Counted from the first letter of the stretch, positions 1-59,006 are shown. The stretch is DNA of 59,006 bases from an uncultured Acidimicrobiaceae bacterium (GCA_964569015.1 CAZMSN010000001.1:36439-95444), one strand, 5' to 3'. Translations and numbers: made by a program. The notes: generated by a model not told the origin, from the sequence alone.

Positions 1-54
1 AAGAGGTCGAGAAGGAGCCGGAGCCCGAAGAGGTCGAGAAGGAGCCGGAACCCG
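1..54 (+). repeat. 27-bp tandem repeat encoding EEVEKEPEP linker
   Basis: aagaggtcgagaaggagccgga(g/a)cccg occurs at 1-27 and 28-54; may extend upstream of the window. Confidence 0.85.
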
Positions 55-1910
55 AGGAGAGCAAGGGCGCCACGGTGGTGCGGCTGCCGGGGGCCTTCGA
101 GGCGATGCGCGAGGCGAGACGGCCGGTTGAGGCTGCCGAGGCACCGGTGGTAACTCCCGAAGCATCCGCCGAGCCGGTTGCGACGGAACAGAGGGCTGAG
201 GACCGGGCTGAGCCTCCTGAGTCCACTCACATCGAGATCGACGCCGACGAGGCCGCGAAATGGGCAGGCAGTGCCACGGTCAGCGGCCCTGATCTCGGTG
301 GCCTGCTCGGCGCGCTCGAATCGTGGGCGACCGGCGAGACCATGATGGTGAGTGCCGGACGCCTTTATCGCCTCATCAACTACGTCGCCGGGGTCCGAAT
401 CGAGCTGCAAGCGCTCACGAAACGCCTCGGAGCGATGCCGACGGCCGATATCTCCGATGAGTACCTGAACGCGGTCCGTAAGGACATCGAGACCATCGCT
501 GCTACCACGGTGGAACTCGAGGCAGATGCCCTCGGCCTCGCTGCCGTCCCGGTGAAGGAGATGAGCAACACCCTTCCCCAGCTGGTGCGGTATCTCTCGA
601 AGAAGCTCGGGAAAGAGGTCCGCTTCGAGATCGTCGGTGACGAGGATCTGGCTCTCGATCGTCAGGTGCTCGACATGGTGTCCGATCCGATCCGCCAGCT
701 CATCGTCAATGCCCTCTATCACGGCATCGAGATGCCCGCCGAGCGTGAGGCTGCAGGCAAGACCGCGACCGGCCTTGTGTCCCTCACCATGACGATCAAG
801 AACCACAAGCTCGAGGTCATCGTGAGCGACGATGGCGCCGGGATCGATTGGCCCGCAGTGCGCATGGCCGCGGTGGAACAGGGCTACTACGAGGCGAGCG
901 AGCCGAGCGATCCCGAGAAGCTGCGGCCGATCCTCTTCTTCCCGGGCTTCTCGACCGCCCCCGACAGCGAGCTGGGCTCGTTGGGATCGGGGCTCAGCAC
1001 CGTCGCCGACGCCGTGGAGTCCCTCTACGGGCGGATCCGACTCGATTCGGCGGAGAATGGCACCACGGTCACGGTGATGGTGCCCACCACTCGCGACCTC
1101 CAGCGTGTCCTGATCGTCGATGCCGGCAACATGAAGTGGGGGATTCCCGAGGCGGCGATCGAGGAGGTGATTCCGGTTGCCGGCGCCGGTGTCGTCACGG
1201 TGGGAGGCCGCCGCACTCTGCGCATCGGCGACCAGGAGCACAGGGTCGTCAGCCTGGCCGACCTCGTCGGTGCCACCGATCCACGCCCGGAGACCAAGTT
1301 CGTGCGGCTGGCCCACCGGATCGGGTGTGCCGCAGTCGGCGTGCAGCGGGTGCTCGGCGTCCGTGAGGTCGCCGCCAAGGAATTGGGCCCGCTGCTCGTC
1401 GGCCCATCGCACATCACCGGCGCCGCCCTGCTCGGAGGAGGCGACGTGGTCTTGCTGCTGGATGCCGGATCGCTCGTGCAGCGGTCCCAGGACGTGCCGC
1501 GACCCCTCACCCCCGGTGCGAGAGTGCTGGTGGTCGACGATTCGCAGGGTGCCCGCGCCGTGGTCTCGGGGGCGCTGGCCTCCAGCGGATTCACCACGAG
1601 TGTCGCAGGGAGCGCCGCCGAAGCTCTCGAGGTGCTCGCCGAGCAGGAGGTCGACGCGTTGGTCGTCGATTTCTCGATGCCCAACGAGGACGGGGTTGCC
1701 CTCGTGGATCAGGTTCGCAAGGGCTACACCGGCCTGCCGATCATCATGCTCTCCGGTGTCGCCACCCCCGAAGATCAGGAACGGGCGGTGAATGCCGGAG
1801 TCGACGCGTTCTTCAACAAGGCCGACTTCCGCGAGGGCGCGCTCGCCGAAGCGCTCCGCGCGACCCTCGAATCTGCCGCGGCACAGAAAGGAACGGCGGT
1901 CGGATCATGA
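3..1910 (+). CDS. cheA: CheA-like hybrid chemosensory kinase (HATPase-CheW-REC), 5'-truncated by window edge
   Basis: Frame is open from base 3 (EVEKEPEPEE...). N-box IVNALYHGIE, G1 DDGAGID, F-box FFPGFST, CheW-like segment (KWGIPEAAIEEV), C-terminal receiver (VLVVDDS...DFSMP). Confidence 0.85.
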   Translation, partial: EVEKEPEPEEVEKEPEPEESKGATVVRLPGAFEAMREARRPVEAAEAPVVTPEASAEPVATEQRAEDRAEPPESTHIEIDADEAAKWAGSATVSGPDLGGLLGALESWATGETMMVSAGRLYRLINYVAGVRIELQALTKRLGAMPTADISDEYLNAVRKDIETIAATTVELEADALGLAAVPVKEMSNTLPQLVRYLSKKLGKEVRFEIVGDEDLALDRQVLDMVSDPIRQLIVNALYHGIEMPAEREAAGKTATGLVSLTMTIKNHKLEVIVSDDGAGIDWPAVRMAAVEQGYYEASEPSDPEKLRPILFFPGFSTAPDSELGSLGSGLSTVADAVESLYGRIRLDSAENGTTVTVMVPTTRDLQRVLIVDAGNMKWGIPEAAIEEVIPVAGAGVVTVGGRRTLRIGDQEHRVVSLADLVGATDPRPETKFVRLAHRIGCAAVGVQRVLGVREVAAKELGPLLVGPSHITGAALLGGGDVVLLLDAGSLVQRSQDVPRPLTPGARVLVVDDSQGARAVVSGALASSGFTTSVAGSAAEALEVLAEQEVDALVVDFSMPNEDGVALVDQVRKGYTGLPIIMLSGVATPEDQERAVNAGVDAFFNKADFREGALAEALRATLESAAAQKGTAVGS

Positions 1911-2890
1911 AGATTCTGGTTGCCGACGACAGTGCGGTCCTCCGGGGGGCCGTGCGCCGTCTCCTCGAAGCCGCGGAGTTCGAGGTCGTCGATGCCGAGG
2001 ACGGGGTCGACGCCATCACTCGCTTCTACGAGCAGCAGCCGGATCTCGTGCTGCTCGACGTCACCATGCCCCGGCTCACCGGCTATGTGGTCTGCCGGCT
2101 CATCAAGGAGGATCCGGTGCTGGGCCACACCCCGGTGCTCATCCTCACGGGCCGCGATTCGGCTGAGGACCGCTATTGGGCCGATCGTTCCGGCGCCGAC
2201 GGGTACATCACCAAGGATGCGCTCGGCGAGAGCCTGGTTCATTCCGTCCAGCAGACCCTGGCGACGAGGGCCCTCACGGAGCTGACCCGCTCGGTCGCCG
2301 ACGCCCCGGCCCTCGGCGCGACGGACGTGCTCACCCGGGTGTGCGAGATGCTCGACCGCAAGCTGTTCGAGGCGACGGTCGTCAACGAGATCATCGAGAT
2401 CGGGGCTCGTTCGCTGCGATTCGACGAGACGATTTCCGCCGTCGTCGAGCAGATCGGCCGTCTGGTGTCGTTCGACGTCTGTGGAATCGCGCTCGTGTCG
2501 GTGGGGCGGCTGTATGCCCTGGCGGGGGGCCGCGTTCACCAGACCGAGATCGACGAGATGACCGGCCTCGCGAACCGGCACCTCCGGGCGATCGCCGGCC
2601 CAGTGGACGAACGTGGGCTCGAGCTGGTCATGCTCGAGGGAACCATCGACGATGATGAGCCGCCGCGCTCCCTCGCCTCGGTCTATGCCACGGCGCTCCT
2701 GGTGCACCGCGAAGTCATCGGCATGCTCGTGCTCTCCTCCTTCAGTGCGGGAGCCTTCCCCGACCAGGTGATCCGGACCATGCGGATGATCGAGAACGCC
2801 GTCGCCACCGTGGTGGATGCCGCTTGGGCCTACGAGGAGACCGTCACCGCGGCGGCACGTGCGAGCCTCTCGGCCCTCTCCGGCTTCTGA
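1907..2890 (+). CDS. Response regulator, REC plus GAF-like domain, no enzymatic output domain
   Basis: KILVADDS...DLVLLDVTMP...ILTG...ITK receiver motifs; GAF-like C-terminal half (ALLVHREVIGMLVLSS...AF); ATGA overlap with cheA stop. Confidence 0.85.
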   Translation: MKILVADDSAVLRGAVRRLLEAAEFEVVDAEDGVDAITRFYEQQPDLVLLDVTMPRLTGYVVCRLIKEDPVLGHTPVLILTGRDSAEDRYWADRSGADGYITKDALGESLVHSVQQTLATRALTELTRSVADAPALGATDVLTRVCEMLDRKLFEATVVNEIIEIGARSLRFDETISAVVEQIGRLVSFDVCGIALVSVGRLYALAGGRVHQTEIDEMTGLANRHLRAIAGPVDERGLELVMLEGTIDDDEPPRSLASVYATALLVHREVIGMLVLSSFSAGAFPDQVIRTMRMIENAVATVVDAAWAYEETVTAAARASLSALSGF

Positions 2891-2951
2891 GCCTCGCCTC
2901 GGCTCTCCGTCGATCCGTCTTACCGCTGTGTAGTTCAGATCCTCCGGTTCG

Positions 2952-2957
2952 TATAAT
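2952..2957 (+). promoter_or_regulatory. sigma70-type -10 box upstream of pcrA (near-leaderless transcript possible)
   Basis: Perfect TATAAT 9 nt before the ATG at 2967 in a GC-rich context; no clear -35. Confidence 0.5.
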
Positions 2958-2966
2958 CGTCGCCGC

Positions 2967-5141
2967 ATGCCGGATTCCGCTCTCTTCGAGAACCTCAATC
3001 CCGCCCAGCGTGAAGCGGTCGCCGCCATCGACGGGCCGATGCTGGTTGTGGCTGGCGCCGGGTCGGGCAAGACGAGGGTGCTCACCCAGCGGGTCGCTCA
3101 CCTGATCCGCGACCACGGCGTTTCTCCGTACGCCATCCTCGCCATCACGTTCACCAACAAGGCCGCCCAAGAGATGAAGGACCGGGTGGCGGCCCTGGTC
3201 GGCCCGGTGGCGCGGTCCATGTGGGTCTCCACTTTCCACAGCGCGTGCTCGCGGATCCTGCGGCGGGAAGCGCACCGGCTCGGATACCGATCGGCGTTCT
3301 CGATCTACGACCAGGCCGATTCGTTGCGGCTGTTGACGCTGTGCATCCACGATCTCGACCTCGATCCAAAACGGTTCCCTCCCCGGCGGATCCAGGCGAC
3401 GATCTCAAAGAACAAGAACGAGCTCGTCGACTACGAGACATTCGGCCACCGCGAGCTGGGCTTCTACCACGAGAGGGTGGCCGACGTGTACCGCCTCTAC
3501 CAGCAGCGTCTGGTCGAGGCATCGGCGATGGACTTCGACGACCTGCTCATGATCACGGTCGAGCTGTTCCAGGCGTTCCCGGAGGTGCTCGCCCACTACC
3601 AGAGCCGGTTTCAGTACGTGCTCGTCGACGAGTATCAGGACACCAATCACGCCCAGTACGTGCTGGTCAAGCTCCTCACCGAACAGCATCAGAACCTCTG
3701 CGTCGTCGGCGACGCCGATCAATCGATCTACGCGTTCCGGGGCGCCGATATCCGCAACATCAACGAGTTCGAGAAGGACTTTCCCGACGCCCGCATCGTC
3801 CTGCTCGAACAGAACTATCGGTCCGCCCAGACGATCCTCGAGTCCGCAAACGCGGTGATCGTCAACAATCCATCCCGCAAGCCGAAGCGGCTGTGGACGG
3901 ATCTCGGCGAGGGCGATCCCGTGACCACCTTCGAGGCCGAGGACGAGCACGATGAGGCGGCTTTCGTTGCCGAGCAGATAGGAGCGCTCCGCAAGAAGGG
4001 GCGGCCGCTCAGGGACTTCGCAGTGTTCTATCGCACCAACGCTCAGAGCCGAGTTGTCGAGGAGACACTCGTCAAGTACCACTTGCCGTACCAGGTCATC
4101 GGGGGCCTCAAGTACTACGACCGCCGCGAGGTGAAGGACGTGCTCGCCTACCTGCGGGTGATCATCAATCCCGACGACGTCGTGGCGCTCAAACGCATCA
4201 TCAACGTCCCGAAGCGGGCCATCGGCGCCACCAGCGTCGCCCACCTCGACCGCCAGGTCGAACGGGAGGGGATTCCGTTCCACCAGGCACTTCGCTGTGC
4301 CAGCGACAACACGGCCCTCTCCGCCAGGGCACAGCGGGCGATGGCGGAGTTCGTGGCGCTGCTCGACCATCTCGATGCGGCGGCCGCCGCGGGGCCACAG
4401 GCGGCGCTGGAGGCGATTCTCGCCGAGACCGGATACATGGACATGGTGCGGTCGGAGAGCACGATCGAGGCTATGGGGCGCGAGGAGAATCTCAAGGAGT
4501 TGATCTCGGCGGCCGCCGATTTCGAGGAGACCGGCCCTGCCACCTTGGGCCCGGCCGACTGGGACGAGCTCGACGGGCTGGCGCGAGTGGAGCTCTTCCT
4601 GGAATCGGTCAGCCTGGTCACCGATGTCGATTCTCTCGAGGTCGGCGAGACCGTCACGCTGATGACTCTCCACAACGCCAAGGGCCTCGAGTTCCCGGTG
4701 GTGTTCATCCTGGGGCTCGAGGACGGCGTGTTTCCCCACATGCGCTCGCTGGGAGACCCGGCCGAGCTCGAGGAGGAACGCCGCCTCTGCTACGTGGGGA
4801 TAACCCGGGCGATGGAGAAGCTCTTCCTGACACGGGCGTGGAGCCGGAGTCTGTGGGGATCGAACAACTACAACCCGCCCAGCCGGTTCCTCGACGAGAT
4901 CCCCGATCGCTTGACGCGCGAGGCGAAACGCAAGCGGAAGCCTTCCATGGAGAGCTCCCGACATGCGACGCTCGGCAGCACGGATCTCGCAGACGGCGAC
5001 CGGGTGCGGCATACCCACTGGGGGCAGGGGACCGTGCGGCGGGTCATCGGATCGGGCGATCGCGCCGAGGCCATCGTCGATTTCGACCAGCAGGGCACCA
5101 AGACGCTCTTGCTCGCCTGGGCTCCGCTCGAGAAGGCTTGA
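2967..5141 (+). CDS. pcrA: ATP-dependent DNA helicase PcrA/UvrD
   Basis: AGAGSGKT Walker A, VDEYQDTN, VGDADQSIYAFRGA, LEQNYRS, MTLHNAKGLEF, EERRLCYVGITRA. Confidence 0.97.
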   Translation: MPDSALFENLNPAQREAVAAIDGPMLVVAGAGSGKTRVLTQRVAHLIRDHGVSPYAILAITFTNKAAQEMKDRVAALVGPVARSMWVSTFHSACSRILRREAHRLGYRSAFSIYDQADSLRLLTLCIHDLDLDPKRFPPRRIQATISKNKNELVDYETFGHRELGFYHERVADVYRLYQQRLVEASAMDFDDLLMITVELFQAFPEVLAHYQSRFQYVLVDEYQDTNHAQYVLVKLLTEQHQNLCVVGDADQSIYAFRGADIRNINEFEKDFPDARIVLLEQNYRSAQTILESANAVIVNNPSRKPKRLWTDLGEGDPVTTFEAEDEHDEAAFVAEQIGALRKKGRPLRDFAVFYRTNAQSRVVEETLVKYHLPYQVIGGLKYYDRREVKDVLAYLRVIINPDDVVALKRIINVPKRAIGATSVAHLDRQVEREGIPFHQALRCASDNTALSARAQRAMAEFVALLDHLDAAAAAGPQAALEAILAETGYMDMVRSESTIEAMGREENLKELISAAADFEETGPATLGPADWDELDGLARVELFLESVSLVTDVDSLEVGETVTLMTLHNAKGLEFPVVFILGLEDGVFPHMRSLGDPAELEEERRLCYVGITRAMEKLFLTRAWSRSLWGSNNYNPPSRFLDEIPDRLTREAKRKRKPSMESSRHATLGSTDLADGDRVRHTHWGQGTVRRVIGSGDRAEAIVDFDQQGTKTLLLAWAPLEKA

Positions 5142-5199
5142 GGACCCCGGTTCGGGCCTCGGTGCCGGGCTGTGGGCGCCGACTAGTCTCGATCACCGT

Positions 5200-5409
5200 A
5201 TGGGCACACGCATCCTCATCGCCGAGGCCGATCTGGACGGCCACGATCGGGACCCTGGGGTCGTTGCCGTCGGGCGCTGCGGCGGGGGCTTCATTCCCAA
5301 TGAGGGCGTTCCGCTGCCGGCCGAAGCGAACCCGGCCGGGTCCTTCGTCCCTGGAACCCCTCTCGACGGGGTGACGCGGTGGGTCGACGAGCCCGTGTCG
5401 CGAAGCTGA
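5200..5409 (+). pseudogene. Internally deleted cobalamin-binding-domain gene (acyl-CoA mutase small subunit type)
   Basis: 69 aa: RILIAEADLDGHDRD joined directly to GGGFIPNEGVP...FVPGTPLDGVTRWV. These match the N- and C-terminal ends of the roughly 135-aa B12-binding subunit; the centre is missing. Confidence 0.75.
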
Positions 5410-5475
5410 TCGTATGGCAGTGGCCCGCCTTCCGAGCACCAGTCGCCCCACTTGCCGGTGGCAGGAGGGCGGCCG

Positions 5476-6699
5476 TTGAAGATCCACGAGTACCAGGCCA
5501 AGCAACTCATGGAAGCTCGTGGCATGGCCGTGCCGGCGGGCCGGCCGGCAGCCACCGTCGCCGAGGCGGTGGCCGCGGTGCGGCCGCTGATCGAGGCGTC
5601 CGGCAACCCGGTGGTGGTGGTCAAGTCGCAGATCCACGCCGGTGGGCGCGGCAAGGGCCGTTTCGTCGAGCATCCCGATGTGAGCGGAGTGAGTGTGATC
5701 ACCGTGGGAATCGACGGTGGCATCGACGCCGCCGAGGCCGAGGTCGGCGAGCTGGCCGGCAGGATGCTCGGCTCGACGCTGGTCACGGCCCAGACCGGGC
5801 CTGAGGGAAAGCAGGTGAACCGGCTCTATGTCGAGCAGGGGATCGACATCGACCGTGAGATGTACCTGTCAGTGCTGCTCGACCGTGCCGTTGGGCGCAA
5901 CGTCGTCATGGCATCGACCGAGGGTGGTACCGAGATCGAGAAGGTCGCCGCCGAGACGCCGGAGATGATCCTCCGGGCCGAAGTCGATCCTGCGTTCGGT
6001 CTCCTCGGCTTCCAAGCGCGCCGGCTTGCATACGATCTCGGGCTCGAAGGCGATGCAGCGAGCAACGGCATCCGGTTCATGGAGCTCCTGAGCGCCACAG
6101 CCGCAGAGCTGGACACCGACCTGATCGAGATCAATCCGCTGGTGGTCACCCCCGCCGGGGAGGTGGTGGCGCTCGACGGCAAGATGAGCTTCGAGGCCAA
6201 TGCCCTCTATCGGCATCCCGAGATTCGTGAGATGCGGGATCTCTCCGAGGAGAATCCGGCGGAGGTGGAAGCCAGCGAGCATGGCTTGAGCTTCATCAAG
6301 CTGAACGGGACGATCGGCTGCATGGTCAACGGCGCCGGGCTCGCCATGGCCACGATGGACATCATCGAGCACGTCGGGGGAGAGCCCGCCAACTTCCTCG
6401 ACGTGGGAGGCGCCGCCAAGAAGGAGCAGGTGGTCGCTGCGCTCACGATCATGGCCCGGGACCCGGATGTGAAGGGCATCTTCATCAACATCTTCGGTGG
6501 GATCATCCACTGCGACGTCATCGCTACCGGCGTCGTCGAGGCGGCGCGAGAAGTCGGTCTCGCCGTGCCCCTCGTGGTGCGGCTCGAAGGCACCAACGTC
6601 GATCTCGGCAGGCAGATCTTCGACGAGTCGGGCCTCGATGTAGCCAGCGCCGCCGACATGCGTGCCGCCGCCGAGAAGATCCTGGAGCTGGCACGATGA
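5476..6699 (+). CDS. sucC: Succinyl-CoA synthetase beta subunit
   Basis: TTG start after AGGAGG gives MKIHEYQAK; [42 protein letters not shown]. Confidence 0.97.
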
Positions 6700-7622
6700 G
6701 CGTGCTCGTCGATCGCGACACCACCGTGCTCGTTCAGGGATTGGGCAAGACGGGTCGGTTCCAGACGGACAAGACGATCGCCTACGGAACCCAAGTGGTG
6801 GGAGCAGTCCACCCGACCCGGGCCGGTACCACCGAGGCCTTCGAGGGCGAGACCGATCATTCCGGCGTCTCCGGACGGGACGACACCTACCAGGTCGATC
6901 TGCCCGTGTTCCGCTTCGTCGCGCAAGCGCGGGCAGCGACGGGAGCTACCGCCAGCGTCATCTACGTGCCGGCGCCGTTCGCCGCCGACGCCATCATGGA
7001 GGCGGCGGATGCCGGCATCGAGCTGATCGTCTGTATCACCGACGGGATCCCGGTGACGGACATGGTGAGGGTCAAGCGCTTTCTCAAAGGTCGGCCCGTC
7101 CGGCTCGTCGGCCCCAACTGTCCCGGCGTCATCACTCCCCGAGAGTGCAAGATCGGCATCATGCCCGGGTACATCCATGTGCCGGGAGGCATCGGGGTCG
7201 TCAGCCGCTCCGGGACGCTCACCTACGAGGCGGTACACCAGCTCACCTGCAGCGGGCTGGGCCAGACGACGGCGATAGGCATCGGCGGCGATCCCGTGAA
7301 CGGCACCGACTTCGTCGATTGCCTCTCCCTCTTCAACGACGATCCGGCCACCGAGGGCGTCCTGATGATCGGCGAGATCGGCGGCACCGCCGAGGAGGAG
7401 GCGGCCGCTTGGATCGAGGCCAACATGACCAAGCCGGTGGCCGCCTTCATCGCCGGCAGGACGGCGCCTCCTGGGAAGCGCATGGGCCACGCCGGAGCGA
7501 TCATCTCCGGCGGCAAGGGAACCGCCGCCAACAAGATCGCCGCACTCGAGGCGGTCGGTGTCGCCGTGGCGGCTACTCCGGTTGACATGGGATCGGCGAT
7601 GCTGCGGGCGCTCGGCCGGTGA
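6696..7622 (+). CDS. sucD: Succinyl-CoA synthetase alpha subunit
   Basis: [35 protein letters not shown] (phospho-His). Confidence 0.97.
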
Positions 7623-7629
7623 TGGCAAC

Positions 7630-8229
7630 GTGACCGAGCTGGTGGCCGGACTCTCGATCGGCCTCGCCGCCGGTATCACGCCCGGTCCGCTCATGACGCT
7701 CATCGTCACCGCCACCCTGCGCCGTGGCTTCGGCGCAGGCTGGCGGACCGCGGTGGCGCCGCTGCTCACCGACGTCCCCATCGTGGCGCTGGCGGTGGCG
7801 GCCATCAGCGCCCTCCCCGAAGCCGGGGTGCGAGGGCTCGGCATCGGCGGCGGGCTCGTCGTGATGGCATTCGGGCTGTGGGAGCTCTCCCACGTGGTGA
7901 ATGCGGTGCCGGAGGACGGCGACGTCGGGGGCACTAGCGCAGACGTGTGGCGCGGTGTGGCGGTCAATGCCCTCAGCCCGCACCCGTGGATCTTTTGGGC
8001 AACCGCGGGAGGGCCGTTGCTGGTCGACGCCTGGAGTGAGGCACCGGGGGGTGCCGTGGCTTTCCTGCTCGGCTTCTATGTGGCCCTCGTCGGGAGCAAG
8101 GTCGCCCTCGCCGGAGTCGTGGGCGCCGGCCGCAGGCGATTGCCGGAGCACTGGCGCCGGCGACTCGTTGTGATCGGCGGGCTGCTGCTCATCGCTGGCG
8201 GCTCCGTTCTCGTGTGGCGAGCTTGGTAG
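7630..8229 (+). CDS. LysE-family translocator
   Basis: GITPGP and NALSPHPWIFW motifs, hydrophobic helices; GTG start chosen after the sucD stop. Confidence 0.85.
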   Translation: MTELVAGLSIGLAAGITPGPLMTLIVTATLRRGFGAGWRTAVAPLLTDVPIVALAVAAISALPEAGVRGLGIGGGLVVMAFGLWELSHVVNAVPEDGDVGGTSADVWRGVAVNALSPHPWIFWATAGGPLLVDAWSEAPGGAVAFLLGFYVALVGSKVALAGVVGAGRRRLPEHWRRRLVVIGGLLLIAGGSVLVWRAW

Positions 8230-8270
8230 GGAGCGGCGGGGCCGCGGTCGGTCGCTAACCTGCGCCAGGC

Positions 8271-8903
8271 ATGGCAGGCCGATCCGATCCTCGCTGTCCC
8301 ATCGCCGTCCTTGTCTCCGGGAGCGGCTCCAACCTCCAGTCGATTATTGATGCCTCGGCGGACAGCGACTATCCGGCCGAAGTGGTGGTGGTCATCTCCG
8401 ACCGACCGGCCGTGAGGGCGCTGGAGCGGGCTGAGGCAGCAGGGGTTCCCGGCGTCGTCGTCGATTGGCACGATTTCAGCGATCGCGACGAGTACACCCG
8501 AGCGGTGTGCGCCGCTGCCGCCGACCACGGCGCAGAGGCGATGATCCTGGCCGGCTTCATGCGCATCCTGACCGCGTCGGCCCTCGATCTCTTCCCGGAT
8601 CGCATTCTCAACATCCATCCGGCGTTGTTGCCTTCTTTCCCCGGGGCACACGCCGTGCCCGAGGCGATCGCGCACGGCGTCAAGCTGAGCGGGGTGACGG
8701 TGCATTTCCTCGACGCCGAGGTCGACCACGGCCCGATCATCCTCCAAGAGTCGGTACCAGTGCTGCCCGATGACTCCGAGGAGACGCTCCACGCCCGCAT
8801 CCAGCAGGTGGAGCATCGGGTGTACCCGGAGGTGGTGGCCGCCTTCGCGACGGGCCGACTCCGCATCGACAGCCGCCTCGTGCACTGGGAGGACGGCGCA
8901 TGA
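8271..8903 (+). CDS. purN: Phosphoribosylglycinamide formyltransferase
   Basis: VLVSGSGSNLQ, LAGFMRIL, NIHPALLPSFPG, GVTVHF, DHGPII. Confidence 0.97.
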   Translation: MAGRSDPRCPIAVLVSGSGSNLQSIIDASADSDYPAEVVVVISDRPAVRALERAEAAGVPGVVVDWHDFSDRDEYTRAVCAAAADHGAEAMILAGFMRILTASALDLFPDRILNIHPALLPSFPGAHAVPEAIAHGVKLSGVTVHFLDAEVDHGPIILQESVPVLPDDSEETLHARIQQVEHRVYPEVVAAFATGRLRIDSRLVHWEDGA

Positions 8904-10432
8904 GCCGCATCGCGGTGCGGAGGGCCCTGGTCTCGGTGTGGGACAAGACGGGCCTCATCGAGTTCGCCAGAAGGCTCGTCGACGCCGGGGTGGAGCTGGT
9001 CTCGTCCGGGGGCACATCGCGGGAACTCGAAGCCGCCGGATTGCCGTTCACCACCGTGGCGGAGGTCACCGGCGCCCCCGAGATGCTGGGCGGCCGGGTG
9101 AAGACTCTCCATCCGATGATCCACGGCGCCATCCTCGCCGACCTCGGCAACGCCGATCACCGCGACGACCTCTACGACCGTGGCATCACTCCCATTCAGC
9201 TCGTGGTCTCCAACCTGTATCCGTTCGAGGCAACCGTGGCGCAGGAATCAGTCTCCGAGGCGGAGGCGATCGAGCAGATCGACATCGGCGGCCCCACCCT
9301 GATCCGAGCGGCTGCCAAGAACCACGCCTGGGTGGGTGTGGTCACTTCCCCCGATCAGTACGAGGCAGTGGCAGCCGCCGTCGCCGAGGGAGGCCTCGAC
9401 ACCGAGCTGCGCCGTGATCTCGCCCGCAGCGCCTTCTTCCGGACCGCCTCGTACGACGCCGCCGTCGTCGGCTGGCTGGAACGCGAGCAGTTCCCGCCGC
9501 TGCGCTCGGTGCTCGCCTTGGAACGACGGGCCGAGTTGCGGTACGGGGAGAATCCTCACCAGGCCGCGGCCGCCTTCGCCCTGGTCGGAGGCACGTCGTG
9601 GTGGCAGGAGATGCGTCAGCTCCAGGGCAAGGAGATGTCATTCAACAACTACCTCGACACCGAGGCCGCCTGGCGGATGGTGCACCAGTTCGATGACCCG
9701 GCGGTGGCGGTCGTCAAGCACGCCAACCCGTGCGGGCTGGCGATCGCGGGTTCCATCGCTGACGCCTTCACCGCTGCCTGGGACTGCGACCCACTCTCGG
9801 CATTCGGCAGTGTCATCGCGCTCAACCGCCCACTCGACACCGAGACGGCGGAACGCATCTCGGTAGCCGGGTTCGTAGAGGTGATCATCTCCTCTGCGAT
9901 CGAGCACGATGCGCGGGAGATCCTCGGGAAGAAGAAGAACCTGCGGCTCCTCGAGACGGTCGCGGCAGATCCTGCCGATCCCGACATGCGGCAGATCGAG
10001 GGCGGGTTCGTGGTGCAGGAGCGGGATCGAGTGGAATCCCGCAACGCCGACTGGGAGATCGTCTCTTCCCACAGGCCCGGGCCCGTCGAGTGGCGGGACC
10101 TCGAGTTCGCCCTCAAGGTCGTCACCAACGCCAAATCCAACGCCATCGTGGTGGCCAAGGGAGGCGCCGCCATCGGGGTCGGCGCCGGCGACCAGTCCCG
10201 GGTCGGCGCCGCCGAGCGGGCGCTGCGGAGGGCCGGCGACCGGGCGGTCGGCGCCGTAGCCGCCTCGGATGCGTTCCTGCCGTTCCGTGACGGTCTCGAC
10301 GTGCTCGCCGAGGCAGGCATCGTCGCGGTCATCGAGCCCGGGGGCTCGGTGCGTGACGAGGAGGTGGTCGCCGCCGCCGAGGAGCACGGCATCGCTCTGG
10401 TCTTCACTGGACGGAGGCATTTCCGGCATTGA
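8900..10432 (+). CDS. purH: Bifunctional AICAR transformylase/IMP cyclohydrolase
   Basis: ALVSVWDKTG, GRVKTLHP, NLYPF, IDIGGP, LRYGENPHQ, KHANPCG, ASDAF, PGGSVRD. Confidence 0.97.
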   Translation: MSRIAVRRALVSVWDKTGLIEFARRLVDAGVELVSSGGTSRELEAAGLPFTTVAEVTGAPEMLGGRVKTLHPMIHGAILADLGNADHRDDLYDRGITPIQLVVSNLYPFEATVAQESVSEAEAIEQIDIGGPTLIRAAAKNHAWVGVVTSPDQYEAVAAAVAEGGLDTELRRDLARSAFFRTASYDAAVVGWLEREQFPPLRSVLALERRAELRYGENPHQAAAAFALVGGTSWWQEMRQLQGKEMSFNNYLDTEAAWRMVHQFDDPAVAVVKHANPCGLAIAGSIADAFTAAWDCDPLSAFGSVIALNRPLDTETAERISVAGFVEVIISSAIEHDAREILGKKKNLRLLETVAADPADPDMRQIEGGFVVQERDRVESRNADWEIVSSHRPGPVEWRDLEFALKVVTNAKSNAIVVAKGGAAIGVGAGDQSRVGAAERALRRAGDRAVGAVAASDAFLPFRDGLDVLAEAGIVAVIEPGGSVRDEEVVAAAEEHGIALVFTGRRHFRH

Positions 10433-11280
10433 GCGCGCAGATACTCTCCGGAACCGAGGTGGCGTCCCTGGTCCGCTCCGAGGTCGCAGCACGCGTCGCG
10501 GCGCTGGCAGATCGGGGCAAGACCGTCGGGCTGGCCACGGTGATGGCCGGTGATGATCCCGCCTCGGAGATCTATGTGCGGAACAAGCACCGTGCCGTGG
10601 TGGCCGCCGGCATGTTGTCTTTCGACCACCATCTGGTGGCGGATGCCACCCAAGATGAGGTCGAGGCGGTTGTCCGCTCGCTCAACGCCGACGAGCGGGT
10701 CGACGGCATGATCGTGCAGCTCCCTCTTCCGGACGGTCTCGACGGCAACCGAGTGGTCGAAACGATCGATCCCGCCAAGGATGCCGACGGGCTCCATCCC
10801 CACAGCCTTGGCTTGCTGGTGCTGGGCAGGGAGGGTCCGGTGGCGGCAACGCCGCAGGGCATCATGCGCGTGCTCGGCCACTACGGCATCGACGTCGGCG
10901 GCAAACTCGTCGTCATCGTCGGTCGCTCCATCCTCGTCGGTCGCCCGCTCGGCTTGCTGCTGGGAGCCAAGGGTGTCGATGCCACGGTGGTGATGGCCCA
11001 TTCCCGCACTCCCGATCTGGCCGACTTGACCCGGCGCGCCGACATCCTCGTGGCCGCCGTGGGACGCCCTCTCATGTTCGGTGCCGAATACGTCAAGCCG
11101 GGCGCCGTCGTCATCGATGTCGGTATCAATCGCACCGAGAACGGGTTGGTCGGAGATGTCGACCTAGAGGCCGTCCGGCAGGTAGCCTCTGCGGTGACGC
11201 CTGTGCCCGGCGGCATCGGACCGATGACCATTGCGTGTCTTCTCGCCAACACTGTGGCGGCGGCGGAGCGTTCGGGCTGA
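10429..11280 (+). CDS. folD: Methylenetetrahydrofolate dehydrogenase/cyclohydrolase
   Basis: YVRNK, VQLPLP, KDADG, GRSILVGRP, VIDVGINR, TPVPGGIGPMT. Confidence 0.97.
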   Translation: MSAQILSGTEVASLVRSEVAARVAALADRGKTVGLATVMAGDDPASEIYVRNKHRAVVAAGMLSFDHHLVADATQDEVEAVVRSLNADERVDGMIVQLPLPDGLDGNRVVETIDPAKDADGLHPHSLGLLVLGREGPVAATPQGIMRVLGHYGIDVGGKLVVIVGRSILVGRPLGLLLGAKGVDATVVMAHSRTPDLADLTRRADILVAAVGRPLMFGAEYVKPGAVVIDVGINRTENGLVGDVDLEAVRQVASAVTPVPGGIGPMTIACLLANTVAAAERSG

Positions 11281-11307
11281 GACCGAACGCCGAATGGAGG
11301 TTCTGCA

Positions 11308-11808
11308 ATGACGGACCGCCCTGTGGATTTCCTAGAGGTTCAGCGGTTTCGCAGGTGGTGGTTCGCCTTGATCGTGGTGATTCCTGTGGTTGTGATGTGG
11401 TGGGGATTCGTGACCCAGATCGTGCTGGGCAAGGAGTGGGGCAGCAAGCCGGCTTCCGACGTCGTGGTATGGCTGCTGTGGGTCCTGCTCGGGATCGGGC
11501 TACCGGTGTGGCTGTGGAACCTGGGCGCCAAGACCACGGTCGACCGGGGAGGTGTTCACGTCCGATGGATCGCGTTTCCCTATCGGCGTGCTTTCGCCTT
11601 TGGTGACATCGAGCACCACGAGGTCGTCTCCTACAACCCGATTCGCGAGTTTGGGGGGTGGGGCATCCGCCGTGGCCGCCAGGGACGCGTCGCCTACAGC
11701 GTGCGCGGCGACCAGGGTGTGGAGCTGCGCCTCGGAGACGGGCGGCTGCTGGTGATCGGATCGCAGCGCCCCGGCGAACTGGACTCCGCGATCTCCAAGC
11801 GGGCATGA
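11308..11808 (+). CDS. Membrane protein, DUF6141/bacterial PH-like
   Basis: EVQRF start, two TM helices, YNPIREFGGWGIR and VIGSQRP motifs. Confidence 0.7.
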   Translation: MTDRPVDFLEVQRFRRWWFALIVVIPVVVMWWGFVTQIVLGKEWGSKPASDVVVWLLWVLLGIGLPVWLWNLGAKTTVDRGGVHVRWIAFPYRRAFAFGDIEHHEVVSYNPIREFGGWGIRRGRQGRVAYSVRGDQGVELRLGDGRLLVIGSQRPGELDSAISKRA

Positions 11809-11882
11809 GCCGGTTTCGGCGACCGGCCGTGAACAGTCGCTAGCCTCCCTCCCGACACCGAGCACCCGCCTCGAAGGGGAGC

Positions 11883-13088
11883 ATGATGGCGACCGAGATC
11901 ACGATGGGCCCGGACGGGCTGCAGGTACCCGACGAGCCGATCATCCCATTCATCGAGGGCGACGGCATCGGCTCGGATATCTGGAAGGCCGCTCGGCGTG
12001 TGTTCGATTCGGCGGTCGAGAAGGCCTACGGCGGCGCTCGCAGGGTGTCGTGGACCGAGGTCTTGGCCGGCCAGAGGTCGTACGATCGCACCGGACAGTG
12101 GCTTCCGGGCGAGACGGTGGATGCGTTCCGAACCCACCTCGTCGGTATCAAGGGCCCGCTGACGACGCCCGTGGGTGGCGGCATCCGCAGCCTCAACGTC
12201 GCCTTGCGCCAGATCCTCGATCTCTACGTGTGCCTGCGCCCGCTTCGCTGGTACCGCGGGGTCCCGTCCCCCGTCAAGCATCCGGAGCTGATCGACATGG
12301 TCGTCTTCCGGGAGAACACCGAGGATGTCTACGCCGGCATGGAGGTGGAGGCCGGGACCGATGGGGCGCTTGCGCTGCTCGATTTCCTCGACGAGCAGTT
12401 CGACTGGAAGATCCGGCCCGATACCGCGATTGGGATCAAGCCGGTGTCGAAGACCGGCTCGCAGCGCCTGGTCCGAGCTGCCATTCGGTATGCCATCGCC
12501 AACGGCCGCTCCTCGGTGACACTCGTGCACAAGGGCAACATCATGAAGTTCACCGAGGGCGCCTTCCGCGCCTGGGGCTACGAGCTGGTGAGAGAGGAGT
12601 TCTCGGACGTCGCCGTGTCGTGGGAGGACTCGGGCGGCGAACCCGGCGACCGGCTCCTGGTGAAGGACGCCATCGCCGACGCCTTCTTCCAACAGATCCT
12701 GACCCGTCCCTCCGAGTACGACGTGATCGCCACGCTCAACCTCAACGGCGACTACATCTCCGATGCCGTCGCTGCCCAGATCGGCGGCATCGGCATCGCC
12801 CCCGGCGGGAACATCAACTACGACACCGGCCACGCCATCTTCGAGGCAACCCACGGCACCGCGCCGAAGTACGCCGGTCTGGACAAGGTCAATCCGGGGT
12901 CGCTCGTTCTCTCCGGTGCGATCATGTTCCGCTATCTGGGCTGGGGAGAGGCCGCCGACCTCATCGAGGCCGGTCTGCAAGCCACCATCGGCGACAAGGT
13001 CGTCACCTATGACTTCGCCCGATTGATGGAGGGCGCCACCGAGGTGAAGACAAGCGAGTTCGCGCAGGCGTTGATCGACCGTATGTGA
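11883..13088 (+). CDS. icd: NADP-dependent isocitrate dehydrogenase (homodimeric, E. coli type)
   Basis: [57 protein letters not shown]. Confidence 0.97.
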
Positions 13089-13098
13089 GCGGGCGCCC

Positions 13099-14130
13099 TC
13101 ACCATAGGGCGACGTAGATCAGGAGCACGTGCCCGGAGGGCTGGGCGCGCAGGTCCCACAGCTCGACCCAGTAGTCACGCCCACGTCCTCCTGCGTAGTG
13201 GCCGGCGATGTGATCGCCGTCCAGCTCGCCGAGCGACCCCGACAAGCCGCGTGACGCCAGCGCGTCCGTCACGTCTCGGGCGATGTCAACCAGGGCCTGA
13301 TCTCCGGCGAGGGCGTAGTAGGCGGGCGCGACGTGATCGGATCCGATGGCGGCGACCGCGGCGGTGTCGTAGAGGGGGGCCTCGGAGCGGTGCTCGATAG
13401 CGCCTGCCGGAAGGTAGGGGCGGCCGGTCGCCAGCCCGTCGGCGTCAACACCGAGCCACTGCTCAGTCCATACGATCCGGGCGGAGGAGAAATCCTCGGC
13501 GCGTCCCAGCACCACTGCGGCGACGGTCTCGGCCATGTCCTCCTCGGGGGCGGTGAGCGCATAATCGGTTGTGCCTTGAGGATCGGGGAGCTGCCAGCCC
13601 TCCTCGGTGTGGACCCATCCGACGGCTTCTCCGAAGCTGCGAACGAGTGTCGAGTCGCGGATGAGTGATACCGAGTCTCCGTTCGCAGCGGCGATGTCGT
13701 TGTCGGTGAGCGCCGCGAATTGCGCCGTGTGGGTGAGTTCGTGGGCGATTATGGCTTCCAGCGCCATGCTGCCCGCTCGCGAGGAGAATGTGGCGTCGGT
13801 GAGGTAGATATCCGGTCCTCGTGCAAAAGCCTGCGTTCCCGGCTCTGCAGCCGGATCATCAGGGATGCGGTAGACGGTGCGCAGTCCGGCCTTGGCCCAC
13901 AGCGCCTCGGGAATCTGTTCGAGGGCGTCCGCCAGCCGCTCCATCTCGTTGGCGTCGGAGGACGTGTCGACTCCCAGCACATCGATGCCCGACACCGTCC
14001 TGCGCCAATCGGCCGGTCCCGGTGTCTGCACCTCCACCGGTGAATCGGTGGCCGAGTCGGGGGTACCCAGCGTGCACGCCGTCGTGAATACGGCGGCCGC
14101 CAGCGCCAGCCCGAAGAGACGTCGCGGCAT
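13099..14130 (-). CDS. Putative lipoprotein with zincin metallopeptidase motif
   Basis: Lipobox-like FTTAC after a hydrophobic signal; HEXXH (AHELTH) and downstream DYALTAPEEDMAE. Confidence 0.65.
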   Translation of the reverse strand: MPRRLFGLALAAAVFTTACTLGTPDSATDSPVEVQTPGPADWRRTVSGIDVLGVDTSSDANEMERLADALEQIPEALWAKAGLRTVYRIPDDPAAEPGTQAFARGPDIYLTDATFSSRAGSMALEAIIAHELTHTAQFAALTDNDIAAANGDSVSLIRDSTLVRSFGEAVGWVHTEEGWQLPDPQGTTDYALTAPEEDMAETVAAVVLGRAEDFSSARIVWTEQWLGVDADGLATGRPYLPAGAIEHRSEAPLYDTAAVAAIGSDHVAPAYYALAGDQALVDIARDVTDALASRGLSGSLGELDGDHIAGHYAGGRGRDYWVELWDLRAQPSGHVLLIYVALW

Positions 14131-14289
14131 CGACCCATTGTCCCAGACCCGGGATCGATCGCGGCGAGATTCCGGTTCCGTCCCGATTCGCCCTGAACAT
14201 CGCCAACGTCACTGGACGGGGCACTAGGGTTGTAGGCCGCTGTAACCCCACGTGTTCGCTCGGTTTCTCTCGACACAGGAGCGCCAGGA

Positions 14290-15225
14290 ATGAGCAAGAT
14301 CACCGTGGTCGGTGCGGGCAACTACGGTTCGGCCACCGCCCGACGTATTTCCGAGATGGGCTCTGTCGACGAGGTCGTGCTGATCGACATAGTCGAAGGA
14401 CGGCCACAGGGTCTCGCCCTCGACCTGAATCAGTCCCGCCCGATGGTGCGCTTCCGCACGAGAGTGATCGGGTCCAATGACTACGACGACACCGCCGACA
14501 GCGAGGTCGTCGTCATCACCGCCGGTCTTCCTCGCAAACCGGGCATGTCCCGCATGGACCTTCTCGAGGTCAACGCCAAGATCGTCAAGGGCGTCACCAA
14601 GGAGATCGTCGAGCGCTCCCCCGATGCCGTGCTCATCGTGGTGACCAATCCGCTCGATCAGATGACGACCCTGGCGGCAGAGGTCTCCGGCTTTCCCCGC
14701 ACCCGGGTCATGGGCCAGGCAGGAGTGCTCGACAGCGCCCGCTTCGCCCACTTCATCGCCGAGCACACCGACACCGACGTGCTGGACGTCCATGCCGTCA
14801 CGCTGGGAAGCCACGGCGACACGATGGTTCCCGCCCCGTCGCTGTGCCGGGTGGGGAGCATCCCGCTCGTGGAGCTCGTTGACGCTGCTACCGTCGACGA
14901 GCTGGTCGCGCACACCCGCAACGCCGGCGCCGAGATCGTCGGTCTCCTCAAGACCGGCAGTGCCTACTTCGCGCCGTCGGCGGCCGCCGCCGCCATGGCG
15001 GAAGCGGTTGTGGAGGACACCCGAACCGAGATGCCGGTGTGCGCCTGGCTGACGGGGGAGTACGGCATCAACGACGTCTACGTAGGTGTCATCGCCCGTC
15101 TGGGTGCCGGCGGGGTCCAAGAGGTTCTCGAACTCGGCCTCACGATCGAGGAGCTCCATGCGTTGCGCACGGCGGCCGAAGCCGTCCGCGCCAAGGTCGC
15201 CGATCTCGAGCTGATCGAGTACTGA
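14290..15225 (+). CDS. mdh: Malate dehydrogenase (LDH-like)
   Basis: VGAGNYG, TAGLPRKPGMSRMDL, VTNPLD, LDSARF, GSHGD. Confidence 0.95.
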   Translation: MSKITVVGAGNYGSATARRISEMGSVDEVVLIDIVEGRPQGLALDLNQSRPMVRFRTRVIGSNDYDDTADSEVVVITAGLPRKPGMSRMDLLEVNAKIVKGVTKEIVERSPDAVLIVVTNPLDQMTTLAAEVSGFPRTRVMGQAGVLDSARFAHFIAEHTDTDVLDVHAVTLGSHGDTMVPAPSLCRVGSIPLVELVDAATVDELVAHTRNAGAEIVGLLKTGSAYFAPSAAAAAMAEAVVEDTRTEMPVCAWLTGEYGINDVYVGVIARLGAGGVQEVLELGLTIEELHALRTAAEAVRAKVADLELIEY

Positions 15226-15262
15226 GGGGGAGGCCCCCCGGATCTTCGGGAGAGCCGATCGT

Positions 15263-15646
15263 TCAGACGGCGACGTCCATACCCGAAAGGGCTTCCGTCC
15301 ATTTGTTGATGACGCCCTGATTCATCATCAGGGTCGCCATGTCGCCCTCCACCTTGATCTTGCCCGTCATGAACGCCGTCTGCGTGTTCAGTTCACCCTT
15401 CGACAGGCTCGCGGCGGTGTCGTAGCTGCTGGTGATGCTGGCGTCGGCCCGGTCGAGCTGTCCGAGTGCCATGGTGGCGCTGCCGTCGGCGATCCTGAGG
15501 TAGTACGAGATGTCCCCGTTGTCTCGGGCGACCATGAACTGGAGGCCGAGGCCGACTTCGCTGATGGCCTTGGAGAAATCCTCGTTGCCGGCGAGGCGCT
15601 CGGTCGCCTCCCGCATGTAGTCGTCGCTGAGGAACTGCACGGCCAA
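15263..15646 (-). CDS. SCP2 sterol-binding domain protein
   Basis: QFLSDDY start and QTAFMTGKIKVEGDM motif. Confidence 0.85.
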   Translation of the reverse strand: MAVQFLSDDYMREATERLAGNEDFSKAISEVGLGLQFMVARDNGDISYYLRIADGSATMALGQLDRADASITSSYDTAASLSKGELNTQTAFMTGKIKVEGDMATLMMNQGVINKWTEALSGMDVAV

Positions 15647-15746
15647 GGTTGGTCCTTCCGCTGCTGCGTCACCCGGGAGGTGGACTCAGCGCCAGCATAG
15701 TGACGCTCCCCGAATCTGAACGATCGATCGAGCTGCCGTCGCGGCT

Positions 15747-16511
15747 CTATCGCTGTCCCGCCCGGCGGCGGTCCTTGAACATGGCGGCGACGTAGTCACG
15801 GTTCATGAACGCGATGTAGTCGATGCTGATGGACTTGGGGCACGCTTTCTCGCACTCGCCGTGGTTGGTGCAGGATCCGAAGTAGTCCTCCATCGTGTCC
15901 ACCATCGAAACGACTCGAGAGTATCGCTCGGGCTGGCCCTGGGGGAGAAGGTTGAGGTGGGCGAGTTTGGCGGCCGTGAAGAGCTGGGCGGCGCTGTTGG
16001 GGCACGCCGCCACGCAGGCGGCACACCCGATGCAGGATGCGGCGTCGATCGACGCTTCCGCTGCCTCGACGGGGACGAGGGTCAAATTGGCCTCCGGTGC
16101 GCTCCCGATCGGGGCTGTGATGTATCCGCCCGCCTCGATGATGCAGTCGAGAGCGCCGCGATCGACGATCAGGTCGCGCACGATCGGCAGCGCGGCCGCA
16201 CGCCACGGCTCGATCACGATCGTGTCGCCGTCGTCGAACTTCCTCATGTGAAGCTGGCAAGTGGCGGTGCCTTGCTGCGGCCCATGGGCGTGGCCGTTGA
16301 TCATCACGCCGCACATGCCGCAGATGCCCTCACGACAGTCGTGGTCGAAGGCGATCGGCTCTTCGCCCTGTTCGACGAGGCTCTCGTTCACCTGGTCGAG
16401 CATCTCGAGGAACGAGGCATCGCGGCTGATTCCCTTGGCCACATACTCCCGGAAGGCACCGGGCTGGTTCGGTCCGGCCTGGCGCCAGACGCGCAACGTG
16501 AAATCCATCAC
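15747..16511 (-). CDS. sdhB: Succinate dehydrogenase/fumarate reductase Fe-S subunit
   Basis: [33 protein letters not shown]. Confidence 0.96.
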
Positions 16512-18430
16512 TTGTAGCTCCTCTGCTCCAGCTCGACAGAGTCGAACCGCAGGGGCTCCTTGTGACGGATCGGCTCTGCATCAGGGCCCCGCCACTCCCA
16601 CGCCGACACGTGGAGCTGGCTGACGTCATCGCGCTGGGCCTCGCCGTCCTCGGTCTGATGCTCGATCCGGAAATGCCCGCCGCACGATTCCTCCCGATCG
16701 AGGGCGTCGCGGCACACCAGCGCCGCCAGCTCGAGAAAATCGGCGACCCGTCCTGCCTTTTCCAGCGATTGATTGAGGGTGTCGGCATCGCCGAGGACGC
16801 GCACGTTGTTCCAGAACTCCTCGCGGAGGATCGGAATCCGGCCGAGCGCGTCCTCGAGGCCGCTGCGGCTGCGTGCCATGCCGCAGTACTTGATCATGAC
16901 CTTGCCGATTTCCCGGTGGAACCAGTCGACGGTGCGTTCACCATTCACCGCCAGTATCCGGCTCACCTGCTCTTCGACGGCACGCTCGGCCTCCAAGAAT
17001 TCCGGGTGGTCGGTGGGGACGGGAGCAGAGTCGAGCCAATCGGCGAGGTAGTCACCGATGGTGGAGGGCAACACGAAGTAGCCGTCTGCCAGTCCCTGCA
17101 TCAACGCGCTCGCTCCGAGGCGATTGGCCCCGTGGTCGGAGAAGTTGGCTTCGCCGATGGCGAAGAGGCCGGTGATGGTCGTCATCAGGTTGTAGTCGAC
17201 CCACAGGCCACCCATCGTGTAGTGGGGGGCCGGGTAGATGCGCATCGGGACCCAGTAGGGGTCCTCGTCGGTGATGCGCTCGTACATCTCGAACAGGTTG
17301 CCGTAGCGGTGTTCGATGGTGGACCGCCCGAGGCGGTCGATGGCGTCGGCGAAATCCAGGTAGACGCCGTTGCGGAGTGGCCCGACGCCACGGCGCTGGT
17401 CGATGATGCGCATGGCGGCCCGGGAGGCGACGTCCCGCGGCACCAAGTTGCCGAAAGCCGGGTACTGGCGTTCCAGGTAGTAGTCCCGCTCCGACTCGGG
17501 GATCTCATCGGGGGGTCGGGTGTCGGCGGCGTCGAGTGGCACCCAGATGCGCCCGTCGTTGCGGAGAGACTCGGACATCAGCGTCAGTTTCGCTTGGTAC
17601 TCGTCACTGGCGGGGATGGCCGTCGGGTGGATCTGGGTGTAGCAGGGATTGGCGAAGAGGGCTCCCCTGCGATGGGCTCGCCAAATGCCGGTGGCGTTGC
17701 ACGCCATGGCATTGGTGGAGAGGAAGAACACGTTGCTGTAGCCACCCGTTGCCAGCACTACGGCATGTGCCGAATGGGAGGTGACCTCACCGGTGACCAG
17801 ATCACGGACCACGATCCCGACAGCGCGTCCCTCGTGGACCACGACGTCGAGCATCTCGGTGCGCTTGTGCAGCTCAACTGTGCCGAGGTGGACCTGACGG
17901 GCGAGGGCTTGGTAGGCGCCGAGCAGGAGCTGCTGGCCCGTCTGGCCGCGGGCGTAGAACGTGCGCGACACCTGGGCGCCGCCGAAGGAGCGGTTGTCGA
18001 GGGTGCCGCCGTACTCGCGGGCAAAGGGCACACCCTGGGCCACACATTGGTCGATGATCTCGTTGGAGACCTGCGCCAGCCGGTAGACGTTCGCCTCGCG
18101 GGAGCGAAAGTCGCCGCCCTTCACCGTGTCGTGGAACAGCCGGAGGATGCTGTCGCCGTCGTTCGGGTAGTTCTTGGCGGCGTTGATGCCGCCTTGGGCT
18201 GCGATGCTGTGGGCCCGCCGGGGCGAGTCGTGGTAGGTGAATGCCTTGACGTGGTAGCCCAGCTCACCGAGCGTGGCGGCGGCCGAGGCACCGGCGAGCC
18301 CGGTGCCGACGACGATGATCTCGAACCTGCGCTTGTTGGCCGGGCTGATGGGCCGGATGTCGGAGCGGTGCGCGTCCCACTTGCCCTCGATCGGGCCTGC
18401 CGGGATCTTGGCGTCGAGTGTGATGCTCAC
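16508..18430 (-). CDS. sdhA: Succinate dehydrogenase/fumarate reductase flavoprotein
   Basis: [20 protein letters not shown] (FAD-His), [26 protein letters not shown]. Confidence 0.96.
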
Positions 18431-18452
18431 CTTCTGGTCATCCTCTCCGGGC

Positions 18453-19181
18453 CTAGGCGATGATGCCGAGCTGGACCGCGATCGGGAAGCTGAGATTCCC
18501 GACCAGAATCACCCCAGCGACCCCGACTGCAAGGTAGCGCCGCCATTTGTTGAATCGCAGGTTGTTGATTCCGATGCTCTGAAACAGGCTCCACGCCCCG
18601 TGGTAGATGTGCGGGACGAGGGCGAGGTTGGCGACGATGTACAGCGCTGCCACCGGGATCCGTTCGAAGCTGGCGATCATGTTGGAGTACGGGTCGCCGC
18701 GCGAGAAGTCGGGATTGGTGGTGCCCCAGGTCAGATCGGCGAGGTGGAACACCAGGAACAGCAGCACGATGGTCCCGCTCCACCGCATCGTGCGTGAGGC
18801 GTAGTCGGCAGCCAGGTAGTCGCGCTTCGACCGGTAGCGCTCGGCGCCCCGTGCCTTGGCGTTGCGGTAGGTGAGGTAGTAGGCGGAGTAGATGTGGACG
18901 GCGAAGGCGGTGGCGAGCACGATTCGCAGGATCCACAGCACGTGGGTGCGCGGGGCGAGGTGGCCGCCGAGGTCTCGCAGTGCCTCCCCGTACTCGTTGA
19001 TGCTCTCTGGTCCGAGGTAGACCTTCATGTTGCCGAGCATGTGGACGAGGACGTAGCCGAGCAGCACGATGCCGCTGACCGCCATGGCCCATTTCTTGCC
19101 GATGTAGGACTGGAAGAACGTGAGTGGCCAGGGGAGCGTACGCCGGCTCCGGGTGTCGCCCTTCTGTTTGGTCACGGTCAC
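18453..19181 (-). CDS. sdhC: Succinate dehydrogenase cytochrome b subunit
   Basis: [22 protein letters not shown] heme-ligand motifs; first gene of the sdhCAB operon. Confidence 0.92.
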
Positions 19182-19410
19182 CGCGTTCCCTTCTTCTCAG
19201 CGGCGCGGCGGGCCATTATGCCGGAAGCCTACGCCGGGGGAGTGTCGCGAGACGAGGGCACTGGGGGAAGCCGGGCAGTGCGCTGCCGGGGCGGTGCGCC
19301 CGTCTCGGCGGCGTTCGCGAGCCGGACGCAACCCGTCGCGGGTGGTGCCTCATCCTCGCCGAACCGATCGCGTGCCGTCGAGAACACAAGTAGCGCAGGG
19401 GCTTTCTGGG

Positions 19411-19458
19411 TTGACAGCCGCGCGCAGCCTTGGTTGAATTACAAGAGCGTAATTACAA
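19411..19458 (+). promoter_or_regulatory. Probable whiB promoter with AT-rich direct repeat
   Basis: TTGACA at 19411-19416; AATTACAA repeated at 19437 and 19451. Confidence 0.45.
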
Positions 19459-19475
19459 CCGTGTAGGAGATCGGC

Positions 19476-19757
19476 GTGTTCTCTCAGCTTCTCGAGGCAT
19501 TGGGCAGCGAGGAACTGGCCTGGCAGGATCTCGCAAACTGCCGTGGCGCCAACCCGGATCTGTTCTTTCCGGAGCGAGGTGCCTCCACTCGAACCGCTAA
19601 ATCCATCTGCCGGGAGTGCTCGGTCCGCGATGCCTGCCTCGAATTCGCTATCACGAGTAGCGAGAAATTCGGGATCTGGGGAGGCATGTCGGAACGAGAG
19701 CGCCGGCGGATTCGTCGCCAGCGTGCCCTCGCCGGCGAGCAGCGCAAGGCTTCCTGA
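19476..19757 (+). CDS. whiB: WhiB-family transcriptional regulator
   Basis: Four Cys (C...CxxC...C), DLFFPERG, GIWGG motif; AGGAG RBS. Confidence 0.95.
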   Translation: MFSQLLEALGSEELAWQDLANCRGANPDLFFPERGASTRTAKSICRECSVRDACLEFAITSSEKFGIWGGMSERERRRIRRQRALAGEQRKAS

Positions 19758-19847
19758 CCGAAGCCGTGCCTGGGTTCGGCAGCATCTCGTCAGCTTCGTT
19801 GTGCATCCCGTACAATCGTGAGAGATGGCACGAGAGGAGCCGATCGC

Positions 19848-20771
19848 ATGATTCCGGGCCTAGCCATCCTTCTCGCGATTGCCCTGATCGCTCTGGTCGT
19901 GTTCGCGGCGCGTCACAGCGCCGAACAACAGCCGCCGGATGCCGAGGCCGGCCTGCCGGCGGCGCCGTTGGGGCTGTACGTTCCCGCCGCTGAGTTCCAT
20001 GTCGAATCGGGAGAAGCCCGCGTCTACTTCGATGTTCCCCTGCCGGCCGGAGCCCCGGATCCGGTGCTACGTGACCTCCTGATCTACCAAGCGGTGGAGG
20101 TGGTGCGCCGCAAGCGCTTTGCTCACTTCCCGCTGGAGGGCATCGACACCGTCCGGGCCTACGGCACCCGGGCTGGCGGGCCGGCCGAGGCCGGATCGGT
20201 GATCCTGGACGAGCCGGACATCCTGCCCGCGGTCCCGGCCCCCGATCTGGTGCCACACGCCGCCACAGCCGGATACGATCCCCTAGCTCAGATTGCGGAG
20301 GAGGATCTGGTACGCGCTCCCGGCCTCGCAGGCGATCTCGAGGGAGACACCTTGGCACCGATCTGCGAGGAGGTCCGGCTCACCAAGGCTCTGGACGCCG
20401 GCCTGCGGGCCCAGGGCATCGATCCACGCCTCATGTCCGCCACCGACCTCACGTTGGGCCTGCTCCGGATCGCCGGGTACTCCATCGTCCCGGGAGAGGG
20501 CTCCGGCACCTTTCTGGCAACCCGCGGGGGGAAGCGCACCTACCTGCTCGTCGTCGATCATCACCCCGAGGAGCACCCCGAGCTGTCGGAGCGGGCCATC
20601 AAGGAGTTCGCCGCCGCTTTCGCGACGATGCAGGGCGTGGATCATGGCTTGCTCATCACCGACAAGCACGGGCCGTATCTCATCTACGACCAGGAGCGGC
20701 GCGAGCCGCGCTGCCGCTACATCACACGAGAGCGCCTGCAGGCCTTCGTCGACTCGGTGGCCGTGAGCTGA
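19848..20771 (+). CDS. Membrane-anchored hypothetical protein; C-terminus possibly restriction-endonuclease-like fold
   Basis: N-terminal TM helix, RBS AGGAG; C-terminal DHGLLITD...YITRERLQAF resembles the end of Mrr-like domains. Confidence 0.55.
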   Translation: MIPGLAILLAIALIALVVFAARHSAEQQPPDAEAGLPAAPLGLYVPAAEFHVESGEARVYFDVPLPAGAPDPVLRDLLIYQAVEVVRRKRFAHFPLEGIDTVRAYGTRAGGPAEAGSVILDEPDILPAVPAPDLVPHAATAGYDPLAQIAEEDLVRAPGLAGDLEGDTLAPICEEVRLTKALDAGLRAQGIDPRLMSATDLTLGLLRIAGYSIVPGEGSGTFLATRGGKRTYLLVVDHHPEEHPELSERAIKEFAAAFATMQGVDHGLLITDKHGPYLIYDQERREPRCRYITRERLQAFVDSVAVS

Positions 20772-20839
20772 CAGCCTGCGGTCCGGCGAGGATCGGACCT
20801 CCGGCCCGTTACACTCCCATGCGATCAAAGGAGTTCCGC

Positions 20840-21016
20840 GTGTTCAGACAGATCGGTGGATGGGAGATCGTCATCATCCTGGTCATCGTCCTACTGCTCT
20901 TCGGTGCCCGGAAGCTCCCCGGTCTCGCCCGGTCGCTCGGGGCGTCCGCCAAGGAGTTCCGCAAGGGACTCGAAGAAGGCATCGACGACGAGGACGATTC
21001 CCCCACCGAGACCTGA
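20840..21016 (+). CDS. tatA: Twin-arginine translocase TatA/TatE subunit
   Basis: IGGWEIVIILVIVLLLFGARKLPGLARSLG...EFRKG; GTG start after AAGGAG. Confidence 0.93.
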   Translation: MFRQIGGWEIVIILVIVLLLFGARKLPGLARSLGASAKEFRKGLEEGIDDEDDSPTET

Positions 21017-21024
21017 GCCGAGCG

Positions 21025-21050
21025 GGAACCGTCCGCCGCCCTGATACGTT
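21025..21050 (+). promoter_or_regulatory. ECF (SigE/SigH-type) promoter, likely autoregulatory
   Basis: GGAAC-N17-CGTT immediately upstream of the ECF sigma gene. Confidence 0.75.
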
Positions 21051-21073
21051 GACCGTGAGGAGTCGGGGGAGGC

Positions 21074-21583
21074 ATGGCCGAAGAACTCGTCCCAACGTGG
21101 GAAGACGTAGCACGACGATATGGGCGGAAGATATACAACTTCGCGTACCGCCTCACCGGAAACCCGGACGACGCCGCCGATCTGGTCCAGGACGTGCTCT
21201 TGCGCGTCCGCAAGGGCCTCGCCGCTTACACGCCGGGGTCCTTTGACGGCTGGCTGTGGCGGATCACCCGCAACGCCTTTCTCGACGGCGTCCGGCGCCG
21301 CCAGCGCCGTCCCACGTCGCCGCTTCCCGACGACGACCGCCTCCTGGCCTCTTCGAGCCCCTCCCCGGACGAGGTACTCGCCTCGGTGCGTCTCTCGGAG
21401 GACATCCAGTCGGCATTGCTCAAGGTGCCGCTCGATTTCCGAGAGTGCGTCGTGCTCTGCGACGTGGTGGGCCTCACCTATGAGGAGATCGCCGAGGCGG
21501 TCGAAGCGCCGGTGGGGACGGTCCGGAGCCGCATTCACCGGGGGCGCCGCATGCTGCGGGAGCTGCTGACATGGCCCGTATGA
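21074..21583 (+). CDS. sigE: ECF RNA polymerase sigma factor, SigE-like
   Basis: PTWEDVARRY...AYRLTGNPDDAADLVQD, WLWRITRN, TYEEIAE...GTVRSRIHRGR. Confidence 0.88.
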   Translation: MAEELVPTWEDVARRYGRKIYNFAYRLTGNPDDAADLVQDVLLRVRKGLAAYTPGSFDGWLWRITRNAFLDGVRRRQRRPTSPLPDDDRLLASSSPSPDEVLASVRLSEDIQSALLKVPLDFRECVVLCDVVGLTYEEIAEAVEAPVGTVRSRIHRGRRMLRELLTWPV

Positions 21584-22191
21584 AGCACCACGATCGCTGT
21601 GAAGACCAAGAGCTGCTCTCCGCCTACCTGGACGGGGAGCTGCGGCCCGGTGAACTCGACGCGGTCGTCGCTCACCTCACCGATTGCCTCGACTGCGTAG
21701 CCGAGTTCCATCGAGTCAAGGAGATCCGAGCCGCGTTGCGCACCCTCCCGGAACTCGAGCTGCCGGAGCGCCTGCTCCCTTCTGAGCATCTCGGGCCCGA
21801 GCTGTCCGCCTACCTGGATGGGGAGTTGGCGACCATCGAGCAGGAGTACGTGCTCGATCACCTTGGGGAATGCGCCGACTGCCGCGCCGAATTCCATGAG
21901 CTGGATGCCGCCCGCACCGCGGTCCGGTCGCTGCCCGGCCTGGAGCCTCCAGAGTTCCTGATGACGCATCGTGCCACGTCGCCGGAGCACCACCATGTGC
22001 GGTGGCGGATCTTCACCGCGGCGGCGGGAGTGGCGGCGGCCGCCGCGATCGCGGTGGGCGTCCTCAGCACCCCCCCTCCCGCCTCCGAGGTCGACGTGAG
22101 CATGTTCTTCGACCAGCACAACGCCCGCGCCTCGGTCGAGCACGGCTTCGGGGCCATCCCGGCGTTCATGCCGCAGGAGGGTGCGCCGTGA
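21571..22191 (+). CDS. Anti-sigma factor with two tandem zinc-finger (ZAS) domains and C-terminal TM helix
   Basis: LSAYLDGEL...HxxxCxxC occurs twice, 62 aa apart. Confidence 0.88.
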   Translation: MARMKHHDRCEDQELLSAYLDGELRPGELDAVVAHLTDCLDCVAEFHRVKEIRAALRTLPELELPERLLPSEHLGPELSAYLDGELATIEQEYVLDHLGECADCRAEFHELDAARTAVRSLPGLEPPEFLMTHRATSPEHHHVRWRIFTAAAGVAAAAAIAVGVLSTPPPASEVDVSMFFDQHNARASVEHGFGAIPAFMPQEGAP

Positions 22192-23123
22192 GCCGTGCCC
22201 TCATGCGTTCCGTGCCGCTGGCGATCGTGACCGGCGTTCTCGTCATGGGAGCGGTGGCGCCGGCTGCGGCCTCCGATCTCGACGAGTACCTGGAGATGGC
22301 CGAGGAATCGAGCTTCGCCGGGCGCCAGGCCACGTGGAGCACCCTCGACGGCGAGTCGGCCATCGGCATCGTCACGGTGGAGCATGCCGGTGCGATGATG
22401 ATGGTCGAGGGTGCCGGCGGCGAGGCGATGATCGGCGGTGGCCGGGTCTTCGGTGACAGCGGCGCGGTCGTCATCCACGGGTGGTCCGCCGCGGATCTGA
22501 GCAGCCGCTACAGCGTCGCGACTCCGGAGTCGGTGGAGCGGCTGGGCCGGGATGCCACCTTGCTCACCGTTCTGGAGGGCGACGAGGTGCGGGCTCGTTT
22601 CTGGCTCGACGACGCTACCTCGGCGCCGCTCGGGTCGGAGGTCTACGACGGCAACGGCGTCCTGTTCCGCATGAGTTCAATGCTCGACTTCGACTCCAAT
22701 CCCACGCGGGTGTACTCGGTGTTGCGGGACGGCGGCGGCGATTTCGACGTGGCTCTGCCATCGGACCGCTCGTCACTCCCGTCGGTGGCGGATGGGTATG
22801 AGTGCCTCGACGTCTACACCGGGCCGGGCGATGCAATCCAGGCGTTCTTCACCGACGGCCTCTTCTCGTTCTCAGTGTTCGAGATCGAAGGGCACGTCGA
22901 CACGGACCCCTTCTCCGCCGGTACCACAGTCGACATCAACGGGTCCGAGTACCTGAGGCTGCTGGCACCGAGCGAGATATGGGTGGTGTGGCGGTCGGGC
23001 TCGATGTCCTACGTGCTGGTCGGGGACCTTCCTCCCGACCACCTCGCCGCCGTGCTGGACGTGCTCCCCCGCCCCGATCGAGCCGGCCTGTTGCAGCGCC
23101 TCTGGAACGGCCTGTTCGGCTGA
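22188..23123 (+). CDS. MucB/RseB-like extracytoplasmic regulator
   Basis: Signal peptide; RFWLDDATSAPLGSEVYD and FTDGLFSFSVFE resemble MucB/RseB; GTGA overlap with anti-sigma stop. Confidence 0.7.
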   Translation: MSRALMRSVPLAIVTGVLVMGAVAPAAASDLDEYLEMAEESSFAGRQATWSTLDGESAIGIVTVEHAGAMMMVEGAGGEAMIGGGRVFGDSGAVVIHGWSAADLSSRYSVATPESVERLGRDATLLTVLEGDEVRARFWLDDATSAPLGSEVYDGNGVLFRMSSMLDFDSNPTRVYSVLRDGGGDFDVALPSDRSSLPSVADGYECLDVYTGPGDAIQAFFTDGLFSFSVFEIEGHVDTDPFSAGTTVDINGSEYLRLLAPSEIWVVWRSGSMSYVLVGDLPPDHLAAVLDVLPRPDRAGLLQRLWNGLFG

Positions 23124-23232
23124 TACCGCGGGGCCCGGGTCTCCGGGCACTCCGACGGCGCCGGGCATGGGCAGTCCTCTCGATCTGGCCGTATCCTCGG
23201 CGAGCGGCGATTTGGGCGCTCGGGAGCAATGA

Positions 23233-24318
23233 TCAGTCGAGCAGGGTGCGGGCCGCCCAGCCGACGGGATCGGTGAGCTCCTCCAGTGTCGGCAGGCGGG
23301 CGGGCTCCTCCCAGAGGCGCCCCAGGGCGTCGTCGCTCCAGCGGTGCTCGATGTCGACGCAGAACGAGGCGGCGTCCCGAGCCCGGTGGCGTTGCAGCTC
23401 GAGTCCGACGAGCTGCCGGAGGAATCGTTCGGCGTCGTTCGGTTCTACCCGGCGCCGGGCGTTGGCTTCCTCGATGAGGTCGAGCTGGGGGAGCAGATCG
23501 GCGGCGGCCCGCCGCACGGTGTAGTCGGCGTAGCCGTCGATGAGGGCGATGAGCGCCTGGATGGGAGCGAGACGCACCGGATCGTGGCTGCTGCCGAGCA
23601 GGCCGGCCAAGCCGCCGGCGTCGCCGACCATACCCTCGAGCTCACTCGGGTCCTGGGAACCGGTGAGCATCTCGGTGAGGCGCGACGGATCGAACTGGAC
23701 GGATTCGAAGAAGTGGCGGACGATCTCGACCAAGTGACCCCGCAGCCAGGGCACGGCCATGATGGCGTGGTGAGTCACCTCTTGGCAGGCGGCCCAGAGG
23801 CGGATCTGGCGGGCGTCGACCTGGTGGTCCTGAGCGAATGCCTCCACGTTGGGGACGACGAGGAGCATCTCGTCGTGGTCGAGAGCGGGAAGACCGGTGT
23901 CGAACTGCCCGAGGGCGCGGTGGCTCATGAATCCAACGGTGGTCCCCGCCTGGATGCCGAGGATGGCGGGTCCCATCGGCTGGAGCACGGCTTCGGTGGT
24001 CTGTGCTTCGCCTCCCAGGCCGGTGATCTTCCCCACCAGGGGCTCGACGAGGTATCGGAAGCTCTGCTGGTTCTCCTCCGCCCACATGGCACGATCGACC
24101 GGATGCAGCGGGCGGGAGGTGCTCACCTCGAGGTCGGTGGCCTCGGCGAGCCGGAGCTGTGCCGCCAGGGTCAGCTCCTGGTACTCCTCGGCGATGACGG
24201 GCTCGATCGGCTCACTCGCTCCCGTGAGGGAGCGCATCACTTCGGCGGCCAGCTTCCAGTTCACCGGGCCGGGTGACTGGAAGAGCTCGAAGAGCCGGTC
24301 GAACAGATTGTCGCTCAC
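23233..24318 (-). CDS. DUF2342-type zinc-dependent metalloprotease homolog
   Basis: GPVNWKLA, ALGQFD, LVVPNV, QEVTH, ALIDGYAD, LPTLEEL...GW motifs. Confidence 0.85.
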   Translation of the reverse strand: MSDNLFDRLFELFQSPGPVNWKLAAEVMRSLTGASEPIEPVIAEEYQELTLAAQLRLAEATDLEVSTSRPLHPVDRAMWAEENQQSFRYLVEPLVGKITGLGGEAQTTEAVLQPMGPAILGIQAGTTVGFMSHRALGQFDTGLPALDHDEMLLVVPNVEAFAQDHQVDARQIRLWAACQEVTHHAIMAVPWLRGHLVEIVRHFFESVQFDPSRLTEMLTGSQDPSELEGMVGDAGGLAGLLGSSHDPVRLAPIQALIALIDGYADYTVRRAAADLLPQLDLIEEANARRRVEPNDAERFLRQLVGLELQRHRARDAASFCVDIEHRWSDDALGRLWEEPARLPTLEELTDPVGWAARTLLD

Positions 24319-24423
24319 TCTCCTGCCTCCCGGGCCTCGAGGTCGACGATACCGCGGCGCTTCGCTGAACTCGAGACCGGCTGTGCCCGGTTGTGCGCGC
24401 TCACGCCCGCCGACCCGCGCCGG

Positions 24424-25977
24424 TCACTGGTCGGGGGGACGCTCGCCGAGCGTCACGTCGAACGTGAGGTGTTCGTCGCCGCGTTTCACCTCGATGGAGA
24501 CCACATCGCCCACCTCGAGCCGGCGCAGTCCGCTGATTAGCTGTTCACGGTCTGCGACATTCGTGCCGTTGTAGTCGACGATGATGTCGCCGATTTCGAG
24601 GCCGGCGGCCTCGGCGGCGGACGGGGTGCCCGCGAACCCGATGATGATGGCCCCGGACGGGACCTGGGCCCCGTCGGCGGCTTCCGCGTAGGAGTTCTGG
24701 AGGCTCACGCCGAGGAAGGCGTGACGGACCGAGCCGGTCTCGATGATCTCGTCGGTGATGCGGGTCACCAGCTCGATCGGGATCGCGAAGCCGATTCCCT
24801 CGGCGCCGGCGCTGCTGACGCCGATGGCCGTGGTGATGCCGATGAGGCGCCCGGTGCCGTCGACGAGTGCTCCACCGCTCGATCCCTGCTGGATCGGTGC
24901 GTCGGTCTGCAGCATGCCGAACAGGGTGTCGTTCGGGTCGTAGCCGCTCCCCGTGATCACCTCACGGTCGAAAGCGGAGAGCACTCCCACCGTCAGCGAG
25001 GCTCCTCCTCGGAGCCCGAGAGGGTTGCCGATTGCGATCGCCACGTTGCCGATCTCCATCGTGTCGGTCGCTCCGATCTCGATCGGGCTGAGCCCGTTTG
25101 CTGCGATGGTCAGCACGGCCAGGTCGGTGCGGGCGTCGCTTCCCACGATGTCGGCGGAGTAGATGCGCCCGTCCTGGAACACCACTCTGGCGAGGTCGCT
25201 GTCCTCGACGACATGGTGGTTGGTGACGATGTAGCCGTCGGCGGAGAGGACGACGCCCGAGCCCGATCCGTACAGCTCGAAGCCGGCGGAGGCTTCGTAG
25301 CCGATCTCGACGGTGACAATCGAGGGGACGACCTTGCGTCCCACCGCGGCGGCGTCGGTTCCCCCGTCGGTCCGGGAGGTGGCGTCCTGGATTGTGATGG
25401 TGGTCGTCGTCACGGGGATGGTCGTCGTCACGGGCGTGGTCGATGGGGCCGCCTCGTCGTCGAAGGCACCTGCTACGAACAGGTAGCCGACGGCGGCCGC
25501 AGCGCCGAAGAGCCCGGAGAGGAGAGCCAGCACGACGATGGGCCAGCGCCGGAGCCGTGGCTGCCGCGGGGGGCGATCAGTCGGTGTTGCCGCGGGCGGC
25601 GGTGAGGCGGGAGTGGTCTCGATTGAATCGGTCATCTCGTCGGATCGCGCCGAGGTGGGCTCGGTGATTGGAGCCGCACCGACGGCGGCCGAATCCGGAT
25701 CGGGCTCCTGGGGCGCGGCGAGGGTCGGGGTGGCAGGGGCCGGCGGTGCCTGCTCGGCGGTGGGCGATGGCGTGTCGGTTGCGGAGGAATCTGGTGCCGG
25801 GCTGGCGTCGGCTGGAGGCTGCGGCGAGGAGGACTCCGGCGTGAGCAAGTCGTGGATCTCACGAAGGGATTGCTCCAGCGTCTTCGGATGCTCAGCGCCG
25901 TCGCCGATGTCCGGGGTGTGCTCGCCGGGATCGGAGCCGGAGGCCCCGGGATCAGATTCCGAGTCAGTGTGGTCCAT
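24424..25977 (-). CDS. htrA: HtrA/DegP-family serine protease with TM anchor and PDZ domain
   Basis: VTNHHVV, TDLAVL, QTDAPIQQGSSGG, GIGFAIP; Pro-rich N-terminus; start uncertain (25977 or 26001). Confidence 0.92.
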   Translation of the reverse strand: MDHTDSESDPGASGSDPGEHTPDIGDGAEHPKTLEQSLREIHDLLTPESSSPQPPADASPAPDSSATDTPSPTAEQAPPAPATPTLAAPQEPDPDSAAVGAAPITEPTSARSDEMTDSIETTPASPPPAATPTDRPPRQPRLRRWPIVVLALLSGLFGAAAAVGYLFVAGAFDDEAAPSTTPVTTTIPVTTTTITIQDATSRTDGGTDAAAVGRKVVPSIVTVEIGYEASAGFELYGSGSGVVLSADGYIVTNHHVVEDSDLARVVFQDGRIYSADIVGSDARTDLAVLTIAANGLSPIEIGATDTMEIGNVAIAIGNPLGLRGGASLTVGVLSAFDREVITGSGYDPNDTLFGMLQTDAPIQQGSSGGALVDGTGRLIGITTAIGVSSAGAEGIGFAIPIELVTRITDEIIETGSVRHAFLGVSLQNSYAEAADGAQVPSGAIIIGFAGTPSAAEAAGLEIGDIIVDYNGTNVADREQLISGLRRLEVGDVVSIEVKRGDEHLTFDVTLGERPPDQ

Positions 25978-26140
25978 AGGGGCAATTGTATGGCCTCGCA
26001 CCTGCTAGCCGGACGCACCGGTCTTGCAGAGTCGACCGGGTAGGGGATATCGAGTGGCCCGTCGAGTATGTTGCCGAAGGAGAAGGTGGGTTCCCGCTTT
26101 GTGCGGGATTCGACCGGGGGTGCCCAGGCGGGAGGCCGCG

Positions 26141-26950
26141 GTGTCCGAGATCGAGTGTCAGAGCTGTCACCGGCGATTCGATGGGCTGCTCATGGTCTGT
26201 CCCCACTGCGGGGTGGAGCGCGACGGTCGATCGGAGACGGCCAGGCGACTCTCGCGTCTCCTCGGATCAGCCGATATCGAGAAGTACCGCGACCCCACCG
26301 GCGTCGCGCTGTTCCTTCGACTCCTGGTTGGAACCTACCTCGCGCTCCACCTGGCCGCGGCGGTGGTCGACTATTCGTACTTCTCGATGATCGGCGAGCT
26401 CATCTCGGAGACGTTCACCGGCACCCTGACAGAGGTGGAGGGCATCGAGTCCAGGGTGGATCTCTTTTGGTTCTATGGCCTCGTGGTGCTGGGGATCAGC
26501 GGCATCGTCTGGCTTGTCTGGCTCTACCGCCTCTACGCCAACGTCGAGCACCTCGGGAGGAAACGGCGCTACGGCCTGGGGTGGGCGATCGGAGGGTGGT
26601 TCGTGCCGATCCTGAGCGTGGTCCGGCCCTTCTCCGTCACCCGTGACGTGTGGGTGAAGAGCTCCCCAGCGGTGACGGAGCCGGAGCCGAGTCCCGATGA
26701 GGCGCCGTCGGTCTATCTGGTGTGGTGGCTGACGTGGGTCGTCGCCGAGGGGTTCATCTTCGCTGCCACCGCCCAGGTCGACGACTCGACCCTCGAGGGA
26801 ATGAGGACGGTCGTGGGTTGGTGGGTGGCGGGCGATCTGGTCAACGTCGTGGTCTCGGTCTTGGCGCTCGTCGTGGTGCAGTCACTGACCCAGCGGCAGG
26901 TCGCGCTCTACGAGAACCTGATCGAGGCGAGACGGCTCTACCGGGAGTGA
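26141..26950 (+). CDS. DUF4328-like membrane protein with N-terminal zinc ribbon
   Basis: CxxC...CPxCG; WLYRLYAN, GWAIGGWFVP, VWWLTW motifs. Confidence 0.75.
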   Translation: MSEIECQSCHRRFDGLLMVCPHCGVERDGRSETARRLSRLLGSADIEKYRDPTGVALFLRLLVGTYLALHLAAAVVDYSYFSMIGELISETFTGTLTEVEGIESRVDLFWFYGLVVLGISGIVWLVWLYRLYANVEHLGRKRRYGLGWAIGGWFVPILSVVRPFSVTRDVWVKSSPAVTEPEPSPDEAPSVYLVWWLTWVVAEGFIFAATAQVDDSTLEGMRTVVGWWVAGDLVNVVVSVLALVVVQSLTQRQVALYENLIEARRLYRE

Positions 26951-26982
26951 GCCGGGCGGTGGGGGGCACCGCCGCGGATGCG

Positions 26983-27570
26983 CTACTCGGGAGGACCGCC
27001 GATCACCATGAGCGCCGCCTTCCGCACGATCGGGTTGCGGTCTTCCGTGGCGGCACGGATCGCCGCCTCTACCTCGTCGCCGTCGAAGACCGACAGGGCC
27101 GACACACAGCGCCGCCGGACCTCGGGTGGCGCCCCGCCGGCGAGCGCCAGAAGCGTCGGGACCGCAGACTCGTCTCCGATGGCGCCCAGCGACGTCACCG
27201 CCGACTCGCGTACGAGCACGTTGTCGTCACCGGCGGCGAGTTCGATCAGCCGCGGCAGTGACGCCGAATCGGCCGTTTCCCCGAGGGCGGCTGTCGCAGC
27301 CTCCCGCACCGTTGCCTCGTCGTCCTCGGTCGCCGTGAGCAGGGCGGTGAGCACCTCGCCCCCGCCGAGTCCTCTGAGGGCCTCGGCGCACTCCCGCCGT
27401 ACCTCTGGGGCAGGGTCGCTACCGAGCAGGGACACCAAGCGATCCCGAGTGGCGTCATCGGTCCGGGCGGCGCACGCCGACACGGCCAGCCGCCGCAGCG
27501 CCGGATCGGGATCGTCGAGGTAGGGCCGCGGGTCGGTGGTCAGCGAAGCCAGCGTGGTGCGCTCGCTCAT
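26983..27570 (-). CDS. HEAT-repeat (PBS lyase-like) protein
   Basis: Repeated VRxxAAxALG units. Confidence 0.85.
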   Translation of the reverse strand: MSERTTLASLTTDPRPYLDDPDPALRRLAVSACAARTDDATRDRLVSLLGSDPAPEVRRECAEALRGLGGGEVLTALLTATEDDEATVREAATAALGETADSASLPRLIELAAGDDNVLVRESAVTSLGAIGDESAVPTLLALAGGAPPEVRRRCVSALSVFDGDEVEAAIRAATEDRNPIVRKAALMVIGGPPE

Positions 27571-27589
27571 CCGCCGAGCGTACCCGAGG

Positions 27590-28261
27590 TCACGGATCGA
27601 GCCGGTAGCCGACGCCCCGCACCGTCGTGATCCGGGGCGAGCCCGCTACCTGCTCGAGCTTGCGGCGCAACCGCCGGATGTGCTGGTCGAGGGTCTTCGA
27701 ATCCTCCCAGTGGGCGCCCCAGATCTCCTCGAGCAGCATGCTTCGGGGCACGACCCGGCCGGCCCGCTCCATCAACAGGTGCATCAGCTCGAACTCCTTC
27801 TTGGGGAGATCGAACGAGGTCCCGTCCAGGCGGAGGGCGTAGCGGCCCGGATCGAGAACGGCGTTGCCGGCGGTCAGCACCGTCTCGTCATCCTCGGCGG
27901 CGGCGCCCCGGCGCATCGTTGCTCTGATGCGCGCCACCAGCTCGCGGGCCGAGTAGGGCTTGGTGAGGTAGTCGTCGGCTCCCAGCTCGAGGGCGGTGAC
28001 GATGTCGGACTCGGTGTCCTTGGCCGAGACCACGATCACGGGGGTCTCCGATTCGGCGCGGATGCGGCGGAGCACGTCGAGGCCGCTCAGCCCCGGCAGC
28101 ATGAGGTCGAGCAACACGATGTCGGGGCGTCCGGTCCGGAACTCGGTCAGGGCGCTGCGGCCGTCGAGGGCGGCGGAGACGGCGAAGCCCTCCACCTCGA
28201 GGGTGACCTGCAATGCCTCGACGTACGAAGGCTCGTCTTCGACGATCAGGACGTTGAGCAC
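27590..28261 (-). CDS. regX3: OmpR-family response regulator RegX3/PhoP-like
   Basis: LIVEDE, LDLMLPG, GADDYLTKP, TVRGVGYR; adjacent to the kinase and pst operon. Confidence 0.85.
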   Translation of the reverse strand: MLNVLIVEDEPSYVEALQVTLEVEGFAVSAALDGRSALTEFRTGRPDIVLLDLMLPGLSGLDVLRRIRAESETPVIVVSAKDTESDIVTALELGADDYLTKPYSARELVARIRATMRRGAAAEDDETVLTAGNAVLDPGRYALRLDGTSFDLPKKEFELMHLLMERAGRVVPRSMLLEEIWGAHWEDSKTLDQHIRRLRRKLEQVAGSPRITTVRGVGYRLDP

Positions 28262-28262
28262 G

Positions 28263-29465
28263 TCATTGCCTCCAGACGGGGATGCTGATGCGGAAGACAC
28301 TGCCCTCCCCGGGTCGTGACTCGACCTCGACTCGACCGCCGTGGTTCTCGACGACGTGCCGGACGATGGCCAACCCGAGCCCGGTGCCGCCGGTCTCGCG
28401 GCTACGTCCCCGATCCACTCGGTAGAAGCGCTCGAAGATGCGATCGAGATGCTGCGACGGTATGCCGATGCCGTGATCCTCCACCTCGACGACCCCGAAG
28501 TCGGCGTCGGCGTGTCCCCGAACCCACACCGTGCCCGGGGCGTCCGGGTCCTGGACCTTGGTGTACTTGATGGCGTTCTCGATCAGGTTGCCCACCGCCG
28601 ACACGAGCTGGCGCTCGTCACCCGAGAGCACGGTTTCGCCGCCGTTGTCCAGTTCGACGTCGATGCCGTAGGTCTCGGCGAGCAGCCTCGTTTTCTCCAG
28701 GGATGCCTCGAGCACTCTGCGGAGGGCGATCGGGCTCCGTTCGGGGGTGGTGTCCTCGATCGTCGTCAGATCGAGGATGTCGTCGATGAGGCTGGTGAGG
28801 CGGCCCGACTCCTCGCGTAGCCGCCCGACGAGCCGGCTGTGGACCGCCGGGTCGGTCGAAGCGGTGATGGCGTCGGCCAGGAGCTGCAGTGCCCCCAACG
28901 GCGTCTTCAGCTCGTGGCTGACGTTGGCGACGAAGTCGCGGCGCATGGCTTGGATCCGGGCCCGCTCGGTCAGATCGTCGATGAAGATCACCGCGCCGCC
29001 GGAGAACTCGGTGCCGGCGAGCGGCATCGACTGCAGCTCGAGATGACGTTTCCGGGGGGAATAGACCTCGATGCTGCGGCTCGACTCGGTTCCGTGCGAG
29101 ACGACGTCGGTGATCATCTCCTCCAGCCTCACCCCGGCGACGGCGTCGCCATGCCGGGCACCCAGGTACCGCTGGGCGGCCGGGTTGGCGAACACCACCT
29201 CGCCGGCGCCGTTCACCACGAGGATCCCGAGATCTGCGGCGGAGACGGCGGCGGTCAGCACCTCGGCCTGGTGCTCGGCGGTGCGGATGCGTCGATGGAG
29301 ATCCTCGATGGACGAAAGCAGGGTCGCCTCCGAGGGAGGGTCACCGCTGCCGCCGGCGGCCTCGGCCAGCGTCGACAGCGTGCTGCGATGCTCACGACGA
29401 CGGAGCGCGAGAACGACCGCCAGACCGATCGCGACCAGGACGGAGAGCAGCGTGACGTACAGCAC
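28263..29465 (-). CDS. senX3: Sensor histidine kinase SenX3/PhoR-like
   Basis: One TM, PAS-like region, FVANVSHELKTP, NLIENAIKY, DHGIGI, FERFYRVD, GTGLGL; true start about 29465, not 30059. Confidence 0.88.
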   Translation of the reverse strand: MLYVTLLSVLVAIGLAVVLALRRREHRSTLSTLAEAAGGSGDPPSEATLLSSIEDLHRRIRTAEHQAEVLTAAVSAADLGILVVNGAGEVVFANPAAQRYLGARHGDAVAGVRLEEMITDVVSHGTESSRSIEVYSPRKRHLELQSMPLAGTEFSGGAVIFIDDLTERARIQAMRRDFVANVSHELKTPLGALQLLADAITASTDPAVHSRLVGRLREESGRLTSLIDDILDLTTIEDTTPERSPIALRRVLEASLEKTRLLAETYGIDVELDNGGETVLSGDERQLVSAVGNLIENAIKYTKVQDPDAPGTVWVRGHADADFGVVEVEDHGIGIPSQHLDRIFERFYRVDRGRSRETGGTGLGLAIVRHVVENHGGRVEVESRPGEGSVFRISIPVWRQ

Positions 29466-29504
29466 GATCGGACTATAGGAACCGTCTTGGACCCCCTTCG
29501 GAGA

Positions 29505-29548
29505 ATTCACCTCGGGTTCACCTCGAGTCCTCATCCGGGTCACGTCGC
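29505..29548 (+). promoter_or_regulatory. PHO box array between divergent senX3 and pstS
   Basis: Four 11-nt units: ATTCACCTCGG, GTTCACCTCGA, GTCCTCATCCG, GGTCACGTCGC; similar to the Streptomyces PhoP GTTCACC direct-repeat unit. Confidence 0.75.
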
Positions 29549-29631
29549 TTGTGTACGTTGCAGCAACGATGGGACCGATGCTCTGAATCGCCCCGCCGAG
29601 CCGAGCACGCGAGAGAAGGAAGACCACTTCC

Positions 29632-30642
29632 ATGAGGACGAAGAAGCGACCATTCGCAGCGTTGATCCTGGTGCTCGCCGTCGTGGCCGCCGCCTGCGGG
29701 AGTGCCGGCGGCGACACCACGAACACTGCGGCGATTGGTGACGGGGTGACCGGGAGCGTCAGGGTCTCGGGCTCCTCGACCGTCGAGCCGATTACGGCTC
29801 GCGTCGGCGAAGCGTTCAATGCCGCCAACCCCACGGTGGGGATCACCGTCGAAGGGCCCGGCACCGGTGACGGCTTCGCTCGCTTCTGTGCCGGTGAGAC
29901 CGACGTCAGCGACGCCTCCCGCCCCATCAAGGACGCCGAAGCCGAGACGTGCGCGGCGGCCGGCATCGAGTACGTCGAGCTCGAGATCGCCTTCGACGGC
30001 ATCACCGTGCTCACTTCCCCTGAGAACGACGCGGTGAGCTGCCTTGATTTCAACGACATCTACGCGCTCGTCGGGCCCGAGTCCGAGGGATTCTCCAGCT
30101 GGTCGGACGCCGACGACCTCGGCGCCGAGTTGGGTGCGTCACACGCTCCCTACCCGGACGAGGCGCTGGTGATCACGGCTCCCGGTGAGGAGTCGGGCAC
30201 CTATGACACGTTCATCGAGTTCGTCATCAAGGACATCGCAGAAGAGCGAGGGCAGGAGGTGGCTTCCCGCGCCGACTACCAGGCATCCGCCAACGACAAC
30301 GTGATCATCGACAACATCTCCGGCGACCCGGCGTCGCTTGGCTGGGTCGGCTACGCCTTCTACGCCGAGAACGCCGACGTGCTGAAGGCGATCGAGATCG
30401 ACGGCGGTGACGGATGTGTCGCCCCGAGCGACGCGGCCATCGCCGACGGGTCCTACCCGCTGGCACGGCCGTTGTTCATCTACGTCAGCCTGAACAAGCT
30501 GGCCGAGAACTCGGCGCTGGCGCCCTTCGTGGATTACTACCTGTCCGACGAAGGCCTCAGCACGGTGACCGAAGCCGATTACGTTTCCCTGCCGGATGAC
30601 CAGGTCGCAGAGACCAGGACTGCGTGGTCGGATGCGAAGTAA
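29632..30642 (+). CDS. pstS: Phosphate ABC transporter substrate-binding lipoprotein
   Basis: Lipobox AAAC, SGSSTV, GTGDG, DASRPIK, SGTYDTF, YPLARPLFIY. Confidence 0.95.
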   Translation: MRTKKRPFAALILVLAVVAAACGSAGGDTTNTAAIGDGVTGSVRVSGSSTVEPITARVGEAFNAANPTVGITVEGPGTGDGFARFCAGETDVSDASRPIKDAEAETCAAAGIEYVELEIAFDGITVLTSPENDAVSCLDFNDIYALVGPESEGFSSWSDADDLGAELGASHAPYPDEALVITAPGEESGTYDTFIEFVIKDIAEERGQEVASRADYQASANDNVIIDNISGDPASLGWVGYAFYAENADVLKAIEIDGGDGCVAPSDAAIADGSYPLARPLFIYVSLNKLAENSALAPFVDYYLSDEGLSTVTEADYVSLPDDQVAETRTAWSDAK

Positions 30643-30723
30643 CGCTCCTGCGATGCCGGCCGGGCCGGACTCACACCACCGACCCGGCTGGCCTCCTCGG
30701 CCGCTTCCTAGGATGGCCGCATC

Positions 30724-31641
30724 GTGACGACGGCAGGGATCGATCTCAGCGGAGACGTTTCCCGAAATCGCCGGGAGCGTCGCGTGCGGAGGCTGTTTCT
30801 GGCTGCGGCCGTCTTCTCGGTGGTTGTCAGCGTCGCCATCGTGCTCTCCCTCTTCGGGGAGGCGATGCGTTTCTTGGGGGCCATCGACCTCTCCCAGCTC
30901 TGGGCGGATGGATGGTTCCCACGCCGCGGCCGCTTCGACATGCGCACCATCGTCTGGCACACGGTGCTGGTCAGCCTGATCGCCATGGTCGTGGCGACAC
31001 CGCTCGGCCTCGGTGCGGCCACCTATCTCTCGGAGTACGCCAAGCCCCGTGCCCGCCGGTTGCTCAAGCCGATCCTCGAGATCCTGGCCGGGATCCCTTC
31101 GGTGGTGCTCGGTTTCTTCGCCCTCAGGTTCATCACCCCCGAGCTGGTTCAACGGATCTGGCCGGGGGTCCAGCAGAGCAACCTGATGGCCGCCGGCATC
31201 GGTGTCGGCATCCTCATCGTGCCTCTGGTGGCCTCGGTCTCGGAGGACGCCATGCGGGCCGTGCCCCGGTCCCTCCGCGAGGCCTCGTACGGGCTCGGCG
31301 CCAAGAAGTGGCACACCAGCCTCAGAGTGGTTTTCCCGGCAGCCCTCTCCGGAATCACGGCGTCGCTGATCCTCGGGCTGTCGCGGGCCATCGGCGAGAC
31401 CATGGTGGTGGCGATCGCCGCCGGCGCCACCGGCGGCTCCCTGCTCCAAGTCAATCCTCTCCACGGTGGCCAGACGATGACCGGCGCCATCGCCTCGCTC
31501 GCCATCGGCTCCGACCAGGTGGCTGGTGAGGCGGGGACCTTCAACAGCCTCTTCTTCGTGGGCCTGGCGCTCTTCGCTATGACCCTGCTCCTCAACGTCG
31601 TCAGCGAGCGCTTCGTGCGTCGATTCCGGCAGCGGTACTGA
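30724..31641 (+). CDS. pstC: Phosphate ABC transporter permease
   Basis: YLSEYA, LAGIPSVVLG, EASYGLGA, SRAIGETM. Confidence 0.95.
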   Translation: MTTAGIDLSGDVSRNRRERRVRRLFLAAAVFSVVVSVAIVLSLFGEAMRFLGAIDLSQLWADGWFPRRGRFDMRTIVWHTVLVSLIAMVVATPLGLGAATYLSEYAKPRARRLLKPILEILAGIPSVVLGFFALRFITPELVQRIWPGVQQSNLMAAGIGVGILIVPLVASVSEDAMRAVPRSLREASYGLGAKKWHTSLRVVFPAALSGITASLILGLSRAIGETMVVAIAAGATGGSLLQVNPLHGGQTMTGAIASLAIGSDQVAGEAGTFNSLFFVGLALFAMTLLLNVVSERFVRRFRQRY

Positions 31642-31653
31642 GGAGGACGCACC

Positions 31654-32592
31654 ATGACCACCCGCGCTGCCACCCCGACCACCACCGACCTGGTGGAGCG
31701 TGCCTTGCGCGGAAAGCGGATCGATGTCTTCGGCACCTTCGTCTCGGTCGCCCTGCTGCTGAGCCTGCTCGTCTCGCTCGGCATCCTGGTGACGCTGCTC
31801 GCCGACATGATCGCCAAGGGTTGGTCGGTCTTCGCCGATCGGGGTCTCGACTTCGTCACCTCGCCCCTCTCTCCCGATCCGGCAAAGGCGGGCCTGTCGC
31901 AGGGCATCTTCGGCTCGGTGGTGCTCACGGTCTTCGTGGTGATCGTGGCGTTTCCCCTCGGGATCGGGGCCGCCATCTACCTCGAGGAGTACGCCTCCGA
32001 CACCAAGGTGACGAGGTTCATCGTCGCCAACATCCGCAACCTGGCCGGGGTGCCCTCGATCGTCTACGGCCTGCTCGGCCTTTCGATCTTCGTCAAGCTG
32101 CTGTCGGGTGTCACCAACGGGCGGACCTTGGTGAGCGGTGGCCTCACCCTGGCTGTGCTGGTGCTGCCGATCATGGTGATCACCGCGTCGGAGGCACTGC
32201 GGGCGGTGCCCCAGGCGTTGCGGCAGGCGGCATTCGGGGTGGGGGCGACCCGATGGGAGATGATTCGGCACCAGCTCCTGCCGGTGGCCGCTCCCGCCAT
32301 GTTGACCGGCTCGGTGCTCACCATCGCCCGGGCGTTCGGTGAGTCGGCGCCGTTGCTGCTGGCCGGGGCGATCCTCTCCAACTTCTTCGCCCCACCTGCC
32401 GGGACCGGACTGCTCACTCAAATCACGGACGCCGACTACACGGCGTTGCCGATCGTGATCTTCAACTGGTCCCGGCAGCCGCAGAAGGAGTTCGTGGCGA
32501 TCACGGCTGCCGCGATCGTGGTCTTGTTGGTGCTGCTGTTGACGGTGAACGCGGCGACGATCATCCTGCGCGACAGATTCGAGCGAAAGTGA
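31654..32592 (+). CDS. pstA: Phosphate ABC transporter permease
   Basis: [26 protein letters not shown]. Confidence 0.95.
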
Positions 32593-33458
32593 GGCCGGTG
32601 ATGGGCCAGGGTTCGGTGGAGGATGGCTCGCGACCGGTCCTGAGGACGGTGGTGGAACGCGAGCGTCGCCGGACCGGCCAGGAAGAGGCCGTCTTCGACG
32701 TCTCCCATCTGGAGGTCTTCTACGGGGACTTCCAAGCGCTGCGAGATGCGAGCTTCCAGGTGCAGGCCCGCCAGATCACGGCCTTCATCGGTCCGTCGGG
32801 GTGCGGCAAGTCGACGGTGCTGCGTTGCTTCAACCGCATGAACGACCTCATCGAGACCGCCCGTGTCGAGGGCGAGGTTCGCTATCACGGTGTCGACCTC
32901 TACGGCCCCGACGTCGATCCGGTGGAGGTGCGGCGCCGCGTCGGCATGGTCTTCCAGAAGCCGAACCCGTTTCCGAAGTCGATCTACGAGAACGTCGCCT
33001 TCGGGCCCCGCATCGCCGGATTCAAGGGGAACATGGACGCTCTCGTGGAGGAGTCGCTCGAACGAGCCGCTCTCCTGAACGAGGTGAAGGACATCCTCGA
33101 TCAGTCAGCGATCGCGCTGTCGGGTGGTCAGCAGCAGCGCCTGTGCATCGCCCGGGCGATCGCCACGAATCCCGACGTGCTGCTGATGGACGAGCCGGCT
33201 TCGGCACTCGACCCCATCGCCACGCTTCGCATCGAAGAGCTGATGCAGGAGTTGAAGAAGGAGTACACGATCATCATCGTCACCCACAACATGCAGCAGG
33301 CGGCGCGGGTGAGCGATCGCACGGCGTTCTTCAACGTCGACGTGCGGGAGAACGGGATGCGGACGGGCCAGCTCGTAGAATTCGATGAGACCGGCAAGCT
33401 GTTCACCAATCCGAGCGAGCCGGCCACCGAGGGCTACATCACCGGGCGCTTCGGCTAG
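32589..33458 (+). CDS. pstB: Phosphate ABC transporter ATP-binding protein
   Basis: [43 protein letters not shown]. Confidence 0.97.
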
Positions 33459-33468
33459 GGAGGACGAG

Positions 33469-34182
33469 ATGACTACGAGTGACACGAGTTCTTCCGAGCA
33501 TCGGCGCCACGACGAGGCCCGCCATCGCTTCGCCGCGACGCTCGACGAGATTCGAGGCGGGATGGTGCGCATGGGATCGCTGGTGGTCGAGAACACCCGC
33601 CGAGCCGGCGAGGTGATGATCGAGAACCGGCTCGACGTGGCGCCTTTGGTGCGCGCGGCCGACGACGAGATCAACGAGGCGTATGCCCGCCTCGAGCAGC
33701 TCAGCTTCGAGACCCTGGCCCGGCAGCAGCCGGTGGCGAAGGATCTGCGCTTCCTGGTGGCAACGACCCGGATCCTCTACGAGCTGGAACGGTCGGGCGA
33801 CTTGGCGGTCAACTGTGCCGGCATCGTCGAGAAGCTGGATGGGCTGCCCGATTCCCCGAAGCTCATGGGCCTGCTGGCTCGGATCCTCGACGAGGCCTGT
33901 GCGCTGTTCGCCCGCGCCATCGACGCCTTGGCGGACCTCGATGCCTCGTCGGGGGAGCGCCTCGACCGGGAGGACGACGTCGTCGACGATTTGGTCTCTC
34001 GTCTCTACCAGCAGGTCGGGATCGAGAGTGAGGCGATCGGTCTAGAGACGGCGGTGGGTCTCTCCCGGCTGGGACGGTTCCTGGAGCGCATCGCCGACCA
34101 TGCGGTGAACATCGGCGAGAACATCGCCTTCATCGTCACGGCCGAGTTTCCCGGCGACACCCACGTCGTGTTGCGCGGCTAG
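33469..34182 (+). CDS. phoU: Phosphate signalling protein PhoU
   Basis: QQPVAKDLR, ELERSGDLA, DDVVD, LERIADHAVNI. Confidence 0.95.
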   Translation: MTTSDTSSSEHRRHDEARHRFAATLDEIRGGMVRMGSLVVENTRRAGEVMIENRLDVAPLVRAADDEINEAYARLEQLSFETLARQQPVAKDLRFLVATTRILYELERSGDLAVNCAGIVEKLDGLPDSPKLMGLLARILDEACALFARAIDALADLDASSGERLDREDDVVDDLVSRLYQQVGIESEAIGLETAVGLSRLGRFLERIADHAVNIGENIAFIVTAEFPGDTHVVLRG

Positions 34183-34210
34183 GGCTGGGCGCCCGCTCCG
34201 TGACCCCCTC

Positions 34211-34243
34211 GGCGCACTCCGCCAGCTCTGCTGGCGCTGCGCC
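34211..34243. repeat. Intergenic palindrome (REP-like or bidirectional terminator)
   Basis: GGCGCA-ctc-CGCCAGC-tct-GCTGGCG-c-TGCGCC between convergent genes. Confidence 0.6.
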
Positions 34244-34278
34244 AGGTCCCCCCTGATGCCAAGGAGGGGGTGAAACGG

Positions 34279-35220
34279 CTATTGCAGGACGGAGCGGATC
34301 TGGACTACCTGGTAGAGGGTGTCGAAACGGTCGGTGACGGTGGTGGCCATCGGAACCGGGTCGGACCAGCCTGAGCCGGTGTTCCACCGCCACTCACCGA
34401 TCCACGTCACCTCAGTCGACACCGGATACCCGTCAGGAAACCCGGCCCTGGTGCTCGTCGTCTCATACATGTGGGTGCCGGCAGGATCCTCATGACTCCC
34501 CGCCGCCGCCGGGGCCTGCTCGAACGTCGCAGCGGTCGTGGTGGCGATGCCGCCGTCACCGAAATCCCACCGCAACTGTGAGATCCACGCCCACGCCTCC
34601 AACTCGATGGTGGCACCCGTCTCAGGATCAATCCAGGTGACCCCGAACGGGGCCACCTGCGCATCAGCCCCGTACCACACCCACGTCTCCAACCCGGTCA
34701 GGCCCCACACCACCGGATCCTTGTCGAACCCCGGCTCGCTGCGACGCCGCTCGACTTCCTCCCACACATCAACAGTGACACTCACATCCACACACACCGT
34801 GCGATATACGTTCCCGTCGGCGCTGATAACCGCATCATCCGGCGTCAACGGCTCCTGATCCACCCGCCCGACGATCTCGCCGACATCTCCGGCATGGACG
34901 ATTTCCCCGGCATCTGGCCCCTCCCCCCACACCAACCACTGCAACACCCTCGGCCGAGGAGGATCGCCCTCACACACACCATCGAGCACCTGACCAGGCC
35001 CCCACACCGGCCCAAACACCGACTCGCCGTCGACCCCATCGTCAGCCGAAACATCATCACCACCAGAACCCGTCGCGATACACCGGTTGCCGGACGGCCC
35101 CTGGTCGCAGACTGCCCCGGGGGGAGGTTCAGACTGAGACGGGTCCTCGGCAGTTTGCGCGAGCGCAGTGCCGCTGCCCAACACCATGACCGCTGCGACG
35201 ATCACCAATATGCGTTTCAT
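34279..35220 (-). CDS. Secreted protein with PKD-like C-terminal domain
   Basis: Signal peptide MKRILVIVAA...ALA, four Cys, PVVWGLTGLETWVW and WDFGDG motifs. Confidence 0.7.
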   Translation of the reverse strand: MKRILVIVAAVMVLGSGTALAQTAEDPSQSEPPPGAVCDQGPSGNRCIATGSGGDDVSADDGVDGESVFGPVWGPGQVLDGVCEGDPPRPRVLQWLVWGEGPDAGEIVHAGDVGEIVGRVDQEPLTPDDAVISADGNVYRTVCVDVSVTVDVWEEVERRRSEPGFDKDPVVWGLTGLETWVWYGADAQVAPFGVTWIDPETGATIELEAWAWISQLRWDFGDGGIATTTAATFEQAPAAAGSHEDPAGTHMYETTSTRAGFPDGYPVSTEVTWIGEWRWNTGSGWSDPVPMATTVTDRFDTLYQVVQIRSVLQ

Positions 35221-35882
35221 TCTTTCCACGCTCCGAAATCCCAGATCAGCCATTGCCCGTCGTCTTTCCGCTTCATCTCTGCCCGCCACGTGAACTCGGT
35301 CCACCCCTCCAGTTCATTCAGGACCACACCGTCGGCGTCCACGAACTGTGCCGGCTCAGGCTGGGTTGACTGCATGGGCATCATCATGTAGCCGTCGGGG
35401 ATGAGTTCCTCAGGGCAACCGATTGAGAGGGCCTCACCCAGATCGGCGTTCAGCAGTCGAATGCCATCTTCCACGTAGCCGGCAAACAGCTCGGCCTGCT
35501 CTTGGATCTCGGGCCCGTCGGGGTGATACAACATTGACAACACCCCGAGATCATCGGTGGGATGAGCCTCTGCCCATTCCATGAACTTGTTGGCTTCCAC
35601 CCACCAGCGATCAAGGTCTTCGCAGGTCTCAACCGTCAGGTCGATCTCCGGTGGCCCCTCATCATCCGGCACCGGCACCGTCGTGGTCGTCGACGTCGAA
35701 GTCGTCGTGGTGGTGGTCGACGTTGAGGTGGTGCTCGTTGTTGTGGTGGCGGCAGCCACGGTGGTCGATGTGGTAGTGGAAGTAGGGGTGGCGTCCGAGC
35801 CCGAACAAGCCGCCAGCAGCAACCCGAGCGCTGCCAGCAGCCTCAGGCTGCGGCCGCTGCGTGGTGTGTACCCCTTCCCCAT
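35217..35882 (-). CDS. Putative lipoprotein with Thr-rich linker
   Basis: Lipobox LAAC, long TTTTSTT tract; stop overlaps the start of the PKD-like gene. Start uncertain. Confidence 0.7.
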   Translation of the reverse strand: MGKGYTPRSGRSLRLLAALGLLLAACSGSDATPTSTTTSTTVAAATTTTSTTSTSTTTTTTSTSTTTTVPVPDDEGPPEIDLTVETCEDLDRWWVEANKFMEWAEAHPTDDLGVLSMLYHPDGPEIQEQAELFAGYVEDGIRLLNADLGEALSIGCPEELIPDGYMMMPMQSTQPEPAQFVDADGVVLNELEGWTEFTWRAEMKRKDDGQWLIWDFGAWKE

Positions 35883-36080
35883 CGGGGAGGCATTATGCAC
35901 CACCTCCCCCCGTAATGCAAAACACGCCTTTGTGTTGTTTAACATTTCATACAAGTGACCACGCTGCCTTCCTCAGGCTTCCTCTCACCCTCGCTTGGGA
36001 AGGGAGCGTCGGAGAGGCCGGGGTGTAACGGCAAGACGGGCCATACTGCGGGCGGAATCGCACGAGGAGGCACGAGCGCC

Positions 36081-37736
36081 ATGGCGGCCGAGCTGTTCGC
36101 CAAGCACGAGGGGAGACTGCGCAAGGCGGTCGACGCCCTCGGCAGCGGCGCCCGCTGGAGCCCGTTCCCGGAGAGTCCCCGGGCTTACGACGAGACGGCG
36201 CCGGCGGCCGGGGAGGAGAGATTCACAGCCCGTCTCGGCAGGCCGTTCGAACTCGACCAGCCCTCCCGTAGCGTCGGCCGGACGGCCGAGCGATCGCCGT
36301 ACGGGATCGACCTCGATGTCGAGTACCCGATCGCCGATGCCGACGTGATCATGGCGGCTGCCCGAGAGGCGCTGCCCGAGTGGGCGCAAGCCGAGGCGGA
36401 CGTCCGGGTCGGCGTCTGCCTGGAGATCCTCGATCGGCTGAGCGAGCACAGCTTCGAGATCGCCCACGCGGTGATGCAGACCACCGGCCAGCCTTTCCTG
36501 ATGGCGTTCCAGACCGGCGGTCCCCACGCTCTGGATCGAGGGCTGGAAGCAGTGGCACGGTCGCACGTGGCGCTGGGGCGGGTCCCGGGACCGACGCGGT
36601 GGGAAGCGGCGGGCAAGCGAGAGGCCGGCACGCTCGAGCGGAGCTGGCGTGTCAGACCCCGCGGGGTGGCGGTGACCCTCGGGGCGTCGACGTTCCCGAC
36701 TTGGCACTGCTACCCGGGCCTGTTCGCCAGCCTGGCGACCGGCAATGTCGCGATCGTCAAGCCCCACCCGGCGTCGGTGCTTCCGCTGGCGATCGTCGTC
36801 GAGACGGCCCGCCGGGTCCTGGACGACGCCGGGTTCGATCCCGACGTGGTGCTGCTGGCGGTCGACACTCCCCACGACCCGATCGCCGAGCGCCTGGTGA
36901 CGCATCCGGCGGCGGCCGTTGTCGACTACGCCGGTGGGACCGACTTCGGCCGCTGGATCGAACGGAACGCCGCCCAGGCCGAGGTGTTCACCGAGGCGAG
37001 GGGTGTCAACCCGGTGATCGTCGATTCGGTCGACGATCTCAAGGGCACGATTCGCAGCCTGGCATCGCTGGCGTCCACCTACTCGGGCCAGATGTGCACC
37101 ACACCCCACGTGGTGCTGATGCCCCGAGACGGCATCGACGCCGCCGGCGCCCGCGTCCCGTTCGACGAGGCGGCCCGGTCGCTGGCCGCGGCCGTGGAAG
37201 GGCTCCTGGCCGACGACCGGCGGGCCAGCGACGTTCTGGGCGCCATCCGCAACGACAGCATCCTCGTCCAGATCGACGCGGCCGCCGAAGCCGGCGAGGT
37301 GCTGCTGGCCTCACGCACCGTCGCCAACCCGACGTTTCCGGGGGCGACGGTGCGCACCCCGGTGGTGGTGGCAGTGGGCGCCGCCGACCGTGGTGCCTAT
37401 CTGCGGGAGGTCTCCGGGCCGGTGCTGTTCGTGGTGGCCACCGACTCGACGGCGCACAGCCTGGAGGTGGCCGGCGAGGCGGCCCGGTCCTTGGGCGCTC
37501 TGGCCTGGCTCGTCTACACGACGGACGACGAGGTGGCGGCGAGCGCCGAGCAGGCGGCTCTCGATGCCGGGGTGTCGATCGCTCTCAACCTCGCCGGCGG
37601 GTTCTCCTCGAGCCAGGCAGCGGCACTCGGCGATTTCCATCCCACCGGGGCGAACCCGACCGGCAACGCCTCACTGATCGACCCCGGATTCGTGACGCGG
37701 CGTTTCCACATGGTCGGCGTGCTCCACTCCGGATGA
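36081..37736 (+). CDS. paaN: PaaN-like aldehyde dehydrogenase family protein
   Basis: WSPFPESP, ERSPYG, VMQTTGQ, TFPTW, VKPHP, catalytic YSGQMCTTP; ATG after GAGGAGG. Confidence 0.85.
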   Translation: MAAELFAKHEGRLRKAVDALGSGARWSPFPESPRAYDETAPAAGEERFTARLGRPFELDQPSRSVGRTAERSPYGIDLDVEYPIADADVIMAAAREALPEWAQAEADVRVGVCLEILDRLSEHSFEIAHAVMQTTGQPFLMAFQTGGPHALDRGLEAVARSHVALGRVPGPTRWEAAGKREAGTLERSWRVRPRGVAVTLGASTFPTWHCYPGLFASLATGNVAIVKPHPASVLPLAIVVETARRVLDDAGFDPDVVLLAVDTPHDPIAERLVTHPAAAVVDYAGGTDFGRWIERNAAQAEVFTEARGVNPVIVDSVDDLKGTIRSLASLASTYSGQMCTTPHVVLMPRDGIDAAGARVPFDEAARSLAAAVEGLLADDRRASDVLGAIRNDSILVQIDAAAEAGEVLLASRTVANPTFPGATVRTPVVVAVGAADRGAYLREVSGPVLFVVATDSTAHSLEVAGEAARSLGALAWLVYTTDDEVAASAEQAALDAGVSIALNLAGGFSSSQAAALGDFHPTGANPTGNASLIDPGFVTRRFHMVGVLHSG

Positions 37737-37746
37737 GCCGGGCCGG

Positions 37747-38340
37747 TCAGCGCCGGGAGCCGAGACCCCCGGTGAGCTTCCACGCCGTGGGCAGGAGTAG
37801 CCCGGCGGCGGCGATCTTGACGAGGTCGCCGACGATGAACGGGGCCGCTCCCTTCTCGAAGGCCACGACCCACGAGGTGTCGAGGAAATGGGCGAGCCAG
37901 GGCACGCCGCAGAGGTAGATGACCAGGCTTCCGGCGAGGAAGGCCGGGACGGCGGTGGCTACGGTTCGGTCCCGGTGCCGCTCGGCGAGGAAGCCGACGA
38001 GCCAGGAGGCGGCGACGAAGCCGATGAGGAAGCCGCCGGTAGCGCCGGTGGCGGCCTGCCACCCGCTGCCGCCGCCGTTGTAGAAGGGGAGCCCGACCAG
38101 TCCGAGCAGGAGGTAGAGGCCCATGCTGGCGGCGCCGGCGTTGCTGCCGAGCACGGCGCCGGAGAGCAGCACGGTGAAGGTCTGGCCGGTGATCGGCACC
38201 GGGGTGAACGGCAGCGGGATGCGGATCTGGGCCGCACCGGCGGTGAGCAGCGCAAACCCGGCCACCAGGGTTGCGGTGACGACCCAGTGGCGGGGGAGCA
38301 CGACGCCTGCGATGACGCGCGACGGGATGGTGGTCTGCAC
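37747..38340 (-). CDS. bioY: Biotin transporter BioY
   Basis: PFTPVPITGQT, GLVGLPF, ATGGFLIGF, PFIVGDLVK. Confidence 0.93.
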   Translation of the reverse strand: MQTTIPSRVIAGVVLPRHWVVTATLVAGFALLTAGAAQIRIPLPFTPVPITGQTFTVLLSGAVLGSNAGAASMGLYLLLGLVGLPFYNGGGSGWQAATGATGGFLIGFVAASWLVGFLAERHRDRTVATAVPAFLAGSLVIYLCGVPWLAHFLDTSWVVAFEKGAAPFIVGDLVKIAAAGLLLPTAWKLTGGLGSRR

Positions 38341-38472
38341 GGTTCCCCTTTCGGTGACCGAGCGGAATCCTAGGACACTGCCACGGAACGACGATTGCCG
38401 CCGGTGGATCTCCGAGCGATCTCGGAGGCGGGATCGCTCAAGGGGCCTGCCGCGGCGGGCGACAAATCGAGA

Positions 38473-39048
38473 ATGGATCACGGGCGGAGCGAGACGACGA
38501 GGCCGATGCGCCGGCGGGCGGTGCTCGCCCTCGTGGTGGCGGCGACGCTGGCATTGGCGCCGGTGGCGTCCGCTTCCTCGGGACTCGATCCGGCCGCCCA
38601 CGAGCCTCGGTCGAGCCGCCAACCGGTCACCGATCACGCTCAGACCAGGGGATTCGAGATCAGTCACATCCAGATCCCGTCGCTGGGCCTCGACCTGCCG
38701 GTCTACGAGGGCGTGGCGCCGGAGGTGCTTGACAAGGGCGTCGGCCATTGGGCCGGCACCGCCCTGCCGGGCGACGACGGCAATGTGGTCCTCGCTGGGC
38801 ATCGCACCACCCACACTGCGCCGTTCCAGGACATCGACCAGCTCGAGATCGGGGCGCTCATCTACCTCACCGATGGTTGGGATTTCGAGGTGATGTACCG
38901 GGTCACCGACGTGTTCGTCGTCACTCCCGACGACATGTGGATCACCTTCGACGGCGACCGCCCGATGGCGACGCTGTTCGCCTGCCACCCGAAGGGTTCC
39001 GAGCGGCAGCGGATCGTGGTGCGCGCCGAGATGCTCTTCGGCGCCTGA
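38473..39048 (+). CDS. Sortase
   Basis: NVVLAGHRTT (His), TLFACHP (Cys), RIVVRA (Arg). Confidence 0.9.
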   Translation: MDHGRSETTRPMRRRAVLALVVAATLALAPVASASSGLDPAAHEPRSSRQPVTDHAQTRGFEISHIQIPSLGLDLPVYEGVAPEVLDKGVGHWAGTALPGDDGNVVLAGHRTTHTAPFQDIDQLEIGALIYLTDGWDFEVMYRVTDVFVVTPDDMWITFDGDRPMATLFACHPKGSERQRIVVRAEMLFGA

Positions 39049-39052
39049 GGGC

Positions 39053-39874
39053 TCAGCGGGGGGCGAAAGCCGAGCGCATCGTGCCGTCGTCGAAGGCGCC
39101 GCCCACCGAGCCGTCCCGGGCATAGCGGTACAGGGCGGTCTGGTAGATGCCGCTGAGCGCCGACAGCACCACGGCGACGGCGATGCCCCACACGACCGCG
39201 ACGGCGATCCCGGCGACGGCGATGGCACCCCCGCCGGCGATGCCCAGGGCCGCCAGCAGGAACCCCGGCAGCATGAGCACGAACCCGAGCAGGCCGAACC
39301 CGACCTGGGCGGCGACGTTCTCGCCCCAGGTGCGCTTGAAGAGCTGACCGGAACGACGGATGGCGTCTAACACCCGCACGTCCTCGAGCACCAGGGTCGG
39401 CAGCACCAGGAACGTGACGAGGCTCCAGGCGATGCCGGCGATGCCGGCGATGATGCGCCCCACGGTCCCGGCCCGCTCCTCGATGGCGCGCAGGATGATG
39501 GACACGGTGGCGGAGACGATGGCCCACGGGAGGATGCGCCAGGCCCGTTCCCGGGCTCCGGCGATGGCGCTTCGCAGCGTCGGGTCGCCGCCGTCGAGAC
39601 GCTCGTTGGCGGCGTGGATGAGGGCGGCGTTGAAGAAGATGGTGACGTAGGCGAGCGCCACGTACATGACGAAGAGCAGCACGTAGGTGAGCGGTGTGCC
39701 CTGGTTGTCGCCGCCTTCGAAGCTGCCCGTCGCGATGAGTGGGATCACGAACGTGGCGGCGACCACCACCCCGGCGAGGGCCGAGATGACGGGGAGGGCA
39801 ACCAGCTCCCGATCGGCCTTGAGCACGTTCCAGCTGGCCTTGGCGAGATCGATGGTGTTTCTGATTCTCTGCAT
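39053..39874 (-). CDS. DUF6159-like membrane protein
   Basis: ASWNVLKADREL, FFNAAL, WSLVTFLVLP, FKRTWGE, YQTALY motifs. Confidence 0.75.
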   Translation of the reverse strand: MQRIRNTIDLAKASWNVLKADRELVALPVISALAGVVVAATFVIPLIATGSFEGGDNQGTPLTYVLLFVMYVALAYVTIFFNAALIHAANERLDGGDPTLRSAIAGARERAWRILPWAIVSATVSIILRAIEERAGTVGRIIAGIAGIAWSLVTFLVLPTLVLEDVRVLDAIRRSGQLFKRTWGENVAAQVGFGLLGFVLMLPGFLLAALGIAGGGAIAVAGIAVAVVWGIAVAVVLSALSGIYQTALYRYARDGSVGGAFDDGTMRSAFAPR

Positions 39875-39931
39875 GGGGCAAGTGTAGGGAGGAGGGAGCC
39901 CAAGCTCCCTTCCGGCGGTAGCATCACGTCC

Positions 39932-41089
39932 ATGGACGAGCGCGGTCCTCTGGTTTCGCATACCCTCGATTCCCTGACCCCGGACGACCCTGAGGTCGAT
40001 TGGGGCTGGGACGACGTGCCCGAGACGCTCCGTCCGCGGCGCCGATTGCCGAAGTGGCCGTTCGTGATCGCCGGGCTCATGCTGCTGCTGGGCACCGTCC
40101 TGGCGCTGGCGTGGCCGATCAACGTCCCGTACTACGCGATGTCGCCCGGCCCGGTGAACGACGTCAGCGACTTCGTGCAGATCGACGACCCTGTGGATGT
40201 TTCCACCGGCGACCTGTTCTTCCTCACCGTGTCGCTGAAGGAGGTGAACGTCCTCGAGTGGCTGGCGGCGAAGCTCGACTCCAGGGTCGATCTGAGCCCG
40301 CGGGAGACCATCCGTCCCGCCGGTGTGTCGCAGGAGGATCTGCGGCGCCAGAACATCGAACTGATGGAGCGCTCCAAGCAGAACGCCATCTTCGTGGCGC
40401 TGACCCGCCTCGGCTACGAGGTGACCTACGAGGGCTCGGGCGCCCTGGTGAATGCCACGATCGAGGAGTCGGCTGCCGAGGGCGTGCTGGAGTCCGGGGA
40501 CGTGATCGTGGCTTTGAACGGGGAGCCGGTGGAGTTCTCCACCGATGCGGTGGCCATCATCGGCGAATTCGGGCCGGGCGAGAGCATCACGCTGATGATC
40601 GAGCGCCCGATCGGCGAGGAGGGCACCGAGTTCGAGACGCTGGAGATCCCGATCGTGCTGGGCCCGTACCGGTCGGTGGAAGACGACGGCGACATCGTGG
40701 TGGACGAGAGCCGCGGCATGGTCGGGGTGATGCTGGGCGACGCTCCCGTGGAGCTGGTCTTCCCGGTGGAGGTCGAGATCGATTCGCGCAACATCGGCGG
40801 GCCGTCGGCCGGGTTGATGTTCACGCTCGAGATCATGGACGAGCTGAGCGCCGACGACTTGACCGGCGGGCACCGCATCGCCGGGACCGGGACCATCGAT
40901 CAGGACGGCGTCGTGGGGTCCATCGGCGGGGTACGCCAGAAGGTGTACGGCGCGATCGATGCCGGAGCCGATTTCGTGCTGGTTCCCAGCAACAATTACG
41001 ACGATGCGCTCACCGCCGCCGGTGACGACATCGAGGTGGTGGCGGTGGGGACGATCGACGATGCGCTCTCGTTCCTGGAGACTCTCTAG
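39932..41089 (+). CDS. PDZ-containing Lon-like (S16, YlbL-type) protease
   Basis: PYYAMSPG, PDZ domain, IGGPSAGLMF (Ser), IAGTGTI, GGVRQK (Lys). Confidence 0.92.
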   Translation: MDERGPLVSHTLDSLTPDDPEVDWGWDDVPETLRPRRRLPKWPFVIAGLMLLLGTVLALAWPINVPYYAMSPGPVNDVSDFVQIDDPVDVSTGDLFFLTVSLKEVNVLEWLAAKLDSRVDLSPRETIRPAGVSQEDLRRQNIELMERSKQNAIFVALTRLGYEVTYEGSGALVNATIEESAAEGVLESGDVIVALNGEPVEFSTDAVAIIGEFGPGESITLMIERPIGEEGTEFETLEIPIVLGPYRSVEDDGDIVVDESRGMVGVMLGDAPVELVFPVEVEIDSRNIGGPSAGLMFTLEIMDELSADDLTGGHRIAGTGTIDQDGVVGSIGGVRQKVYGAIDAGADFVLVPSNNYDDALTAAGDDIEVVAVGTIDDALSFLETL

Positions 41090-41149
41090 AGGCTCCCGGA
41101 GGCCACAAACCTCGTGGGATCGGGGTATCAGGGGGTATCGTGACCGGCG

Positions 41150-43150
41150 ATGGCTGACGATCTCCGTCCCGCCGATATTCGGGCCCGCGAATTCTCCACT
41201 TCGCGGCGTGGCTACGACCCGTCTGAGGTGGATGAGTTCTTGGACACGGTGGCGGCCAGGGTCGCCGAGTTGGAGGAGCGGCTTTCCAGCCTCGAGGGCC
41301 GGCTCGGCCAGCTCGGCCTCGACGACCTGCAGGATCTCTCGGTGGAGTTGAGCGTCGTCGGCGCCGAGGTGGGCCGTGTTCTGGAGGCGGCGCGAGAGGC
41401 CGCCGAGTTGATGCGGTCCCGAGCCACGGGGGATGCGGCGCGCTGGCGGGCCGAGGCCGAGGCGGAGGCGTCGACCATGCGGGAGGAAGCCGCACACGAC
41501 GCCGAGACGGCCCGCGGCTCGGCCTGGACGGAAGGGACGGCACTGCTGGAGCAGGCGATGAGCGCGAGCGCCGAGATCGTCGAGACCGCTCGCCAGGAGG
41601 CGTTGTTTGTCAGGGCCGAGGCGGAGCGGGATGCGCTGCGCTTGGCCACCAGTGCCCGTCGTGAGGCCGACGACGTTGTGCGGTCATCCCGCAATGAAGC
41701 GGAGGGCATGCTCATCGCGGCCCGGGCGGAGAGCACCGAGATCCTCGAGACGGCTCGCCAGTCGGCGGAGACGGCCCAGGAGCGGGCTCGGGCGTTGGAG
41801 CAACGGCGGGGCGAGCTGATGGCGGAGCTGGAGGCGGCGCGGACGTCGATCGACGAGCTGGAGGCCCAGATCGACACCCGGAAGGATGCACTCCAGCCTT
41901 CGCCGCCGAGTTCGAGGCCGGGAGTCCGGGTGATCGGCCACGGCGAGGCGAAGAGCCACTGGTCCGACGGCGAGGGGCTGGTGCGCATCGTGCCCGGGTC
42001 GGGGATGGGCTCCGGTGAGCCGATCGACGCCGACGCCATGGCGGCCGAGGTGGAGTTGTTGCGGGCCGAGGGGTTGCCGGAGCCGGAGGAACCGGAACCT
42101 GAGCCGGAACTGGAGGTGGCGGAGGAGCCGGAGCCGGAGCCCGAGGAACCGGAACCTGAGCCGGAACTGGAGCTGGAGGTGGCGGAGGAGCCGGAGCCCG
42201 AGGAACCGGAATCCGAGGCCGAGCCGGAACCCGAGCCGGAACCTGAGCCGGAACCTGAGCTGGAGGTGGCGGAGGAGCCAGAGCCGGAACCCGAGCCGGA
42301 ACCGGAACCCAGGGTCGCCTCAGAAGAATCGCAGCCGCCACCGGCACCGCCTCAGGAGATCGGCGACCTGTTCGCCCTCTTGCGGGTTCCCCCCGAGCCC
42401 GAGCCCGAGCCCGAGTCACAGCCTGAGGCGGAGGTGGCCGCAGAGCCCGAGCCACAGCCCGAGCCACAGCCCGAGCCAGAGCCCGAGCCGGTGGCGCCGA
42501 TCGTCGCCACCGACCCTTTTGTGCTCCGTGATCGCCTCTTGCTCCCCATCGAGAATCGGGTGCTGCGGGAAGTGAAGCGAAGCATCGTGGACCTCCAGAA
42601 CGAGGTGCTGGAGGGCCTCCGCATCTCCGGCACCGATTGGCGCCCGACGCTGCCCCCCTTCAACGAGGCGGTGAGCGGTGAGCTCGCGGGATTGGCCCGG
42701 GAGAGCTTCGTGGCGGGCCGTGCCGCCGCTTCCCAACTGGTGGGAGCCGAGGCGCTGGCTCCGGCCGAGGTGCCGGTGAGAAGCGGGATCGGCGCCGAGT
42801 TCGCCATCGGGCTCGAGCATGCCGTCGAAGCCGCCTTCGAGCGGGCCGCCGGGACCGACGGCCCCAGGAAGATCGGAGCGGCGGTGAGCCGCGTGTTCCG
42901 TGGCTGGCGCACCGACGAGGCCGAGCGCCGGGTGCGTTACGTCGCCCGGCGCGCCTATCACGACGGTGTGCTCGCTGGATTCGTGGAGCTGGGGGTGTCG
43001 GCGGTGACGGCCGTGGCCACAGGCCGGCCGTGTGGGGCATGTGCCGCCGGCAGCGGTGCCGTGTGGGCGCCCGGGGAGGCGCCACCCGATGACATGGAGG
43101 TGCCGCCGGCCGGGCCGGAATGCGGCGACACGATCGTGCCCGCCGGATGA
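41150..43150 (+). CDS. DivIVA-domain coiled-coil protein with Glu-Pro linker and Cys-containing C-terminal domain
   Basis: [29 protein letters not shown]-terminus, long coiled coil, EP repeats, C-terminal PCGAC...PPAGPEC. Confidence 0.85.
42070..42490 (+). repeat. Coding tandem repeats ([15 protein letters not shown] x3, QPEP)
   Basis: Repeated gagccggaacc and ctggaggtggcggaggagcc units. Confidence 0.9.
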
Positions 43151-43190
43151 CGCCGGAAGCCGCGGCCGGCAGGACGAATAGACTGAACCC

Positions 43191-46058
43191 GTGATCAACC
43201 GAGAACCCATCCCCATCCGCACCCGCTCACGCTCGCGTCGCCTGCTGACGATCATCGCAATCGTGGTGGTCGTCCTGCTGCTGATGATGCGCTCGATCGC
43301 CACCTTCTGGACCGACTTCCTCTGGTTCGATTCGGTCGACCAGACCGGGGTGTGGACCACCGTGCTGTACGCCAGGGTGGGGCTCGTGCTGGTCGCCACC
43401 GTGGTCGCTTTCCTGTTGTTCTTCGGCAACCTGTGGCTGGCCGATCGCCTCTCGCCGCGCCGCCCTCCGCTCGCCGGTAGCCCCGACGAGGAGCTGCTGG
43501 AGCGGTACCAGGAGTGGATCGCCCCGCGCATCAGGTGGATCCGGCTGGGCGTCTCGGCCTTCTTCGGGCTGATGGTGGGCCTCGGTGCCGCCGTGTGGTG
43601 GAAGGAGTACCTGCTGTACCGCAACGGGGTGGAGTTCGGGATCACCGATCCGATCTTCCACAACGACATCGGGCTGTACGTGTTCAACCTGCCGTTCTAC
43701 CGGGCGCTGTTCGGTTGGGCGTTCCAGCTCCTGCTGGTGGTGACCATGGTGACGGCGGCCCTGCACTACCTCAACGGCGGCATCCAGATGCAGCTCCGGC
43801 GCCGCGTCAGCCCGGGGGTGAAGGTGCACCTCTCGGTGCTGTTCGCCGTGCTGGCGCTGTTGAAGGCGGTCGGCTACCTGCTCGACCGCTGGGAGCTGCT
43901 CTATTCGGCCCGGGGCCAGGTGTTCGGTGCCTCCTACACCGACGTCAAGGCGCAGGTGCCGGCCCTGAACCTGCTGATCCTCATCTCGCTGGTGGCGGCC
44001 GTGATCCTGCTGGTGAACCTGCGTTTCCGGGGCTGGACGCTGCCGGTGGTCGCCCTGGGGTTGTGGCTGTTCACCTCGATCGTGGTGGGTGGCATCTACC
44101 CACAGCTCGTGCAGCGCTTCCGGGTGGTTCCCGACGAGATCAACAAGGAAGAGGAGTACGTCGCCCACAACATCGAGTTCACCCGGGCCGCATACGGCCT
44201 CACCGACGTCGAAGCGCAGCCGTTCGCCGCGTCCGCCGACCTGGAGTCCGCCGACCTGGAGGCGAACCGGTCGACCATCGACAACATTCGCCTGTGGGAC
44301 CCGGCGGTGCTCAACACCACCTACCGTCAGCTTCAGGAGATCAGGACGTTCTACGGCATCGAGGACGTCGACGTCGACCGCTACCTCGTCGACGGGGAGC
44401 TGACGCAGGTGATGGTCTCGGCCCGCGAGCTCGACGAGAACAACATCCCCGGCGGGGGCTGGGTGAACGAGCGCCTCGTGTACACCCACGGTTTTGGGGC
44501 GGTGGTGAGCCCGGCGAATGCGGTGACGGTGGAGGGCCAGCCGGACTTCTTCGTGCAGGACATTCCGCCGGTGACGGCGGTGGAGAGCCTCGAGATCGAC
44601 GAGGCGAGGATTTACTTCGGCGACTCGGCCGAGTCGGATTACCTGATCGTCAAGACCGCCGAGCGGGAGGTGGATTACCCCATCGGCGAAGGTGAGGAGA
44701 ACGTCGCATACACCACCTACACCGGCAACGGCGGGGTCACCTTGGGCGGGTTCCTTCGCCGGGCGGCGTGGGCGCTGCGCTTCGCCGACGTCGACATGTT
44801 GATCTCGGGCAACCTTTCGGGCGACAGCGTGGTGCTGATGGAGCGCAACATCCGCGAAAGGGTGTTGAAGATCGCCCCGTTCCTGGAGTCCGACGCCGAC
44901 CCGTACCTGGTGGTGGTGGACGGCCGCCTCGAGTGGGTGCTCGATCTCTACACCACCTCGAACAACTACCCCTACTCGGAGTCGGCGTTCACGGGGCGCC
45001 TCGACGAAGGCCCCGGCCTTCCCGACGACTTCAACTACATCCGCAACTCGGTGAAGGCCGTCGTCGACGCCTACGACGGCGACATGACTCTGTACGTGGT
45101 GGACCCGACCGATCCGCTGATCCAGGTGCAGCAGAAGATCTTCCCCGACGTGTTCACCGACGGCGCCGAGATGCCGCAGGCGATCCGGGAGCATCTGCGG
45201 TACCCCGAGGACCTGTTCCGGGTGCAGTCGGACATGTACCAGGCGTACCACATCACCGACCCCCGCCAGTTCTTCTCGCTGACCGACCCATGGCAGATCG
45301 CCCGGGATCCGTCCACCTCGCCGACGGATCTGCGGGCCACCTTCAAGACCGTCGACGGCAATCCGTTCCGGCCGATGCTGCCGTACTACCTGCTGATGAG
45401 GCTGCCGGGTGAGGAGGAGCTGACGTTTCTCATCATGCAGCCGTTCACCCCGGCGGACCGGCCCAACATGGTGTCGTTCATGGTGGCCAAGAGCGGTCCC
45501 GACGACTACGGGCACATCATCGACTACCGGCTCCCGGCAGCCTCGGCCCAGGACGGCCCGGGCCAGGTGGGGGACCTCATCAACCAGAACACCGACATCT
45601 CTGCCGAGTTCACCTTGCTGGGCCAGGGCGGCTCGCAGGTGATCCAGGGCAGCATGCTGGTGATCCCGATCGAGGAGTCGCTGCTGTACGTCCAGCCGAT
45701 CTACATCCGGGCCAACTCGGCGGGCAGCGGCGACACGACCGGGATTCCGGAGTTCAAGCGGGTGGTGGTGTCGTTCGACGGGCGGATCGAGATGCGGGAC
45801 ACCCTGGCCCAGGCGCTGGCGGCGGTTTTCGACGGCTACACCGCCCCGGGGGAGCCCAGCAACGGTGAGCCGCCCCCCGACGGCGGCGTGGTGGTGCCCT
45901 CCGGGGTGGCCCAGCTGGTAGCCCAGGCCCAGCAGGCCCTGCAGGAGGCCGACACCGCGCTGCGCAACGGCGACCTGGGCACCTACGCCGACAAGGTGAT
46001 CGAGGCGCAGAGCTTCATCGACGAGGCGCAGGGGATCATCGCCGGCACGACCCCGTAG
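43191..46058 (+). CDS. UPF0182-family membrane protein
   Basis: WTDFLWF, DPIFHNDIG, IRLWDP, YTHGFG, YPYS, NYIRNSVK, RYPEDLF, PYYLL. Confidence 0.95.
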   Translation: MINREPIPIRTRSRSRRLLTIIAIVVVVLLLMMRSIATFWTDFLWFDSVDQTGVWTTVLYARVGLVLVATVVAFLLFFGNLWLADRLSPRRPPLAGSPDEELLERYQEWIAPRIRWIRLGVSAFFGLMVGLGAAVWWKEYLLYRNGVEFGITDPIFHNDIGLYVFNLPFYRALFGWAFQLLLVVTMVTAALHYLNGGIQMQLRRRVSPGVKVHLSVLFAVLALLKAVGYLLDRWELLYSARGQVFGASYTDVKAQVPALNLLILISLVAAVILLVNLRFRGWTLPVVALGLWLFTSIVVGGIYPQLVQRFRVVPDEINKEEEYVAHNIEFTRAAYGLTDVEAQPFAASADLESADLEANRSTIDNIRLWDPAVLNTTYRQLQEIRTFYGIEDVDVDRYLVDGELTQVMVSARELDENNIPGGGWVNERLVYTHGFGAVVSPANAVTVEGQPDFFVQDIPPVTAVESLEIDEARIYFGDSAESDYLIVKTAEREVDYPIGEGEENVAYTTYTGNGGVTLGGFLRRAAWALRFADVDMLISGNLSGDSVVLMERNIRERVLKIAPFLESDADPYLVVVDGRLEWVLDLYTTSNNYPYSESAFTGRLDEGPGLPDDFNYIRNSVKAVVDAYDGDMTLYVVDPTDPLIQVQQKIFPDVFTDGAEMPQAIREHLRYPEDLFRVQSDMYQAYHITDPRQFFSLTDPWQIARDPSTSPTDLRATFKTVDGNPFRPMLPYYLLMRLPGEEELTFLIMQPFTPADRPNMVSFMVAKSGPDDYGHIIDYRLPAASAQDGPGQVGDLINQNTDISAEFTLLGQGGSQVIQGSMLVIPIEESLLYVQPIYIRANSAGSGDTTGIPEFKRVVVSFDGRIEMRDTLAQALAAVFDGYTAPGEPSNGEPPPDGGVVVPSGVAQLVAQAQQALQEADTALRNGDLGTYADKVIEAQSFIDEAQGIIAGTTP

Positions 46059-46107
46059 CCAGTTTCCGGGAGTTCCGGTCTGCGGTACACTGTGGGTTCA
46101 CAAGCGA

Positions 46108-46181
<74 letters not shown>

Positions 46182-46185
46182 CGAC

Positions 46186-46216
46186 AAGAAGCCTGGGCCA
46201 CGTGCCCGGGCTTCTT
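46186..46216 (+). terminator. Hairpin after tRNA-Met
   Basis: aagaagcctgggc-cacgt-gcccgggcttctt. Confidence 0.75.
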
Positions 46217-46243
46217 GGCGTTTCCGATGGATTTGGACCAAGA

Positions 46244-46340
46244 CGCGGGTTCAACGAGGTTTCGTCGAGCGAGCGCAGCCCAGTTGGACCTAGGGAGTCC
46301 GCGGAGCGATGGTCGACGAGACCTCGCCCCGCCCCCGCTA
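46244..46340 (+). repeat. tRNA-Met 3' fragment 1 with 72-bp T-loop insertion (46255-46326)
   Basis: cgcgggttcaa + insert + ccccgcccccgcta. Confidence 0.92.
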
Positions 46341-46346
46341 CGAAGG

Positions 46347-46380
46347 AAGGCCCCGGTCAGCGAGCTGCTGGCCGGGGCTT
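46347..46380 (+). terminator. Hairpin after tRNA fragment 1
   Basis: aaggccccggtcagc-gagct-gctggccggggctt. Confidence 0.7.
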
Positions 46381-46430
46381 CTACCGTCTGTGGTCTTCTT
46401 CTACCGTCGCTTCTACCGGATGTTCTACCG
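46379..46430 (+). repeat. Four TTCTACCG repeats, candidate integrase arm-type sites
   Basis: Exact copies at 46379, 46399, 46411, 46423. Confidence 0.75.
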
Positions 46431-46433
46431 GGC

Positions 46434-47534
46434 TCAACCTGTAGAAGCAGCCGGAGCGATCAGGTTCTCGAACACTCTGGCGGCTTCAGCTTGCATGCCG
46501 GGGAGGACGTGTTGGTAGGCGTCGATGGTGAACGCCGGGTTCCCGTGTCCGAGTCGTTCCGACACGACCTTGACGGGTACTCCAGCTTTGATGAGCAGGG
46601 TGCCGTGGGTGTGTCGGAGGTCGTGGAGTCGGATGGGTGGGACACCCGCTCTGGCGCTGATCCGTTCGAAGGTTTGGGAGATCGAGTGGGGGTGGATCGG
46701 GTTGCCGGCGGCGTCGGTGAATACCCAGCCGCGAGGTTCGATCCCCACTACTTCTTGTTCTGTCTTCTGCCATGCCTGCCATGCGGTGAGCACGTCGATG
46801 GTGGTTGGGTCGAGGTCGATCGCTCGGCGGGCGTTGTGGGTCTTGCCTCGTGACTCGTGTACCTCGTAGGCAACCGCGACCAGTCCGCGACTGACAGATA
46901 GGCTGCCGGCGGCGAGGTCGATGTCCTCCCAGCGCAGGCCGAGCAGTTCGGAGCGTCGCAGGCCGGTGGTGGCGGCGAGCCAGAAGGCCGGGAAGAGGCG
47001 GTGGCCGGCTGCGGTACGCAGAAACGCTTGTAGCCGTTGGGCGTGGGCCACCAAGGCGACGTTGCGGGTGACGAGGCCCCGGCGGACCGCGTCGTTGAGG
47101 GCGCTGCGGATGATCAGATGCACCTCCAGCACAGTCTTGGGTGCGAGCGGTCTGCGTCCGTCGGTTGGGTGCAGCATCCGCTCGTAGAGGGTTTCGAGGT
47201 GGTGTGGGCGGAGCCGACGGATCGCGATCCGACCGATTATTGGGATGATGTGACGGTCGATCTTGCGCCGGTAGCCGTCCCACGTGCTGGCAGCCAACTC
47301 CAGCTTCTTGCCGGGGAGCCAGCGGGTGGTCACCTAGGCGCCGAAGGTGAGCGAACGGGCGTCGTCGTTGCGACCGTTGAGCTCGGCGGCGAGACGGGCG
47401 GTGAGCTTCTCGGCTTCCTGGCGGTCGGTGCCAGCGGGATGCCAGCTGCGGCGTTCCCGACCGGTGACCGGGTCCAGGCCTTCATAGATGACCGCGTACC
47501 AGCGGTTTCCCTTGTGTGCGACGTAGCCTTTCAT
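46434..47534 (-). pseudogene. Tyrosine integrase 1, split by in-frame TAG at 47334-47336, with a 16-aa internal deletion
   Basis: 66-aa arm-like domain, then GLRRSE, HDLRH, LGH, YQH catalytic motifs; linker shorter than in paralog 2. Confidence 0.9.
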
Positions 47535-47569
47535 GATGGTCCTCCTTTTCGGGTCCGACGTTTGGAACC

Positions 47570-47589
47570 CGGTAGAAGGATCGGTAGAA
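47570..47589 (-). repeat. Two TTCTACCG repeats upstream of integrase 1
   Basis: CGGTAGAA at 47570 and 47582 on + strand, 12-bp period. Confidence 0.7.
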
Positions 47590-47673
47590 GAACAGGAGAG
47601 CTTGCGGAGCGTCTAAAGGTGGACGGTCAAGGCCAGCACTGGGAGCGGCATGACGATATGAGTAGGCGATTGG

Positions 47674-47922
47674 GTGTGCCTCCACCCGCCAGGGCCCAAC
47701 GGGGATACGCCCATACCTTGTCGACTCATACAGGATCGAGCCGGGCCAGGAGGTCAACGTGACGAAGCGACACCGGAAGGGCGCACCTATCCGAAGGATT
47801 GGCAGCGTTGTCGAGGATGCGGAGTGCTCGTGACGCTGGGGACGGACCACGATTGTCAGTCTCTGATGTCAACCGGGAAAGAGATACAACCGGAACTTGG
47901 CGGAGACGACGACGCCGAGTGA
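47674..47922 (+). CDS. Possible small Cys/His-motif protein
   Basis: CRGC...HDC motif and acidic tail; coding status unproven. Confidence 0.3.
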   Translation: MCLHPPGPNGDTPIPCRLIQDRAGPGGQRDEATPEGRTYPKDWQRCRGCGVLVTLGTDHDCQSLMSTGKEIQPELGGDDDAE

Positions 47923-47994
47923 GAACCGCCAGCGGATCGAGCGGTTGCGAGGTGCCCGGCGGGTGGCTTCCGGGTGCGGGGGCGTCGGGACGCG

Positions 47995-48165
47995 AAAAGC
48001 CCCGAGGGAGTCTCGACCGAAACCTTGACCCTCTCGGGGTTTCCGACCAGCTGGAACTCTAAACCCCGAAGGGTTTGGTCTCCCGGAAGGTACCCAAGGT
48101 GGCCTCTCGGCCTCTTCAGGTCCGGTGCGGGGTTGCCCCCGATCCGACCGCCACACCATACGTTC
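47995..48165 (-). ncRNA. Candidate structured non-coding RNA
   Basis: On - strand: consecutive hairpins with GCAA, GAGA and cUUCGg tetraloops, then a long stem with a UUCG loop and a U-tract. Confidence 0.45.
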
Positions 48166-48513
48166 CACCTGACGGCTCCCACAAGTTCACGGACACCGAA
48201 GATTTCGCGTACCAGTCGAGCATTTCACGAACCGGCCCACCTGCGGATGCGGTGTGTTTGGGAGACTGCCGAGTTGTGTGGCGAGTGTCGCGATAGGACA
48301 CCGGGACGCGACAGCGGCGACCTGCCGGGGGGTGGGAAGTCGCCGTTGTCGCGAAGAGCCCATCCAGGGCTGGGCTGTGGAAGCGAGGCTACCTGGGGCT
48401 ATGTCGACGTCGAGTCGGTGCGGAGCCGGACAGACCCCAGCGGTGCGCCTCTCCTATAGGCCAGCCTGGACTCTGTGCGCATGCCTGGGTTGGGGCTGCA
48501 GGAGGATGAGCGT

Positions 48514-51063
48514 TCAGACGGCTGCGGGGAGGGCGAGTTCGAAGGTGCTTTCTCCTGGTTGGTGCTGGTAGGTGAGGTCTCCGTCCATGAGCCGGGCAAG
48601 GTGGCGCGAGATGGTGAGACCCAAACCCAGTGAGGCGGTCAGTCCGGGTGCCTGGTGGGCCCGCTGGTAGGACTCGAAGATGCGTTCGCGTTCTTCTTCA
48701 GGTATGCCGGGCCCGTTGTCGCTGACCGTCACTCGGGCGGTCGTATCGTCACTACTCACGTTGATTCGGATTCGGTCTCCGCCGTAGCGGTGGGCGTTGG
48801 AGATCAGGTTGCGGAGGATCTGCCGGACCCGGGCAGGGTCGGCTGTCGCCCGGACCCCAGACCCGGTGAATTCGATATGTCTGGCATTTGGTTGGTGCCA
48901 GCTCTCCAGAATCTGTGCTGTTTGGGCTCGCAGGTCGACGGGAACATGTACCACGGTGACGGTCCCAGCTTCGGCTTTGGCGGCCGTGAGCAGGTCTTCG
49001 ACGATGTTGGTGAGGTCGGCGCCTTCGTCGGCGATCACCCGGATTATCTCAGTCCGTTCCTCACCCGACAGCCCGGAGGTTTCGTCTTGGAGGACCTGGG
49101 CGTAGCCGACCACTGCGGTCAAGGGGGTGCGCATCTCATGGGCGATCGAAGCGATCAGCTCATTCTTAGAGCGTAATGAGGTTTCGAGCGACTTCCGGGT
49201 GTGCACTTGTTCGGTGATGTCACGAACGATCACCATCGTTTCGTCCGATCCGGGAATGGGGAAGACGCGAGCTTCCCGCTCGCGGAGTACGCCGTCTACC
49301 TCGTACTGGTACTCCCACGACTGGACCTCACCGGACTGGTGCGCCCGCCGATACGCTGATGCCAGCTCGCCGGCCAGTTCCGGCGGCAACGCCTCATCGA
49401 TGTGTTTGCCGACGAACCGCTCCGGAGCGGGAATGAATCCGGGCGCATCGGGAACTTGGTAGGAGAGGTAGGCGCCGTCCGGGCTGAGACGAAAGACCAG
49501 ATCCGGGATAGCTTCGAGCATGGCCCGACTGCGGGCTTCGCTGACCCGCAGGGCCTCTTCGGCCAGCTTGCGTCGGATGCTGGAACTGAGTTGTGCTGCC
49601 ACCGTCGAGATGGTGTCGACCAGGTTCTGATAGTCATCTGGAAGCGACGCGAGGAGGAACACCAGCACAGCCACTGTCTCGTTGCCGCTCAACGCCGGAA
49701 TCCCAACCGCCGCTTGAATCCCAAACCGCGCAGCCACGTCCCTGCGCACAAAGTCCGGGTCGTGAACAACATCGGAGAGCACCACCGGCTGTTGAGAGTT
49801 CCATGCCCGCCCGGGTAGGCCGCGTCCCGGCTCAAAGGTGACCGACTCGCTCGCCTTGCGAAAGGCCTTGAATCTCTCCGATACCGAGTAGAAGGCGTCA
49901 CTGGCCTCCAGCCGGGAACCATCCGCACTCGGTATCCACGCTTCTCCCCCCATCCAGCCGGCGTACTCACATACTCTGCGCAGAACCACCCCGAGCGCAG
50001 TCTCGAGATCATCGCTGGAGGTGATGTCGTCCATGCACTGGTGCAGGAGGCTGCGCTGTTCGAGCAGCTCGTCCTTGGAGCCGATCGATTCCCGCAGTCT
50101 CTCTTCGGTTTCGGCGAGCACGCGACGCTGGTCGTCGATGTGGTCGACACGCCTTCCGATCGTGATCACCACGGAACAGGCGACGGTGATCACAGCGGCG
50201 ATGGCGAGTTGAAGGGAGAGTGAGGGATTGGAGGTCAAAGGGTCCACGACATATCGGGCCAGCAGGGCAATCCCCAAGGAGGCGCCGCACACGATCGGGA
50301 CGTAAAGGCGGATGACTTGTCCGCCGGCACGATTCGACACGATGGGCCGCATCAACCCCAGGTCCGGATCGCAATACAGCACGGACAGGCCGACCGCCAC
50401 GTGAAGGACCGAAGTATTGATGGCCATTTGGGTGGCATGTCCGATCAGACCGGCAAGCTCGACAACTCCCAGCGCGTACCCCAACACCGCCAACGCTGCG
50501 ATCGCCGCTGCGATCGTTGCGAGAATCTGACGGGTCCATATGCTCCGCCGGGTCGCGAGCAGATAGAGCGCAGGGCCAAGAAGCGCATAGTTGATTGCCG
50601 TGTTGGCCCCCATGCGCCCCGGATTCGAGGTCGCTACCGCCCCGAGACCCTCATGGGCGAGGAGCTGATCGAAACCGGTCCAACCGAGGCCGGCCACATA
50701 CTCGACGGTCGTGACCCAGCCGATCAGGGTTACCAGGGTGGCCATTATCACCACGAGCCCGGGCCACCAGCCGCGCCGGTGGGCGACAACACCGAGACCG
50801 GCCGCGCCGATACCCACCGCCGTGTTGGCTTTCATGGTCACACTGCCCGGGATTACCCGGGCCACAATGTCGACTCCCAACCACCAGCCGACCACCAGAA
50901 CCGTCACCCCCGCCACCAGAGCGATCCAGCCAAGCAGCTCCGCCGCCACCCGAAACCGACGGACAAGCACCGGAGCAACCGTGTCCCACCCTTCCGGCCC
51001 GCCATCAGGCTGCATCCCCTCAGGAGGTGGTTCAACCAAAACCTTGTGTGCAGTGGCGGTCAT
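48514..51063 (-). CDS. Membrane sensor histidine kinase (multi-TM, GAF, PAS, HisKA, HATPase)
   Basis: Several TM helices, GLPGRAW GAF, AIPDLVF PAS, AHEMRTP, NLISNA, DNGPGI, GLGL. Confidence 0.92.
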   Translation of the reverse strand: MTATAHKVLVEPPPEGMQPDGGPEGWDTVAPVLVRRFRVAAELLGWIALVAGVTVLVVGWWLGVDIVARVIPGSVTMKANTAVGIGAAGLGVVAHRRGWWPGLVVIMATLVTLIGWVTTVEYVAGLGWTGFDQLLAHEGLGAVATSNPGRMGANTAINYALLGPALYLLATRRSIWTRQILATIAAAIAALAVLGYALGVVELAGLIGHATQMAINTSVLHVAVGLSVLYCDPDLGLMRPIVSNRAGGQVIRLYVPIVCGASLGIALLARYVVDPLTSNPSLSLQLAIAAVITVACSVVITIGRRVDHIDDQRRVLAETEERLRESIGSKDELLEQRSLLHQCMDDITSSDDLETALGVVLRRVCEYAGWMGGEAWIPSADGSRLEASDAFYSVSERFKAFRKASESVTFEPGRGLPGRAWNSQQPVVLSDVVHDPDFVRRDVAARFGIQAAVGIPALSGNETVAVLVFLLASLPDDYQNLVDTISTVAAQLSSSIRRKLAEEALRVSEARSRAMLEAIPDLVFRLSPDGAYLSYQVPDAPGFIPAPERFVGKHIDEALPPELAGELASAYRRAHQSGEVQSWEYQYEVDGVLREREARVFPIPGSDETMVIVRDITEQVHTRKSLETSLRSKNELIASIAHEMRTPLTAVVGYAQVLQDETSGLSGEERTEIIRVIADEGADLTNIVEDLLTAAKAEAGTVTVVHVPVDLRAQTAQILESWHQPNARHIEFTGSGVRATADPARVRQILRNLISNAHRYGGDRIRINVSSDDTTARVTVSDNGPGIPEEERERIFESYQRAHQAPGLTASLGLGLTISRHLARLMDGDLTYQHQPGESTFELALPAAV

Positions 51064-51716
51064 GCGTCACCCCCGGTCGCACCGACAAACAGCCTCCAGC
51101 CACACACGGCCTGAAGCCGATCGCCCACCACAGCGAACATCACGACCGCTGACTCGTCCATCTGCCATGCCTCGTAGACCCTCGATCGTCCGGCGAACCC
51201 CTCACACAGCTCGCAGCAATCAGAGAACGCCACCCCAACCGACCTGACGCACAGCAGATAGACGAAATGGCTCGTCGCTGGTGAAATCGTTGTCGCAACA
51301 ATCCTATCGTTTTTCAACACGGTTCGCCGAGTAACCAGCCAACTTGAAGACCCATCTGCCCGTATGAGACGGGCCCGCCCGACGGGCGAGCAAAACGCTT
51401 CAGCTAAGCCACGGCGTCATCAAGCGACGCCACCCAGATCGCCCAACATGTCGCCTCGCCGACCATCCGCCGAAACCAACCCGAGCGGCACTCACCGAGT
51501 ACCACGATGATCCTTCAAGGCTATACCGGCGTTCGTCGATGAAGCTCGAAACCACCGTGGTGACCAAGTCGCGACATGCCGTCGAGGCCGGTCTATACCG
51601 AGCCTCGCCCACCAAACCGCAAGAGAGGCGCCGGAGCCCTCGATCAGGTCGACAGAACGGCCAATGTTGCGTCTCGATCTGAACCCGACAAGACCGCAAG
51701 GTGGCTAGTTCCGTTG

Positions 51717-51959
51717 ATGCCACGCGAAACGGTACCCAAACCGGAAAGGGTCGAGGCCGATAGCGAGAACGTGAACGGAATCAGCCCACGATGCTATGCC
51801 TGCGGCAATCAGGCTGTGATCCGCGACCGGAATGGCTTGTGGTGCGGCAGATGTGCCCTCAGACACATAGCCGTCGACAACCGGGACGACACAGACCGGC
51901 AACGCCGAGGAGACAAGCCGAGACGGATCACACGGAATCGGCAAAGACACGCCAGGTAA
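51717..51959 (+). CDS. Possible small zinc-finger protein
   Basis: CYAC-x13-CGRC and basic tail; start uncertain. Confidence 0.4.
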   Translation: MPRETVPKPERVEADSENVNGISPRCYACGNQAVIRDRNGLWCGRCALRHIAVDNRDDTDRQRRGDKPRRITRNRQRHAR

Positions 51960-52391
51960 GCCCGACCGCGGTAAGGCTGACAGGCCGCAACGGCCGGCAA
52001 GCCGATTCAGACAGTGAACTACGGTGGCCTGGACCTCGTCGTCTCCGGGGGCTGATCGAACCAGAGCCATACGAGGAGACTCTGCTGGTCATCGACCTGG
52101 CATGTGACCGCTGCACGGCGACGTTCACTGCAGCGGCAGCGTCCGCTTCGCTGCCGTGAACCATCATTCGCCGCCACAAGGACTCGTCTCCTTTCGAGGC
52201 GGGGTGGAGACCACGGAGAGTGGCTGCTTCCGCTCGACTTCCGAGGGTGCCTGCTGAGTGCGTCTGAAGCCAGCCTGAAGCCCAACGACCTGACACAGGC
52301 CGACATCACCCGTCATCCGTTAGCAGCGGTTCTGCTTCATGCCAATGGTGATCATCGTTATCGACTCTTTCATACGCTATCGGGGACCCCT

Positions 52392-52512
<121 letters not shown>

Positions 52513-52516
52513 CGAG

Positions 52517-52553
52517 AAAGCCCTGGTCAGACGGTTGTCTGACCAGGGCTTTT
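52517..52553 (+). terminator. Intrinsic terminator after tRNA fragment 2
   Basis: aaagccctggtcagac-ggtt-gtctgaccagggctttt. Confidence 0.85.
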
Positions 52554-52560
52554 ATCGTGT

Positions 52561-53741
52561 TCAGGCGGTCTTCTTCCGGGGCTTCAACCGGCTTACTCCT
52601 TTCGAGGCGGCGGGGCCAATGAGCTGTTCGAATACGCGGGCGGCTTCGGCTTGCATGCCGGGGAAGACGTGTTGGTAGGTGTCGATTGTGAAGGCTGGGT
52701 TCCCGTGTCCGAGTCGTTCGCTGACCACTTTGACGGGTACGCCGGCTTTGATCAGAAGGGTGGCGTGGGTGTGCCGAAGGTCGTGGAACCGTATTCTCGG
52801 TACACCCGCTCTGGCGCTGATCCGTTCGAAGGTTTGGGAGGTCGAGTGGGGGTGGATCGGGGTGCCGGTGGCGTCGGTGAACACCCAGCCGCTGGGGGAG
52901 ATCCCAACCGCTTCCTGTTCTGTGTGTTGCCATGTATTCCAGGCGGTCAGCGCGTCGACCGTAATAGGGTCGACGTCGATGGCTCGCCGTGCGTTGCGGG
53001 TCTTGCCTCATGACTCATGTATCTCGTGGCGATGGCGACCAGCCCCCGATCGACCGACAAGGTCGCCGCGGCGAGGTCGATGTCGTCCCAACGCAAGCCG
53101 AGCAGTTCGCTGCGGCGAAGGCCGGTGGTAGCGGTCAGCCAGAACGCGGTGAACAAGCGGTGACCGGCGGCGGCACGCAGTAGCGCCCGCAATTGCAGGG
53201 CGGTCCATGCTTGCTGTCCGATCTTCGGTATCGATCTGAGCCGTCGGGCGTGAGCCACGAGTGCCACGTTGCGGTTCACGAGGCCCCGTGTCACCGCGTC
53301 GTCAAGGGCGCTGCGGATGATCAGATGCACTTCAAGCACCGTCTTGGGTGCGAGGGCTCATCGCTGGTCGGTGGGATGGAGCACCTGGTCGTAGACCGCC
53401 TCGAGGTGATCGGGGCGTGGACGGCCGATCGGGATCCGTCCGAGTGCGGGGAGTACGTGTCTGTCGATCTTGCGGCGACACCCGTTCCAGGTGCTCCGAG
53501 CCAGGTTGACCTTCTTTGCGGGGAGCCACTGGGTGGTCAGTTAGGCACCGAAGGTGAGCGAACGCACATGGTCGCTACGTCCGCTGACATCGGCGGCGAG
53601 GCGGGCAGCGACATGTTCTGCCTCTTCGCGGGAGGTCCCGGCCGGAGGCCAGCGTCTCCGCTCTTTGCCGGTGACCGGGTCCAGCCCTTCGTAGATGACC
53701 GCATACCAGCGGTTGTCCTTGCGAGCGACGTAGCCCTTCAT
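52561..53741 (-). pseudogene. Tyrosine integrase 2, multiply disrupted
   Basis: TAA at 53541-53543, TGA at 53358-53360, 1-nt frameshift near 53027, TGA at 53008-53010; GLRRSE, HDLRH, LGH, YQH retained. Confidence 0.92.
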
Positions 53742-53946
53742 GGTCGTCTCCTCTCGAGGCTCGACCTTCGAGCACCCGGCAGAAGGATCGATAGAAGCCG
53801 CCGGTTTTGCAGCCCGGCGTTGGTCGATGGTCGATTCCTCCGCAAGGTCATCCAATATGGAGTTCGCCCGTGGGCGTTTCTTGGCCCTTCTCGCCTTCTC
53901 TCGTCGTTGTCGGGGTGGTCGGACGCGACGAATCATTCGAGGTTCG

Positions 53947-53974
53947 TCTCAGGTGTCTCTCAGCTTCGTCTCAG
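53947..53974 (+). promoter_or_regulatory. Three TCTCAG direct repeats, OmpR/PhoB-type boxes
   Basis: TCTCAG at 53947, 53958, 53969 (11-bp period) upstream of the response regulator. Confidence 0.7.
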
Positions 53975-54043
53975 CTGGGACGGTTTACTGTTCCACCACG
54001 AATCGGAAGGGCAGCATGAGTCTCACGAGATGGCGAGGGTTCG

Positions 54044-54718
54044 ATGCGTTTGCTGGTTGTTGAAGACGAAATCAAGCTCGCCTCGTATCTCAAGCGGGGT
54101 TTGGAGGCCGACGGTCATGCGGTCGACGTCGCCTCAGACGGCGAGGAGGGACTGTGGCTGGCCCGCAACCAGCCGTACGACGTGATCGTGCTCGACATCA
54201 TGCTGCCGAAGCGGAATGGCTTCCAGGTGTGCGCCGACCTGCGAGGGGAATCCATCTGGACCCCGATCTTGATACTGACTGCCAAAGACGGGGAATTCGA
54301 CATTGCCGAGGCGCTCGATACCGGAGCAGACGACTATCTGACCAAACCGTTCTCCTTTGTCGTCCTGTCGGCTCGCATCCGGGCCCTCGCCCGGCGAGGG
54401 GCGCCGGAACGGCCGACCGTGTTGGAGGTCGATGACCTCCGCCTCGACCCGGCCGCTCATACGGTCGAGCGAGGTGGAACCGAGATCAAGGTGACGGCCA
54501 AGGAGTTCTCTCTGCTCGAATACCTGATGCGACATGCCGGGGAGGCGGTCCGCAAGATCGACATCCTCAACGCGGTGTGGGACTGGGACTTCGAAGGCGA
54601 CCCGAATGTGGTCGAGGTATACATCGGGTATCTGCGGAGGAAGATCGACGATCCCTTCGGACGGGCCTCGATCGAAACGGTTCGCGGGGTTGGTTACCGG
54701 TTGAGGGCCGACCGATGA
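54044..54718 (+). CDS. OmpR-family response regulator
   Basis: LVVEDE, LDIMLP, GADDYLTKPF, NVVEVYIGYLRRKID, TVRGVGY. Confidence 0.95.
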   Translation: MRLLVVEDEIKLASYLKRGLEADGHAVDVASDGEEGLWLARNQPYDVIVLDIMLPKRNGFQVCADLRGESIWTPILILTAKDGEFDIAEALDTGADDYLTKPFSFVVLSARIRALARRGAPERPTVLEVDDLRLDPAAHTVERGGTEIKVTAKEFSLLEYLMRHAGEAVRKIDILNAVWDWDFEGDPNVVEVYIGYLRRKIDDPFGRASIETVRGVGYRLRADR

Positions 54719-56142
54719 GCAGCCACCGAATCTCGATCCGCAATCTTGGCGTCCGTGCCCGAACCACGCTGATCGCCACCGCCGTGGTTGGCCTGGTCCT
54801 CGCCGGCTCCGGTGCTCTGCTGGTGGTGGCGACCAGATCAGCGCTGTTCCAGTCCGTCGAGACCACCGTGACCGCCCGTGCGGTCGACCTGGTGTCCCAA
54901 CTCGCCAACGGCACGACGCCTCAACCCGTGCCTCTGATCCGGGGGATCTCGGTCCAGATCGTGAGCGACGGCATAGTCAACTCTTCGACAGACGACATCG
55001 AAGGCCAGCGCCCGATCGTCGATCTCGTCGCGGTCGCCGGTGTCGTGTCGACGGTCCAGGTGCCTTCACTCGATGCTGGCGAGAACGAGGGTGAAGCGCA
55101 CAGTGAGGACGGTGATGAAGGGCCGTTTCTGGTGGCGGTTGCCGGGGTGAGTATCGAAGAGAGGCAGGCGACAGTGCTGGCGGCCGCTTCTCTCGGCGCC
55201 GTGGAGAACGCCACCCGGACCCTCATACCGCTCCTGGCCCTTGGCATTCCCGCGATCACCCTGTTGGTAGGTCTGACCATCTGGCGCCTCACCCGCCGGG
55301 CCTTCCAGCCGGTGGAGGCGATGGCCCGCCAGGCCGAGGCCATCTCCTACCGCGATCTGCATCTCCGTGTGCCGGAACCGAAGCCCGAAGACGAGATACG
55401 GCGGCTGGCGGTGGTGCTCAACCGGATGCTCGAGCGTCTCGAGGCGTCGGTTTCCCGCCAGCGGAGGTTCACGGCCGATGCCGGACATGAGCTGAAGAGC
55501 CCTGTCGCTACCCTCCTCACGATGGCCGAGGTGGCAGAAGCGAACCCGCAGGGTTTCAACGTTGCCCAACTTGCCGCCGACGTTGCCGGTCAGAGCCGCC
55601 GGCTCGCAACCCTCGTTGACGATCTGCTCGTCCTGGCACGAACTGACGAGCACCACCTCGAACTGAACCGCGAGCCGTTCAATCTCGCCGAGGTCGCCCG
55701 TGTCGAGATCAGCGGAGGCGGCCGGGCGCCCGTCTCGATTGACACAAACCGGTTGGAACCGGTACAGGTGTATGGGGACCGTCGCAGGATCGGCCAGGTC
55801 GTGCGGAACCTCCTCGACAACGCCACGCGTCACGCCACCGCAAACGTGCGTATCGAAACGCACGCCACCGGGGGCGAGGCCACCATAAGTGTCGCCGACG
55901 ACGGGCCCGGTATTCCTCCCGCCGATCGCGACATGATCTTCGAACGATTCGTGCGACTCGACGAGGCCCGATCCCGCGAGGCCGGCGGAACCGGGCTGGG
56001 ACTTTCGGTGGTCCGAAGCATCGTCGAGGCACATGGCGGACAGATCGAGGTAGACGACGACCCCGACCTGGGCGGTGCCGTGATCACCGTGGTTCTGCCG
56101 ACCGGCCGGGACCGCGACGAGGCGTCATCGTCTGCGCAGTGA
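54715..56142 (+). CDS. Sensor histidine kinase (2 TM, HAMP, HisKA, HATPase)
   Basis: ATGA overlap with the regulator; DEIRRLA HAMP, ADAGHELKSP, NLLDNA, DDGPGI, GTGLGL. Confidence 0.93.
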   Translation: MSSHRISIRNLGVRARTTLIATAVVGLVLAGSGALLVVATRSALFQSVETTVTARAVDLVSQLANGTTPQPVPLIRGISVQIVSDGIVNSSTDDIEGQRPIVDLVAVAGVVSTVQVPSLDAGENEGEAHSEDGDEGPFLVAVAGVSIEERQATVLAAASLGAVENATRTLIPLLALGIPAITLLVGLTIWRLTRRAFQPVEAMARQAEAISYRDLHLRVPEPKPEDEIRRLAVVLNRMLERLEASVSRQRRFTADAGHELKSPVATLLTMAEVAEANPQGFNVAQLAADVAGQSRRLATLVDDLLVLARTDEHHLELNREPFNLAEVARVEISGGGRAPVSIDTNRLEPVQVYGDRRRIGQVVRNLLDNATRHATANVRIETHATGGEATISVADDGPGIPPADRDMIFERFVRLDEARSREAGGTGLGLSVVRSIVEAHGGQIEVDDDPDLGGAVITVVLPTGRDRDEASSSAQ

Positions 56143-56216
56143 ATTGTGTCGGCGGGCGTTCGTCTCGGCAGGCGACGCGGTCATCGAACGACAACCGATT
56201 GACGAGCCAAACGCGG

Positions 56217-56246
56217 GAGGGCCGGACCCAACCGGGTCCGGCCCTC
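56217..56246. terminator. Bidirectional hairpin between convergent genes
   Basis: gagggccggaccc-aacc-gggtccggccctc, perfect 13-bp stem. Confidence 0.75.
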
Positions 56247-56272
56247 TACACCTGGGCGGCGAGCTGTGAGGT

Positions 56273-56725
56273 TCAACCGTTGGTCGTAACCTCGGCACCC
56301 TCGTTGGCGTCATCGGCGTCGGGGATCCCGTCCCCGTTGTTGCCGACTTCTTCGCCTTCGAACTGGTGGTCGATCCCGTCGATGACCTCGTCATCGGGCG
56401 TTTCGGGCTCGTCTGCCTCGACTTCGTCGGCCTCGTTGGCGTCGGCGATTCCGTCTCCGTTGTTGCCGACTTCTTCGCCTTCGAACTGGTGGTCGATCCC
56501 GTCGATGGCCTCGTCGCCGACGCCTTCCACCTCGCCGGCCTCATCATCGGGAGCCGTCGGCTGGTCAGGAGCGACCGAAGGCGCTTCCGTCTGCGTCTGA
56601 CCGATGGCCGGTGCGGTCTGGGCAGGCGAGCTGGCAGCCGCCGCGATACCCATTGTCCCGAGGGCTAGACCGATCGCTGCTGCGAGGGTGTAGATCCTCT
56701 TGGCCGTATTCTTTTCCGTTGACAT
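56273..56725 (-). CDS. Secreted acidic protein with two 41-aa repeats
   Basis: AGGAGG RBS, signal peptide, DExIDGIDHQFEGEEVGNNGDGI twice at a 123-bp period. Confidence 0.8.
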   Translation of the reverse strand: MSTEKNTAKRIYTLAAAIGLALGTMGIAAAASSPAQTAPAIGQTQTEAPSVAPDQPTAPDDEAGEVEGVGDEAIDGIDHQFEGEEVGNNGDGIADANEADEVEADEPETPDDEVIDGIDHQFEGEEVGNNGDGIPDADDANEGAEVTTNG

Positions 56726-56789
56726 CAAATGACCTCCTGGCTTCTTCGCAGCCCTGTGGGCCGTTGTGAGGACAGCATGCCTCAGTGCA

Positions 56790-56817
56790 CCTGTGGCGAA
56801 GCTGAGTAGACCTGAGA
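56790..56817 (-). promoter_or_regulatory. CTCAG-type repeats upstream of the acidic repeat protein
   Basis: Minus strand tctcagg-tct-actcagc-ttcg-ccacagg; shares CTCAGCTTCG with the boxes at 53947-53974. Confidence 0.55.
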
Positions 56818-57063
56818 CACGGCTGGAGAGCAGGCGCTGCCGATCGCAGTTCTAGCCGTCGGTGGGCGAGGGAGAGCAAGGGCCGTGGTACCGGCAAAGC
56901 ACCGAGAGCCGGCATCACAGGATCGACAAACAACACATGCCATCGCGCGTCCATTGCGCGAGAGGGTGCGATGGGAGGGGCAACAACGCGATATGACGAG
57001 AAACGAAAACCGTCTCTGAGTAGGCGTTTTGCGCATTTCCCCAGGTCGGCGAATCAGCTCCTC

Positions 57064-57188
57064 TCGGGCTCATAACCCGAAGGTCGCGGGTTCAACGAGG
57101 GGTCATCGAGCGAGCGGAGCCCAACTGGGACTTGGGGTTCTTGCGGAGCGATGGTCGATGACCCCGAGCTTCCCCGCCCCCGCTACCA
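57064..57188 (+). repeat. tRNA-Met 3' fragment 3 with diverged about 76-bp T-loop insertion (57096-57171), ending in CCA
   Basis: tcgggctcataacccgaaggtcgcgggttcaa + insert + ccccgcccccgctacca. Confidence 0.93.
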
Positions 57189-57202
57189 ACGAAATACCTG
57201 TT

Positions 57203-57236
57203 CAGAAGGGGTCCCGCTTCGGCGAGGCCCCTTCTG
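57203..57236 (+). terminator. Hairpin after tRNA fragment 3
   Basis: cagaagggg...cgc-ttcg-gcg...ccccttctg. Confidence 0.7.
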
Positions 57237-57260
57237 CGTTCTGGAGCATCTACCAGGGAT

Positions 57261-57560
57261 CTACCAAGGCGGTGTGCGGTTCGGACCACGAGCGGCGGCC
57301 GCTGCCGCGAAGATCACGCTTGGTGGCGGCACTCTGCTGAATGTAGCAACCAGGCGCTGCGCGACAGAGCGGCCGATGCCGTTCGCGCCTTCGACAGCCC
57401 ACACCCGATCATCGAACTCGGCGACAGCGTCGAGCATCTCGACCAGCCCCTCGTCGGTGTTGTCGAACCGGCGTCTGGTCTTGATGGTCTCGTCTCGCCC
57501 CCTCACCGAGATCGTGTTCGATGCCTTGTGCGGATCGAGACCGATGATCACTTCGGTCAT
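57261..57560 (-). pseudogene. IS110-family recombinase N-terminal (DEDD) fragment
   Basis: IIGLDPHKASNT...RFDNT...WAVEGANGIGRSVAQRL, then similarity is lost; AGGAG RBS. Confidence 0.88.
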
Positions 57561-58057
57561 TGCCTTCTCCTCTCGTCGATGAATCAGTGAACGACGAGGG
57601 CGGCCAATGCCTCTTCGAGCAGCGCAAACCTCTCTTCAGCCACAACCTCGTCTGAAGTCCAGGCCGCAAGCCATTAATGAGCCACAACCCGAAACCACGG
57701 GCTGGGCAGCCGGTTAACGAGCGAACCATCTCGGACCCCGATCCAGAGCCTGGTCTCGACCCCAGATCACTTCCAGTTCTAACAAGAGGCCGGATCTCGG
57801 GCTTTCCAGCCGGGCTTGGCAGAACGGGACGCGTGTTGTTATGCGTTCGCGTCTTCGCGACACGACGCGAACGCTGTCGGTCCCCTGAGCTGCTAAATCG
57901 ACGGGCGCCGACTCGGCGACCGTCGGCGAGCCGATCCGACGGCTCGTCGGACCGGCCTCTCCCTCGCCGGGCGGGAGGGCCGTATCCACCCCACCGCACC
58001 AGCACCGCCGACATCTAGGAGTAGCGTTCGGGTCGGAGCTCGAGGAAGGGGAAGGAC

Positions 58058-58471
58058 ATGGATGAGTGGAACACCTCCTGGTTTCAGGTCTTCCGACTAG
58101 CGTGCTCCCGAATCCTCGAGATGTTCGCCGACGCCAATCCGGGTGCCAAGAATGAGGCGCGGAGAGCGGCATATGTGTTCGGAGACCTCGACGGCGAAGG
58201 ATATGGGTCGGTCATCGGCGACCTCATAGAGCTGTCCGACGAGTGCAGCCGGTCGTTGGACCGGGGAGAAGCCGAGCTGACGGAGGTCGTGCCGCAACTT
58301 CACGACCCGATGATGGAATGCCTCAAGGAGTACGGTAAAAGCGGCCTGGACGACAGCTTCTGGGTTCCGTGGAGCCAGTTCTGGGAGGCCCTTGACGTCG
58401 AGGCGATCGTTGAGTACATGAAGAACGAGCGGCGAGAGCAGACGACCGGGCCGAGCAACACACATCTGTAG
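58058..58471 (+). CDS. Hypothetical protein
   Basis: Purine-rich RBS (gaaggggaagga) and globular-looking 137-aa composition; no motif recognised. Confidence 0.6.
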   Translation: MDEWNTSWFQVFRLACSRILEMFADANPGAKNEARRAAYVFGDLDGEGYGSVIGDLIELSDECSRSLDRGEAELTEVVPQLHDPMMECLKEYGKSGLDDSFWVPWSQFWEALDVEAIVEYMKNERREQTTGPSNTHL

Positions 58472-58578
58472 CCGGCTCGTCGGCCATCCTCCACGGCTGC
58501 CTCCACCGCCACACCCATGCCAAAAGAGCGCATCGCCTGGCCCGCCACCCAATAGGCCGCTGCTTGACAATACGAGCC

Positions 58579-58872
58579 ATCACCGCCATCGCGGTGATGC
58601 AGCTCTGGGAGCAGGGGCTGGTCGACCTCGACGCTCCCGCCAACGACTACCTCCGCGCCTACCAACTGATCCCGGCCGAGGCCGGTCACCGGCGGTGCGC
58701 CACCTGCTGACCCATATCGCCGGTCTCGGCGAACTGGCGCACCCCTCGGGCATGGTCAGGCCCGACTTCGGCGAGAGCGTGCCGGCCGGGGAGCCGCTGC
58801 CGTCGCTGGTGGAGTTCGACGGCGGCGGCCTCCACCTCCACGCCGATCACCCGGACACGACGTAGATGCAGG
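58579..58872 (+). pseudogene. Beta-lactamase-family serine hydrolase fragment
   Basis: ITAIAVMQLWEQGLVDLDAPANDYL, frameshift, then VRHLLTH; SxxK N-terminus absent; stop near 58872. Confidence 0.8.
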
Positions 58873-59006
58873 CGAACGGTCATAACATCCGGACTTATCA
58901 GAGCCTCTTCCTTGCTCGGCGACTTCAACATCACCGAGTATCGAGGGGCTCTGATCATCAGCCCGGCATCATCACCACACTGCGGCTCCCCAACTCACCG
59001 CGCAGT

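Follow-up and report, generated by a model that had tools for sequence, protein, structure and literature searches.

Downstream of the intact initiator tRNA gene, the stretch of DNA analysed here (59,006 nt from an Acidimicrobiia genome, hereafter the window) holds three 5'-truncated tRNA-fMet copies, and in all three of them T-loop bases 59-60 are replaced by a palindromic insert of 72, 72 and 76 nt. This T-loop insert in tRNA-fMet halves is real and unusual, and has the look of a passenger carried locally by dead attachment sites, not of a bacterial tRNA intron. Direct reading and alignment bear out the shared insertion site claimed in the preliminary description: in every fragment the insert directly follows GGTTCAA, and the AT of the T-loop gives way to the insert plus a C. 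This junction is identical in all copies, with AT lost and nothing duplicated; no direct repeat surrounds copies 1 or 2 that could represent a target-site duplication. The tRNA-derived patterns occur 3-4 times in the window against 0-0.2 expected by chance. An assembly artefact or chimera is barely conceivable. Repeated att sites are typical misassembly spots and many related contigs end there, but the same junctions recur in four other metagenome samples, on five contigs assembled independently, two of which are 100% identical to the window over 2.8-3.8 kb.

The tandem array at tRNA-fMet

The three fragments are internal att sites of tandem small integrase islands at tRNA-fMet. Island 1 runs from fragment 1 to fragment 2, island 2 from fragment 2 to fragment 3, and a remnant lies beyond fragment 3. 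The features of the array are as follows.

46108..46182, plus strand: complete initiator tRNA-fMet gene, its T-loop (GGTTCAAATCC) uninterrupted (ARAGORN; Rfam 65.6 bits)
46183..46243, plus strand: spacer with the tRNA terminator hairpin (~46189-46215) and an inverted partial T-loop copy (GGATTTGGACC), read directly
46244-46340, plus strand: fragment 1 as a whole, 11 nt (CGCGGGTTCAA), the 72-nt insert, then CCCCGCCCCCGCTA
46244..46254, plus strand: 5' side of fragment 1, 11 nt (last variable-loop base, T-stem 5' arm, TTCAA)
46255..46326, plus strand: hairpin insert copy 1, 72 nt, 71/72 identical to copy 2 (101.8 bits)
46327..46340, plus strand: 3' side of fragment 1 (C, T-stem 3' arm, acceptor 3' strand, discriminator)
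46346..46430, plus strand: P' arm of island 1, made up of a terminator-type hairpin (46346-46382) and four arm-type repeats, TTCTACCG, at 46379, 46399, 46411 and 46423
46434..47534, minus strand: integrase 1, tyrosine recombinase with an in-frame TAG at 47334-47336 (Pfam Phage_integrase and SAM_3; tblastn; translation)
52392-52512, plus strand: fragment 2 as a whole, 35 nt, the 72-nt insert, then the same 14 nt as in fragment 1
52392..52426, plus strand: 5' side of fragment 2, 35 nt identical to the gene (tRNA positions ~25-58, from the anticodon stem)
52427..52498, plus strand: hairpin insert copy 2, 72 nt (103.2 bits)
52499..52512, plus strand: 3' side of fragment 2 (CCCCGCCCCCGCTA)
52517..52590, plus strand: P' arm of island 2, terminator hairpin (52517-52552) and degenerate arm repeats
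52564..53741, minus strand: integrase 2 pseudogene with TAA at 53541-53543, TGA at 53358-53360 and a frameshift near 53000
57064-57185, plus strand: fragment 3 as a whole, 32 nt, the 76-nt insert, then the same 14 nt as in fragment 1
57064..57095, plus strand: 5' side of fragment 3, 32 nt (tRNA positions 28-58), preceded by the P arm of island 2
57096..57171, plus strand: hairpin insert copy 3, 76 nt, both conserved blocks intact (85.4 bits)
57172..57185, plus strand: 3' side of fragment 3 (CCCCGCCCCCGCTA)
57205..57266, plus strand: hairpin (57205-57234) and two ATCTACCA repeats (57248, 57259), read directly

According to ARAGORN and Rfam, the tRNA-Met(CAT) gene at 46108-46182 is the sole tRNA of the window, and its C1/A72 together with three G-C pairs in the anticodon stem identify it as a bacterial initiator. 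Sequence comparison indicates that the 3' part of the gene, from 46140 in the anticodon loop to the end, comes from an element. In two other strains (L201 and L212) foreign DNA lies left of 46140 and is joined at CTCATAA, which, together with identity blocks starting at tRNA position 28 or 33 in relatives, points to crossover in the anticodon loop. The insert-bearing fragments are devoid of the tRNA 5' half, nucleotides 1-47 being missing from fragment 1, 1-24 from fragment 2 and 1-27 from fragment 3. The spacer that precedes fragment 1 matches only contigs of the same population and probably represents what is left of an additional element ('element 0').

Behind each fragment come a terminator hairpin and TTCTACCG-type arm repeats, and fragments 1 and 2 are also adjoined by a minus-strand integrase gene, which is the layout found after the intact tRNA in relatives; core, hairpin, arm repeats and integrase stand in the order expected of att copies. 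The P' arm of island 1 is nearly identical in a related locus (L233), and that of island 2 is ~93% identical to the P' arm of another (L124). For integrase 1, the tblastn queries were 385-aa relatives, the lengths of the relatives ranging from 380 to 393 aa. Its TAG sits at a conserved Tyr codon, the remaining 299-aa ORF beginning at the next codon (GTG), and the TAA of integrase 2 falls on the same Tyr codon. As far as the reading frames tell, both integrases are inactivated and the islands are decaying. The hairpin and repeats at 57205..57266 resemble the P' arm of a third island that has lost its integrase, no integrase similarity being found to their right. The neighbouring integrases group with those of tRNA islands and have an N-terminal region of the arm-binding type; there is no cassette array nearby. 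A truncated IS110-family element (57346-57797), whose ends are unrelated to the insert, is the sole transposase trace in the window.

Distribution and structure of the insert

With search filters off, no further copy of the insert was found in the 56 kb of the window outside the three sites, and none in 55 related loci, in 185,579 species genomes, or in viral contigs and plasmid or phage collections. Among JGI metagenomes, it occurs only at these three sites, in five contigs of the same population, and the four metagenome samples that hold this population contain no extra copies. A full-length tRNA-fMet gene with a T-loop insert of 60-90 nt was met in none of the 185,579 species genomes, and a complete insert-bearing tRNA gene is found neither here nor in the five population contigs. 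Clean tRNA-fMet genes adjoin some 50 related integrases, among them those of the nearest relatives of both islands, and the displaced copies at these loci are likewise clean: the T-loop is uninterrupted in ~30 front tRNA-fMet genes and ~9 displaced att copies (integrases of 67-85% aa identity). The nearest relatives of island 1 (L233 and L234) have a clean T-loop, the tRNA of L233 being clean despite its near-identical P' arm. L124, the nearest relative of island 2, is collinear at 87% nt identity, and its attL and attR, both clean, align with fragments 2 and 3 except for the insert, the left flank of fragment 3 being homologous to the attR flank. Since front and displaced copies of the relatives are clean, the insert is no constituent of this integrase family's att site, and the earlier suggestion that it is a functional portion of that site finds no support as a family feature.

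The perfect 14-bp terminal inverted repeat reported for copy 2 was confirmed (11-12 bp in copy 3), and so were the compensatory double changes of copy 3, three in the outer stem and one in the inner hairpin, and the conservation of the blocks TCGAGCGAGCG and GCGGAGCGATGGTCGA. The stem of copy 1 contains one T.G pair. The inserts fold more stably than shuffled sequences, with z values of -2.0 to -4.0 as RNA and -3.0 to -4.4 as DNA, on both strands. The description of the insert as structure-constrained holds only in part: the four double changes are present, but their support is weaker than it looked. All four derive from a single contrast, copy 3 versus the rest, and the observed value was reached in 16 of 500 shuffles. 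The two invariant blocks (11 and 16 nt) stand against 47% of the other columns differing (p ~0.008), which suggests constraint on something.

Copies 1 and 2 are identical at 71 of 72 positions, while their flanks are only 76% identical. Copies 2 and 3 share ~70% identity, with no difference over the 95 nt of their tRNA-derived flanks, and the three diverged stem variants (GTCTCG, GGGTCA and TGGGCA) sit between identical flanks. An allele of copy 1 found in L205 and L212 is a mosaic, its 5' arm (CGAGTGGGCATCGA) being closest to copy 3 and the rest being identical to copy 2. It carries five changes, all in one arm, and no longer folds (z -0.3); the hairpin structure is therefore dispensable in nature. 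The displaced copy S0 is still clean in L201 and L212. Rfam covariance models gave no match to the insert, even at E up to 5, and neither a group I intron signature nor a promoter-like site or U-rich terminator of its own was detected in it. Its junctions show no bulge-helix-bulge, the T-stem and the stem of the insert being separated by a 5-nt/1-nt internal loop in the fold. The search for a source of the 72 nt returned none.

Possible origins of the insert

We tentatively favour a passenger history, in which one palindromic insertion into a non-functional tRNA half spread among spare halves by short-patch recombination, selection excluding the working gene. Integrases of this tRNA-fMet island family cross over in the anticodon loop, each integration supplying a new 3' half to the working gene and displacing the old one downstream, where it is useless. 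The 72-nt palindromic DNA would have entered the T-loop of a spare half once, in place of bases 59-60, and the other spare halves would have obtained it by short-tract recombination (gene conversion) via the identical tRNA-derived flanks. The front copy would never keep the insert because it is the essential initiator tRNA gene. Correction of one arm of the palindrome against the other, together with patch exchange between copies, could generate paired stem changes without selection on RNA. An integrase deletion rejoining the 5' half to fragment 2 or 3 would leave the T-arm of the resulting initiator tRNA gene disrupted, which may in effect lock the islands in. The odd junction common to all copies is expected if the insert was copied along with its flanks, and copying between sites is visible in the near-identity of copies 1 and 2 within 76% identical flanks and in the L205/L212 mosaic. 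However, the divergence between copies 2 and 3 exceeds that between island 2 and L124 (87% identity), with unchanged flanks; already-diverged sources fit this better than divergence in place, unless multi-base patches count as single events. The invariant blocks amid variable columns, the shortness of the homology available for conversion (11-35 nt left, 14-17 nt right), the lack of any source sequence and the clean S0 copy also argue against a passenger.

The T-loop-targeting miniature element of the preliminary description would be a non-autonomous mobile hairpin aimed at the tDNA T-arm/T-loop and mobilised in trans by an enzyme encoded elsewhere, possibly one whose substrate is the hairpin into which the T-arm is extruded in single-stranded DNA. 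Such an origin is possible, if doubtful. One site is occupied in three att copies and empty at the orthologous positions of the closest relatives, the stems have diverged into three variants despite identical flanks, the conserved asymmetric blocks beside variable paired stems resemble a protein-recognised hairpin, and the near-identity of copies 1 and 2 would reflect a recent copying event; confinement to spare halves would follow from the lethality of insertion into a working tRNA gene. The shared site is the part of the proposal that stands, but the same two target bases are lost in every copy without duplication, no copy was found outside these att sites in any of the collections searched, nine displaced tRNA-fMet halves in relatives and S0 are clean, and the window contains no candidate mobilising gene besides the unrelated, truncated IS110-family trace. 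It is unlikely, in our opinion, that the hairpin is a new selfish or cis-acting DNA homing to the T-arm of tDNA copies by structure-dependent insertion or integrase-assisted conversion, with poisoned spare halves making island loss lethal and turning a tRNA fragment into an addiction device. We consider quite unlikely a selected cis-acting island element, be it a protein-bound DNA hairpin or cruciform (e.g. for core-arm intasome geometry, or as an excision 'poison pill') or a structured RNA transcribed with the tRNA fragment. The invariant blocks against variable, mostly complementary stems, the location of each copy between integrase core site and arm-type repeats, the T.G pair of copy 1, which is tolerable in plus-strand RNA, and the excision lock that follows from the array anatomy are all in line with such a role. 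Yet the insert is missing from every related island, including those with near-identical P' arms, the two adjoining integrases have been inactivated, the hairpin is destroyed in a circulating allele, no Rfam match, promoter-like site or U-rich terminator accompanies it, and any disabling mutation would lock excision just as well.

A removable intron at position 58/61 of a bacterial initiator tRNA, each fragment having once been the 3' half of a working insert-bearing gene, is highly improbable. The insert does replace bases 59-60, outside the five-base T-loop core and at a position where archaeal non-canonical introns occur, and anticodon-loop crossover implies that fragments 2 and 3 were once joined to a 5' half, if the inserts are older than the later integrations. 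Against removal of the insert as an intervening sequence, which had also been proposed, the carriers are without a 5' half, the only complete gene is clean and no full-length insert-bearing gene occurs here, in the five population contigs or in 185,579 genomes. Moreover, the junctions form no bulge-helix-bulge, and bacteria are not known to possess the splicing endonuclease; a group I or II intron would have to be far longer than 72 nt, the insert is unmatched in Rfam, and plain loss of the insert would yield TTCAACCCCGC and not the wild-type loop.

Relation to known systems

Palindromic miniature elements such as MITEs, Rickettsia palindromic elements and REPINs are non-coding sequences of ~70-150 nt with a long imperfect hairpin, terminal inverted repeats and paired stem changes, and are tolerated inside structured genes. 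The insert resembles them in size, hairpin, terminal inverted repeats, non-coding nature and paired stem changes. Unlike MITEs and REPINs, it is confined to one context in one population, without target duplication, dispersed copies or a partner transposase or RAYT in view. As a MITE, it offers terminal inverted repeats and neither target duplication, dispersal nor a parent IS with shared ends in the window, related loci or metagenomes; as a REP/REPIN, it lacks further copies across 56 kb of the window and within the same metagenomes, and no RAYT gene was seen in the window. IS1397/ISKpn1-type elements insert into loops of palindromic units, and IS110/IS1111 elements target hairpin repeats. 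The T-arm is likewise a small genomic palindrome with its loop as target, but these are full IS with transposases, whereas the insert has 72 nt and ends unrelated to those of the nearby IS110-family remnant. Archaea possess non-canonical tRNA introns near position 59/60, and cyanobacteria a group I intron in tRNA-fMet. Like them, the insert intervenes in a tRNA gene sequence, at a T-loop position that accepts introns in archaea; unlike them, it resides in gene fragments without bulge-helix-bulge motif or ribozyme core, and, unlike in archaea, the host is bacterial. A group I/II intron is also discounted by the insert's length of 72-76 nt and the absence of an Rfam match at E up to 5. Integron attC sites and the folded attP of CTX phage are imperfect hairpins of 57-150 nt that are linked to recombination and keep their structure better than their sequence. 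The insert shares the imperfect hairpin, the recombination context and the retention of structure over sequence. Unlike attC, it ends in CGAGG and CCTCG without RYYYAAC/GTTRRRY (R''/R') core sites, GTTGAAC being present, by inspection, only at the hybrid insert/T-loop junction on the minus strand, and the adjoining recombinases appear to be of the arm-binding phage type, without a cassette array.

The array itself has close counterparts in tandem tRNA-gene islands with displaced tRNA 3' fragments, whose tyrosine integrases cross over in the anticodon loop (Islander database, PMC4383910), and in tRNA gene fragments left behind by mobile elements (PMC9897764). As in these systems (PMC4383910, PMC9897764), island DNA regenerates the working tRNA, several islands follow one another, their borders are marked by displaced fragments that span anticodon stem to 3' end, and the integrase gene points at the att site, next to arm-type repeats. 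Known displaced fragments are plain, whereas here the integrases are nonsense-mutated and each internal fragment carries the same structured T-loop insert of 72-76 nt.

Hairpin inserts in a tandem array of islands at tRNA-fMet

The only tRNA gene in the window, encoding initiator tRNA-Met(CAT) (46108-46182), is followed by three 5'-truncated copies that carry hairpin DNA in their T-loops and delimit two islands.

Truncated tRNA-fMet copies, their inserts and the islands between them
46244-46340: frag1, 5'-truncated tRNA-fMet copy downstream of the intact gene
46255-46326: insert copy 1, 72 nt, in frag1
46.3-52.4 kb: island 1 (frag1 to frag2), with a GAF/PAS histidine kinase as cargo
52392-52512: frag2, 5'-truncated tRNA-fMet copy downstream of the intact gene
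52427-52498: insert copy 2, 72 nt, in frag2
52.5-57.1 kb: island 2 (frag2 to frag3), with a response regulator and a kinase as cargo
57064-57185: frag3, 5'-truncated tRNA-fMet copy downstream of the intact gene
57096-57171: insert copy 3, 76 nt, in frag3

All three fragments match the intact gene through GGTTCAA, enter the insert and resume with CCCCGCCCCCGCTA; relative to the intact gene, T-loop bases 59-60 (AT) are swapped for the insert, and comparison of the junctions with that gene revealed no duplication flanking the inserts. The insert folds into a long hairpin both as RNA (z -2.0 to -4.0) and as DNA on either strand (z -3.0 to -4.4). Once read, aligned and folded, the sequence bore out the preliminary description of split tRNA-fMet copies with hairpin inserts, and the recurrence of the same junctions on five contigs from four other metagenome samples shows that they are not an assembly artefact.

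A terminator-type hairpin and then TTCTACCG-type repeats come after each fragment; behind frag1 and frag2 there is in addition a tyrosine integrase gene, oriented toward the fragment (Pfam, tblastn). Since this order (tRNA 3' end, hairpin, three arm repeats, integrase) recurs at intact tRNA-fMet in about 30 related Acidimicrobiia loci, frag1-3 correspond to internal att sites of a tandem array, a textbook arrangement for islands at tRNA genes (PMC4383910, PMC9897764). An island remnant lies to the right of frag3, and third-position GC is 0.85-0.94 in core genes versus about 0.75 in the islands. The repeated block in relatives extends from tRNA position 28 or 33 through the 3' end, and in two contigs from the window's own population (L201 and L212) foreign DNA meets the anticodon loop CTCATAA exactly, left of window position 46140. 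Both observations place the crossover in the anticodon loop, as expected for tRNA-gene islands of this class (PMC4383910); the T-loop is not the crossover site of these integrases.

The foreign sequences in L201 (1321-1431) and L212 (1-67) differ from each other, have CCGGAAGGAA ends joined at the anticodon loop, and are followed by the tRNA 3' part, terminator, spacer and frag1. They indicate extra islands in those strains, where S0, the clean 3' half of the front tRNA, is itself a displaced fragment. The island array is thus polymorphic within the population. Directly upstream of each integrase start lies another pair of TTCTACCG-type repeats (47570-47589 and 53777-53796, minus strand), inverted with respect to the four downstream repeats; homology of the islands with relatives stops exactly there, so that arm-type sites bracket the integrase module. 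Island 2 also contains a 92-bp direct repeat, 91% identical (56301-56392 and 56424-56515), which is present in the island of the related locus L124 (1019-1247).

Upstream, a UPF0182 family gene (43191-46058) directly precedes tRNA-fMet, a neighbourhood kept in L124, L137 and L156; in L235 the two genes are separated by an ISL3 transposase, infA and a VapBC pair. The spacer before frag1 holds an inverted partial T-loop copy, GGATTTGGACC (46228-46240). The same inverted motif (GGGATTTG...TCAAATCCC) occurs in the Gemmatimonadetes loci L121 (3330-3402) and L123 (2897-3100) in units of 62-64 nt that each finish with the tRNA 3' end; in L123 they form a tandem array behind tRNA-fMet. Such units are possibly footprints of a different integrase class with its crossover in the T-loop.

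Clean sites in relatives and the distribution of the insert

Integrases 67-85% identical to that of island 1 all adjoin clean tRNA-fMet genes, a count that covers 47 species-genome loci and the 3 closest proteins of a 5.8-billion-protein collection, and the approximately nine displaced tRNA fragments in related loci are clean as well. For 4.6 kb the L124 island runs collinear with island 2 (87% identity), and its end sites attL and attR, together with their flanks, align with frag2 and frag3, the insert being the only exception. Likewise, L233 has a clean T-loop next to a P' arm (the hairpin and arm-type repeats after the att core) near-identical to that of frag1. The insert is consequently not a feature of the integrase family, contrary to the earlier suggestion that it may form a functional part of the att site. 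Given that the window and L124 share only about 50% identity in the UPF0182 core gene beside the tRNA, the 87% identity of the islands indicates that they were horizontally moved and that the filled state arose in the window's lineage. That this state is derived also follows from the fact that simple loss of the insert does not restore the wild-type loop. A T-stem variant, GCAGG/CCTGC, is found in L124 (5040-5060, 440-460), L125 and L127, and GTAGG/CCTGC in L233; in L124 it is present both in the regenerated tRNA and in the displaced fragment, which suggests either that att copies evolve in concert or that the island has long resided in that host clade.

A covariance model built from four copies detected no further insert in the remaining 56 kb of the window (filters off) or in 55 related loci. 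Among 185,579 species genomes, the split T-arm GTCGCGGGTTCAA-N60-90-CCCGCCCCCGCTA gave no insert-bearing match, its matches being clean tRNAs and then short 3'-end remnants (Gemmatimonadetes, Microbacteriaceae); a pattern of the two conserved blocks did not find the insert there or in IMG/VR viral contigs, nor did blastn in plasmids and phages. A 16-mer scan of species genomes with GCGGAGCGATGGTCGA was unspecific and yielded chance matches only. The two-block pattern recovered the insert from JGI metagenomes on just five contigs, at the same three sites and from the same population. Rfam holds no match to the insert, look-ups for further strains returned no exact-protein record for the window integrase and histidine kinase, and such T-loop inserts were not described in the literature searched. 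Taken together, the negatives in the window, related loci, genomes, metagenomes and viral, plasmid and phage sets rule out a common REP-like repeat, a possibility raised at the outset, and argue against a widespread mobile family; within this genome, the searches covered the window.

Exchange among the copies and inactivation of the integrases

Copies 1 and 2 differ by one base (71/72 positions the same), while the hairpin-integrase modules next to them are 76% identical, so sequence must have passed recently, at least once, between two sites 6 kb apart. Copy 3, about 70% identical, keeps TCGAGCGAGCG and GCGGAGCGATGGTCGA whole and displays four double changes that maintain pairing. Copy 1 of L205 and L212 (98-99.7% identity to the window) differs in its 5' arm (CGAGTGGGCATCGA; five changes in six bases) with its 3' arm unchanged, and the hairpin is lost (z -0.3). 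The nearest sequence to this variant arm is the arm of copy 3, two substitutions away; apart from this, only chance 9-12-mers turned up when a local origin was sought for the insert and the variant arm. Such a mosaic arm indicates that short patches are exchanged among copies, and the unfolded allele that the hairpin structure is not indispensable.

In both integrase genes, one and the same conserved tyrosine codon, situated where the arm-binding N-terminal region meets the core-binding domain, is replaced by an in-frame stop.

In-frame stops in the island integrases
47334-47336, minus strand: integrase 1 (island 1), TAG, with GTG immediately next
53541-53543, minus strand: integrase 2 (island 2), TAA

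The codon encodes tyrosine (TAC or TAT) in 15/15 relatives. A conversion patch common to the two genes is unlikely, given their different neighbouring bases, and the coincidence suggests that they were inactivated in parallel or that a split protein was selected for. Right of frag3 lies a truncated IS110-family element (57346-57797, minus strand; ORF 57261-57560), reduced to its left end and N-terminal DEDD domain (Pfam E 4e-5), and the third island's integrase seems to have been deleted along with the remainder of this element. Full copies of 1.5 kb with two ORFs (DEDD_Tnp_IS110 and Transposase_20) occur in L237 (5766-7284) and L238 (5754-7307); their ends are unrelated to the hairpin, of which the fragment is therefore not the source. 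About 235 nt of non-coding left end precede the ORF, the expected position of a guide ('bridge') RNA in such elements.

Origin of the insert and comparison with known systems

The reading that we rank first, and hold tentatively, is a single palindromic insertion. Palindromic DNA would have entered once, into a non-functional tRNA half, and short-tract recombination would have carried it to the other spare halves, with purifying selection excluding it from the working initiator tRNA gene, the front copy. The 'compensatory' stems may result from self-correction of the palindrome together with patch exchange. Anticodon-loop recombination between the working gene and frag2 or frag3 would fuse its 5' half to an insert-bearing 3' half, so that island loss would cost the initiator tRNA gene. 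However, divergence between copies 2 and 3 exceeds that between island 2 and L124, the tRNA-derived flanks of the two copies are unchanged, and the differences between copies avoid two blocks (p about 0.008), all in tension with purely local divergence. If each paired stem change and each clustered patch is taken as one event, about 11-13 events are left, near the number that 13% divergence would allow, but the tension stays.

Diverged variants and conserved blocks are accommodated by the runner-up, a T-arm-targeting miniature mobile hairpin whose visible copies are confined to non-essential T-arms; this part of the preliminary proposal survives as a less likely alternative, with no support from dispersal, target duplication or a mobilising gene. 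More doubtful still is a selected cis-acting DNA or RNA element, which is missing from all relatives, sits beside dead integrases and has an unfolded allele. A removable intervening sequence, also proposed initially, is highly improbable because no complete insert-bearing gene, its first requirement, was found, and the insert provides no evidence for tRNA introns in bacteria.

If the single-insertion reading holds, the locus represents a clear natural case of decay and homogenisation of a tandem island array, in which att repeats swap short patches and the same codon is knocked out in both integrases, and it cautions that compensatory-looking changes in a palindrome do not prove a functional RNA. 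Were the hairpin instead directed actively to T-arms, or favoured because it poisons spare tRNA halves, small DNA would have a new way of exploiting tRNA genes and of stabilising genomic islands, and the insertion site so defined would be highly specific.

Inspection led to the rejection of several further readings, none of which fitted both diverged copies: a K-turn, a tRNA-like cloverleaf, a D-arm mimic, attC, IS200/IS605 or IS91 target logic, and likeness to arm-type or P-arm motifs. The insert likewise fails the tests for attC, BHB-introns and ribozymes. In size and shape it resembles MITEs, Rickettsia palindromic elements and REPINs, but it shows neither the target duplication nor the dispersal by which those elements are defined. 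The description that suits it best is that of a lineage-restricted variant among small palindromic insertions, unusual in occupying one precise T-loop position in every spare att copy.
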